From the NCBI GenBank assembly GCA_038087875.1, contig CM075995.1:7256001-7320000 (forward strand): a DNA stretch of 64,000 bases, given 5' to 3'. Shown one piece after another: positions 1-64,000 of this stretch. Numbering within the stretch: the stretch's first letter is position 1; each line of letters starts with the position of its first letter. Under the pieces are notes generated by a model, which was not told the origin of the DNA, made no database searches, and was given only the letters and a program-made list of their open reading frames with translations. The DNA is from Malacoraja senta (taxonomy: Eukaryota). The translations under genes were made by a program, and so were the position numbers.

Positions 1-240
1 TTGAATGGCGGTGCAGGCTCGAAGGGCCGAATGGCCTACTCCTGCACCTATTTTCTATGTTTCTATGTTTCTAAAATATCAGAGCCACAGAGTGATGCAG
101 TGGAGACAGGCCGCTTCACCCCAACTTGCTCACCCCGGCCATCATGCCCCATCTACACTCGTCCCACCTGCCTGCCTTTGGCCCATATCCCTCCAAACCT
201 GTCTAATTGTCTCGTTTACGTTATGATAGTCCCTGCCACA

Positions 241-642
241 TAAGAGGGGGATCTTATTGAAACATATAAGATTATTAAGGGTTCGGACACGCTAGAGGCA
301 GGAAACATGTTCCCGATGTTGGGGGAGTCCAGAACCAGGGGCCACAGTTTAAGAATAAGGGGTAGGCCATTTAGAACGGAGGTGTGGAAACACTTTTTCA
401 CACAAAGAGTTGTGAGTCTGTGGAATTCTCTGCCTCAGAGGGCGGTGGAGGCCGGTTCTCTGGATACTTTCTAGAGAGGGCTTGATAGGACTCTTAAAGA
501 AAGCGGAGTCAGGGGATATGGGGAGAAGGCAGGAACGGGGTACGGATTGTGGATGATCAGCCATGATCACATTGAATGGCGGTGCTGGCTCGAAGGGCCG
601 AATGGCCTGCTCCGGAATCCATTGTCTATTGTCTATTGTCTA
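241..642 (+). mobile_element. CR1-clade LINE 3' fragment (ORF2 C-terminus + 3' UTR, TCTATTG tail)
   Basis: Reads RGDLIETYKIIKG...FFTQRVVSLWNSLP, the typical CR1 ORF2 end; 3' hairpin region followed by TCTATTG repeats; dozens of near-identical copies in the window. Confidence 0.85.
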
Positions 643-2439
643 ACTACCTCCTCTGGCAGCTCGTTCCATACACCCACCCTCCTCTATGTAAAAAAGCCGC
701 CCCTCAGGTTCCTATTAAATCTCTCCTCCCTCACCTCAAACCTATGTCCTCTGGTTCTCGATTCCAATACTCTAGGCAAGAGACTCTGTGCATTTACCCG
801 ATCTATTCCTCTCATATTCCTCTATAAGATCACCCCTCATCCTCCTGTGCTCCAAGGAATAAATTCCTAGCCTCTGCCTCAGGCCCTCGAGTCCTGGCAA
901 CATCCATGTAAAACTTCTCCGCACTCTTTCCCAGCTTGGCAACACCTTCCCTTTAACAGGGTACCAAAATGAATCTCAATTGGGAAGAACAGTGGGACAG
1001 TTTTCCAACAGAGAGTGGAGATTGAGAAACTCCTGGTTACAGGACATGAAAATACAAAATGACACTTCCTCATTCAAGAGTAATGCAAAGAAAGTCCTTC
1101 ATTAACATTAGTCAATGCGCACATTTCACCATCCTAAAGGGCCCAGTAACGTTATTGTAATCTGTCGAGTGCTTAACCTTACAAGAGCACAATTGCTGCC
1201 CACAGAGTCACACCGTTGTGGAAACCTTCGGCCCCACACCGGCCAACATGTCCCAGCTATAATAGTCCCACATTTGGCCCACATTTACTCTAGCTCTTCC
1301 TGTCATGGTTCTGTATGCCTCTGCAAAGATCTCCCCTCATCCTCCTGCACTCCAAGGGGATAAGATCCCAGCCTACTCAACCTCTCCCGATAGCTCGGAC
1401 CCTTGAGTCCTGGCGACATCCTCATAAATCTTCTCTTCACCCTTTATGGTTTAATCTTTTCAATGACAAAATCTGAACTCAACACTCTAAATGTGGCCTC
1501 GCCAACGTCTTATACAACTGCAAAATGACCTTCCAACTACTCTACTCAATCAATCAAAAAATAAAAAAAACCTTATTGTCATTCAGAAATACATCAGTAA
1601 ATGCAATTCTAAACGGAATTTCGTTGCATCCGGCTCCCCGCGCAACACAAACATAACAGAAGGATTAAATGGATAAAAAGATAAAATGGATAAAAAGATC
1701 AAATAGATAATGGTGGCGGCACATTACATGGCATTCAAGAGTCTGATGGCTCGGGGGAAGAAGCTGTTGCAAAACCTGGCCATTCTGCTCCTTATACTGT
1801 GATACCTTTTGCCCGAGAGCAGCAGAGTGTACAGTCCATGATGGAGATGTGGAATGGAATGCTATTTATTGTCATTCAAACCTAGGTTTGAACGAAATTT
1901 CATTTACTACAGTTTTTACATTACAAAACCCCCCCCAAAAAACCCAAGACCCACACTTAACACAGTTTACACAAACATCCATCACAGTGAGTCTCCAACA
2001 CCTCCTCACTGTGATGGAAGGCAAAGTCTTATCTCTTCCCTTTGTTCTTCACCCGCGGTCCAGCAGTCCAACTGCAGCGTCTAGGCGAACTGGGGCTTCG
2101 GTGTTAAAGCCCCCGGCGGACGATGGTAAGTCCTGTGTCCATTTAGCCACGCCGGGCGATGTTAGGCCCCGGCTCCGTGTCCTTTAACCCCGCGGTTCAA
2201 GCGGGAGAAGTTGCCGTTGCGGGAGCTCCGAAAAGCGGTCGTCTCCCACCAGGGACCCGCGAGCTCCCGATGTTCCCGTCCACCGGGCATGCGGCCGGAG
2301 CTTCCGAAACTCCAAAGTCGGGTCGCAGCCGAGCGCCACCACAGCTCTCCCCGCTCCGAAGACGGCCAGCCGTGGGGTCCTCTATAATACTGCTGGCCTT
2401 AGACAAGCAACGTTTGCTCGCAATGTCCCCGATTGAGAG

Positions 2440-2830
2440 GAGAGAAGTCCCGATGGTTTATTTCAGCCGTCCTCACCACTCACTGCACGGACTTCCAGTC
2501 GGAGGCTTTGCAGTCCCCAAACCAGACAGAGATGCAGCTGGTCAAAATGCTCTCTACGGTGCCCTGTAGAAAGTGGTGAGGACGGCATGGGGGGGGGGTG
2601 AGCTCTTCTCATCCGGCACAGAAAGTGCAACCGCTGCTGCGCTTTCTTAACTAACGATGTGATGTTTTGTGACCAGGGCAGACTGTTCGTGATCTGCACC
2701 CCCAGGAACCTAGTGCTACTGACCAACTCCACATCGCTGTCATTAATGTGAAGTGGTGTGTGACTGTGCCGGTTTCTCCTGAAGTCGACGATGACCTCCT
2801 TTGTTTTTTCGACATTCAGGATCAAATTGT
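2440..2830 (-). mobile_element. Rex1/Babar-like LINE RT fragment
   Basis: ORF track: NLILNVEKTKEVIVDFRR...FLGVQITNSLPW...KKAQQRLHFL, motifs of the late RT region of Rex1-type elements. Confidence 0.75.
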
Positions 2831-5079
2831 TAGTACTCTGTACTCTGACTGATGAAGGCCAATGTGCCAAAAGCCTGTGATGACATTTTCTCCTTCGTAT
2901 GAATGCAGGAAGAGTCAAGAGTGTTTTATTGTCATGTCCCAAACAGAGCAATAACATTCTTACTTACAGCACATCGTACTCCGTAGATAATACAATACAT
3001 GTTCAGTATATGTAAAATGTCAGTATAAATAAACATATATATCTATATGTTTATATATGTTTGCAGGGAAGAAGCAGTTCCTGAACCTGGACGTTACAGT
3101 TTTCAGGCTCCTGTACCTTCTTCCCCGATGGCAGGGGTCAGGGTGGTGTGGGTCTCTGATGATGCTGGCTGCCCTTTTTGAGGCAGTGACTCCTGTAGAT
3201 CCCTTCGATGGTGGGGAGGTCAGTACCCGTGATGGACCGGGCAGGGTTCACCACTTTTTACAGTCTTCTTAGCAACACCAATGGAATCTTCGATGGGTTC
3301 ATAGATTCTAGGAGCAGAATTAGGCCATTCGGCCCATCAAGTCTACTCTGCCATTCAATCACGGCTGAACTATCTTTCCCTCTCAACCCCGTTCTCCTGC
3401 CTTTTCCCGTAACCCCTGACCTCCGTACTAATCAAGAATCTGTCAATCTCCGAAGATAGGCGCAAAAAGCTGGAGTAACTCGGCGAGTCAGACAAAGTCT
3501 CTGGAGAAAAGGAATAGGTGATGATTTGGGTGGAGACACAGTCTGATGTATTCAAGAGAGAGTTAGATTTAGCTCTTAGGGCTACTGGAATCAAGGGATA
3601 TGGGGGAAGAGCAGGAACGGGGTACAGATTGTGGATGATCAGCCATGATCATATTGAATGACGGTGCTGGCGCGAAGGGCCGAATGGCCTACTCCTGCAT
3701 CTATTTTCTATCTTTCTATTCCTTTTCTCCAGAGATGCTGTCTGACCCGCTGAGTTACTCCAGTTATTTATGTCCATCCAGTTTAAACCACCATCTGCAG
3801 TTCCTTCCTACAGATCTGTCTATCTCCGATGTGCTAGAAACATAGAAAATAGGTGCAGGAGGCCATTCGGCCCTTCGAGCCAGCACCGTCATTCATTGTG
3901 ATCATGGCTGATGGTCCCCAATCAATAACCCGTGCCTGCCTTCTCCCCATATCCCTTGACTCCACTAGCCCCTAGAGCTCTATCTAACTCTCTCTTAAAT
4001 CCATCCAGTGACTTGGCCTCCGCTGCCCTCTGTGGCAGGGAATTCCATAAATTCACAACTCTCTGGGTGAAAAAGTTTTTCCTCACCTTAGTCTTAAATG
4101 ACCTCCCTTTATTCTAAGACTGTGGCCCCTGGTTCTGGACTCGCCCAACATTGGGACCATTTTTCCTGCATCTAGCTTGTCCAGTCCGTTTATAATTTGC
4201 TAGAGAAAGAACTGTGGTAGTGGGTGGAAGAGAGACTGTTCCACCTGTGCATCAAGAGGCAGGTGTAGCTAGAGTCCCCGTGGTATACCAGTCCCCGAAG
4301 CCACACTTTTGATTTGAAGGAAGCGTGTGGAGTTGAAGTTGTAAGCAGAGTCATACAGTGATACAGCGTGGGAAACAGGCCCTTCGGCCCAACTCGCCAA
4401 CACCGGCCAACATGTCCCAGCTACACTAGTCCTGCCTGCCTGCGCTTGGTCCATATCCCTCCAAACCTGTCCTATCCATGTACCTGTCTAACTGTTTCTT
4501 AAACGATGGGATAGTCCCACCTCCTCTGGCAGCTTGTTCCATACACCCACCACCCTTTGTGTGAAAAAGTGACCCCTCAGATTCCTATTAAATCTTTTCC
4601 CCATCACCTTGAACCTATGTCCATTGGTCCTCCGAATTCCCTACTCTGGGCAAGAGACACTGTGCATCCACCCGATCTATTCCTCTCATGATAGCGAATT
4701 GTGTGGCTATTCTGAACCTTCGGCTGAAGGTGCAATCGTTAGTTAGCACACCCTTTAAAACATCCTTAGACTTGAATGATTACGCCTCAGAATCCTTCCA
4801 GGTTGCCATGGAGAACTCAAAGAAGGTAAATCTTTCTTCAAGGCACCCTCAGAACAACAGTATTACAAAGCCTCGACTCAAAATTCTCACTACAATAAGG
4901 ATGCATTGGCAGGATTCCCAGAACCACTGCTTTGTGACAGTTTCCAAGGATTCAGAGCATCATTGTTCGGTTTAGATATTTTGGGTGGAAATAGGCCCTT
5001 CGGCCCACCGAGTCCGTGCCGACCAGCGATCGCTCGCACCCTAGTTCTATGTTATCCCAGATTCGCAACCAACACACTG

Positions 5080-5385
5080 GGCGGCACAGTGGTGCAGCGG
5101 TAGAGTTGCTGCCTCACAGCGCCAGAGACACGGGTTCGATCCTGACTACGGGTGCTGTCTGCACGGAGTTTGTACGGTCTCCCACGTGGGTTTTCTCCAG
5201 GTGCTCAGGTTTGCTCCCACACACCAAAGGTGTCCAGGTTTGTAGGTTAATTGGCTTGGTACAATTGTAAATTGTCACTAGTGTGTGTTGGATAGCGTTA
5301 GTGTGCGGGGATCGCTGGTCGGCGCGGACCCGGTGGGCCGAATGGCCTGTTTCTGTGCTATTATCTCTAAACTAAACTAAACTAA
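5080..5385 (+). mobile_element. tRNA-derived V-SINE (HE1-type), full length
   Basis: Box A-like GGTGCAGCGG, box B GGTTCGATCC, central V-domain-like core, CR1-derived tail GGGCCGAA..CCTGTTTC ending in (CTAAA)n. Confidence 0.85.
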
Positions 5386-5892
5386 AAAAAATTAATGCAC
5401 GAAAAGGTGTATCTGAGCAATAGGATCTATACTGGGATGAGATGCACATATTTCTGTGATCTCCTTGATAGAGTCATAGAGTGATCCAGTGTGGAAACAG
5501 GCCCCTCGGCACAACTTGCCCACAACTTGCCCACAACAATGTCCCAGCTGCACTAGTCCCACCTGCCTGCGCTTGGTTCATATCCCTCCAAACGTGTCCC
5601 ATCCATGTACCTGTCTAATTGTTTCTTAAACGTTGGGATAGTCCCAGCCTCAACTACCTCCTCTGGCAGCTTGTTCTACACCCATCACCCTCTGTGTGAA
5701 TACTTCAGTCCATTACAATATCCACCAGGACTATGTGATCAGGTTAGTGAATACTGTTTTGTCTGTGTCAAGCTGACTAGACTCTTGTCAAAAATGCAAA
5801 GCAAACACTGGAAATAGAAAATAAAACCAAATAAGTGCTGGCATGTAATATCTCAGATATTGGATCTGCAGATGCTGGTTGACACAAAAAAA

Positions 5893-6162
5893 AGACACAA
5901 AATGCTGGAGTAACTCAGCGGGTCAGGCAGCATCTGTGGGGAACATGGATAGGTGACGTTTCACAGAGTGCTGGAGTAACTCAGCGGGTCAGGCAGCATC
6001 TGTGGGAGAACATGGATAGGTGACGTTTCACAGAGTGCTGGAATTAACTCAGCGGGTCAGGCAGCATCTGTGGGGAACATGGATAGGTGACGTTTCACAG
6101 AGTGCTGGAGTAACTCAGCGGGTCAGGCAGCATCTGTGGGGAACATGGATAGGTGACGTTTT
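5893..6162. repeat. ~64-bp tandem repeat x4 derived from the Penelope pseudo-LTR element
   Basis: Unit CACAGAGTGCTGGAGTAACTCAGCGGGTCAGGCAGCATCTGTGGGGAACATGGATAGGTGACGTTT repeated four times. Confidence 0.9.
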
Positions 6163-6700
6163 GGGTTTGGTACAAGTTTCTTCATACAAGTTCACTACCG
6201 ATTTTCCGGCACCCTTGGTCCCAGACCCTTGACAGATTATCCTTTTTGCCAGACCGACAGAGGTCACGGCCTCCGAGAGGAGTCCGACGGTACCAGAACG
6301 TTCCGTCCAGGTCGCCGAGGGGCCGAGATAACGGCCGCAAAGTCGGCCTCGGGAGTCGGCGATGGGAACGGATCTGCCGGCTCCGGCTGGGCCGGAGTTC
6401 CAGAGCCCCGGCCGCAGGGGGGGCAAATTCCACCCGCCGATCGGCCGCGGAAGTCCCGATGAGGTCGAGATCGGACGCCTGGGTGCCACATTTTCGGGGA
6501 GACTTCTGGGCTCGTAAAGGTAGCGGAGTCAGGGGATATGGGGAGAAGGCAGGAACGGGGGTACTGATTGGGGATGATCAGCCATGATCACATTGAATGG
6601 CAGTGCTGGCTGGAAGGGCCGAATGGCCTGCTCCTGGCTCCACCTATTGTCTATTGTCAGCGGGTCAGGCAGCATCTGTGGAGAACATGGATAGTGACGT

Positions 6701-7166
6701 TTCGCCGAACACCTCCGGTCGGTCCGCAATAACCAACCTGAACTCCCGGTGGCTCAGCACTTCAACTCCCCCTCCCATTCCGTATCTGACCTCTCTGTCC
6801 TGGGTCTCCTCCATGGCCACAGCGAGCAACACCGTAAATTGGAGGAAATGCACCTCATATTCCGCTTGGGCAGTCTACATCCTGGGGGTTTGAACATTGA
6901 ATTCTCCCAATTCTGCTAGCCCTTGCTGTCCCCTCCCCTTCATCAGCCCTCTGGTTGTCTCCTCCCCCTCCCCCAGCCCTCGGGCTCCTCCTCCGCCTTT
7001 TTCCTTTTTTCCTTTCTTCTCCCCACCCCCTATCAGTCTGAAGAAGGGTTTCGGCCCGAAACGTTACCTATTTCCTTCGCTCCATGGATGCTGCTGCACC
7101 CGCTGAGTTTCTCCAGCATTTTTGTGTACCTTCGATTTTCCAGCATCTGCAGTTCCTTCTTTAACA
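6701..7166 (+). mobile_element. Penelope-like element 3' fragment: GIY-YIG endonuclease C-terminus + pseudo-LTR
   Basis: My translation of 6701-6919: FAEHLRSVRNNQPELPVAQHFNSPSHSVSDLSVLGLLHGHSEQHRKLEEMHLIFRLGSLHPGGLNIEFSQFC*, with the PLE hallmarks EH..VA.HF..H..R..E..I..L...P.GLN; followed by a pyrimidine tract and the CTGAAGA..GAAAC motif. Confidence 0.85.
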
Positions 7167-7427
7167 CCTATTGTCTATTGTCTATCGATTTCCCATCAGG
7201 CTACAGTAATTACTGGCAATGCAAAATTGCTTCTCCATAATCTGGCATCTTTAACGTAACCAGATTAAATGATGTCACATGACATATAAAGCTTTTTCAT
7301 TCCGACTCGATGACTCACTTGGAATGACATCATTGGCACAATGTAGAGATTTTGATTTAGTGTGAAACAGAGATCGGTTGAATTACTGGGATACGAATGA
7401 AATCATGTCAATACTGACAGAATGAAC

Positions 7428-7737
7428 AGGGCGGCATGGTAGCGCAGTGGTAGAGTTGCTGCCTCACAGCGCCAGAGACCCGGGTTCCATCCTGACTACG
7501 GGTGCTGTCTGTACGGAGCATGTACCTTCTCCCCATGGGTTTACTCCGAGATCTTCGGTTTCCTCCCACACTCCAAAGACGTGCAGGTTTGTAGGTTCAT
7601 TGGCTTGATGTAAGTGTAAAATTGTCCCTGGTGCGCGTACGATAGTGTCAATGTGCAGGGACCCGCTGGTCGGTGCGGATTCGACAGGCCGAATGGCCTG
7701 TTTCCACGCTGTATCTAAAAACAACGCTAAACTAAAA
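7428..7737 (+). mobile_element. HE1-type V-SINE
   Basis: Same head/core/tail layout as 5080-5385. Confidence 0.8.
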
Positions 7738-7903
7738 ACGTGCAGGAAGGAACTGCAGATGCTGGTTTTCATCGAAGACAGACAGACACAAAATGCTGGA
7801 GTAACTCAGCAGGACAGGCAGCAGCTCTGGAGAGAAGGAATGGGTGACGTTTCAGTTAGGTTTATTGACACGCGTACTGAGGTACAGTGAAAAGCTTGGG
7901 GTC

Positions 7904-7940
7904 AAGTCTGAAGAAGGGTCTCGACCCGAAACGTCACCCA
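7904..7940 (+). ncRNA. Minimal hammerhead ribozyme-like motif in PLE pseudo-LTR
   Basis: CUGAAGA-A-GGGUCUCGACCC-GAAAC-GUC: catalytic core, stem II, palindromic ACGU stem III, GUC cleavage triplet; stem I weak. Confidence 0.55.
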
Positions 7941-7969
7941 TTCCTTCTCTCCAGAGATGCTGCCTGTTC

Positions 7970-8395
7970 AGTTTAGTTCAGTTCAGTTTAGTTTATTGTC
8001 ATGTTTACCGAGGTAGAGTGACAAGCTTTTGGTTGCGTGCCAACCAGTCAGCAGAAAGACAATACATGATTCCAATCGATCCATTTACAGTGTACAGATA
8101 CATGATAAGGGAATAACGTTCAGTGTAAGGTAAAGCCAGCAAAGTCCAATCAAGGATAGTGCGAGGGTCATGAAAGAGGTAGATGGTAGTTCAGCACCGC
8201 TCTCTGGTTGTGGTAGGATGATTCAGCTGCCTGATAACAGCTGGGAAGAAACTGCTCCTGAATCTGGAGGTGTGTGCGTTTTCACACTTCTGTACCTTTT
8301 TTGCCCGATGGGAGAGGGGAGAAGAGGGAGCGGCCAGGAGTGCGCCTCGCCTTTGATTATGCTGCTGTGGCCGTGCCCCGGGCAGCGTGAAGTAC
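7970..8395 (-). mobile_element. Rex1/Babar-like LINE 3' end with (CTAAA/CTGAA)n tail
   Basis: Encodes ...AHTSRFRSSFFPAVIRQLN; same 3' UTR recurs near 23300, 25030, 39725, 45370 and 46140. Confidence 0.7.
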
Positions 8396-9814
8396 GCCTG
8401 TCCCGCTGAGTTACTCCAGCATTGTGTGCTCAAATACAGACAAATATGGCAATCAATATTTCTCTGCGATTTTAGTGGTGCAGAAATGGGATCAGGGGAG
8501 ATATAATTCTTGTTCTGGCAATTAACTCATCAGATTGATGCCCTCCGAATCAACGTTCTCCTCTGAGATACACGTTGGATCTAAAAGCATCAGATGCGGA
8601 CGGACTGGAAAATGCAGCAACATTTACTGCAGGCTTCAGGAAAAAACAGAACGAATGATTAATATGTTTACAGCAGAATGAGGTCAAAAGATCACCAGCC
8701 ACTATTTGGCATTCCATACATGTGCCAAATAGTTTTCAGTTTACAGGATTCTTTCGTGGGATGTGTTTTTTCAAAGGTTCCTCGCCCATTTTAATTAAGT
8801 ATATTTTTATATACTTCCTGTGAAAACCTGGTAGAATTCATTTCCACGAGTTTAGTTTAGTTCAGAGGAAACAGGCCCTTCGGCCCACCGGGTCCGCGCC
8901 GACCAGCGATCCCCCGTACGCTAGCGTTCTCCCACGCACACACTAGGGACTATTGGAGCAATCTTTACCAAAGCCAATCAGCCTACAAAGTTGGACGTCC
9001 TTGGAGAGTGGGAGGAAAACGGAGCACCCGGGGAAAAGCCACGCGGGTCACGGGGAGAGCGTGCAAACTCCGTACAGGCAGCACCCGTAGTCAGGATCAA
9101 ACCCGGGTCTGTGGCGCTGTGAGGCAGCAACTCTACCGCTGCGCCACCTGCGTGCAAGTTTGTTTTGTTTCTGTCATGCTCTCCGAGGTACAGTGAAAAG
9201 TGTTTTTGTTGCGTGCTATCCTGTCCTACCAAGTCCAATAAAAGATAGTCAATAGACAATAGGTGCAGGAGTAGGCTATTCGGCCCTCTGTCATGGTCAC
9301 CGCCATTCAACGTGATCATGGCTGATCATCCCCAATCAGTACCACGTTCGTGCCATCTCCCCATATCCCCTGACTCTGCTGTCCTTAAGAGCCCTATCTA
9401 GCTCTCTCTTGAAAGCATCCAGAGAACCGGCCTCCACCGCCCTCTGAGGCAGAGAATTCCACAGACTCACCACTCTCTGTGAGAAAAAGTGTTTCCTCGT
9501 CTCCGTTCTAAATGGCTCACTCCTTATTCTTGAACTGTGGCCCCTGGTTCTGGACTCCCCAACATCGGGAACATGTTTTCCTGCCTCTAGTGTGTCCAAG
9601 CCCTTAACAATCTTATATGTCTCAATAAGATCCCCTCTCATCCTTCTCAATTATTTCGAGTATTTGTCTCAGATCTCTACAACAGTCACCGAGAAGAATA
9701 TTACCTCAAAATCAAGAGGGGAACAGATTGGGTAGACACACAGAGACTCTTCCTCAGAGTCGGGGAATCGAGAATCCAGAGGACATAGGTTTCTGTCCCC
9801 CCCCCCCCCCCCAT

Positions 9815-10350
9815 AGATCCCCTAATTTGAGGAAGGACACTCTTGCTATTGAGGGAGTGCAGCGTAGGTTCACAAGGTTAATTCCCGGGATGGCGGGGGA
9901 CTGTCATATGCTGAGAGAATGGAGCAGCTGGGCTTGTGCACTCTGGAGTTTAGAAGGATGAGAGGGTATATCATTGTAATATATAAGATTGGTAAGGGCT
10001 TGGACACGCTAGAGGCAGGAAACATGTTCCCGATGTTGGGGAGTCCAGAACCAGGGGCCACAGTTTAAGAATAAGGAGTAAGCCATTTAGAACGGAGATG
10101 AGGGAAACACTTTTCTCACAGAGAGTGGTGAGTCTGTGGAATTCTCTGCCTCAGAGGGCGGTGGAGGCAGGTTCTCTGGATGCTTTCAAGAGAGAGCTAG
10201 ATAGGGCTCTTAAAGATAGCGGAGTCAGGGGATATGGGGAGAAGGCAGGAACGGGGTACTGATTGGGGGATGATCAGCCATGATCACATTGAATGGCGGT
10301 GCTGGCTCGAAGGGCCGAATGGCCTACTCCTGCACCTATTGTTTATTGTC
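9815..10350 (+). mobile_element. CR1-clade LINE 3' fragment
   Basis: [26 protein letters not shown]... through the 3' UTR; inverted relative to the copy at 9245-9650. Confidence 0.85.
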
Positions 10351-11043
10351 CCCACACACTAGCAACATCCTCAACACTCGGCAACATTTTACATTTATAC
10401 CGAGCCAATGAACCCACAAACACGCAGGTCTTTTGGAGTGTGGAAGGAGTCCGAAAACCTACGCGGGTCACGGGGAGAACGTACTAACTCCGTACAGACA
10501 GCGCCCGGAGTCAGGATCGAACCGGGGTCTCTGGCGCTGTCAGGCAGTAGCTCTACCGCTGTGGCACCGTGCTGGACAGATGTAGCAGTGTATGGAACAT
10601 CCTGGCATCGAGCTGCTCAGTAAAACCTGCAGCTCCATCCCAGCCCGTTTGTATTGTCCTGCGAACACATGCAAATAATTGACAAAACCTCACAGTTTGT
10701 TACCACGGAAGATCCATTTCTTTCATCAGTAGTTCTCATGGCCCGGCAGTTTTGTTTAGTTTTAGAGATTGCAGCGTGGAAACAGGTCCTTCGGCAAAGT
10801 CCACTCTGACCAGCGATCCCCGCACACCAACGCTATCCTACTGACCGGCTGAGTTACTCCAGCATTTTGTGTCTATCTTCGGTGTAAACCAGCATCTGCA
10901 CTTCCTTCCTACACTGTACTGTTCTATGTTTTGTGATGTACATGCGGTCCAAATGTGTACAACTCGGAGATCGAAGGAGTTTGCAGAGTTTGGGGCGGCA
11001 CGGTGGCACAGTGGTAGAGTTACTGCCTTACAACGCCAGAGAT

Positions 11044-11545
11044 GTCAGTGTGTATGCCTGTGTGTGTGTGTACGTGTGTGTGTCAGTCTGTATGCCTGTC
11101 TGTGAATATTTGTGTGTGTGTGTGTGTCAGTGTGTATGCCTGTATGTGAACATTTGTGTGTATGTGTGTGAGTGTACGTGTGTGTCAGTGTGTATATTCT
11201 TGTGTATATATTTGGGTGTGTGTATGTGTCAGTGTGTGAGCCTGTGTACCTGTGTGTGTGTGTGTGTCATTGTGTGTGTCAGTGTGTCGTGTACGTGTGT
11301 GTCAGTATGTATGCCTGTATGTGAATACTTGTGTGTACGTGTGCCTGTGTCAGTGTGTATATTTGTGTGTATACATTTGCGTGTGCATATGTGTCAGTGT
11401 GTGTGCCTGCGTACCTGTGTGCGTGAGTCAGTGTGTGTGCACGTGTGTATATGTGTGTGTGTGTGAGTCAGTGTGTTTGCCTGTGTGTGTATATGTGTGT
11501 GTGTACGTGTGTGTGTGTGTGTCAGTGTGTGTGCACGTGTGTATA

Positions 11546-11576
<31 letters not shown>

Positions 11577-11893
11577 CAGTGTGTTTGCCTGTGTGTGTAT
11601 ATGTGTGAGTGAGTCAGTGTGTTTGCCTGTGTGTGTATATGTGTGTGTGTGTACGTGTGTGTGTGTGTGTCAGTGTGTGTGCACGTGTGTATATGTGTGT
11701 GTGTGTGTATATGTGTGTGTGAGTCAGTGTGTTTGCCTGTGTGTGTATATGTGTGTGTGAGTCAGTGTGTTTGCCTGTGTGTGTATATGTGTGTGTGTGT
11801 GTACGTGTGTGTGTCAGTGTGTGTGCACGTGTGTATATGTGTGTGTGTGTGTATATGTGTGTGTGAGTCAGTGTGTTTGCCTGTGTGTGTATA

Positions 11894-11924
<31 letters not shown>

Positions 11925-12058
11925 CAGTGTGTGTGCACGTGTGTATATGTGTGTGTGTGTACATGTGTGTGTGTGTGTGTCAGTGTGTTTGCCTGTGTGT
12001 GTATATGTGTGTGTGGCAGTGTGTATGCCAGTGTGTGTGTGCACATGTGTGTGTGCCT
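11044..12058. repeat. Compound (GT)n-based microsatellite/minisatellite
   Basis: ~1 kb of GT dinucleotides with recurring GTCAGT, TTGCCT, GTATAT, GCAC interruptions; starts inside a SINE head. Confidence 0.95.
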
Positions 12059-13597
12059 GGTTGTATACAGGGGAAGGCCAGAGCAATGAAAAGGGAAGCT
12101 ATAGTAACGATGACCACACATAATTGTGGGTACAAGCGTCACGAGGACAGGAGTTGCAGCTGATTGTGTTTGTGAGCAGTAGAATGGAGTAAGAGTCAGA
12201 GTTTTACAGCACTTAGTAGATCTTACACAGCATTGGAATTTGCTATGGCACGATTCCCAGCTGCTGGGCCAATCATTGATCATGTACGGCCTGTTCTCTT
12301 GGCACCTCCCAGGCCACTTAATTGTAGCCTGCGTGTCTTTCTGCCGCCTCTGGTGCAGAGGGCATAAGTTCACAAGCCACAGCAGCAGAAGTAGGCCATT
12401 CGGCCCTTCAAGTCTTCGACGCCATTCGATCAATGGCTGATCTATCTCTCCTTCACGACCCCATTCTCCTGCCTTCGAATCTGACAATCTCCGCCTTGAA
12501 AACACCCATGACTTGGCCTCCACAGCCGTCTGTGGCAATGAATTCCACAGATTCACCGCCCTCTGCGTTTTAAAAAAAAATCTTCCTATCACATTTATTC
12601 ACAGAGTCAGGAGTCATACAGGCCCTTCGGCCCAACTTGCCCATACCGGCCAACATATCTCATCTACACATCAAGAGAGAGCTAGATAGGGCTCTTAAAA
12701 ATAGCAGAGTCAGGGGATATGGGGAGAAGGCAGGAACGGGGTACTGATTGGGGATGATCAGCCATGATCACATTGAATGGCGGTGCTGGCTCGAAGGGCC
12801 GAATGGCCTACTCCTGCACCTATTGTCTATTGTCTAAAACAAGTTCCACCTGCCTGCGTTAGTTTAGCCCCTCTAATCCTGTCCTGTCCGATGTACCTGT
12901 CTAAAATTCAAACCAAATACGATCAGATAAAAATACCCAACGACTTGGCTCCACAGCCGCCTGTTTCTCCTCATGTCCTTTCTCTGCAGCGTTTCCAACT
13001 TGACAACGTCTTTCAACATTGCACCAAGCCAGACGTCTCCCCTGTGTTAGTCCACACCTACTTATGGCCGTGCAGCCTGGAAACGAGATTTAGTTACAAT
13101 TCTAGTGGAGGATGGTGAACCTGTGGAATTCATTGCCACAGACGGCCGTGGAGGCCAAGTCATTGGGTAATTTTAAAGCGGAGATTGATAGGTTTTTGAT
13201 TAGTAGTGAGGTCAAAGGTGACAGGGGGAAGGCAGAGAATGGGTTGAGAGGGAACGATAGATCAGCAGGGTAGACTCGATGGGCTGAATGGCCTATTTAT
13301 GCTCCTGTATCTGATGGTCCCGATGTTTCCTTAAATAGCCGTCGTCACAGATCCCAATAATTACTAACACAATTTAGTTTCAGTTTTTTAGATTTAGAGT
13401 TAAAGCACGGAAACAGGCCCTTGACCCACTGAGTCCACCCCGACCATCCTTCACTCGTTCACACTAGTTCCAAGTATTCCATTTTCGCATCCACTCCCGA
13501 CACATTAGGGGGAGTTTGCCGAAGCCAATAACCTACAAACCCGCACGTCTTTGGGACGTGGGAGGAAAGTGGAGAACCCGGAGGAAACCCACGCAGT

Positions 13598-14190
13598 TGG
13601 GAAAAGGGGAAGTACAACGACATCTGGGGGTCCTTGTACATCAGTCTATGAAAGTAAGCGTGCAGGTACAGCAGGCAGTGAAGAAAGCGAATGGCATGTT
13701 GGCCTTTATAACAAGAGGAATCGAATATAGCAGCAAAGAGGTCCTTCTGCAGTTGTACAGAGCCCTAGTGAGACCACACCTGGAGTATTGTGTGCAGTTT
13801 TGGTCCCCTAATTTGAGGAAGGACATTCTTGCTATTGAGGGAGTGCAGCGTAGGTTTACAAGGTTAATTCCCGGGATGGCGGGACTGTCATATGCTGAGA
13901 GAATGGAGCAGCTGGGCTTGTACACTCTGGAGTTTAGAAGGATGAGAGGGGATCTCATTGAACTATATAAGATTGTTAAGGGTTTGGACACGCTAGACCA
14001 GGAAACATGTTCCCGATGTTGGGGGAGTCCAGAACCAGGGGCCACAGTTTAAGAATAAGGGGTAAGCCATTTAGAACGGAGACGAGGAAACACTTTTTCT
14101 CACAGAGAGTGGTGAGTCTGTGGAATTCTCTGCCTCAGAGGGCGGTGGAGGCAGGTTCTCTGGATGCTTTCAAGGGAGAGCTAGATAAAT
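13598..14190 (+). mobile_element. CR1-clade LINE ORF2 fragment
   Basis: QRHLGVLVHQSMKVSVQVQQAVKKANGMLAFI...[19 protein letters not shown]. Confidence 0.9.
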
Positions 14191-14321
14191 TGTCCCTAGC
14201 GTGTGTAGTAGGGTAGTGTTAGCGTGTGGGGTTCGCTGGTCGGCGGGGAGGAAGGGCTGTTTCTGCTCTGTATCTCTAAACTTAACTAAACCCTATCTCT
14301 GTCCCGCCCACTCCTCTGAGA

Positions 14322-14360
14322 TCAGTCTGAAGAAGGGTCTCGACCCGAAACGTCACCCAT
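14322..14360 (+). ncRNA. Minimal hammerhead ribozyme-like motif in PLE pseudo-LTR
   Basis: CAGU-CUGAAGA-A-GGGUCUCGACCC-GAAAC-GUC-ACC; predicted cleavage after C14354. Confidence 0.55.
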
Positions 14361-15385
14361 TCCCTCTCTCCAGAGATGCTGCCTGTCCCGCTGAGTTACT
14401 CCAGCATTTTCTGTCTACCTTTAACTAAAGGAAACATCTCTTTTTTATCAAGCCTTACCTCATCCTCTCTGGTACATCTTTTCATGGCTGCCTTTCAAAA
14501 GGACCATTCATTGTGTGGCTGTTAAGCACCTTCAGGCCTTTCAGTACATTGGAGGCATTATATAAATGCAATTGTTATTGTTGCTATGTCAACTCACCAA
14601 GTCAGAATGCAAAGTGATAAAAGCTGCAGCATTTGGCTATGTATTGCCTGCTGTTTTGGCCTTACTGATGCAAGTTCAGCTCTAACCTGGGATTTGTTGA
14701 GCGTGCACGCATTTTTAGTTTAGTTTAGGGATATACAGCGCGAAAACAGGCCTTTCGGCCCACCGAATCCGCACCGACCAGCGATCCCCGCACATTCAAG
14801 CCATCCTACACACAATTTACACGTACACCAAGCCAATTAACTTACAAACCTGTACGTCTTTGGGAGTGTGGGAGGAAACCGAAGATCTCGGAGAAAACCC
14901 ACGCAGGTCACGGGGAGGACGTACAAACTCCGTACAGACAGCACCCGCAGTCGGGATCGAACCCGGGTCTCCGGCGCTGCAATAATTATGAGGTAGCAAC
15001 TCTACCGTGGCAAGAGAAAAACTGGCGGCACGGCGGTAGAGTTGCTGCCCTACAGCGCCAGAGACCCGGGTTCCATCCTGACCGCGGGGGCTGTCTGTAC
15101 GGAGTTTGTATGTTCTCCCCGTGACCGCCTGGGTTTCTCCCAGGTGCTCCGGTTTCCTGCCACACTCCAAAGATGTACAGGGTTTGTAGATTAATTGGCT
15201 TTGGTAAAGATTGTAACCTCTCTCTAGTGTGTAAGATAGTGGCTAGTGTACGGAGATCACTGTCGGCGTGGACTCGGTCGCCCAAAGAGGCAGTTTCCGT
15301 GCACTATAGGGCCTGTCCCACTTACGCAACCTTTTCACCGACTGCCGGCACCCGTCATAGGCCGCCGAAAATGTTCAACATGTTG

Positions 15386-15695
15386 GTTGAACACAAATTT
15401 AAAACCGATGCTTGGGATGGGTGAGCAGGGAGGGGGGGGGGGGGGGAGGACAGTGGGGCATATCTCCATTTTTTATTTTGTCTTCTTTCTCTTTTTTCTT
15501 CTCGCAGTTCTTCTTTGGCAGTTCAGGGGTCTTTTCTTTCCTCTTTTTTGCATCTTGCTTCTTTTTCTTAATTCTTTCCATTTTTCTCTTTTTCTCAATC
15601 TATGTATCAATTTTTTTTTTTTCGATTTATGTATCAATTTAATAAAATGTTAAAAATGAAGCTGGACGAAAATTGTAAAAAAAAAAAAAAGAAAA
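15386..15695 (+). mobile_element. L1/Tx1-like retroposon 3' UTR with poly(A), nested in MITE
   Basis: G-run, T-rich UTR, AATAAA, A-rich tail; shares AAAAT(T)GAAGCTG and GGATGGGTG-like segments with the elements at 47164 and 61720. Confidence 0.6.
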
Positions 15696-15884
15696 GAAAA
15701 TTCAGCGGTGGTCAGAAAGGCGCTACAACTCTTTGAGTGACTAGGAGACCTCTCACGACCTATACAGGCGACCCCTGACGACATGTCGCGGGGTGTCACC
15801 AGGGAGCATGTGGTCGTGAGAGGTCGTGAGAGGTCACCAGGGTGTCGCCTGTATGGTTGTGAGTAGTTTCCTAGTCACCCAAAG

Positions 15885-16565
15885 CAGGGGCGGAAAACCC
15901 AGGGGGGGCCAGAGGGGACACGTCCCCCCCCATGTTTTGAAAGGTGAGGGACATCCTCCCCAAGTTTTTGTGATCCGTATTTTAAAATCTCCGCTTTCCG
16001 CGAGACAGTGGGGGTGGGACTGATGATCGAGGGCGCGATGATTGGAGGAGGGAGGAGTGGGGGGGGGGAGGGGGGTGGGACTGAGGATAGAGCGCGGCGA
16101 TTGGAGGAGGGAGACGTGGCACAGACCTGCGCCTCATCCGCAGGCAGGATCGATCCCGGCCGGGTCTCCGGCGCTGTCCCGAGAGCCCCCCATGGGTGGC
16201 CAGAGAGGTCGGGGGTCAGACGCGAGCTGTGCCCCCAGGCCCACAGCCAGCGCAGAGAAACAGCGCTAAACCCAGCTCAACTCTGCCTGTCCCGCCAGGT
16301 GAACCTGCCTGGGCTGGCGGGAAATATGGCCAGCGCGGAGAAGCAGCGCTGGTATCCCGTCAGTCCAGGCAGGGCTGTAGTTAACCCGGTGAGACAGGCA
16401 GAGTTGAGCTGCATTTAGTGCTGGATTGAGCCTCCGAAGCCTCGCGCGTGTGTGTGTGAGTGTGCTCATACGCGCGTGTGTGTGTGAGTGTGCGCATGCG
16501 CGCGCGGCCGCCAAAAAATGGTGTCCCCCGTCCCCTCCATGTTTTGATAGCGAGTTCTGCTCTTG
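15885..16565. mobile_element. Non-autonomous hAT element nested in MITE
   Basis: Perfect 8-bp TSD ACCCAAAG (15877-15884, 16566-16573); degenerate TIRs CAGGGGCGGAA / TTCTGCTCTTG; internal inverted repeat ~16270-16412. Confidence 0.8.
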
Positions 16566-17040
16566 ACCCAAAGAGTCGTCGCGTCTTTCTGGTTGCCGCT
16601 GAATTTTCAACATATTGTCAATTTTCGGTGACCCATGGCGGGTGCCGGCAGTCGCCGAAAAGGTCGCGTAAGTGGGACAGGCCCTTATCTCTAATACTAA
16701 AACTAAAAGTAAAACTCAAACACTAACGAAAGATGAGGATGAGAAGTAAGGAGGGAGCATGCACTCTGGAGAACCCCTTTAATGCGTTAGACTTTAGAGA
16801 TCCAGCGTGGAAACAGGCCCTTTGGCCCACCGAGTCCGCGCCGACCCGCAATCACCCCGTACACTGGCACTATCCTACACACTAGTGACAATTTACAATT
16901 TATAGAAGCCAATTAACTAACAAATCTGTACGTCTTTGGATGTGGGAGAACACCGGAGCACCCGGAGAAAACCCACGCAATGACAGGAAGAACAGACAGC
17001 TCCCATGGTCAGGATCGAACCCGGGTCTCTGGCGATGTAA

Positions 17041-17433
17041 AGGGCCTGTCCCACTTAGGAGACCTAAACAGCAACCTCTGGTGACCTTGCCCGCCACCCA
17101 AAAAAAAATCAAGGTCGAAGTGACCTGCAACCTCCTACCACCTCCCACGCATATGTTGAAAACCTTCCTCGACTATGAAGAAAACCGGCTTCGACTCGAC
17201 CTGCGACTAAAAAATTATCGATTTTTAAAACGGCAACCTATTTTTAGTCGAGGAGGCCGGTTTTAATCACGATGAAAAAATAGCAGCAACCTAGATGAAG
17301 CCTCGACCACGCGGAAACCACTTTCGACCATTGGGGAGAGTGACCAAAACCTCCGGTGACCTCATGGAAACCTTGGGTGGCGGGCAAGGTGACCAGAGGT
17401 TGCCGTTTAGGTCTCCTAAGTGGGACAGGCCCT
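17041..17433. mobile_element. Harbinger-like MITE inserted in a SINE head
   Basis: ~60-bp TIRs starting AGGGCCTGTCCCACTTAGGAGACC; SINE sequence resumes on both sides. Confidence 0.8.
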
Positions 17434-17842
17434 TTATAGGCAGCAACTCTACCGCTGCTGCACTGTGCCGAGGCATTCACAGGGTAAAGTGATCAGGCTA
17501 AACATTCTTTCAGTTTCCCCATTCCACAAGGATTCTGTCTTAAAACCACCCTGTCGCTGATTACTGTAGCATCCATGGTGATAGAATAACACAGTAACAA
17601 CACCATTGAAATTCTGCACCAGATTTATGCATCAAACCACCAATTCATTACCCAACGCATTGCCTCAGTGCTAACATTCTGTCTTTTGTTTCCAGTCACT
17701 GTGCTAGTGTGGAGCGCTCCCTAGTAACTGCAGTACAGCTCGCAGTGTACGAGACTTGAGTTTAGAGGTACAGTGTGGAAACAGGCCCACCGAGTCCGCA
17801 CCGACCAGCGATCCCCCACGCATCCAAGAATGAGTAGGATAA

Positions 17843-18435
17843 CTTCTGCAGTTGTACAGAGCCCTAGTGAGACCACACCTGGAGTATTGTTTGCAGTTTT
17901 GGTCCCCTAATTTGTGGAAGGACATTCTTGCTATTGAGGGAGTGCAGCGTAGGTTCACAAGGTTAATTCCCGGGATGGCGGGACTGTCGTATACTGAGAG
18001 AATGGAGCAGCTGGGCTTGTACACTCTGGAGTTTAGAAGGATGAGAGGGAATCTCTTTGAAACATATAAGATTGTTAAGGGCTTCGACACGCTAGAGGCA
18101 GGAAACATGTTCCCGATGTTGGGGGAGTCCAGAACCAGGGGCCACAGTTTAAGAATAAGGAGTAAGCCATTTAGAACGGAGACGAGGAAACACTTTTTCT
18201 CACAGAGAGTGGTGAGTCTGTGGAATTCTCTGCCTCAGAGGGCGGTGGAGGCAGGTTCTCTGGATGCTTTCAAGAGAGAGCTAGATAGGGCTCTTAAAAA
18301 TAGCGGAGTCAGGGGATATGGGGAGAAGGCAGGAACGGGGTACTGATTGGGGATGATCAGCCATGATCACAATAAATGGCGGTGCTGGCTCAAAGGGCCA
18401 AATGGCCTACTCCTGCACCTATTGTCTATTGTCTA
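17843..18435 (+). mobile_element. CR1-clade LINE 3' fragment with open ORF2 C-terminus
   Basis: ORF 17852-18346 [12 protein letters not shown]...GYGEKAGTGY*, then 3' UTR and TCTATTG tail. Confidence 0.9.
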
Positions 18436-19420
18436 TAACCTATGATGAGCGTTTGTCGGCACTAAGCCTGCACTCGCTGGAGTTGATAAGAATGAGGGGG
18501 GACCTCATTGAAACAATCAGAATAGTGAAAGGCTTGGATAGAGTGGATGTGGAGAGGATGTTTCCACGAGTGGGAGAGTCTAGGACTAGAGGTTATAGCA
18601 TGAGAATTAAAGCACATTCTTCTAGGAAGATGAAGAGAAATTTCTTTAGTCAGAGGATGGTGAATCTGTGAAATTCATAGCCGCAGAAGGCTGGTGAGGC
18701 CAAGTCAGTGGATCATTTTTAGGCAGAGACTAGACTAAGTGGGACCCGTTGGGTCACAAAGGGAGGCCTGGTTCCCCAACTCAACCCAACCCATTCCCCA
18801 GCACAATATTCCACCACTCACCCATAGCCCCTAACTGCGCAGGCGCGGCTTATTTCCCCTCATCCCCCAGCACTCCCTCCCCCTCCTCTTCATGTGTGGG
18901 AGGGAAGTGGGGTGTGTGGCGGGGGGGGGGGTAGTAGGGGGGTAGGGGGGCGTGTGGGGTGGGAGGGGAGGAGGGGTGTGTGTGGACAGGAAGGTATAGG
19001 AGGGGGGGAGAGAGTGGTGGGGGGAGAGGAGGTGTGGGGGAGGGGGGGTGTTGGGGGGTATGGGGTAGGGTGGGGTGGGAGGTGTGTATGTGTGGGCGGG
19101 GGGGGTGAGGGCAAGAGGGGTGTGTGGGCGGGGGGGTGTGTGGGGGGGGTGTTGCGAGTGGGTGTGTGTGGGCAGGGAGGGCGGGTGTGTGGGCGGGGGG
19201 TGTGTGGCAGGGGGGTTTGTGGGGGAGTGGGGTGTGTGTGGGCGGGTGTGTGTGTGTGGGCAGGGGGGGTTGTGTGGGGGGAGAGGGGTGTGAGTGCAGG
19301 GGGGGAGTTGTGGGGGGAGAGGGGTGTGTGGGCAGGGGTGAGTGAGCACCTAGAAAAGGCGGGGGAAGAGCCATGAGGGAGAGGGGGGGAGAGGGGGAGG
19401 AGCCAGAGAGGGGGACTCAC

Positions 19421-20479
19421 AGCGGGCACTGGTCGTTCTCCTCCACCGGGATCGGAGTCTCCGCTTTCCGTTTGGCGACATTGGCGACTCTGGGCTGGGC
19501 TAGGTCTCCCACACTGGGCTGGGTCGGGTCTCCGACACTGGGCTGCTCGACGCTGGGCTGCTCGGGGCTGAGCTGCTTGAGGCTGGGCTGCTTGGGACTG
19601 GGCTGCTTGGGGCTGGGCTGCTTGGGACTGGGCTGCTTGGGGCTGAGCTGCTTGGGGCTGGGCTGCTCGGGGCTGAGCTGCTTGAGGCTGGGCTGCTTGG
19701 GACTGGGCTGCTTGGGGCTGGGCTGCTTGGGGCTGAGCTGCTCGACGCTGGGCTGCTTGGGGCTGGGCTGCTTGGGGCTGAGCTGCTTGAGGCTGGGCTG
19801 CTTGGGGCTGGGCTGCTTGGGGCTGAGCTGCTTGAGGCTGGGCTGCTTGGGGCTGGGCTGCTTGGGGCTGAGCTGCTTGAGGCTGGGCTGCTTGGGGCTG
19901 GGCTGCTTGGGGCTGAGCTGCTTGAGGCTGGGCTGCTTGGGGCTGGGCTGCTTGGGGCTGGGCTGGGCTGCTCGACGCTGGGCTGCTTGGGTCTGGGCTG
20001 CTTGGGGCTGGGCTGCTTGGGGCTGAGCTCCTTGAGGCTGGGCTGCTTGAGGCTGGGCTGCTTGGGACTGGGCTGCTTGGGGGCTGGGCTGGGCTGCTCG
20101 ACGCAGGGCTGCTTGGGACTGGGCTGCTTGGGGCTGGGCTGCTTGAGGCTGGGCTGCTTGGGGCTGGGCTGGGCTGCTTGAGGCTGGGCTGCTTGGGACT
20201 GGGCTGCTTGGGGGCTGGGCTGGGCTGCTCGACGCAGGGCTGCTTGGGACTGAGCTGCTTGGGGCTGGGCTGCTCGACGCAGGGCTGCTTGGGACCGGGC
20301 TGCTTGGGACTGGGCTGCTTGGGGCTGGGCTGCTCGGGGCTGGGCTGCTCGGGGCTGGGCTGCTAGGGGCTGGGTTGCTTGGGGCTGGGCTGTTTGGGAC
20401 TGGGCTGCCTGGGGGCTGGGCTGGGCTGCCTCGGGTCCCTCCAAAAGTCCGGTTGGAAACCTCCGCCGGCCATCCTCAT
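19421..20479 (-). pseudogene. Putative captured first coding exon inside the Helitron (disrupted)
   Basis: ATG at 20479 ([16 protein letters not shown]), KQPSP-type repeats, ends ...VANVAKRKAETPIPVEENDQCP(L)|GTGAGT; one in-frame TAG and two 5-bp frameshifts in the repeat. Confidence 0.45.
19490..20430. repeat. 15-bp minisatellite (GGGCTGCTTGGGGCT)n inside Helitron
   Basis: Roughly 60 units with variants; source of the LGCLG / KQPSP / PSSPA ORFs. Confidence 0.95.
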
Positions 20480-21281
20480 CTCCAGTAAAGACGCGATGGC
20501 GCAGGAAGGGGCGGACCGTTCCGGGGAGTGACAGGGGAAGAGACTAAACCGTGCGGCGCTGAACGGCAGCAGAAGAGATCGATCTGCGCACGCGCGGTTT
20601 TAAAGATTTTTAAACCTCGCTAACTTTTACAACATTCAATCGATCGGAACGGAACTTGGTGCACTCGCAGCACAAGAGAACGGTGAGTGAACTGGCAAAA
20701 AATTCAAGCGCTATCGCGAACCGTTTTTGCACAAATAGAAAGACCGTCAAACCGTAAGAAAACAAGATCAGAGTTTTAGTTATGTGTGGATAGATAGATT
20801 CTTGATTAGTACGGGTGTCAGAGGTTATGGGGAGAAGGCAGGAGAATGGGGTTAGGAGGGAGAGATAGATCAGCCATAATTGAATGACGGAGTAGACTTG
20901 ATGGGCCGAATGGCCTAATTCTACTTCCATCATTTATGACCTTATGACCTCATGACATGTGTCGGAGGAAACCGAAGCACCTTGAGAAATCCACGCAGGT
21001 CACGGGGAGAACGTACTAACACGGTGCAGACAGTGTCCGCAGTCAGGATCGAACACGGGTCTCTGGTGTTTTCTGAGGCAGCGACTCTACCGCTGCGCCT
21101 CCGTGATGCCCCCAAGTTCAGTTAAAAACAAGGGTTTACCGTACTGCGCTTGAAAATCAGGGTCCCTGCTCTCCCTCTGAGCTATGATGAGCACCTCTGC
21201 TATGATTGCAAAACATCTTAGGTACAGACTGGTTTTTATCAACATGTGTTTGTTTAGACTCGTGTTTTTTAATCTACTTAC

Positions 21282-21402
21282 GCAATAATGCCCCGGGCAA
21301 TGAGCTGGGTCATTTGAGAACAGCTGATGCTGGGTGTGGTTACTATGCTGGTGTCTGGAACCAGATTTACCGAGCAGAAGACGCATGCATTTTCAGCATT
21401 GC
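21282..21402 (-). other. Candidate 121-bp exon of an unidentified transcript
   Basis: Non-repeat sequence bounded by TTTTTCTCTGTTCAACCTCCCGCAG acceptor and GTAAGT donor; one frame open (NAENACVFCSVNLVPDTSIVTTPSISCSQMTQLIARGII), no recognisable homology. Confidence 0.35.
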
Positions 21403-21599
21403 CTGCGGGAGGTTGAACAGAGAAAAATACACATTTCTATTCGAGCAGATGTTTACCTGAACCATCCAGCTTACTCACAGACATCATGAGACGCGTAGAT
21501 AAGGTAGACAGCCAGAACCTTTTTCCCCCCCGAGGTGAAAATGCCCCAAATTAGCGGGCATAGTTTAATTTTCATGTTCATGTTATAGGAACAGAATTA

Positions 21600-22470
21600 G
21601 TCAAGTCAAGTCAAGTCACTTTTATTTCTATAGCACATTTTAAAAACAACTCTTGTTGGCCAAAGTGCTTGACATTGGTGGAGGTACTAATGTTATGCAA
21701 CAGTGGTTCATAGATTAAGTACATACATAAATATATACATGTAGCCCTCCCTCAGAGGACGTCAAGAAAGGCTTGAGAATAAAGATGAGTTTTAAGTCTC
21801 GACTTAAAGGAGTCGATGGAGGGGGCAGTTCTGATGGGAAGAGGGATGCTGTTCCACAGTCTAGGAGCTGCAACCGCAAAGGCGCGGTCGCCCCCGAGCT
21901 TATGCCTAGACCGCGGGATGTTCAGTAACCCCAAGTCGGCCGATCTGAGGGACCTGGAGGTGGAGTGGTGGGTAAGCAGACTTTTGATGTAGGTGGGGGC
22001 AAGCCCATTGAGGGCTTTGTAGACATAGAGGAGGATCTTGAAATTTATACGGAACCGCACAGGGAGCCAGTGGAGAGAGGCCAGGATCGGGGTGATGTGG
22101 TCCCTTTTTCGGGTGCCCGTCAGGAGTCTCGCTGCGGTGTTTTGGACCAGTTGCAGGCAGGACAGGGGAGATTGGCTGATGCCAGTGTAAAGGGAGTTGC
22201 AGGAGGAGATAAATGTGTGGATGATCTTTTCGAGGTCATCAAACTGGAGGAATTGTTTTATTTTAGCTATCGTCCGAAGCTGGAAGAAGCTAGCTTTTAC
22301 CACGGCATTGACTTGTTTGTCAAATTTCAATGCTGAGTCAAATATCACGCCAAGGTTTTTGACATGAGGTTTGAGTAGTGGGGTAAGGCTTCCAAGGCTG
22401 CCTGCTATCATTTTGATTGAGTCGGAGGGGCCGAGAAGGATGACCTCAGACTTACTCTCGTTTAGTTGGA
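21600..22470 (-). mobile_element. L2-clade LINE 3' fragment
   Basis: ORF 21752-22411: VKNLGVIFDS.L.F..QV....F.QLR.I...LQLVQN.AARLL...HITP.LASLHWLPV..RI.FK...RAF.VAAP.LWNS.P; (GACTT)n tail. Confidence 0.9.
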
Positions 22471-23798
22471 TTTAGGCATTAGGCCATTCAGCCCATCAAG
22501 TCTACTCCGCCATTCAATCATGGCCGATCTAACATCCCCTCTCAACCCCATTCTCCTGCCTTCTCCCCATAACCCCCGACACCCGTACTAATCAAGAATC
22601 TGTCAATCTTCACCTGAAAAATATCCATTGATTTAGCCTCCAATGCCTTCTGTGGCAATGAATTCCACAGATTCATCACCCTCTGACTAAAGAAATTCCT
22701 CCTCATCTCCTTTCTAAAGGTACATTCTTTTATTCTATGGCCTCCGGTCCTAGACTCTCCCATTAGTGGAACCATGCTCTCCACATCTTTCTGAAGAAGG
22801 GTCTCAACCTGAACCGTCACCCATTCCGTCTCTCCAGAGATGCGGCCCGCCCCGCTGAGTTACTCCAGCGTTTTGTGACTATCTTCGATTTATACCAGCA
22901 TCTGCAGTTTTTTTCCTACACATTCTCCCCACATCTTTGTTTAGTTTAGTTTAGTTTATTATGATCACATGTGCCGAGGTACAGTGAAAAACCTTTTAGT
23001 TTGGTTTAGTTTAGAGATACAGCACAGAAACAGGCCCTTCGGCCCACCGGGTCCGCGCCGACCAGCGATCCTCGCACATTAACGCTATCCCACACATACT
23101 AGGGACAATTTTTTTTTACATTTACCAAGCCAATTAACCTCCAGACCTGCACGTCTTTGAAATGTTGGAGGAAACCGAAGATCTCGGAGAAAGCCCACGC
23201 AGGTCACGGGGAGAACGTACAAACTCCGTACAGACAGCACCCATAGTCGGGATGGAACCCGGGTCTCCGGGGCTGCATTCGCTGTAAGGCGGCAACTGTT
23301 ATCCAGTCAGCGTAAAGACTATACATGATCACAATGAAGCCGTCCACAGTGTACAGATACTGGATACAGGGAATAACATTCAGTGCAAGGTAAAGTCCAA
23401 TTAAAGACAGCTCAAACGTCTCCAATGGGGGAGATGGGAGGTCAGGACCACTCTCTCATTGGTGAGAGGACGGTTCAATTGTCCGATAGCAGTTGGGAGG
23501 AAACTATCCCTGAATCGGGAGGTGTGCGTTTTCAACCTTCTGTACCTCTGCCTGATGGGAGTGGGGGCATAACCACAAGGTGAGAGGGGGGAAAGTTTAA
23601 TGGAGATGTGCGAAGCAATTCTTTTTTTTTAACGCAGAGACCAGTGGGTGCCTGGAACGCATTGCCGGCAGAGGCAGATATGAGAGTGGTGATTAAGAGG
23701 CTTCTAGATAGGCACGTGGAAGTGCGGATAGCAGAGGGATATGGATCATGTACAAGCAGTTTGTGATCAGATGTGCACGAGATAGCCCGGCTGTTGGC

Positions 23799-24385
23799 TC
23801 CTTCTGCAGTTGTACAGAGCCCTAGTGAGACCACACCTGGAGTATTGTGTGCAGTTTTGGTCCCCGAATTTGAGGAAGGACATTCTTGCTATTGAGGGAC
23901 TGCAGCGTAGGTTTACAAGGTTGATTCCCGGGATGGCGGGACTGTCATATGCTGAGAGAATGGAGCAGCTGGGCTTGTACACTCTGGAGTTTAGAAGGAT
24001 GAGAGGGGATCTCATTGAAACATATAAGATTGTTAAGGGCTTGGACACGCTAGAGGCAGAAAACATGTTCCCGATGTTGGTGGAGTCCAGAACCAGGGGC
24101 CACAGTTTAAGAATAAGGAGTCAGCCATTTAGAATGGAGACGAGGAAACACTTTTTCTCACAGAGTGGTGAGTTTGTGGAATTCTCTGCCTCAGAGGGCA
24201 GTGGAGGCAGGTTCTCTGGATGCTTTCAAGAGAGAGCTAGATAGGGCTCTTAAAGATAGCGGATATGGGGAGAAGCCAGGAACGGGGTACTGATTGGGGA
24301 TGATCAGCCATGATCACATTGAATGGCGGTGCTGGCTCGAAGGGCCAAATGGCCTACTCCTGCACCTATTGTCTATTGTCTATTG
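23799..24385 (+). mobile_element. CR1-clade LINE 3' fragment
   Basis: [21 protein letters not shown]... through the TCTATTG tail. Confidence 0.9.
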
Positions 24386-24464
24386 AAACCGGGCAAAACC
24401 CACGGGGTCACAGGGAGAACATACAAACTCCTCACAGTCAACACTTGAGGATCGAACACGGGTA

Positions 24465-25010
24465 TCTGAGTACCTGCGTTCAGTTCTGGGCACCATGTTA
24501 TAGGAAAGATATTGTCAAGCTTGAAAGGGTTCAGAAGAGATTAAGAGGATGTTGCCAGGACTAGAGGGTGTGAGCTACAGGGAGAGGTTGAGTAGGCTGG
24601 GTCTCTATTCCATGGAGCGCAGGAGGATGAGGGGAGATCTTATAGAGGTGTACAAAATCATGAGAGGAATAGATCAGGTAGATGCACAGAGTCTCTTGCC
24701 CAGAGTAGGGGAATCAAAGACCAGAGGACATAGGTTTAAGGTGAAGGGGAAAAGATTTAATAGGAATCCGAGGGGTAGCTTTTTCACACAAAGGGTGGTG
24801 GGTGTATGGAACGAGCTGCCAGAGGAGGTAGTTGAGGCTGGGACTATCACATCGATTAAGAAACAGTTGGACAGGTAAATGGATAGGACAGGTTTGGAGG
24901 GTTATGGACCAAGCGCAGGCAGATGGGACTAGTGTAGATGGGACATTGTTGGGCGGTGTGGGCGAGTTGGGCCGAAGGGCCTGTTTCCACACTGTATCAC
25001 TCTATGACTA
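24465..25010 (+). mobile_element. CR1-clade LINE of HER1 type (3' tail shared with the SINE)
   Basis: CVQFWAP..KD..KLERVQ...RGDLIEVYKIM...FFTQRVVGVWNELP; ends GGGCCGAAGGGCCTGTTTCC...CTATGA, the same tail as the SINEs. Confidence 0.85.
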
Positions 25011-25994
25011 TCTATTCCCCTCATGATCTTATACCCTTGCTGTTATCAGGCAACTGAACCATCTTATCACCAACTAGAGAGGGGTCCTGATCTACCATCT
25101 ACCGTATTGGAGACCATTGGACTATCTTTAATCGGACATTACTGGATTTTATCAGATGGCTTGATTGCATCATATATATCATTTCAGCTGACTGGATAGC
25201 ACGCAACAAAAAAGAGCTTTTCATTGTACCTCGGTACACGTGACAATAAACTAAACTAAACTCTATAAGATCACCCCTCATCCTCCTGCGTTTCAAGGAA
25301 TAAAGCCTATTAGCTCATTTTGTCTATTTAAAAATACACTTTTACCTTTCCTTATAAAACCATGTACCTGTTTCTAGTATTAGAGTCTTCGAGCTCCTTT
25401 ATCTAGCTTGCTCTGAGTGTGATCATTTGGCATAACTATTGTATATGCATGGCCATTACACTTATGTATTATTGTATTGCATAGTGTAACAAGGTCTTAT
25501 ATTGTATTATGTCACAATATCATGAAATAATATATTATGTAATAATGTTGATAGTATGTATTAACGTACGATGTATGATAGGTGGTATATGGTATTATGC
25601 ACTAACATTATGCTGTATCACATAACTTTAGTTATTATTGGATTTGTAAAGTTAATTAACAATTGTTATAAACTATAACAAGTGGGGATGGAGGGGTTTT
25701 GGGGATTGGTGTGTGGGTAGGTGGGTCAATGAGAGCCTCTATGTATGTTATGTCTTGTGCTGTATGTTCTATGTTGGACCCCCTCGACAACGAGATGACT
25801 GTCCATCTCAAGGGGTTATCCATGAATAAACTTGTTTCAAGCCCCAGCCTACTCAACCTCTCCCCATAGCGCAGCCCTCGTGCTGGCATTGTTCCCACAC
25901 AACGTCTGAAGAAGGGCCTTGACGCGAGACGTCACCCATTCCTTCTCTCCAGAGATGCTGCCTATCCCGCTGAGTTTGTGTCTTTCTTTGGTTT

Positions 25995-26700
25995 AATAAT
26001 AATAATATCTTTTATTGTCATTGCACATAGGTGCAACGAGATTTGGTATGCAGCTTCCATCCGATAGTCATAACTTAAACAACTAATAAGATTTAGATAC
26101 CCCGAGAAACATGGTTTGTAAAAAGAACAGTAAAACAGTGAAACAGTCTAAAGTGCAAATGTGTCTGTGCGACGTGACCATCCGAGGGGGACAGTTCATG
26201 GGGGGGGGGCACTCAGCAGGGCCGGTTCAGAGCGATAGCTCTGGGGATGAAGCTGTTCCTGAGTCTGGAGGTGCGGGCGTAGAAGACCTTGTAACGTCTG
26301 CCGGAAGGTAGGAGTTCGAACAGTCCATTACAAGGGTGTAAAGAGTCTTTATGGATGCTGACGGCCTTCCTGAGGCACCGTGTGTAGTAGATGCCCTCCA
26401 AGGCTGGTAGCTGTGTCCCAATAATCTTCTGCGCCCTGTGGACGACCCGCTGAAGAGCTCTCCTCTCCGCCTCCGTGCAGCTGAGATACCACACAGAGAT
26501 GCCATATGTTAGGATGCTCTCTGTGCTGCAGCGGTAGAAGGTTGTCAGTAGCTGTTGGGGCAGACCAGTCTTTTTCAATGTTCTTTGGAAGAACAGTCGT
26601 TGCTGTGCCTTCTTGACCAGCGCAGCGGTGTTGGTGGACCATGTGAGGTCCCCAGAAACCTAAAGCTGGACACTTTCTCCACACTGTCCCTGTAGATGGA
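25995..26700 (-). mobile_element. Rex1/Babar-like LINE 3' fragment with (ATT)n tail
   Basis: FYRC..ESILTY.I.VWY...LQRVV..A.KIIG..LP...HP...LFELLPSGRRY...RTSRLRNSFIPRAI. Confidence 0.85.
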
Positions 26701-27359
26701 GATTGGGGCGTATTCCCCATTATGTGTCCTCCTGAACCCAGCATCTGCAGTTCCTTCCTACACATTCAGGGATATTCAATCGTTTTTAAGTGCTGCGGGC
26801 ACTAATTGCTGTTTGAAATCGATGTATTACACGCTGTACAAATTGGAAAGATTTGGTGAGATTTTACTCAGTGCATCATGATCACACCTTAAGCATGGAG
26901 TGCACACAGGAACACACTCAATCATAGTAAAACCAACATTTGGCTGCAGTCCTGTCAGGTTTATTGATTTATGTGTAATTAATGTGTTAAGTGCTGCAAA
27001 AACAATCATGTCTGGGATGAAACCTGCACCTGTGACAGTTAATGCATTAATTTAATTACAGATTAACTAGGGATTCACTTGGGAGAGAACTTACATGCAG
27101 ATGCAATATTTCCTGACATTCCTGTTCATTTTTGATGTTCCTATTTTGTGACAAAATAAGTTTAGTTTAGTTTAATTTACTGTCACATGTACCGAGGGAC
27201 AGTGAAAAGATTTTAGTTTAGTTTCGAGATACAGCGCAGAAACAGGCCCTTCAGCACATCTAGTCCGTGCCGACCAGCGATCCCTGCACATTAACACTAT
27301 CCTACACACACGAAGGACAATTTACAATTATACCAAGCCAACTAATCTACAAACCTGGG

Positions 27360-27570
27360 GTAGACAAAATTGCTAGAGAAACTCAGCGGGTGAGGCAGCA
27401 TCTATGGAGCGAAGGAAATAGGCAACGTTTCGGGCCAAAACCCTTCTTCAGACATTTCGGCCCAAAACGTTGCCGATTTCCTTCGCTCCATAGCTGCTGC
27501 CGCACCCGCTGAGTTTCCCCAGCAATTTTGTCTACCTTCGATTCTCCAGCATCTGCAGTTCCTTCTTGAA
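27360..27570. repeat. Palindromic pair of PLE pseudo-LTR fragments
   Basis: GTAGACAAAATTGCT...GGCAACGTTTCGGGCC / GGCCCAAAACGTTGCC...AGCAATTTTGTCTAC form a long hairpin. Confidence 0.8.
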
Positions 27571-27609
27571 CAATCTACAAACCTGTACGCCTTTGGAGTT
27601 AACGTTTGC

Positions 27610-28179
27610 AAGTTATAGGAGTAGAATTAGGCCATTCGGCCCATCGAATCCACTCCGCCATTCAATCATGGCTGATCTCTGCCTCCTAATCCCATTTTCC
27701 TGCCTTCTCCCCATAACCCTTGACACCCGTTCCAATCAAGAATTTGTCTATCTCCACCATAAAAATATCCACTGACGGCCTCCACAGCCCTCTGTGGCAA
27801 TGAGTGCCTCGGATTAACTACCCTCTGACCAAAGAAGTTCCTCCTCACCTCCTTTCTAAAAGAGCGTCCTTTAATTCTGAGGCCATGACCTCTGGTCCTA
27901 AACTCTCCCACCAGTGGAAACATCCTCTCCACATCCACTCTATCTATGCCTTTCATTATTCTGTAAGTTTCAATGAGGTCCCCCCATCAACCTTCTAAAC
28001 TCCAGCGAGTACAGGCCCAGTGCTGTCAACACTCATCATATGTTAATCCACTCATTACTGGAATCATTCATGTAAACCTCCTCTGGACCCTCTCCAGAGC
28101 CAGCACATCCTTCCTCAGATATGGGGCCCAAATTTGCTCACAGTACACCAAATGCGGCCTGACCAGCGCCTTATAGAGC
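27610..28179 (-). mobile_element. CR1-clade LINE 3' fragment (second subfamily)
   Basis: [10 protein letters not shown]...RVDVERMFPLVGE.RTRGH.LRIKGRSF. Confidence 0.8.
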
Positions 28180-31100
28180 GTCAGCGTTACATCAGTCTGA
28201 AGAAGGTTCTCGACTGGAAACATCACCCATTCCTTCTCTCCAGAGATGCTGCCTGTCCGGCTGAGTTACTCCAGCATTTTGTGCCTATCTCAGCATTACA
28301 TCTCTGTTTTTGTATTCCAGTCCTCTTGATATAAATGCTAGCATCGAATTTGCCTTGTGGGAGTGTGGGAGGAAACCGTAGATCTCGGAGAAAACCCTCG
28401 CGGTCACGGGAAGAACGTACAAACTCCGTACAGGCAGCACCCGTAGTCAGGATCGACTCCGGGTCTCTGGCGCTGTGAGGCAGCAACTCCACCGCTGCGC
28501 CACTGTGACGCCCGCTTATCAAAGCTTTAGACTTTAGCGTTTAGAGATACAGCGCGGAAACACGCCCTTTGGCCCACCAACTCCGCGCCAAACCGTGACC
28601 AGCCCGTACACTATCAATATCCTACACACTAGGGACAATTTACAATTTGACCGAAGTTGGTTCTATTCTCACCCATCAGTCTTCTGCAGACTCTCAAGAA
28701 GAGTCTGCTTAGGGAACGTAAGATCAGGACATCCGATTTAGTTTCGTTTAGAGGTACAGAGTGGAATCAGGCCCTTCAGCCCACCGACCAGCAATCGCCC
28801 CATACACTAGTTCCATCTTACACACTAGGGACATTTTCACAGAAGCCAATTAACCTACAAACCTTAAGGTCTTTGGACTGTGGGAGGAAACAGGAGCACC
28901 CGGAGAAAACCCACGTGGTCCGAGGGAGAACGTACAAACTCCATACAGACAGCAGCACCCCTAGTCAGGCTCGAACCCAGGTCTCTGGCGCTGTGAGGCA
29001 GCAGTTCTACCGCTGCACCACCGTGCTGCCCGCAGTGCTCTGGCTTTCTCCCACATTCCATAAAGAAGCACGGGTTTGTAGGTTAATTGGCTTCTGTGAA
29101 TTGTACCTGGTGTGTAGGATGCAATTAGCTTCAGGTTGAGTTTAGTTTGTTGTCACGTGTACCGAGGTCAGGTGAAAAGCTTTTGGTGATTGCTGGACCC
29201 GCTTCCACGCTGTATCTCTAAACGAAACTTCTGCAGCAAGCGCATAGAATCACCTTGGTTCCTGTACAAAACTTTTCTAACTTGTTTGCATGCCAACTGA
29301 ATTTCTTAGTGGATGGATGAAAATACCACCTAGTGTTCAAGTGAAGCAAGTCAAATATAAGCTGGAGTAACTCAGCATCTCTGGAGAAAAGGAATGGGTG
29401 ACGTTGCAGGTCGAGACCCTTCTGAGACAGTGTCCGAAGAAGGGTCTCGACCTGCAATGTCACACGTTCCTTCTCTCCAGAGATGGTGCCTGTCCCGCTG
29501 AGTTACTCCAGCTTTTTGCGGTTTAAATCAGCATCCCTACAGAGTTGTACAGAGCCCTAGTGAGACCACACCTGGAGTATTGTGTGCAGTTTTGGTCCCC
29601 TAATTTGAGGAAGGACATTCTTGCTATTGAGGGAGTGCAGCGTAGGTTTACAAGGTTAATTCCCGGGATGGCGGGACTGTCATACGCTGAGAGAATGGAG
29701 CAGCTGGGTTTGTACACTTTTTCTCACAGAGAGTGGTGAGTCTGTGGAATTCTCTGCCTCAGAAGGCGGTGGAGGCAGGTTCTCTGGATGCTTTCAAGAG
29801 AGAGCTAGATAGGGCTCTTAAAAATAGCGGAGTCAGGGGATATGAGGAGAAGGCAGGAACGGGGTACTGATTGGGGATGATCAGCCATGATCACATTGAA
29901 TGGCGGTGCTGGCTCGAAGGGCCGAATGGCCTACTCCTGCACCTATTGTCTATTGACTATTGTCTATTGTCATCCGCAGTTCCTTCCTACACAAGTCAAA
30001 TATATACTCTTGGAAAGAATTCCAAGTCTCTGCTGGGTTTTAACTCGAAGCTGGATGTGCTGTTTCTTCAGTGCGTCTGGCCCAGTGGTGCAGCGGTACA
30101 GTTGCTGCCCCACAGCTCCGGGGACCCAGGTTCAATTCTGACTACGGGTGCTGTCTGTATGGAGTTTGTACGTTCTCCTTGTGACCGCGTGGGTTTTCCC
30201 CGGATGCTCCAGGTTCCTGCCAGATGACAAAGAGGTGCAGGTTTGTAGGTTAATTGGCTTCTGTAAAATTGTCCCCAGTGTGTAGGATAGAGCTAGTGTA
30301 CGGGGAGATTGCTTGTCGGCGCGGACTCGGTAGACCAAAGGGCCTGTTTCCATGCTGTATCTCTAAACTAAACATAGAAATATAGAAAATAGGTGCAGGA
30401 GTAGGCCATTCGGCCCTTCGAGCCTGCACCGCCATTCAATATGATCATGGCTCATCATCCAACTCAGTATCCTGTACCTGCCTTCTCTCCATACCCCCTG
30501 ATCCCTTTAGCCACAAGGGCCACATCTAACTCCCTCTTAAATATAGCCAATGAACTGGCCTCAACTACCTTCTGTGGCAGAGAATTCCACAGATTCACCA
30601 CTCTCTGTGTGAAAAATGTTTTTCTCATCTCGGTCCTAAAAGACTTCCCCCTTATCCTTAAACTGTAACCCCTTGTTCTGGACTTCCTCAACATCGGGAA
30701 CAATCTTCCTGCATCTAGCCTGTCCAACCCCTTAAGAATTTTGTAAGTTTCTATAAGATCCCCCCTCTATAAGATCCTCCCTCTATATGATCCCCCCTCT
30801 ATAAGATCCCCCCTCTATATGATCCCCCCTCTATATGATCCCCCCTCTAAACTTAACTATGTTCAAACTAAATTGGAGTTCCTTAAGCAGAAGACTGATG
30901 GATGAGAGTAGAACCAGGCAAGGGCTGTGAAACAGTACATCATCAGACACCTTACAACATGTTGGGAGAATATAAACCAAACCTGGAGTAGAAATTTGTG
31001 GAAGCAAAGAACTGCAGATGTTGGTTTACAAAAAAAAAGACACAAAGCGCTGGAGTAACTCAGGCAGCATCTCTGGTGGACATGTTAAGGTGACATTTCC

Positions 31101-31466
31101 GGTTGGCACCTTTCAACTATCCATGTTCACCAGAGATGCTGCCTGACATGCCGAGTTACTCCAGCACTTTGTATCTTCTTTTTTATAAACCAGCATCTGC
31201 AGTTCCTTGGTTCCACTTCCTACACATTCGGGGCAATTTTACAGAGACCAATTAACCAACAAATCCGCACATCTTTGGGATGCGGGAGGAAACTGGAGAA
31301 CCTGGACCATGCAGTCACAGGGAGAATGTGCAAACTCCACACAGACAGCACCCGAGGTCAGGATCGAACCCGGGTCTCTGGAGCTGTTAGTGCTGTTCTA
31401 CCAGTTACTCCACGGTGCTGCCCAATTCAAGAGTGCTATCCTCTGAGCCATATATTGTACTACAAT

Positions 31467-31882
31467 CTTAGGCCCCTTCAGTCGTGGCTGACCATGGGAG
31501 CCTCCAGGGTGCTATTCCCTATATGGAGGACGCCTGTGCGTGACTTTGTTTAACGTGGGGAGACTGGTGCACAGACAGCCACCCCACGGTCCTTGACAGA
31601 TCTGGGTCAGGATCCAGTGGCATGGAGTCCAAGACGACCGGAGACCCTTTTCTGCTGCAGCCTTCATCCGCCTTCCCAGCTGTTGTGACGCTCCACTAAG
31701 GCCAGCCATCATCCTCCGCCTGTTCCACCGTTGAGGTCTTGGTTGGATTGCTCTTTGTCAGGGACCTCCCCCTCGACCTTACCGCCATGGGTGGCCCTAC
31801 CAGGAGCATAGCTCCAGACGGCATCGCTCTCAGGATCTCAGGTCCACAGATTCTCCACCACAAGGTGACAGTCCACGGAGAA
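31467..31882 (-). mobile_element. RTE-derived bipartite non-autonomous retroposon (5' UTR joined to 3' end)
   Basis: Minus strand opens CACCTTGTGGTGGAG...GAGCTATGCTCCTGGTAGGGCCACCCATGGC...GACAAAGAGCAATCC, resembling the conserved RTE/Expander 5' UTR; no ORF; ends CCATGGTCAGCCACGACTGAAGG. Confidence 0.65.
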
Positions 31883-34800
31883 GATGTAGTAAGGGTATCA
31901 CACATAGTGCAATACACTACATAATATACTACAAATTCTGTGCCTATCTTCAGTTTAAACCAGCATCTGCAGTTCCTTCCTACACATATCATGTTTACCA
32001 CAGCTCAGGGCCAATCTCTACCTCCTCTTTTATTACTGCATTTAAAATTAAATATTTAAAATATATGTATAATGGAGAAGTGCTGAGAATTTATGATTAC
32101 AAAGCAAATTTTACGTATTACAATAACAGACGAGTTTTAGTTTTTTTTAGTTTAGAGAAACAGAGCGGAAACAGGCCCTTCGGCCCATCAAGTCAGCACC
32201 GGCCAGCACACTAACACTATCCCACACACACTAGGGACAATCTTACATTCATACCAAGCAATTAAACCTGTACGTCTTTGGAGTGTGGGAGGAAACAGAA
32301 GATCTAGGAGAAACAGAAGATCTAGGAGAAACAGAAGATCGCGGCCACGGGGAGAACGTACAAACTCCGTACTGACAGCACCCGTGGTCGGGATCGAACC
32401 TGGGTCTCTGGCGCTGTAAGCGCTGTAAGGCAGCAACTCTACCGCTGTGTCACAGTTTGTTAACAGTTGTGATACATTTTAAATTGAGACCAACCAGTAG
32501 AAGGCAGGAACGGGGTACTGATTGGGGATGATCAGCCATGATCACATTGAATGTGAAGGCTGAATGGCCTACTCCTGCATCTATTGTCTATTGTCTATTG
32601 TCTAGATTGTTTGATTGTCATGGATGAGACTTTGTCTACTATTCAACTTGAGATGCAATTTTTTTTTTTAACTCGAAAAATAATGTAATTCATTTATAAC
32701 ATTTATCTTAACTAGATAATTACAATATTTTATGAATGGAAAAGGGTCAGATTCTAATTTAGAACTAACTGCTGCAATGAATGAATATTAAAAAATTTAC
32801 TGGGTGGTTACGTTCTACATAGTGTTGAGTGGTTAAGTTCTACCATCTGCATGAGGGATATTTGCCATGGTTACAACATTTTTATATGGCACGAAACACC
32901 AAAAAAATTTAAAAAACAGTCCTAAAAATACTTATTTTTATGCTTTTTTTTGTAGGAAATGCAGTTTGTGATGTTAATAAACACTGCACCATGTTACTGT
33001 TGGATGATATGAAAATGGTAAATGCACTCATTTACATTGTTAAAAGTTCATCTTAAAATCCTAAACAATCGTATAAGTTCATTAGAAAACTAAGCTGATC
33101 CAGAAGTAAGCAAGGCGCCTTAGAAAGATGGAAAATAGGTGCAGGAGTTGGCCATTCGGCCTTCGAGCCTGCACCGCCATTCACTGTGATCATGGCTGAT
33201 CATCCAGAATCAGTACCCAGTTTCTGCCTTCTCCCCATATCCCTTGATTCCGTTAGCCCGAAGACTAAATCTAACTCTCTCTCGCCTTGTGTTGTGTTTA
33301 ACACGAGAAGGATCCCAGGAATTTGTGGGTTAACATATGATGAGCGTTTGAAGGCACTGGGCCTGTACTCGCTGGAGTTTAGATGGATGAAGGGGACCTC
33401 ATTGAAACATACCGAATAGTGAAAGCCCTGGATAGAGTGGTTGTGGAGAGGATGTTTCCATTAATGGGAGAGTCTGTGGAGAGGATGTTTCCATGAGTGG
33501 AAGAGTCTGGTACAGGCCACAAAAAATACCTGCTACAATGTGGTGATCTTCCCCAGAGGGACATCGATGCAGTGAAGCACTGTCCCAGGACCTGAGGGCC
33601 TGGTGTGTTCCCAGTCCCCGCACCCTCTCCCAGCCAACCAGGCCAGGCCGCGCCACTATGTTTATTCCTTGGAACGCAGGAGGCATGGACTTATAGAGGT
33701 GTATAAAATCAATATAGGGTTGGATAGAGTGGATGTGGGAGAGGATGTTTGCACTAGTGGGAGAATCTAGGACCAGTGGTCATAGCCTCAGAATTAATGG
33801 ATGTTCCTTTAGGAAGGAGACGAGGAGGAATTTCTTTAATCAGGGGGTGGTGAATCTGTGAAATTCTTTGCCACAGACGGCTGTGAAGGCCGTCAATTGA
33901 TATTTTAAAGTAGAGATACATAGATTCTTGATTAGTACGGTTGTTAGGGGTTATGGGGGAGAAGGCAGGTGAATGGAGTTAGGAGGGAGATCAGCCATGA
34001 TTGAATGGCGGAGTCGTCTTAATGGGCCGAATGGCCTAAATTCTGCTCCTATCCCTAATGAACTTATGAGAAGAGTAGACTGGGTGGATGCACAGAGTCC
34101 TCTTGCCCAGAGTTGGGGAAATCGAGAACCAAAGGACATAGGTTTAAGGTGAAGGGGGAAAGATTAACAGGATCTTAAGGGTATCTTTTTCACACAGAGG
34201 GAATGAGCTGCCTGTTGAGATAGTTGAGGCAAGTACTATCACAATGTTTAAGAGACATTTAGACAGGTACATGTATAGGACAGGATTAGAGGGATATGGT
34301 CCAAACGCAGCCAGGTGGGACTAGCGTAGATGGGGCATATTGGTCGGTATGGGCAAGTTGGGCCAAAGGGCCTGTATGACTATGACTCGATCGGGTAAAT
34401 GCACAGAGATGTTTACCCAGCGTAGGAGAATCGAGAACCAGAGGACATAGGTTTAAGGTGCGGGAGTGGTAAAGATTGAATGGGAACCTGAGGAGCAACA
34501 TTTTCACATAAAGTATGTAGTTGAGGCAGGGATTATTACAACATTTAAGAAGCATTTAGACAGGAACATGGATAGGACAGGTTTATGGGCCAAACGCAGG
34601 CAGGTGGGACTAGTGCAGATGGGACATGTTGGTCGGTGTGGGCAAGTTGGGCCGAAGGTCCTGTTTCCACGCTGTATCACTATGAATCGATTGGGTAAAC
34701 GCATAGAGTCTGAAGATGGGTCTCAACCCAGAAATGTTATCTCTTCCTTTTCTTCAGAGATGCTGCCTGTCCTGCTGAGTTACTCCAGCATTTTGTGTCT

Positions 34801-35593
34801 ATCTTCGGTGTAAACCAGCATCTGCAGTTCCTTCCGACACTGACTCTTTTACCTGGGGTAGGGGATCGAGAACCAGAGGACATAGGCTTAAGGAGAAGGG
34901 GGGGGGGGGGAGATTAAATAGGACCCGGGAGGGGTAACTTTTTCCACACAGAGGGTGGTGGGTGTATGGAACGAGCTGCCGGAGGAGGTAGTTGAGGCAC
35001 AATTAAGAAACATTTAGACAGGTACATGGATAGCACAGGTTTGGAGGCATATGGGCCACACGTAGGCAGGTGGGACAAGTGTAGATGGGACATGTTGGCC
35101 GGTGTGGGCAAGTTATGCCAAAGTGTTTAAGAAGGAACTGCAGATGCCTGGAAAAATCCAGGTAGACAAAATGCTGGAGAAACTCAGCGGGTGCGGCAGC
35201 AGCAATGGAGCGAAGGAAATAGGCAACGTTTCAGCCCAAACTTTGCCTATTTACTTCGCTCCATAAGTTATGCCGAAGGGCCTGTGTGTCCAAGTTGTAT
35301 GACTCTATGATTCTATGAATACATCGGGTAAACATACAGGCACATAGGGGTGACAATAGATGCAGGAGTGACCAAATCATGAGGAAAATGGAGAGTTTAA
35401 ATGCATAGAGTCTCTTGCCCAGATTAGGGTAATTGAGAACCAGAGGGGAGGGGAGGGGAGGGGAGGGAGGGGAGGGAGGGGAGGGGAGGGGAGGGGAGGG
35501 GAGGGAGGGGAGGAGGGGGGGGGAGGGGGAAGAGATTTAATAGGAATCTGAGGGTAACTTTTTCACACAGAGGGTGGTGGGTGTATGGAACCA

Positions 35594-37536
35594 GCTGCCA
35601 GAGGAGTAGTTGGGGCACAATTAAGAAACATTTAGACAGGTACATGGATAGGACAGGTTTAGGGGGATATGGGTCAGTGTAGATAGTACAGTTTGGCTAG
35701 TTTGGGCCGAAGGGCCTGTTTCCACGCTGTAAGACGATGACTGCAGATAAATTTGTTTCCAGATAAACCGGCTGCCAGAGGAGGTAGTTGGGGCCACATT
35801 TAAGAAACAGTTAGACAGGTACATGATAGGACAAGTTTAGGAGGATATGGGTCAGTGTAGATAGTACAGTTTGGGCAAGTTGGGCCGAAGGGCCTGTTCC
35901 ACCGCTGTAAGACTATGACTGCAGATAAATTTGTTTCCAGATAAACCGGCTGCCAGAGGAGGTAGTTGGGGCCACATTTAAGAAACAGTTAGACAGGTAC
36001 ATGATAGGACAAGTTTAGGAGGATATGGGTCAGTGTAGATAGTACAGTTTGGGCAAGTTGGGCCGAAGGGCCTGTTTCCATGCTGTAAGACTATGACCGC
36101 AGATAAATTTGTTTTCCAGATAACCCAGCTAGCTGCCAGAGGAGGTAGTTGGGGCCACATTTAAGAAACAGTTAGACAGGTACATGGATAGGACAAGTTT
36201 AGGGGATATGGGTCAGTGTAGATAGAACAGTTGGCTAGTTTGGGCAAGTTGGGCCGAAGGGCCTGTTTCCACGCTGCAAGACGATGACTGCAGATAAATT
36301 TGTTTCCAGATAAACCGGCTGCCAGAGGAGGGTAGTTGGGGCCACATTTAAGAAACAGTTAGACAGGTACATGGATAGGACAAGTTTAGGGGGATATGTG
36401 TCAGTGTAGATAGTACAGTTTGGCTAGTTTGGGCAAGTTGGGCCGAAGGGCCTGTTTGCACGCTGCAAGACGATGACTGCAGATAAATTTGTTTCCAGAT
36501 AAACCGGCTGCCAGAGGAGGTAGTTGGGGCCACATTTAAGAACAGTTAGACAGGTACATGATAGGACAAGTTAAGGAGGATATGGGTCAGTGTAGATAGT
36601 ACAGTTTGGGCAAGTTGGGCCGAAGGGCCTGTTTCCATGCACTAAGACTATGACCGCAGATAAATTTGTTTCCAGATAAACCGGCTGCCAGAGGAGGTAG
36701 TTGGGGCCACATTTAAGAAACAGTTAGACAGGTACATGGATAGGACAAGTTTAGGGGGATATGTGTCAGTGTAGATAGTACAGTTTGGCTAGTTTGGGCA
36801 AGTTGGGCGAAGGGCCTGTTTGCACGCTGCAAGACGATGACTGCAGATAAATTTGTTTCCAGATAAACCGGCTGCCAGAGGAGGTAGTTGGGGCCACATT
36901 TAAGAAACAGTTAGACAGGTACATGATAGGACAAGTTTAGGAGGATATGGGTCAGTGTAGATAGTACAGTTTGGGCAAGTTGGGCCGAAGGGCCTGTTTC
37001 CACGCTGTAAGACGATGACTGCAGATAAATTTGTTTCCAGATAAACCGGCTGCCAGAGGAGTAGTTGGGGCCACATTTAAGAAACAGTTAGACAGGTACA
37101 TGATAGGACAAGTTTAGGAGGATATGGGTCAGTGTAGATAGTACAGTTTGGGCAAGTTGGCCAAAGGGCCTGTTTCCACGCTGTAAGACTATGACTGCAG
37201 ATAAATTTGTTTCCAGATAAACCGGCTGCCAGAGGAGGTAGTTGGGGCCACATTTAAGAAACAGTTAGACAGGTACATGGATAGGACAAGTTTAGGAGGA
37301 TATGGGTCAGTGTAGATAGTACAGTTTGGGCAAGTTGGGCCGAAGGGCCTGTTTCCAGCTGTAAGACTATGACCGCAGATAAATTTGTTTCCAGATAACC
37401 CAGCTAGCTGCCAGAGGAGGTAGTTGGGGCCACATTTAAGAAACAGTTAGACAGGTACATGGATAGGACAAGTTTAGGGGATATGTGTCAGTGTAGATAG
37501 TACAGTTTGGCTAGTTTGGGCAAGTTGGGCCGAAGG
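35594..37536. repeat. Tandem array, ~177-190-bp unit x11, derived from a CR1/HER1 3' end
   Basis: GCTGCCAGAGGAG recurs at ~35594, 35771, 35949, 36132, 36318, 36507, 36684, 36871, 37049, 37225, 37407 with few substitutions. Confidence 0.95.
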
Positions 37537-37749
37537 ACCGGTCTAACCGTTTCTTAAATGTGCCCCAACTACCTCCTCTGGCAGCTTGCTGGTTTAGGTC
37601 AAGTTTGGAGGGATACGGGCCAAACGCAGGCCGGGTGGGACTGGTGTAGCTGGGGCATCCATGTTGGGCCAGTGGTGGGCGAGTTGGGCCGAAGGGCCTG
37701 TTTCCACACTTCTCCCCTCCCCTCCCTCCCTCCCTCCCTCCCCCTCCCT

Positions 37750-38270
37750 CCCTCCCTGGCTCCGCCCGGAGCCGGTAGCATCGGCGCTCGTTCACTGTCA
37801 TCACTCACATCACGCAGGAAGATGGTGACCCTCAGGGAAGCAGGAAGCGGCGGCGGCGGCGACGGAGGCCTCGGGATGAGGGGAGAAATACAAGGTGTCG
37901 TCCCTCGTTTACTTCCCTCACACCCTCCCCCCCCCCCCCCTCTCACCCCTCGCCTGTCCCCTTTTGCCAGAACCTTCGTGCCGTGGCGGCGGGTAGTAGT
38001 AGTAGTAGTAGTAGTAGTAGATGATGATGATGTGGTGATGTGTCGTCGCTGCTCCTCTAGTATCTTTGGTCGCTGCGGCCGCTGGAGGCCCGGGCCCGGG
38101 GTCTGGGTGTGGTCTGGGCCTGGTGTCGCCCACCCCCCGGCATCAACCCCCTCCCCTCCCCTCCCCTCCCGGCACCGGCACCGGCACCGGCACAGGCCCC
38201 TCCAGCTGTCAGCGCCCGGCGCTGTGGCGTCCACGGCCCGCTGAACTAACCCCGGCTGGGGCAACCGCCA
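37750..38270. promoter_or_regulatory. CpG-rich island, probable promoter / first exon
   Basis: Non-TE GC/CpG-rich sequence with a GC box (CTCCGCCC), CAGGAAG ETS-like motifs, (GGC)n and (CCGGCA)n; contrasts with the CpG-poor unique DNA around it. Confidence 0.55.
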
Positions 38271-38294
38271 ACTGTTTTCATTGTAAATGTAATA

Positions 38295-39225
38295 TCTATG
38301 TATGTGTGTGTGTGTATAAATGGTGTATGCATATGTTTGTGTGTGTATGGAAAATATGTGTGTGTGTGTGGGTATGAGTATGTGTGTGGGTATGAGTATG
38401 TGTGGGTATGAGTATGTGTGGGTATGAGTAGGGTATATGTGTGGGTGTGTGTGTGTGGGGGTATGAGTATGTGTGTGGGTATGTGTATGTGTGGGTATGT
38501 GTATGTGGGTATGTGTATGTGGGTATGTGTATGAATGTGTGCGTATGAGTATGTGTATGAATGTGTGTATGTGTATGAATGTGTGTGTGTGTATGACTGT
38601 GGGTATGTGTATGAATGTGTGTGTGTATGATGTGTGTGTATGAATGTGTGTGATGAGTATGGTTGGGTATGTGTATGAATGTGTGCGTATAAGTATGTAT
38701 GAATGTGTATGTGTGTATATGAATGTGTGTGTATGAGTATGTGTGGGTATGTGTATGAATGTGTGTGGTGTGTGTGTATGAATGTGTGTGTGTGTGTTTT
38801 TGAATGTGTGTTTGAATGTGTGTGTTTGAGTACGTGTTTCAAAGTGTGTGTGTGTTTGTGTGGCATATGTATGCTTGTGTGTGTATGTTTGTGTTTGTGT
38901 GTATTTTTGTAGGTTTGTGTGTGTATGTTTGTATGAATGGTATAAAAATGTGTGTGTGTGGGTGTGGATATTTGTGTGTCTATGAATTTGTGGGTGTGTG
39001 TGAGGGTGTGCCTGTGGGTATGTATGTGTGTGTGTGGTGGTGTGCATGAATGTGTATGTGTATATGGGTGTGTGAATGAATGTGTGGTGTGCATATATGT
39101 GTGTGTATATCTGGTGTTTGTGTGTAAGTGTGTGTATAGTATATGAATATGTGTATATGAATGTGTCTGAATGTCTGTGTGTATGAATGTGCATGTTCAT
39201 ATGTGCGTGTGTGTGCCATATATTT
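38295..39225. repeat. Degenerate (GT/GTAT)n low-complexity tract
   Basis: ~0.9 kb of GT-rich microsatellite; gives the spurious 564-aa His/Thr ORF. Confidence 0.95.
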
Positions 39226-39336
39226 GTTGTGGTAAAACGAAAAGTGCAGGAATAAGCAGGACAGGCAGCATCTCTGGAGGGAAATGGACACACGATGTTT
39301 ATTTATTCCGTTTTTTGGTCTGCCTTGATTTTGCAG

Positions 39337-39413
39337 ATTACCGGCGACAAGCTGCTTCGCGCTGTGAGAAACCAAGTCACCGAGAGTGCGAGGAGTCCAG
39401 TGAGCTGCGGCTG
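39337..39413 (+). other. Candidate 77-bp exon (probably 5' UTR)
   Basis: Acceptor TTTTTTGGTCTGCCTTGATTTTGCAG, donor CTG|GTAAGG, CpG-retaining unique sequence, no ATG, 1.1 kb downstream of the CpG island. Confidence 0.5.
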
Positions 39414-40280
39414 GTAAGGAAGAGAGGGAGAGGGGCGGTGGGAAAGAGTGGAGGTTGGGGGGATTAAACCCCAGTTGATTGTCACTGTTTCCAGAGCCCA
39501 GCGGGCTACCTTGGCCCCCGAGATACAGCTGCCGTCCTGATTTATTGATCCTTATTTTTCTGATGAATTTGGGTAACGTGGACATTATTGATAAAGTATA
39601 TTCTGGATTTGTCCTTGAAATGGTCTGAGTTGTCACCTTCATTAGTTGCAGCCTGCATAAGAAGTTTGAGATTTTGATTGTGACTAGAAATGGAGGGGGT
39701 CCAGGTAATGAATTAATGTCAAAATAGTTTAGTTTGTGGTCTCGTGCACCAAGGTACAGTGAAAAGCTTTTGTTGCGTGCTAACCAGTCAGCGGAAAGAC
39801 AATGCATGATTATCCATGAGTGGTTGCTCTACTCAACAGCCAAAAATCTGTAGCCTCCCTTTGATCTGGTATTTTGTTGGTTCACATGCTTGATCAATGG
39901 TGTTTTATCATTAATGTTTTATTATTATTAATGTTTAGTGTTTTCTGAGTCATTCGTAACTGTCACTGTATGTCATGTTGTTACTTGCGGGCGGAGCACC
40001 AAGGCAAATTCCTTGTATGTGAATACTTGGCCAATAAACGTACTTACTTACAATCAAGCCATTCACTGTGTACAGATACATGATAAGGGAATAACGTTTA
40101 GTGCAAGGTAAAGCCAGTGAAATCTGATCAAAGATAGTCCGAGGTTCTCCAAAGGAGGTAGATAGTAGTTCAGGACTGCTCTCAAGTTGTTGTAGGATGG
40201 TTCAGTTGCCCGTTAACAGCTGGGTAGAAACCGCCCCTGAATCTGGAGGAGTGCGTTTTGCCCGGTGGGAGGGAGGAGAA

Positions 40281-40845
40281 TGAATGAATAAGTTTATTGG
40301 CCAAGTATGTTCACATACAAGGAATTTGCCTTGGTGCTCTGCTCGCAACTAACCACACGACATACAGTAACAATTAAGAATGTCACATAAAACATTAAAC
40401 ATTAATAATAAAACATTACAGTTTAAACATGTGAATGAAATAAAATACCAGAGCAAAAGGAGGCTACAGACTTTTGGTTATTGAGTTGAGCTACTACTCA
40501 TGGAACAAAGCTGTTTTTATGTCTGGCTGTGGCAGCTTTGACAGTCCGGAGTCGCCTTCCAGAGGGAAGTGATTCAAAGAGTTTGTGGCCAGGGTGAGAG
40601 GGGTCAGAGATGATCTTACCCGCTCGCTTCCTGGCCCTTGCAGTGTACAGTTCGTCAATGGAGGGAAGGTTGCACCCTGATCGGACGATTCGCTGCAGCC
40701 TCCGGATGTCGTGCTTGGTGGCTGAGCCAAACCAGACCATGATGGAGAAGGCGAGGACAGACTCTACGATGGCCGTGTAGAATTGGACCATCATTGCCTG
40801 TGGCAGATTGTGTTTCCTCAGCTGCTGCAGGAAGTACATCCTCTG
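40281..40845 (-). mobile_element. Rex1/Babar-like LINE 3' fragment
   Basis: FYTAIVESVL.FSI.VWFGS...LQRIVRS...HPGHKLFESLPSGRRLR; its 3' UTR is mirrored by a plus-strand copy at ~39815-40030. Confidence 0.85.
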
Positions 40846-41274
40846 TTGGGCCTTTTTGACTGTGGAGACTGTTGAAGAGGGAGTGGCAAGCGTCGACTCG
40901 TCCTTGATAATACTGCTGGCCTTGCCGCAGGCAGCTGGTGGTATAAATGGGGGTCAGTGAAAAGGAGGTTTGGTTTGTGTGATGGTCTGGGATGCGTCCA
41001 CAATTCTCTGGTGTGTAATTAGTGTGGTACATGGTGTAGATGTTGGTAACTAGCAGTGGTACATAAAGGTGGCTATCTTCAAGTGCTCGTGCTCCTGTAC
41101 AGATAGGCAAGTTTGCAAGAAGCCTTTGGTGTGTTGCTGGCATGTAAATTGTCGATAGTCTGTTTTATTCTTTAGGAAGTGACGACCCAAGGTGATGATT
41201 GAATATGGTGTCTTTGACCAAGGGGGTTGCCCTGCCCTCCTTGAGACAAGTCACCTGATCACCAATGTGCAGGA

Positions 41275-41856
41275 AACAGAAACATAGAAAATAGGTGCAG
41301 GAGTAGGCCATTCGGCCCTTCGACCCTGCTTCAATATGATCATGGCTGATCATCCAACTCAGTATCCTGTACCTGCCTTCTCTCTATACCCCCTGATCCC
41401 TTTAGCCACAAGGGCCACATCTAACTCCCTCTTAAATATAGCCAATGAACTGGCCTCAACTACTTTCTGTGGCAGAGAATTTCACAGATTCACCACGCTC
41501 TTTGTGTGAAATTTTTTTCTCTCATCTCGTTCCTAAAAGACTTCCTCCTTATCCTTAAACTGTGACCCCTTGTTCTGGACATCCCCAACATCGGGAACAA
41601 TCTTCCTGCATCTAGCCTGTCCAACCCCTTAAGAATTTTGTAAGTTTCTATAAGATCCCCCCTCAATCTTCTAAATTCTAGCGAGTACAAGCCGAGTCTA
41701 TCCAGTCTTTCTTCATATGAAAGTCCTGCCATCCCAGGAATCAGTCTGGTGAACCTTCTCTGTACCTCCCACTATGGCAAGAATGTCTTTCCTCAGATTA
41801 GGAGACCAAAACTGTACGCAATACTCCAGGTGTGGTCTCACCAAGGCCCTGTACAA
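41275..41856 (-). mobile_element. CR1-clade LINE 3' fragment (TTCTATG-tail subfamily)
   Basis: [12 protein letters not shown]...[34 protein letters not shown]. Confidence 0.85.
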
Positions 41857-43039
41857 GGAAGGATCTGCAGATGCTGGTTCATACCAAAGACAGACATAAA
41901 TTGCTCGAGTAACTCAGCGGGTCTGACAGCATCTCTGGATTAAAGGAATAGGTGAAGTTTTTGCATCGGAACGCTTCTTTAGTTTACGAAGGAACTGTCT
42001 GAAGAAGACTCTTGGCCCGAAACATCACCTCTCCAGAGATGCTGCCTGTCCCGCTGAGTTACTCCAGCATTTTGTGTCTAGCTTTTTTAGTTTAGTTTAG
42101 GGATACAGCATGGAAACAGGCCCTTTGGCCCACTGAGTCCACCACGACCAGCGATCCCCGTACATTAGAACAATCCTGCACACACGCATATTAGGAACAA
42201 TTTACAATTTTTACCAAAGCCAATTAACCTACAAACCTGGACGTCTTTGGAGTGTGGGAGGAAACTGGAGCACCCAGGGAAATCCCACGTGGGGTGGGTT
42301 GAACATACAAACTCTGTACCGACAGATACAGCGCGGAAACAGGCCCTTCGGCCCACCGAGTCCACTCCGACCGCACACTAAATCTATCCTTGCACACACT
42401 AGGGACAATTTACATTTACACCAAGCCAATTAACCTACAAACCTGCACGTCTTTGGAGTGTGGGAGGAAACTGGAGACCCTGGCGAAAAACCAAGCAGGT
42501 GACGGGGAGAAGGTACAAACTCTGTACAGGCAAGCACCCGTAGTCAGGATCGAGCCCGGGTCGCTGGCGCTGTGTGGCAGCAACTCTACCGCTGCACCAC
42601 CGTGCCACCCTGACTGAAAGCTAGGGACAGCCAGAACAAAATGGGGCCGGCAGCAGATGACCTCGGGAAGGGTGGAGTCCATGGTGGCCCATTGTTGGCT
42701 GGGGTAGATGTGCTAACGACAGGGACGCAAGAATGTGAACAGCGGATCTGTGAATATTCTGCACTCTGGCATTTTTCTCTTCGTTCTGCTGGATGATCAG
42801 CCATGATCACATTGAATGGCGGTGCTGGCTCGAAGGGCCAAATGGCCTACTCCTGCACCTATTGTCTATTGTCTATTGCTTGATTGTATGCACAAGATAT
42901 AGGAATAGAATTAGGCCATTCGGCCCATCGAGTCCACTTCGCCATTCACTCTTGGCTGATCTCTGCCTCCTAATCCCATTTTCCTACCTTCTCCCTCATA
43001 ACCCTTGACACCTGTTCTAATCAAGTATTCACGTATGGT

Positions 43040-43256
43040 ATTGTGTAAGAAAGAACTGCAGATGCTGGTTAAAATTGAAGGTAGACACAAAATGCTGGAG
43101 TAACTCAGCGGGTGAGGCTGCATCTCTGGAGAGAAGGAATGGGTGACGTTTCGGGTCGAGACCCTTGGGTCTCGACCCGAAACGTCACCCATTCCTTCTC
43201 TATGGAGATGCTGCCTCACCCGCTGAGTTACTCCAGCATTTTGTCTCTACCTTCGT
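43040..43256. repeat. Near-perfect palindrome of PLE pseudo-LTR fragments
   Basis: ~90-bp arms centred on GAGACCC-TT-GGGTCTC at ~43165. Confidence 0.85.
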
Positions 43257-46200
43257 GTATGGTATTATCTGATTTATTTGGGTAGCACGCACACAAAAGC
43301 TTAACACTGTACCTCGGTAAAAGTGACAATCATAAACCTAAATCTATCAAGCTGTTCAGGTTCTGTCAAGTCCATTTTGCTCTATCCTCATTCAGCCCGG
43401 ATCCAAGCAGGGATAAAAAGGGCTGAATTCGAGAGCCACGTGAAGAGGGACTGCCCTTGGCAGTATGCTTGGCATCATGAAGGACGTTCTTTTAGGAAGG
43501 AGATGAGGAGAAATGTCTTTGGCCAGAGGGTGGTGAATCTGTGGAATTCTTTGCCACGGAAGGCTGTGGAGGCCAAGTCAGTGGTGGGCCGAATGGCCTA
43601 ATTCTACTCCTATCACTTATGACCTTCTGAAGGCTTGATAAAATTAATGTTATGAAAATAAAGGGAAAATAATTCTTCATAATCTCAACCGAACATTAAA
43701 CAAGATTGGGTGTATATGTTGAAGGCCAATCTACTTAGTCACAGGGCATCTTTGCACGAGTTCTTTAGGGCCTTGTCTGAAACATTGCTCCGTTACATTT
43801 ACACCTCCTAAGCAGCTTCATTCAATCTTGCAAAAGACCCGTGTAATATTTGGGCAATGACTAAGAAATAGCAAGAAGTGTCATAGTCATTGAGTCATAC
43901 AGTGTGGAAACAGGCCCTTCGGCCCAACTTGCCCACACCAGCCAAGATCTCCCAGCTACATTAGTCCCACATACCCCTCAAATCCCTATTAAATATTTTT
44001 CCCTTCACCTTAAACCTCTGTCCTCTGGTCCTTGATTCACCTACTTTGGGCAAGAAACTCTGTGCATCTACCCGATCTATTCCTCTCATGATTTTGTACA
44101 CCTCGATAAGATCACCCCTCATCCTCCTGCACTCCAGTCCTGGCGTACTGAACCTCTCCCTATAGCTCAGACTCTCTAAGTCCTGGCAACATCCTCAAAA
44201 ATCTTCCCTTTCCAGCTTGACAGCATCTTTCCTATAACATGGTGCCCAGAACTGAACACGATACTCTAAATGCGGCCTCACCAACGTCTTATACAACTGC
44301 AACATGACCTCCCAACTTCTATACTCAATGCTCTGACTGACGAAGACAATATGCCAAACGCCTTTTTGACCACCCTATCTACCTGCGACTCGACCTTCAA
44401 GAAACCGTGCACATGTACTCCTAGATCCCTCTGCTCTACAACACTACCCAGAGGTCTACCATTCACTGTGTACATCCTGCCCTTGTTAGACTTCCCAAAA
44501 TGCAACACCAATGCATTCCTAAAATGCAAATTGCAAAATGCAACAAATCTATGTCTCTAAGATCCGTGCAATAAACATTTCCAATAAGAGAGAACTTATC
44601 CGCTTTCCTTTGATATTTAACAACGTCATAATGCTTTATCAGCAACATCCTAGCAAGAATTGACCAGAAACTTAAGTGGTCAAGGAGTAACCCAGGCAAC
44701 TATTTGCGTGCAGGCCACAGACGCGGATCTACAAACTCATATTACAATCGCTCCACACTCTTGAATCTCTACCCTCTGACTATTCTTGATCGGACTTTGC
44801 TGGCTTTACTTTGCACTAATACATTATTCCCTTATTCCCTTGCCATAGAGGGAGTACAGAGAAGGTTCACCAGACTGATTCCTGGGATGGCAGGACTTTC
44901 ATATGAAGATAGACTGGATAGACTCGGCTTGTACTCGCTAGAATTTAGAAGATTGAGGGGGGGGGGGGGGGGATCTTATAGAAACGTACAAAATTCTTAA
45001 GGGGTTGGACAGGTTAGATGCAGGAAGATTGTTCCCGATGTTGGGGAAGTCCAGAATACAAGGGGTCACAGTTTAAGGATAAGGGGGAAGTCTTTTAGGA
45101 TCGAGATGAGATTTTTTTTTTTCACACAGAGAGTGGTGAATCTGTGGAATTCTCTGCCACATAAAGTAGTTGAGGCCAGTTCATTGGCTATATTTAAGAG
45201 GGAGTTAGATGTGGCCCTTGTGGCTAAAGGGATCATGGGGGTATGGAGAGAAGGCAGGTACAGGATACTGAGTTGGATGATCAGCCATGATCATATTGAA
45301 TGGTGGTGCAGGCTCGAAGGGCTGAATGGCCTACTCCTGCACCTATTTTCTATGTTGCTATGTTTCTATGTATCTGTACACTGTAAATGGCTCGATTGTA
45401 ATCATGTATTGTCTTCCTGCTGACTGGTTAGCACACAACGAAAAGCTTTTCACTGTACCTCGGTACACGTGACAATAAACTAAAGTGAACCTTGGTGAGT
45501 TCCACAAAACCTTGGCACTTTGCATAAAGTACAAGCATAAAACATGATAAAATCACCTCCATTGCATCACCCATTCCTTCTCTCCAGAGATGCAGCCTCA
45601 CCCGCTGAGTTACTCCAGCATTTTGTGTCTACCTTCAATATTAACCAGCATCTGCAGTTCTTTCTTACACAATACCATACGTGAATACTTGATTAGAACA
45701 GGTCAAGGGTTATGAGGGAGAAGGCAGGAAAATGGGATTAGGAGGCAGAGATCAGCCAAGAGTGAATGGCGAAGTGGACTCGATGGGCCGAATGGCCTAA
45801 TTCTATTCCTCCATTGCCTGCATTAGTCACCTATATCTTTCCTCTGGAGATGCTGCCTGACCGACTGATTTACTCCAGCATTTTGTGTTTATAAAAAGAA
45901 AAGAATGGGTAGATTTTAGTTTTTTTTTGTTAAAAGTCCCTTAAGCTTTGAAAATATTTAGGGGATTTTATTCGTACACTTTTGAATAGTATTTTTCCAC
46001 AAAGTTCAGCTGGACTACTCTTGTCTGGAAACTGGGTCAAGTTGCAGATGATCCAAAACTTACTACAGTGTTTTTTTTAGTTCTTTCATATAATGGTGGA
46101 ATGTCAAGATGAGATTTTGATGGATCGTAAAATTGGTATTTTCGTTAGTTAGTTAGTTAGTTAGTTTATTGTCACGTGTACCGTGGGGCAGTGAAAAGCT

Positions 46201-47073
46201 TTTTTTGTTTAGTGCAAGATGCAGTTCAGAAATGTCCGATTTAAAGATAGTCCGAGGGTCTCCAATGAGGTAGACGGTGGCTCAGAACCGTTCTCAGGTT
46301 GGTGAAAGGATGCTTCAGTTGCCTGATAACAGCTGGGAAGAAACTGTCCCTGAATCTGGAGCCGTCCACAGTGTACTGATACAGGATAAGCAAAATAACC
46401 TTTAGTGAAAGGTAAAGCCAGCAAATTCCGATCAAAGATAGTCTGAGGGTCACCAATGAGGTAGATAGTAGTTCAGGACCGCTCTCTGGTTTGAGGTAGG
46501 ATGGTTCAGTTGCCTGATAACAGCTGGGAAGAAACTGTCTCTAGAGGTGTGCGTTTTCACACTTCTGTACCTCTTGCCCGACGGGAGAGGGGAGAAGAGG
46601 GAGTGTCCGGGGTGCGACTGGTCCTCGATTATGCTGCTGGCCTTGCCAAGGCAGCGTGAGGTGTAGACGGAGTCAATGGAAGGGAGGTTGGTTTGTGTGA
46701 TGGCCTGGGCAATGTCCAGAATTCAGTGCGATTTCTTGCAGCCTAGGATGGAGCTGTTCCCATACCGTGCTGTGGTGCATCCTGATAAAATGCTGTGTAC
46801 AACGCGTCTGTAGAAGTTGGCGAGAGTTGTTAGAGAGATGCCCATCCACCGATGGAAGTGTCGGTGCACTTTCTTAGCCATTGCTTCCATGTGGGTGGTC
46901 CAGGACAAGTTGCTGGTGATATTTACTCCTGGGAACTTGTAGCTTTCAACCATCTCTACGTTTTGTCTTTGTGATTTGGCTAAACTCTGCCAGTATTGAG
47001 GATATGGATGATCGTGGAGCCTTCTACTTTTAATTGTCCGCCGACACTCCTGGCTGAACACGGCAGAGAGTAA

Positions 47074-47763
47074 AGGGCCTTTCCCACTTGAGTGACGCCT
47101 GTCTGGTCGTGAGTAGTCGCCCAAAGAGCCGTACCTTTTTCTGGTCGCTGCTGGATTTTCAACTTTTATTTTTTTTTATTTTTTTATTTTTATTAGAAGC
47201 AGCGTACAAAAGTATAAACCGCGGCATATGACACAATACAGTTATTGTACAGCTTCAATTTTAATTTTTAGCTAAAGGTGAGAAAGAAGGAGAGAGAGAA
47301 AGTGGAATGTGCAAGAATAGAACCCCTAGACTGCCAAATTGGTGTCGCCAAAGAGTGAGTAAGTAAAAGAAATAAGAAAAATGTAGAGAAAGAAAAAGAC
47401 AAAAACAGAAAGAAAAACAAAAAGTGATGATATACCTGCTTTGTATCTCTCCCCACCCATCACCCAACCCATAATTAGATTTAACTCCAAAGTTGTGTTG
47501 CACCATACTATCCTTGTAATGAATCAATGAATGGTGTCCATGGCTTCGAAAATTGCTCTGGTTTTTCTGCTAAGACAAGTCTCATATTTTCAAGATGTAG
47601 CGTCTCAGACATGTTTGTAATCCACATTTTAAGAGTAGGGGCAAATGTAGTTTTCCAGAATTTAAGTATTAGTTTTTGATTTTGAACATTTTGAACATTT
47701 TCGGCGACCTGCTGACGGGTGCTGGCAGTCACCGAAGATAATCACGTAACTGGGACAGGCCCT
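47074..47763. mobile_element. Harbinger-like MITE (same family as 15308-16685) with nested L1/Tx1-like insertion
   Basis: TIRs AGGGCCTTTCCCAC / CTGGGACAGGCCCT; internal sequence matches the 15.3-kb element in opposite orientation. Confidence 0.7.
47164..47677 (-). mobile_element. L1/Tx1-clade retrotransposon 3' end
   Basis: ORF end QKLILKFWK...PTLKMWIT.M...LHLE.MR......EQF.KPW.PF*, T-rich UTR, (AAAAT)n tail, TSD GATTTTCAAC/GATTTTGAAC. Confidence 0.75.
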
Positions 47764-49099
47764 GTAGGGCTTTGATCTGATCATTGATAGTGGCTTTGCT
47801 TTGCTCCACCTGTCACTATCTGCTGCTGTTACTCATGCACATAATCTTGTATCATTGAAGAGCAAGCTGGCTTTTTACAGTAGTGTGCAGTTTTTTTTCT
47901 GAGTATATTATATCTTCGAGTTCAGTTGACTGAGATTAGGTAGAGATACAGATGATATCAAATTTCCTGCAGTCTTTTCACCAGATTGTTTCCTAAAGCT
48001 AGATAGGGCTCTTAAAGATAGTGAGTCTGTGGAATTCTCTGCCTCAGAGGGCGGCGGAGGCCGGTTCTCTGGATACCTTCAAGAGAGAGCTAGATAGGGC
48101 TCTTAAAGATAGCGGAGTCAGGGGATATGGGGAGAAGGCAGGAACGGAGTACTGATTGTGGATGATCAGCCATGATCACATTGAATGGCGGTGCTGGCTC
48201 GAAGGGCCGAATGGCCTACTCCTGCACCTATTGTCTATTATGCCAGGTACGAGGAGAGATTAAGTAGACATGCCTTGGCTCCCTTGCTATTTAAAATAAA
48301 TAGATCAGATTTTATTCATATGGGACCAGAGGGCACAGCCTCAGAATAAGGGTGTACCCTAATAAAGGAGATGAGGAGAAATTTCTTTAGACAGAGGGTG
48401 GTGAATCTGTGGAATTCATTGCCACAGAAGGATGAGGAGGGGGGGGACCTCATTGAAACTTACCGAATATTGAAAGGTCTGGATAGTGTGGATGTGGAGA
48501 GGATGTTTCCACTAGTGGGAGAGTCTAGGAGCAGAGGCCACAGCCTCAGAATAAAAAGACGCAGAGGCCAAGTCATTGCGTATTTTTAAGGCGGAGATTG
48601 ACGGGTTCTTGATCGGTCTGGGTGACAGACGATATGGGGAGTAGGCAGGAGAATGGGGTTGAGAGCGACAGATAGATCAGCCATGATTGAACAGCGGAGT
48701 AGACTTGATGGGCCGAATGGCTTAAATCTCCTCCTAGAATTTATGAACTCCCCCCTAACAGCAATGTGGGTTGGATCCACCACCATGGGTGGCTGAGAAT
48801 GGGCAGTTAGGGTGGGGCAATGTTCAATTGGACAGGTACATGTAACGGGAACGTTTAGAAGGCTGGTGGGACTAGCGTAGATAAGGCATGTTGGTCGGCG
48901 TGGGCAAGTAGGGCCGAAGGGCCTGTTTCCACGCTGTATGACTCGTGGATACTAAATGCTGGCCCAGCTTGCAAAGTCCACACCTCTTGAATGGTCCAGA
49001 ATAAATTGGACATTATGGGCTCCACCTTCCTTGTTCATCTGTTGCCGGCCATGTATTCTCCTGGCATTTTCCTACCTCCAGTTCCTTCCCCTCCACTTT

Positions 49100-49136
49100 C
49101 AGTCTGAAGAAGGGTCCTGACCCGAAACGTCACCCA
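49100..49136 (+). ncRNA. Minimal hammerhead ribozyme-like motif in PLE pseudo-LTR
   Basis: CAGU-CUGAAGA-A-GGGUCCUGACCC-GAAAC-GUC-ACC. Confidence 0.55.
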
Positions 49137-50625
49137 TCCTTTTTTTCCGGACTTGCTGCCTGACCCGCTGAGTTACTCCAGCACTTTGTGTCTATCTTAC
49201 GTATAAAGCCAGCGTCTGCAATTCCTTCCTCCACCGAAAAAAAATGGAACCATTTCTTCACTCGGAGTAGTAAATCTTTGAAATTCTCTGCCCAAGAGGT
49301 ACGGCTCTTGTTGAAGGCTGGTGGATGTTTAGATCCGATGATATTCGGGATTATCGCAGTGGAAGTGTCACCGAGATAGCGAGATCCTGTCGTGATCTTA
49401 TTGAATGCCGAAGGTGTCATGAGGGGGTGGTTGACCTTACTATATCTTATCTTCTGAAATGTCACATCGTCTGAGGTAATCATTTTCAATCTTTGGTCAC
49501 TTTTTTGTGGTGCCGATTAGATCAAACCAACTTATCTCTTGATTGTGTGGGAAGGAACTTCAGATGCTGGTTCACACCGAAGTTAGACACGAAAAGCTGG
49601 AGTAACATAGAAACATAGAAAATAGGTGCAGGAGTAGGCCATTTGGCCTCTTCGAGCCTGCACCGCCATTCAATATGATCATGGCTGATCATCCAACTCA
49701 GTATCCTGTACCTGCCTTCTCTCCATACCCCCTGATCCCTTTAGCCACAAGGGCCACATCTAACTCCCTCTTAAATATAGCCAATGAACTGGCCTCAACT
49801 ACCCTCTGTGGCAGAGAATTCCACAGATTCACCACTCTCTGTGTGAAAAATGTTTTTCTCATCTCGGTCCTAAAAGACTTCCCCCTTATCCTTAAACTGT
49901 GACCCCTTGTTCTGGAGTAACACCAGCGGGTCAGGCAACGTCTCTGGTGAAAAGGAGTAGGTGATATTTCGGTCTGAAAGTTGGGGGGGAGAGGGGAAAC
50001 AAGAGGTATGAAAAAGTTCAGAACGAATCGGAGCTGGCACCGATGACCAAGGGAAGGTGGAGCCCACAATGGTCCCTTGTTGGCTGCGGAAGAGGTGACA
50101 ACGAAGGGAGACACGGATGCAAACAGCGGAACTAGCAGGATGACTAGGGTAGGGGAGGGATGGATAAGGGAGGAATCCAAGGGTTATCTAAAAGTAGAGA
50201 AATCTCACGTTTTGTGCATTCTGATAAAGAACCCTTCATTTTGAAGTTGATTTTCTAGTTTTTCTGCTGTTTTTCTGTTATAGATATATTCTGCTATTTC
50301 TCACACTGCTCCCCTAACACATTCTGCTTATTATCATTATTATTATTACTACTCGGCAATGCGAACACGTTTAATCACCTGTTGATTATTCAACGTTATT
50401 TATTCAATTTTATGCATCTCCCGTCCCAACCAGACCCAAGTGAAATCCCTTTGCCCCACAATGTCTATGCCAAGCAAGATGCCAAGATGAACGGATCTCA
50501 TCTGCCTGCCCTTGAGGCATCTCCCTCCATTCCCGAGCATATCCACGTGCCTATCCAAAAGCCTCTTAAAATGACACTATCCTACTGAACATTGTGAGCA
50601 GCATGGTGGTGCAGCAGTAGAGTTA

Positions 50626-51246
50626 AGGGCCTGTCCCACGGGCATGCGACTCCATGCGGCAAGCGCGACCTAACCGCAAGCGGGGGCCGCGCGGAGGTCG
50701 AGTGATCCCTGTACAGGGCCGGTCCCACCAGCATGCGGCTGCATGCGGCAAGCGCTACCAAATCGGAAGCGGGGGCCGCGCGGAGGTCGAGTGACGTCAA
50801 GACAGTGCGTACGGCGGCGAGGCAGTGCGCACGGCCGTTGAGGCGGCTGCGTCCGGCGTCGAGGCGGTGCGCACGGCCTCAAGGCGGTTGCGACCGGCGT
50901 CGAGGCGGTGCGCACGGCCTCGATGCGGCTGCGTCCGGCGTCAAGGCGGTGCGCACGGCCTCGAGGCGGTTGCGTCCGGCGTTGAGGCGGTGCGCACGGC
51001 CGTCGATGCGGCGCGCACGTCCTCAATGCGGCTGCGGGGCGGCAGGCCGTTGCCGCACGGAATTTTTGAACAGTGTCAGTTTTTAGGAGCCCCGCGCGGT
51101 GTCGGGACCAGCTCCGCACAACTCCATACGGCTCCGGCGATCGAAGTGGGACCGGCCCCGCGACCTCCGCGCGGCCCACGCACGGCCCCCGCTTGCGGTT
51201 AGGTCGCACTTGCCGCATGGAGTCGCATGCCCGTGGGACAGGCCCT
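50626..51246. mobile_element. GC-rich Harbinger-like MITE with internal 21-bp minisatellite
   Basis: ~65-bp TIRs AGGGCCTGTCCCACGGGCATGCGACTCCATGCGGCAAG...; CGTCGAGGCGGTGCGCACGGC-type units at ~50795-51030; CpGs intact, so likely young. Confidence 0.8.
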
Positions 51247-51704
51247 TAACTCTACCGCTGCGCCACCGTGCTGCTCACAATGTTCAGTAGGATAGTCCCA
51301 TTACGACCTTGCAGCGCCAGAGACACGTGTTCGATCCTGACTACGGGTGCTGTCTGTACGAAGTTTGTACCTTCTCCCCGTGACCTGTGTGGATTTTTTG
51401 GGGGGATCTCCAGTTTCCTCTCCGGTTTCATACAAAGGTGTACAGGTTTGTAGGTTAATTGGCTTGGTATAATTGTAAATTGTCCCTAGTGTGTTTCGGA
51501 TAGCGTTAGTGTGCGGGGATCGCTGGTTGTCGCAGATTCAGTGGCCGAAGGGCCTGATTCCGCATTATATCTCTAAGCTAAACTACACTAAACCTGAGGG
51601 GTAACTTTTTTTACACGGGTAAATGGAGGAGGTAGTTGACGCAGGTACTATAGCAACATTTGGATAGGTACTTGAATAGGACAGGTTTAGAGGCCAAACA
51701 CAGG

Positions 51705-52233
51705 TAGACAATAGGTGCAGGAGTAAGCCATCCCCAATCAGTACCCCGTTCCTGCCTTCTCCCCATATCCCCTGACTCCGCTATCTTTAAGAGCCCTATC
51801 TAGCTCTCTTGAAAGCATCCAGAGAACCGGCCTCCACCGCCCTCTGAGGCAGAGAATTCCACAGACTCACAACACTCTGTGAGAAAAAGTGTTTCCTCGT
51901 CTCCGTTCTAAATGGCTTACCCCTTATTCATAAACTGTGGCCCCTGGTTCTGGACTCCCCCAACATCGGGAACATGTTTACTGTCTCTAGCGTGTCCAAA
52001 CCCATAACAATCTTATATGTTTCAATAAGATTCCCTCTCATCCTTCTAAACTCCAGCATGTACAAGCCCAGCAGCTCCATTCTCTCAGCATATGACTGTC
52101 CCGCCATCCCGGGAATTAACCTTGTAAACCTACGCTGCACTCCCTCAATAGCAAGAATGTCCTTCCTCAAATTAGGGGACCAAAACTGCACACAATACTC
52201 CAGGTGTGGTCTCACTAGGGCTCTGTACAACTG
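51705..52233 (-). mobile_element. CR1-clade LINE 3' fragment with 5' fold-back
   Basis: [20 protein letters not shown]...; 52233-52284 is an inverted copy of its 5' end. Confidence 0.85.
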
Positions 52234-55200
52234 CCCTAGTGAGACCACATCTGGAGCCTTGTGTGCAGTTTTGGTCCCCTAATTAGTGTGCGGGGATCGC
52301 TGGTTGTCGCAGATTCAGTGGCCGAAGTGCCTGATTCCGCGTTGTATCTCAAAGCTAATTTTTTTTTACACAGGTAAATGGAGGAGGTAATTTGAGGTGG
52401 GTGCTATAGCAACATTTGGATAGGTACTTGAATAGGACAGGTTTAGAGGCCAAACGCAGGCGGGACTAGTGTAGATGGGACATGTTGGTTGGTGTGGGCA
52501 CGTTGGGCTGAAGGGCCTGTTTCCACGCTGTATCACTCTTATCTTACCTACTGCATTGCTGCCAATTCCTCATTGAATCAATAGTAATCCCCGCCCCCCC
52601 CCCCCTCCCACACGACACTCTGAACCACTACATAATCAGCTCTCTGATCAGTATGTCCCTGAGAAAATTTGCATGATTTAACACCACTTATGAAGGTTGA
52701 CATTTCTCACAAGGCACTACTTCCTCGGTAATGCAGTGAAGTGATATCCTGAGATGCCGCCTGTCCCGCTGAGTTACTCCAGCATTTTGTGTCCTTCTTC
52801 GGTGTAAACTGGCATCTGCGGTTCCTTCCGACACATTTTATTCTCACGTTTACCTATGAATCTAGGCACAGTGAAAATCTTTGTTTTTCATAACATTCCT
52901 TAAGTATAGTTTAGATATACAGTGTTACATATCAAATTCCTTTTCATGGTGCTGAAATGGTTTAATTTCTGACAACTATTCATAACTTGAATTTTCTTCA
53001 GTGGAAATGAACAGAATATAGTCATAGGTGGACAAAAATGCTGGAGGAACTCAGCGGGTGAGGCAGCATCTATGGAGAGAAGGAATAGGCCACGTTTCAA
53101 TAGACAATAGACAATAGGTGCAGGAGTAGGCCATTCGGCCCTTCGAGCCAGCACCGCCATTCAATGTGATCTTGGCTGATCATCCCCAATCAGTACCCCG
53201 TTCCTGCCTTCTCCCCATTTCCCCTCGCTATTTTTAAGAGCCCTATCTAGCTCTTGAAAGCATCCAGAGAACCTGCCTCCACCGCCCTCTGAGGCAGAGA
53301 ATTCCACAGACTCATCACTCTGTGAGAAAAAGTGTTTCCTCGTGTCCGCTCTAAATGGCTTACTCCTTATTCGAGACCCTTCTTCAGACTGACCTTCGAT
53401 TTTTCCAGCATCTGCAGTTCTTTCTTAAACAGTCGTAGAGTGATTCAGCGTGGAAACAGGCCCTTTAGCCCAACTTGCCCACACTGACCAACATGCCCCA
53501 TCTACACATGTCCCACCTCTCTGTGTTTGGCCCATAAACCTCTAAACCTGTCCTATTCAGGTAAGTGATTTTAAATGTTGCGATAGTCCCTGCCTCAACT
53601 ATCTCCTCCGGCAGCTTGGTCCATTCACACACCATGCTTTGTGTGAAAAGGTTACCCCTCAGATTCCTATTAAATCTCTCTCCCCCCCCCTCCCCTCCAC
53701 ATTAAACCTATATCCTCTGGTTCTCGATTCCCCAACTAACCAAAATTTGGTTAGGTAACTGCGAATGTCAAACTCCTGTGGGGAATACCAGACGACGTAA
53801 CTTTAAAAACTTTTATTACACCATTCGAAGATGATGTCAGGATGATCCTTTACAATTACTCACATAATGTCACTGGATCTCTCAGAGTTGACAGTACACA
53901 ATAGTTTATGCATTGTGAATTTTTTATAGGTTTGACCTAATAGAGTGCTTCTAAATGAGGTGAATCATAGAATTGCATTTTGTAAGCACTGGCTATTTGC
54001 CAAAATGCTGACTGTCGAACTTATTTTTCATGGGAATCTCATGACTTCACCATATGGTCATAAGATTCTTGTTTTTAGAGTCCTGGAGCATAACAGCGTG
54101 GATACAGGCCCTTCGGCCCAACTTGCCAACATGTCCCATCTACACTAGTCCCACCTGCCTGCGTTTGGCCCATATCCCTCTAATCCTGTCATATCCATTT
54201 ACGTCTTACTGTTTCTTTAGTTTAGTTTAGAGATACTGTGCGGAAACAGGAAACGGGATGATCACTGGTCGGCATGGACTCGGTGGGCCGAAGGGTGTTT
54301 GCGCGCTGTATCTCTAAGCTAAACGAAACTACTTGAGGAAGGATATACAATGATTGAATTGAATTCAGTTGTCTTTATTGTCACATGTGACAAGTCACAG
54401 TGAAATTCTTTGCTTGTATACCTTGCCAAGGTATGCGAATAGTCGCCACATAAAGGGCGCTCACAAAGTTACAAATTCCCCCACCAGCGCCAGTTCTACT
54501 TTGTTCTACTTTGTTCTACTACCCGCCCATCCCCCAATGCCAGGTCCCCCCACGCCGGGAAGTTGCATTCCCTCCCCCGCCCCCACGCCGGGTCCTCTGT
54601 TGTCCATTGTTCTTCATGGGGGTGCCCACACGCCGGGACCCCATTGCTCTTCCCCCTCCTTCAGGGCTGTCCCCCTCATGATGGTCAGCGTGCACTGAAG
54701 ATTCATCGGATTGATCCCTGGGGTGGTGGAGAGATTATACAGACTGGAGCTTGTAGCAAATACCATCGAATCCAGGCAGTATTCTGGTAAACCTCTTCTG
54801 CACCCTCTCCTAAACCTCCACATCATTTCCTGTCGCGGGGAGATCAGAACTGCACGCAACACTCCAAATGTGGCCTAACCAAAGCCCGCTAAAGCTGCAA
54901 CATGACTTCCTGACACTTACACACAATGGCCCTGACCGATGAAGGCAAGCATGCCATACGCCTCCTTTACCAGTCTATCTACTTATGTTGCCACTTTCAG
55001 AGAGCAGTGGACGCGGGCATCAAAAGGAGAGACAACAATTGGGCTGCAAGATGAAGGCAGGAGGGTATGGAATTGAGGGGGGGGGGTGTAACTGGGAGGC
55101 CAGGTATCACCGTTGAGCCCTCTGGAGATGTTGTGGGCGTATCAATGAAACGTCAAAGAAGGAGGGTGCCCACCTGATGACCCCGATGACGTACCTACCC

Positions 55201-57189
55201 TGTCTTTCACCACTCCAATCCCACTGCAAATAGCAAGAGTGCCGACTTACTGCAGGGATTGAAACATCAAGTCCTATTAGCTCTACTTCCACATTCTTCA
55301 GTTTGCAAGATTGAAGCGGGTTTTTTTTGTGGAAATGTTTACAAATCATAAGGGGGCTTTACAGCACCGATGGTGAACTAAAAATTCAAAACAAACTGCA
55401 GAGGCTGGAAACTGAAACAAAAGCAGAAAATGCTGAAAACAGACGGCAGGAATGCAGAAATGCTGAAAACAATCTGCAACAAAAAAAAGATTTAAAGTTG
55501 TGGGTGCAGATCCAAGCGAGATGTTGCACTTTAGGAGGTCAAATGTAAGGGGTACGAGAACAGTCAATGCAAGACCCTTAATGTACAGCATTGAAGCACA
55601 GAGGGATCTTTGGGTCCCAGTCTACTGCTCTCTGAAAGTGCAACACAAGTAGATAGACTGGTAAAGGAGGCGTATGGCATGCTTGCCTTCATCGGTCAGG
55701 GCCATTGTGTGTAAGTGTCAGGAAGTCATGTTGCAGCTTGAGCGGGCTTTGGTTAGGCCACATTTGGAGTGTTGCGTGCAGTTCTGATCTCCCCGCGACA
55801 GGAAATGATGTGGAGGTTTAGGAGAGGGTGCAGAAGAGGTTTACCAGAATACAGCGTGGATTCGATGGTATTTGCTACAAGGAGCGGTTGCAATGTTTTC
55901 TCTGGGCCTTTGGAGGGCGTGAGGAAACCTGACAGACCTGTATAAAATTATGAGGCACAGATGGAGTAGACTGTCAGAACCTTTTTCCCAGAGTGGAAAT
56001 GTCAAGGATTAGAGGGCATGGATTTAGTTTTCATGACCCACGATCCCCGTACACTAGTTCCATTCGACGCACCGAGGGCAATTTACAAAAGCCAATCAAC
56101 CTACAAACCTGGTAGACAAAAATGCTGGAGAAACTCAGCGGGTGAGGCAGCATGACAATATAGACAATAGGTGCAGGAGTAGGCCATTCGGCCCTTCGAG
56201 CCAGCACCGCCATTCAATGTGATCATGGCTGATCATCCCCAATCAGTACCCCGTTCCTGCCTTCTCCCCATATCTCCTGACTCCGCTATTTTTAAGAGCC
56301 CTATCTAGCTCTCTCTTGAAAGTATCCAGAGAACCTGCCTCCTCTGCCCTCTGAGGCAGAGAATTGCACAGACTCACCACTCTCTGTGAGAAAAAGTATC
56401 TATGGAGCGAAGGAAATCTATGGAGAGATCTATGGAGCGAAGGAAATAGGCAACGTTTCGACCCGAAACTTTGCCTATTTCCTTCGCTCCATAGTTGCTG
56501 CCTCACCCGCTGAGTTTCTCCAGCATTTTTGTCTACCTTCAATTTTCCAGCATCTGCGGTTCCTTCTTAAACAACCTACAAACCTGCACGTCTTGGCGTG
56601 TGGGGAGGAAACTGGAGCACCCGGAGAAAACCCACGCTGGTCACGGGGTCAATAGCTTACAGTGCAAAAGTATAAGGTATAGATTGATTGATTGGAGTAA
56701 CAAATAAGTAGGTTCTCCACCCGAAAGGTCGCCTATTTCCTTTCTCCAGAGATGCTGTCTGACCACCCCGAGTTTCTCCAGCTTTTTGTCTATCTTCGGT
56801 TTAAACCAGCATCTGCAGTGGCTTCCGACACAAATAATAATATTGGTCTTTACCAATGCCATGTACAATTCTAGGGGTACGGTACTCCTGCGATAAATGC
56901 CAATTGCCTGCCAACTTTTTACTTAGTACATCCGGTACCTTGCTGATCAGTAATTTTTGTCCATTTCGATAAGTCATTGCCATTGACTTACTTCGTGGAC
57001 AAAGCATTCGAGTGGAACAAATTTATCTGCGGTCATAGTCTTACAGCGTGGAAACAGGCCCTTCGGCCCAACTTGCCCAAACCAGCCAACCTGTCCTATC
57101 TACACTGACCCATATCCCCCATAACTTGTCCTATCCATGTACGTTTCTCAAACGTTGCGATAGCCCCTGCCTCAACTACCTCCTCCGGC

Positions 57190-57392
57190 AGGTAGACAAA
57201 AGTGCTGGAGAAACTCAGCGGGTGCAGCAGCATCTATGGAGCGAAGGAAATAGGCAACGTTTCGGTCTGAAGAAGGGTTTCGGCCCGAAACGTTGCCTAT
57301 TACCTTCGCTCCATAGATGCTGCTGCACCCGCTGAGTTTCTCCAGCACTTTTGTCTACCTCCGATTTTCCAGCATCTGCAGTTCCTTCTTAA
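57190..57392. repeat. Palindromic PLE pseudo-LTR element with hammerhead-like core in the loop
   Basis: Arms AGGTAGACAAAAGTGCTGG...AACGTTTCGG / CCGAAACGTT...CCAGCACTTTTGTCTACCT; loop holds CTGAAGAAGGGTTTCGGCCCGAAACGTT; flanked by duplicated TACCTCCTCCGGCA. Confidence 0.8.
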
Positions 57393-60300
57393 ATACCTCC
57401 TCCGGCACCTCGTTCCATACACCCACCACCCTTTGTGTGAAAACAATTACCCCTCATGTTCCTATGAAATCTTTCTCCCCTCACCTTAAACCCATGTCCT
57501 GTGGTTCTCGATTCCCCTACTCTGGGCAAGAGACTCTGTGCGTCTACCCGATCTATTCCCCTCATGGTTTCGAAGGTGTTGGCACAAATTATCTCTTACA
57601 GTGAACTTGATTGTCTTTCAATTTTTTGGAATGGGAGAAGTTATTGTTGGAAGGGGAAGAAATAATGTTTACTTCCTATATTACCCCTGTGGAAAATAAT
57701 ACTTGTGACCTTCAAAACTGGACTGCCTTTTGAATTAATTATCCTCGTTACCGAATGCACATTGTGTCCTTTTCTACTTTAGGTTTGCAGATTGTTTACT
57801 TTAGTTTAGCGAAACTGGCCCTTCAGTCCACGGCGATCCCAGCGATCCCTGCACACTAACATTATCCTACACACACTGGGGACAATTTTTACATTTACAT
57901 AGAAACATAGAAAATAGGTGCAGGAGGAGGCCATTCGGCCCTTCATTGTGATCATGGCTGATCGTCCCCTATCAATAACCCGTGCCTGCCTTCTCACCAT
58001 ATCCCTTGACTCCACTAGCCCCCTAGAGCTCTATCTAACTCTCTCTTAAATCCATCCAGTGACTTGGCCTCCACTGTCCTCTGTGGCAGGGAATTCCACA
58101 AATTCACAACTCTCTGGGTGAAAAAAATTTTCTCACCTCAGTCTTAAATGACCTCCCCTTTATTCTAAGACTGTGGCCCCAGGTTCTGGACTCGCCCAAC
58201 ATTGGGAACATTTTTCCCGCATCTAGCTTGTCCAGTCATTTTATAATTGTATATGTCTCTATAAGATCCCCCCTCATCCTTATAAACTCCAGTGAATACA
58301 AGCCTAGTCTTTTCAATCTTTCCTCATATGACAGTCATATATTTACTCATTTACCATGGGAGGAAACCGAAGATCTCGGAGAAAACCCATGCAGGTCACG
58401 GGGAGAACGTACAAACTCCGTACAGACAGCACCCGCAGTCGGGATCGAACCCGGGTCTCCGGCGCTGTATTCGCTGTAAGGCAGCAAGCCTACCGCAGCG
58501 CCACCGTAGTGTAGTTTAGAGAAACAGCTCGAAAACAGCCCCTTTGGCCCACCGAGTCCGCACCAACCAGCGACCCCTGCACACTAACACTATCCTACAC
58601 ACACACTGGGGATAATTTACAATAGTGCCAAGCCAATTGACCTACAAACCTGTACGTCTTTGGAGTGTGGGAGGAAACCAAAGATATCGGGGCAAAGCAA
58701 TGCAGTCACGGGGAGAACGTACAAACTCTGTACAGACACCACCCATAGTCGGGACCAAACCCAGGTCTCTGGTGCTGTAAGCGCTTGTAAGACAGCAACT
58801 CTACCGATGCGCCACTGTGCCGCCCACTTGTTCTGAAGAGCAAACACTTTTGTAGTGACTGGTTGGCTCCTTTGAATTTGACTTCAGTGTAAAAATGTTA
58901 TCGTATTAAGATGCACCGGTGGCTGGGTAATACCTTCTAATATAATTGTCATGAACTTTAGATCGGTGTGATAGTGGAAGTTGAGATGCCTACGATGTTT
59001 TCTGAGCACTTAGATATTGATCTTTTCACTATCTGCCATGCATGAATGTGTGAAGGTCAAACCAAATTGCAAGTTGCTGCAAGTTTCTCGTCTCTTTCCG
59101 ATCCGCATCTTTCTTTGATTGTAGAATATGACATTTGATTAGATTCTGGCTGCTATATCAGGTTCATAAGTGATAGGAGCAGAATTAGGCCATTCGGCCC
59201 ATCAAGGCTACTCCTCCACTCTACGGGTGTCAGGGGTTATGGGGAGAAGGCAGGAGAATGGGGTTCTGAAGGAGAGAACGATCAGCCATGATTTCGAAAC
59301 CAAATTTCGTTTGAACTTCATTTGAGGTTCAAATGACAATAAACGGTATTGTATTGAATGGCGGAGTAGACTTGATGGGCCGAATGGCCTAAATCTGCTC
59401 CTATCACCCATGAACATGAACTGATCTATCTTTTGATCATAACCCCATTCTCCTGCCTTCTCCCCATAACCTCTGACACCTGTACTAATCAATTGTCTGT
59501 CTGTCTCTGTGTCTCTGTCTGTCTCTGTCTGTCTCTGTCTGTCTGTCTCTGCCTTAAAAATATCCATTGACGGCCTCCACAGCCTTCTGTTGCAACGAAT
59601 TCCACAGATTGACCACCCTCTGACTAAAGAAATACCTCCTCATCTCCTGCCTGAAGGAACGTCCTTTAATTCTGAGGCTATGACCTCTGGTCCACTCTAT
59701 CCAGGCCCTTCACTATTTGGTAAGTTTCAATGAGGTCCCCCCTCAACCGTCTAAATTCCAGCGTGTACAGGCCCAGTGCCATCAAATGCTCATTATATGT
59801 TAACCCGCTGGGCTCATCTCGTAAATGTAATCATCACATTGAATGGCGGTGTTGGCTCGAAGGGCCGAATGGCCTCCTCCTGCACCTATTGTCTATTGTA
59901 AACCTCCTCTAGATCCTCTCCGGCGATTTCTTCAGATATGGGGCCCAGAATTTCTCCCAATACTCCAAATGCAATCTGACCAGCGCCTTATAGCTGGAAT
60001 GGGTGCAGATAAGAGTTACGAGGATGACACCAGGACTCGAGCGCCTGAGCTATTAGCGAGCGGTTGAGCAGGCTGGGACTCTATTCCTTGGCGTGCAGGA
60101 GGATGAGGGTGATCTTGTAAGAGGTGTACAAAATCATGAGAGGAATAGATCAGGTAGACATGCAGGGTCTCTTGCCCAGAGTAGGGGAATCAAGAACCAG
60201 AGGACATAGGTTTAAGGTGAGGGGGAAACAGATTGAATAGGAATCTGAGGAGTAACCTTTTTCACACAAATGGTGATGGGTGCATGGAACGAGCTGTCGG

Positions 60301-60621
60301 TGGTGGTAGTTGAGGCAGGGACTATCGCAACGATTAAGAAACAGACAGGTTCGTGGATAGGACAGGTTGGAGGGATATGGGTCAAATGCAGACAGGTGTA
60401 GATGGGACATGTTGGTCAGTGTGGGCAAGTTGGGCCGAAGGGCCTGCTTCCTGGCTGTATGACTATGAAATGCTGAACATTATTGAAGGGCCTGTTTCCA
60501 CACTGCATGACACTATGACTCTATTTACTGTCCACTACAAAAAGATCAAGTATCAATAATTCAGAATATTGAGGTTCGAAATAAGATGATGAGGAAAATG
60601 TAATGGAAAAATTAAAGATTG

Positions 60622-60932
60622 GGGCGGCCACGGTGGCGCAGCGGTAGAGTTGCTGCCTTACAGCGCCGGAGACCCGTGGTTCGATCCCGACTACGGGTGC
60701 TGTCTGTACGGAGTTTGTACCTTCTCCCCGTGACCTGCTTGGGTTTTCTCCGAGATCTTCGGTTTCCTCCCACCCTCCAAACACATACAGGTTTGTAGGT
60801 TAATTGGCTTGGTAAATAAAACAATTATCCTTAGTGCGTGTAGGATAGCATTAATGTGCGGGGATCGCTGGTCGGCGCAGACCCGGTGGGCCGAAGGGCC
60901 TGATTCCACGCTGTATCTCTGAACTAAACTAA
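60622..60932 (+). mobile_element. HE1-type V-SINE, full length
   Basis: GGTGGCGCAGCGGTAG box A, GGTTCGATCCC box B, V-like core, CR1 tail, (CTAAA)n. Confidence 0.85.
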
Positions 60933-61719
60933 AAATCAATCGGATATAAAAAAAGAGAGCAAATGCCTACTTACAGTATCTTTTAAATCATTATATGTTA
61001 ACTCACACATATTAATGTTGCGCAGAGCAGTGTGCATTTATACTCATTTTGGAGGAGGAAGCATTGTTTCAGTAGTGTGAAGTAACAATACAGAGATTAA
61101 AAAAGAGAAGTAAAAGTATATGGGGCGAGAGGTGTGGATGCTTATTTAAATCGATCATGGTTTTGTTGCACCATGCATTTGCTGTTACTGGATAGTGCAT
61201 AGTGCCGTCAGATACGGGTAGATAAGGGCAGTGGGTAGAGTTGCTGCCTTACAACTCCAGAGACCCGGGTTTGATCCTGACGATGGGTGCTGTCTGTACA
61301 GGGTTTGTACGTTCTCCCCTTCCAACTTCTGCCATCAGGCCGCCGATATAAAGTCCCCCTATCTAAGAAAAACATCCACAAAAACTCATTCATACCCATT
61401 GCCATAAACAGCTTAAATAAAAAATGAACAATGGACAAATTAACCCTGACGCACTGTCACTTTACACGTATCCACAACTTTCATCTTGTCTATTTGTACA
61501 GTTTTTAATCCTTATACTTGCTTTTAAGATCTATACACACGGTGTGTGCTCGCAGAAATCTGTGTTGTATGACTGCTTATCAGTACATTGTCCTGTTTGT
61601 ATGTTGAGCCACGCCAAAGAAGATTTTCTGTTACGACAGACAATAAAGTTTTCTGAATCTGAATCTGAACTGTGTGGGTTTTCTCCGGGTGCTCCGGTTT
61701 CCTCAACAAAAAGTACACA

Positions 61720-61884
61720 TCTTTCTCTTTCCTTTCTTCTCTCTTTTTTCTTATTTCAATTTAATATTCTGTTTGTAAAATGTTAAAATTGAAGCTGTGC
61801 TAGAGTTGTGGAACTGTTAAGTCATTCTTTTTTGTACAATTGCTTCCGATAAAAAAAATTTAAAAAATGAAAATAAAAATAAAT
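61720..61884 (+). mobile_element. Short L1/Tx1-like 3' end
   Basis: TSD AAAAGTACACA (61709-61719, 61885-61895), AAAATTGAAGCTGT motif, A-rich tail. Confidence 0.6.
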
Positions 61885-62102
61885 AAAAGTACACACGTGA
61901 CAACAAACTCAACTCAAACTCAACTCAACTCCCACACTCCAAAGACGTGCAGATTTGTAGGTTAATTGGCTTCGGTAAAATTGTCCCTGGTGTGTAGGAT
62001 AGTCCTAGTATATGGGGATCGATCACTGGTCGGCGCGGACTCTGTTGGCCAAAAGGCCTGTTTCCAAGCTGTGTCTCTTAAAAACTAAAAAAAACTTTTG
62101 TA

Positions 62103-63690
62103 CAGTGCCCTCCATAATGTTTGGGACAAAGACCCATCATTTATTTATTTGCCTCTGTACTCCACAATTTGAGATTTGTAATAGAAAAAAATCGCATGTG
62201 GTTAAAGTGCACATTGTCAGATTTTAATAAAGGCCATTGTTATACATTTTGGTTTCACCATGTAGAAATTACAGCTGTGTTTATACATAGTCCCCCCCTA
62301 TTTCAGGGCACCATAATGTTTGGGACACAGCAGTGTCATGTAAATGAAAGTAGTCATGTTTAGTATTTTGTTGCATATCCTTTGCATGCAATGACTACTT
62401 GAAGTCTGCGATTCATGGACATCACCAGTTGCTGGGTGTCTTCTCTGGTGATGCTCTGCCAGGCCTGTATTGCAGCCATCTTTAGCTTATGCTTGTTTTG
62501 GGGGCTAGTCCCCTTCAGTTTTCTCTTCAGCATATAAAAGGCATGCTCAATTGGGTTCAGATCGGGTGATTGACTTGGCCACAAGAATTGACCATTTTTT
62601 GGCTTTGAAAAACTCCTTTGTTGCTTTAGCAGTATGTTTGGGATCATTGTCTTGCTGTAGAATGAACTGGAGCAGATAGGATGTGTCTATCCACTTCAGA
62701 ATTCATTAAGCTACTATCATCAGCAGTTGTATCATCAATGAAGATAAGTGAGCCAGTACCTTCAGCAGCCATACATGCCCAGGCCATAACACCCCCACCA
62801 CCGTGTTTCACAGATGTGGTGGTATGCTTTGGATCTGGGCAGTTTCCTTCTCTTCTCCATACTTTGTTCTTGCCATCACTCTGATATGTTAATCTTCGTC
62901 TCATCTGTCCACAAGACCATTTTCAAGAATGTGGATGCTCTTTTAAGTACTTCTTAGCAAACTGTAACCTGGCCATCCTATTTTTGCAGCTAACCAGTGG
63001 TTTGCATCTTGCAGTGTAGCCTCTGTATTTCTGTTCATGAAGTCTTCTGCGGACAGTGGTCATTGACAAATACACACCTGACTCATGAAGAGTGTTTCTG
63101 ATCTGTCGGACAGGTGTTTGGGGATTTTTCTTTATTATAGAGATAATTCTTCTGTCATCAGCTGCGGAGGTCTTCCTTGGCCTGCCAGTCCCTTTGCGAT
63201 TAGTAAGCTCACCAGTGCTCTCTTTCTTCTTAATGATGTTCCAAACAGTTGATTTTGGTAAGCATAAGGTTTGGCTGATGTCTCTAACAGTTTTATTCTT
63301 GTTTCTCAGTCTCATAATAGCTTATTTGACTTTCATTGGCACAACTTTGGTCCTCGTGTTGATAAACAGCAATAAAAGTTTCCAAAGGTGATGGAAAGAC
63401 TGGAGGAAAGACTAGGTGCTGAGAGCTCTCTTATACCTGCATTAAGGAGGCAATTAAACACACCTGAGCAATTACAAACACCTGTGAAGCCATGTGTCCA
63501 AACATTATGGTGCCCTGAAATGGGGGGACTATATATAAACACAGCTGTAATTTCTACATGATGAAACCAAAATGTATAAAAATGGCCTTTAATAATATTT
63601 GACAATGTGCACTTTAACCACATGTGATTTTTTTATATTTAAAAATAAATAAATGACGTGTCTTTGTTCCAAACATTATGGAGGGCACTG
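62103..63690 (-). mobile_element. Tc1-like DNA transposon (IR/DR type), near full length, inactive
   Basis: TA TSD, ~220-bp TIRs starting CAGTGCCCTCCATAATGTTTGG with the internal direct repeat CCATAATGTTTGG. Confidence 0.95.
62360..63357 (-). pseudogene. Tc1 transposase pseudogene
   Basis: HTH region, GRPRK motif, VKHGGGGVMAW, WPSQSPDLNPIEH; start codon appears mutated to ACG, early TAA, frameshifts and a deletion near 62665. Confidence 0.9.
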
Positions 63691-63863
63691 TATATAACGG
63701 TAGATTTATTCAGGTCTGAGAGAGCACAGCATGGAAAGAGGTTGTGTCGTAGCATTTTGGTTTAACAACTACAATCTGTTCACCTACTTGGTGTAAAAAA
63801 ATCCATTTGACTATTTTGAAGAAGTTTAAAGAATTAACTCTGGTGCCTTGGTGAGTGTTTTGC

Positions 63864-64000
63864 CCCGGTCCCACTTTAGGAAACCTGAATGGAAACCTCT
63901 GGTGACCTTGCGCCCCACCCAAGGTTTCCATGAGTCGCCAGAGGTTTTGGTCACTCGCCTGGAAAGCCTCGACCGAAGCGTTAGCTGCATCTACTGACCA
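63864..64000. mobile_element. Partial MITE of the 17041-17433 family (runs off the window)
   Basis: GTCCCACTTTAGGAAACCTG...AACCTCTGGTGACCTTGC...CACCCAAGGTTTCCATG matches the arm of the 17-kb element. Confidence 0.65.

Follow-up and report, generated by a model that had tools for sequence, protein, structure and literature searches.

A Helitron family in Malacoraja senta whose front half probably represents a transposase promoter and untranslated first exon, with one member fused upstream of a RepHel gene

From where does a non-autonomous Helitron obtain what looks like a promoter, a short first exon and a splice donor, and which downstream exon could these serve? In this work, we have followed up an earlier note on such a copy in the window (the whole 64,000-nucleotide stretch of Malacoraja senta contig CM075995.1 that was analysed), in which the cassette was read as captured from a host gene and as ending at a possible RING-finger start. 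We propose instead, with a probability of about 0.68, that the front half of the element is a Helitron transposase promoter with an untranslated first exon, and that one member of the family became fused above a RepHel gene, likely providing it with a new left end and promoter. The features of the window copy are collected in Table 1.

Table 1. Features of the Helitron copy and its flanks (window positions).
Feature	Position	Strand	Basis or remark
3' flank, repeated target sequence	18630..18729	-	Empty-site paralogues
Hairpin (5-bp stem) and CTAG terminus, then T	18730..18755	-	Common to RepHel right ends
3' block, including second GTGAGT (18821-18816)	18756..18895	-	Of the type of the fused elements' internal block, not the terminal one
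C-rich low-complexity tract	18896..19414	-	Would be intron in fused elements
Putative splice donor GTGAGT	19415..19420	-	Kept in 45 of 50 copies (alignment anchored on GTGAGT)
Putative first-exon tail	19421..19537	-	TGC at 19428-19426 is a CpG-decay state
15-bp tandem array within exon, 57.5 copies	19538..20423	-	Carries TAG 20365-20363 and two frameshifts
ATG 20479 (private to window copy) and family ATG 20473	20471..20479	-	Copy counts
Promoter-like block with motifs that we take to be NRF1-, SP1- and YY1-like	20480..20605	-	Homologous to plain RepHel left arms
Left terminal sequence, 5' TC after A	20606..20790	-	End and empty-site comparison
5' flank, same repeated target sequence as 3' flank	20791..20890	-	Empty-site paralogues

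The segment at 18730-20790 (minus strand) is a non-autonomous Helitron of 2,061 nt. The ends that had been ascribed to it are present: TC stands at 20790-20789 after an A, the hairpin lies at 18755-18743, and CTAG at 18733-18730 is followed by T. When the flanks are joined, they align over 200 nt (83.5%) with a paralogue at window 22507-22706, a gap-free empty site, and the insertion junction is spanned in 25 of 40 matches of the joined flanks; these empty-site paralogues are continuous across the junction, which bears out an insertion between A and T without target duplication. The flanking target repeat is presumably LINE-like. Other copies of the family have a CTRR 3' end (24 of 28) and a TC start after A (19 of 28), and because of the gap-free empty site and these shared termini the ends stand above chance. 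The hairpin of the window copy has been left with a stem of 5 bp, and its fold is not more stable than those of shuffled sequences (z 0.21); the family stem is longer, and the hairpin of one family copy folds at z -1.79. The family is of high copy number, and candidate copies run into the thousands: a first look in the 1.94-Gb genome gave 3,353 candidates with the head, 1,640 with the tail and 1,877 with the 3' end, figures that are not copy numbers and from which 40 each were scored. Heads of family copies are 88.6% alike pairwise. As for the copy in the window, it is a dead and unremarkable one, its coding death by a TAG and two net frameshifts in the array having been recognized from the start.

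How gene-like is this copy? The promoter-type motifs lie where they had been placed (GCGCGTGCGCA at 20595-20585, CCGGAA at 20524-20519, CCGCCCC at 20514-20508 and CGCCATC at 20501-20495), and the four occurred together in none of 2000 shuffles, the motifs having been chosen after the sequence was seen. CCGGAA is present in 2 of 44 heads, one of them the window's, and the CCAAT box of the block has decayed in this copy. In a survey of 55 copies (60 loci minus the window, counted as 2, and 3 near-duplicates), none of the 45 other copies that could be scored has the ATG at 20479, where 37 have CTG, while the family ATG six bases on occurs in 28 of the 45. The donor at 19420-19415 is present as stated, but its exon side, GCT, is not consensus. 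Before this donor the window copy reads DQCPL, from which a RING or zinc-finger start, a half-site from a captured E3-ligase exon, had been suggested. At the codon read as Cys, 50 copies have CGC (34), TGC (6), CAC (5) or another triplet (5); since CGC is the majority and TGC and CAC are its two decay products, found in like share, the Cys stems from an Arg codon that underwent CpG decay. Most members of the family lack a Cys at that codon, the majority of the array-less copies described below has none before the donor, a conserved C-x2-C half-site was not found, and Pfam was blank. Furthermore, 19 of 50 copies are in another frame because of a 7-nt indel, and the ATG-to-donor phase is distributed 14/11/15 among 40 copies. 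The RING reading is refuted, and we give it practically no chance. CpG columns are in general more decayed than others (0.87 versus 0.95 in heads, 0.82 versus 0.92 in array-less copies), as in silenced copies, which counts against the transposase leader proposed below.

A search with an array-less copy led to a subfamily with a short exon, which we call older. Thirty loci, minus 2 duplicates and 3 poor matches, left 25 scorable copies, of which 17 have the ATG, 21 the donor and 18 an open frame; their exons measure 131-168 nt, in all phases, with 139 nt in 9 of the 25. The proposed cassette of promoter, short exon and donor is borne out in this subfamily, in which the way from ATG to donor is open, but not in copies of the window type, in which the frame is random. 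In the column majority of 53 array-less copies, a stretch of 272 nt contains motifs of 5 of 9 promoter classes, two of the consensi having been loosened; such a clustering was reached in 0 of 1000 shuffles. The same majority has an open 48-codon frame to the donor without any Cys, 29 of the 53 copies having been picked by protein in that frame, which biases the set toward an open frame. A midpoint-rooted tree of 104 copies, with unsettled bootstrap, places the window copy within a clade of 56 (support 99/97) that holds all 29 long-array copies and is nested among array-less ones. Over the first 16 codons, 54 copies show 49 silent versus 112 replacement changes, so that a silent excess is absent. 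In the tail of one copy (L182) the end of the exon has independently expanded into a second micro-array, of 7-nt units; with the 15-bp array, this makes the exon slippage-prone at two spots.

Was the exon taken from a host gene? The capture proposed in the earlier note is not sustained: neither a protein nor a host locus was found, and the promoter part aligns to the left arms of plain autonomous Helitrons, as described below. Protein queries from the exon and its tail were blank in three protein searches, an HMM search over 1.84 billion proteins, Pfam, PDB and Atlas; the queries were short and the third frame was scanned in Pfam only, which makes this weak evidence for so short an exon. The array-less ATG frame gave only unnamed, chance-level clusters in Pfam, PDB and Atlas, and a Pfam scan of 116 window frames recognised no host exon. 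The best 30 of 150 scored genome matches to the exon are all Helitron copies, with a Helitron left end directly upstream in 29 and beyond a nested insertion in the last. The ATG-to-donor stretch (about 140 nt) may nevertheless be host-derived, because it is unmatched in the plain autonomous arms. In that case the exon, as distinct from the promoter and from any RING, would have been captured in the style of the bat element HelibatN3, and free copies would lend it to host genes. Its open frame in 18 of the 25 array-less copies and its CpG richness speak for this, and such a pattern is seen in bats (PMC4224331, PMC4778049). The blank searches and the Helitron-only matches speak against it, as do the range of exon lengths over all phases, the preponderance of replacement changes, and the fact that open frames of 46 codons arise often at such a GC content (estimate about 0.4).

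Transcripts bear on the same question. About 6% of one polyA run (X7) was read and aligned to two family copies other than the window's; the run is probably from a related species, since 3 of 30 letters differ at the locus that seems to correspond. The splicing from the donor into downstream host exons that the earlier note envisaged was not seen in these reads, which cross the donor unspliced. Depth is flat across it (20.5, 18.7 and 19.0 in the first copy; 21.5, 21.0 and 20.6 in the second), and among the 147 and 42 aligned reads there is no joint, loose end at the donor or start pile-up. This is weak evidence against common use of the donor, because a small number of loci gave rise to the reads, of which 6 are without the GT. 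At L034:1561-1690, six X7 polyA reads have a foreign, ETS-like upstream end. Six reads there, perhaps the same, differ from the family mostly at third positions of one frame, without GT or stop. This would suit a host exon; against it, the source of the six reads was not found in this genome. All things considered, a host origin of the exon is unlikely. Another family copy (L131:1531-2290) is split by a nested insertion of about 760 nt, and a matching junction is transcribed in X7; the foreign upstream end of a second X7 read group is explained by this insertion (3/30 mismatches).

If a host parent is improbable, which genes of the genome carry a comparable cassette? A search with PF14214 gave 112 matches. 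A young autonomous Helitron family has open RepHel frames of up to 1,766 aa that are 95-99% alike; its members (L083:581-5878 on the minus strand, L081, L087 and L089) stand in head-to-tail arrays with its derivatives. As a partner of the window family it was rejected, since the two have no more in common than the hairpin end and some 5' letters. An older, decayed RepHel family (20 further loci read) has both ends in common with the window family, so the ends of the latter are those of RepHel-coding elements of the same genome. The left terminal sequence of the window copy is 71-78% identical to plain autonomous left ends, 83-84% to those of the fused elements described below, and 56% to those of the young family. 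The promoter block aligns to 4 of 4 plain RepHel left arms, above all 200 shuffles, and one plain arm has a perfect NRF1-like site and a CCAAT box. A GTRAG lies 290-380 nt from the end in 8 of the 12 plain arms; these fall into about three independent types, all of which lead to one shared acceptor and the RepHel ATG. Because plain arms carry it, the order of promoter, short exon and donor appears to be the native layout of the transposase gene of this lineage, with its function as the predicted part. At least three promoter/first-exon arms on one acceptor suggest, from the sequences, repeated arm swaps. The arms of the older family (L290, L293, L296, L228 and L248) include CCAAT with GC, CCAAT with a TATA-like motif, and GC boxes with GGTAAGT. 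Pieces of the older family were found at 15 of 160 tail-bearing loci, duplicates included. Twenty array-less copies were traced over 10 kb without coming upon an intact acceptor and RepHel start; hence, no autonomous ancestor that bears this same exon was found among them.

Our results show that a family copy was joined to such a RepHel gene. The family cassette stands directly upstream in 3 of 27 RepHel 5' regions. At the fusion junction, the family 3' block breaks off at ..CCCACTTAG, TCTAG being absent, and is followed by TTAACAAC; an AG lies 23 nt below this junction. The identical junction, between A and T, occurs at 7 places by pattern and at 2 decayed ones, 9 in all; the two C8 places share a flank, which leaves 8 independent places at most. 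In 34 acceptor rows, 22 are plain and keep the A and T together (the empty site), 8 are fused and 4 are other. One letter is common to all 8 fused rows and absent from 20 of 20 scorable free copies; as the window 3' block is of the internal type and the free copies lack this letter, the free copy came first. The RepHel DNA of 7 fused copies forms one clade (95/87; 97% of bootstrap trees) in a tree with 17 plain copies and 1 young-family outgroup, from which copies without 330 aligned nt were omitted. Two fused copies run from the left end through RepHel to CTAG followed by T, with unrelated 5' flanks. When the 8 fused copies were mapped, 1 had the whole cassette, 2 had the promoter part and donor, 2 had internal deletions, and in the other 3 the readable part contained nothing but the 3' block, in some cases together with the C-rich tract. 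Among fused copies one has lost promoter and exon and one the donor, which post-insertion decay could explain. The acceptor-to-ATG distance is 15-19 nt in the fused copies, that is, without a fixed frame. An in-frame fusion of exon to RepHel was therefore rejected, the spacing being variable and the sole whole fused exon being one of 139 nt with a stop.

We propose the following course of events, of which the insertion, the loss of CTAG, the read-through into RepHel and the spread as a unit are well supported, while promoter use, splicing and the part of the fused element in mobilising the window's subfamily are what we infer. A family copy would have landed a short way upstream of the RepHel exon in an autonomous relative, and its terminal CTAG would have been lost. 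RepHel would then nick the left end, roll past the crippled internal hairpin and stop at the true right end, so that the fusion would move as a unit. Transcription would begin in the promoter block; one of the two GTGAGT donors, that of the exon or that of the 3' block, would be spliced to the AG 23 nt below the junction, and the first exon would serve the RepHel ATG as a 5' leader. The fused element, with the closest left end found, may have mobilised the free family copies, among which the exon spacer would have grown into the 15-bp array. Fused left ends are 83-84% like the window's, versus 91% among array-type copies, which leaves the mobiliser step loose. The second GTGAGT (window 18816-18821, minus strand) follows a more favourable exon side, TGG. 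Two fused copies have it 69-70 nt upstream of the junction, and an intron of about 92 nt could result from its use.

The fusion might also have succeeded only by way of its fresh left end, motifs and GTGAGT being passengers and transcription coming from elsewhere or as unspliced read-through. Lone GTRAGT is indeed at chance level (63 seen versus 61.8 expected), GTGAGT is no better conserved than 3 of 48 non-CpG hexamers, the X7 reads cross it unspliced, and several fused copies are without parts of the cassette. Yet the fusion drops the promoter and first exon of the plain element, so that RepHel needs another; the motifs cluster as in none of the 1000 shuffles, and a branch-point-like TTAAC is kept, with the AG, below the junction. 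We regard passengers as quite unlikely, and return to the proposed transposase leader: the downstream exon to which the evidence points is the Helitron's own RepHel exon.

As described in PMC11417382 and PMC4778049, canonical non-autonomous HLE1 Helitrons have the 5' TC, the 3' hairpin with CTRR and the insertion between A and T found here, and likewise lack coding capacity and share their ends with RepHel elements; the likeness rests on the ends, RepHel having been recognised by Pfam domains and a within-genome tree. Unlike them, the window family has a promoter-exon-donor block and a grown 15-bp array, and one of its copies has come to serve as left arm to an autonomous element. HelibatN3 carries a NUBPL promoter, six codons and a splice donor, according to PMC4778049 and PMC4224331, which also report end bypass after terminator damage and promoter-donor exon trapping for bat elements. 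Similarly, in the window family a Helitron left end is followed by promoter, short exon and donor, the whole having multiplied to thousands, and by analogy it would work as an exon trap. In contrast to HelibatN3, no host parent was found and the promoter is homologous to Helitron arms; a chimeric transcript was not seen in about 6% of one run, and the only downstream exon found is the transposase's own. The composite HelibatN539, with the left end of one copy and the right end of another moving the DNA between them after bypass of the first right end (same sources), has its counterpart in the fused relatives rather than in the window copy: a crippled right end is joined to another's and has moved as a unit. 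Here, unlike in HelibatN539, the fused element carries the RepHel gene, which makes the product autonomous, and one can see the empty site as well as the damage by which the end was crippled (loss of TCTAG).

In the literature searched, subscription papers and repeat databases being outside its scope, a fused form in which a non-autonomous copy serves as transposase leader is not described, either in general or for cartilaginous fishes. The fusion is thus a fully visible case, with its lesion, empty site and single clade, of the gain of a left end in one step, and the fused Helitron likely gained a new promoter in the same step. This bears on the greater variation of left than of right ends (PMC11417382). 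It also calls for caution: promoter-exon-donor blocks in Helitrons can be the leader of their own transposase, and host capture needs a parent gene. On a wider view, which is tentative and to which we give somewhat less than even odds, a non-autonomous Helitron acted as exon trap for its own transposase: having landed in intron 1 of an autonomous relative and lost its CTAG, it provided left end, promoter and first exon in a single stroke, and so founded an autonomous family that amplified the free cassette; arm swaps of this kind would be the birth of Helitron families.

Elsewhere in the window, a 178-bp tandem array (10.6 copies, 92%) lies at 35589-37536, a GC-rich 21/41-bp array at 50805-51019, and a fragment of a Tc1/mariner transposase (PF01498) at 62926-63321 on the minus strand. 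Pfam ALKBH8_N matches were found at 2466-2963 and 26216-26659 (minus strand), with a model that, we assume, often matches LINE ends.
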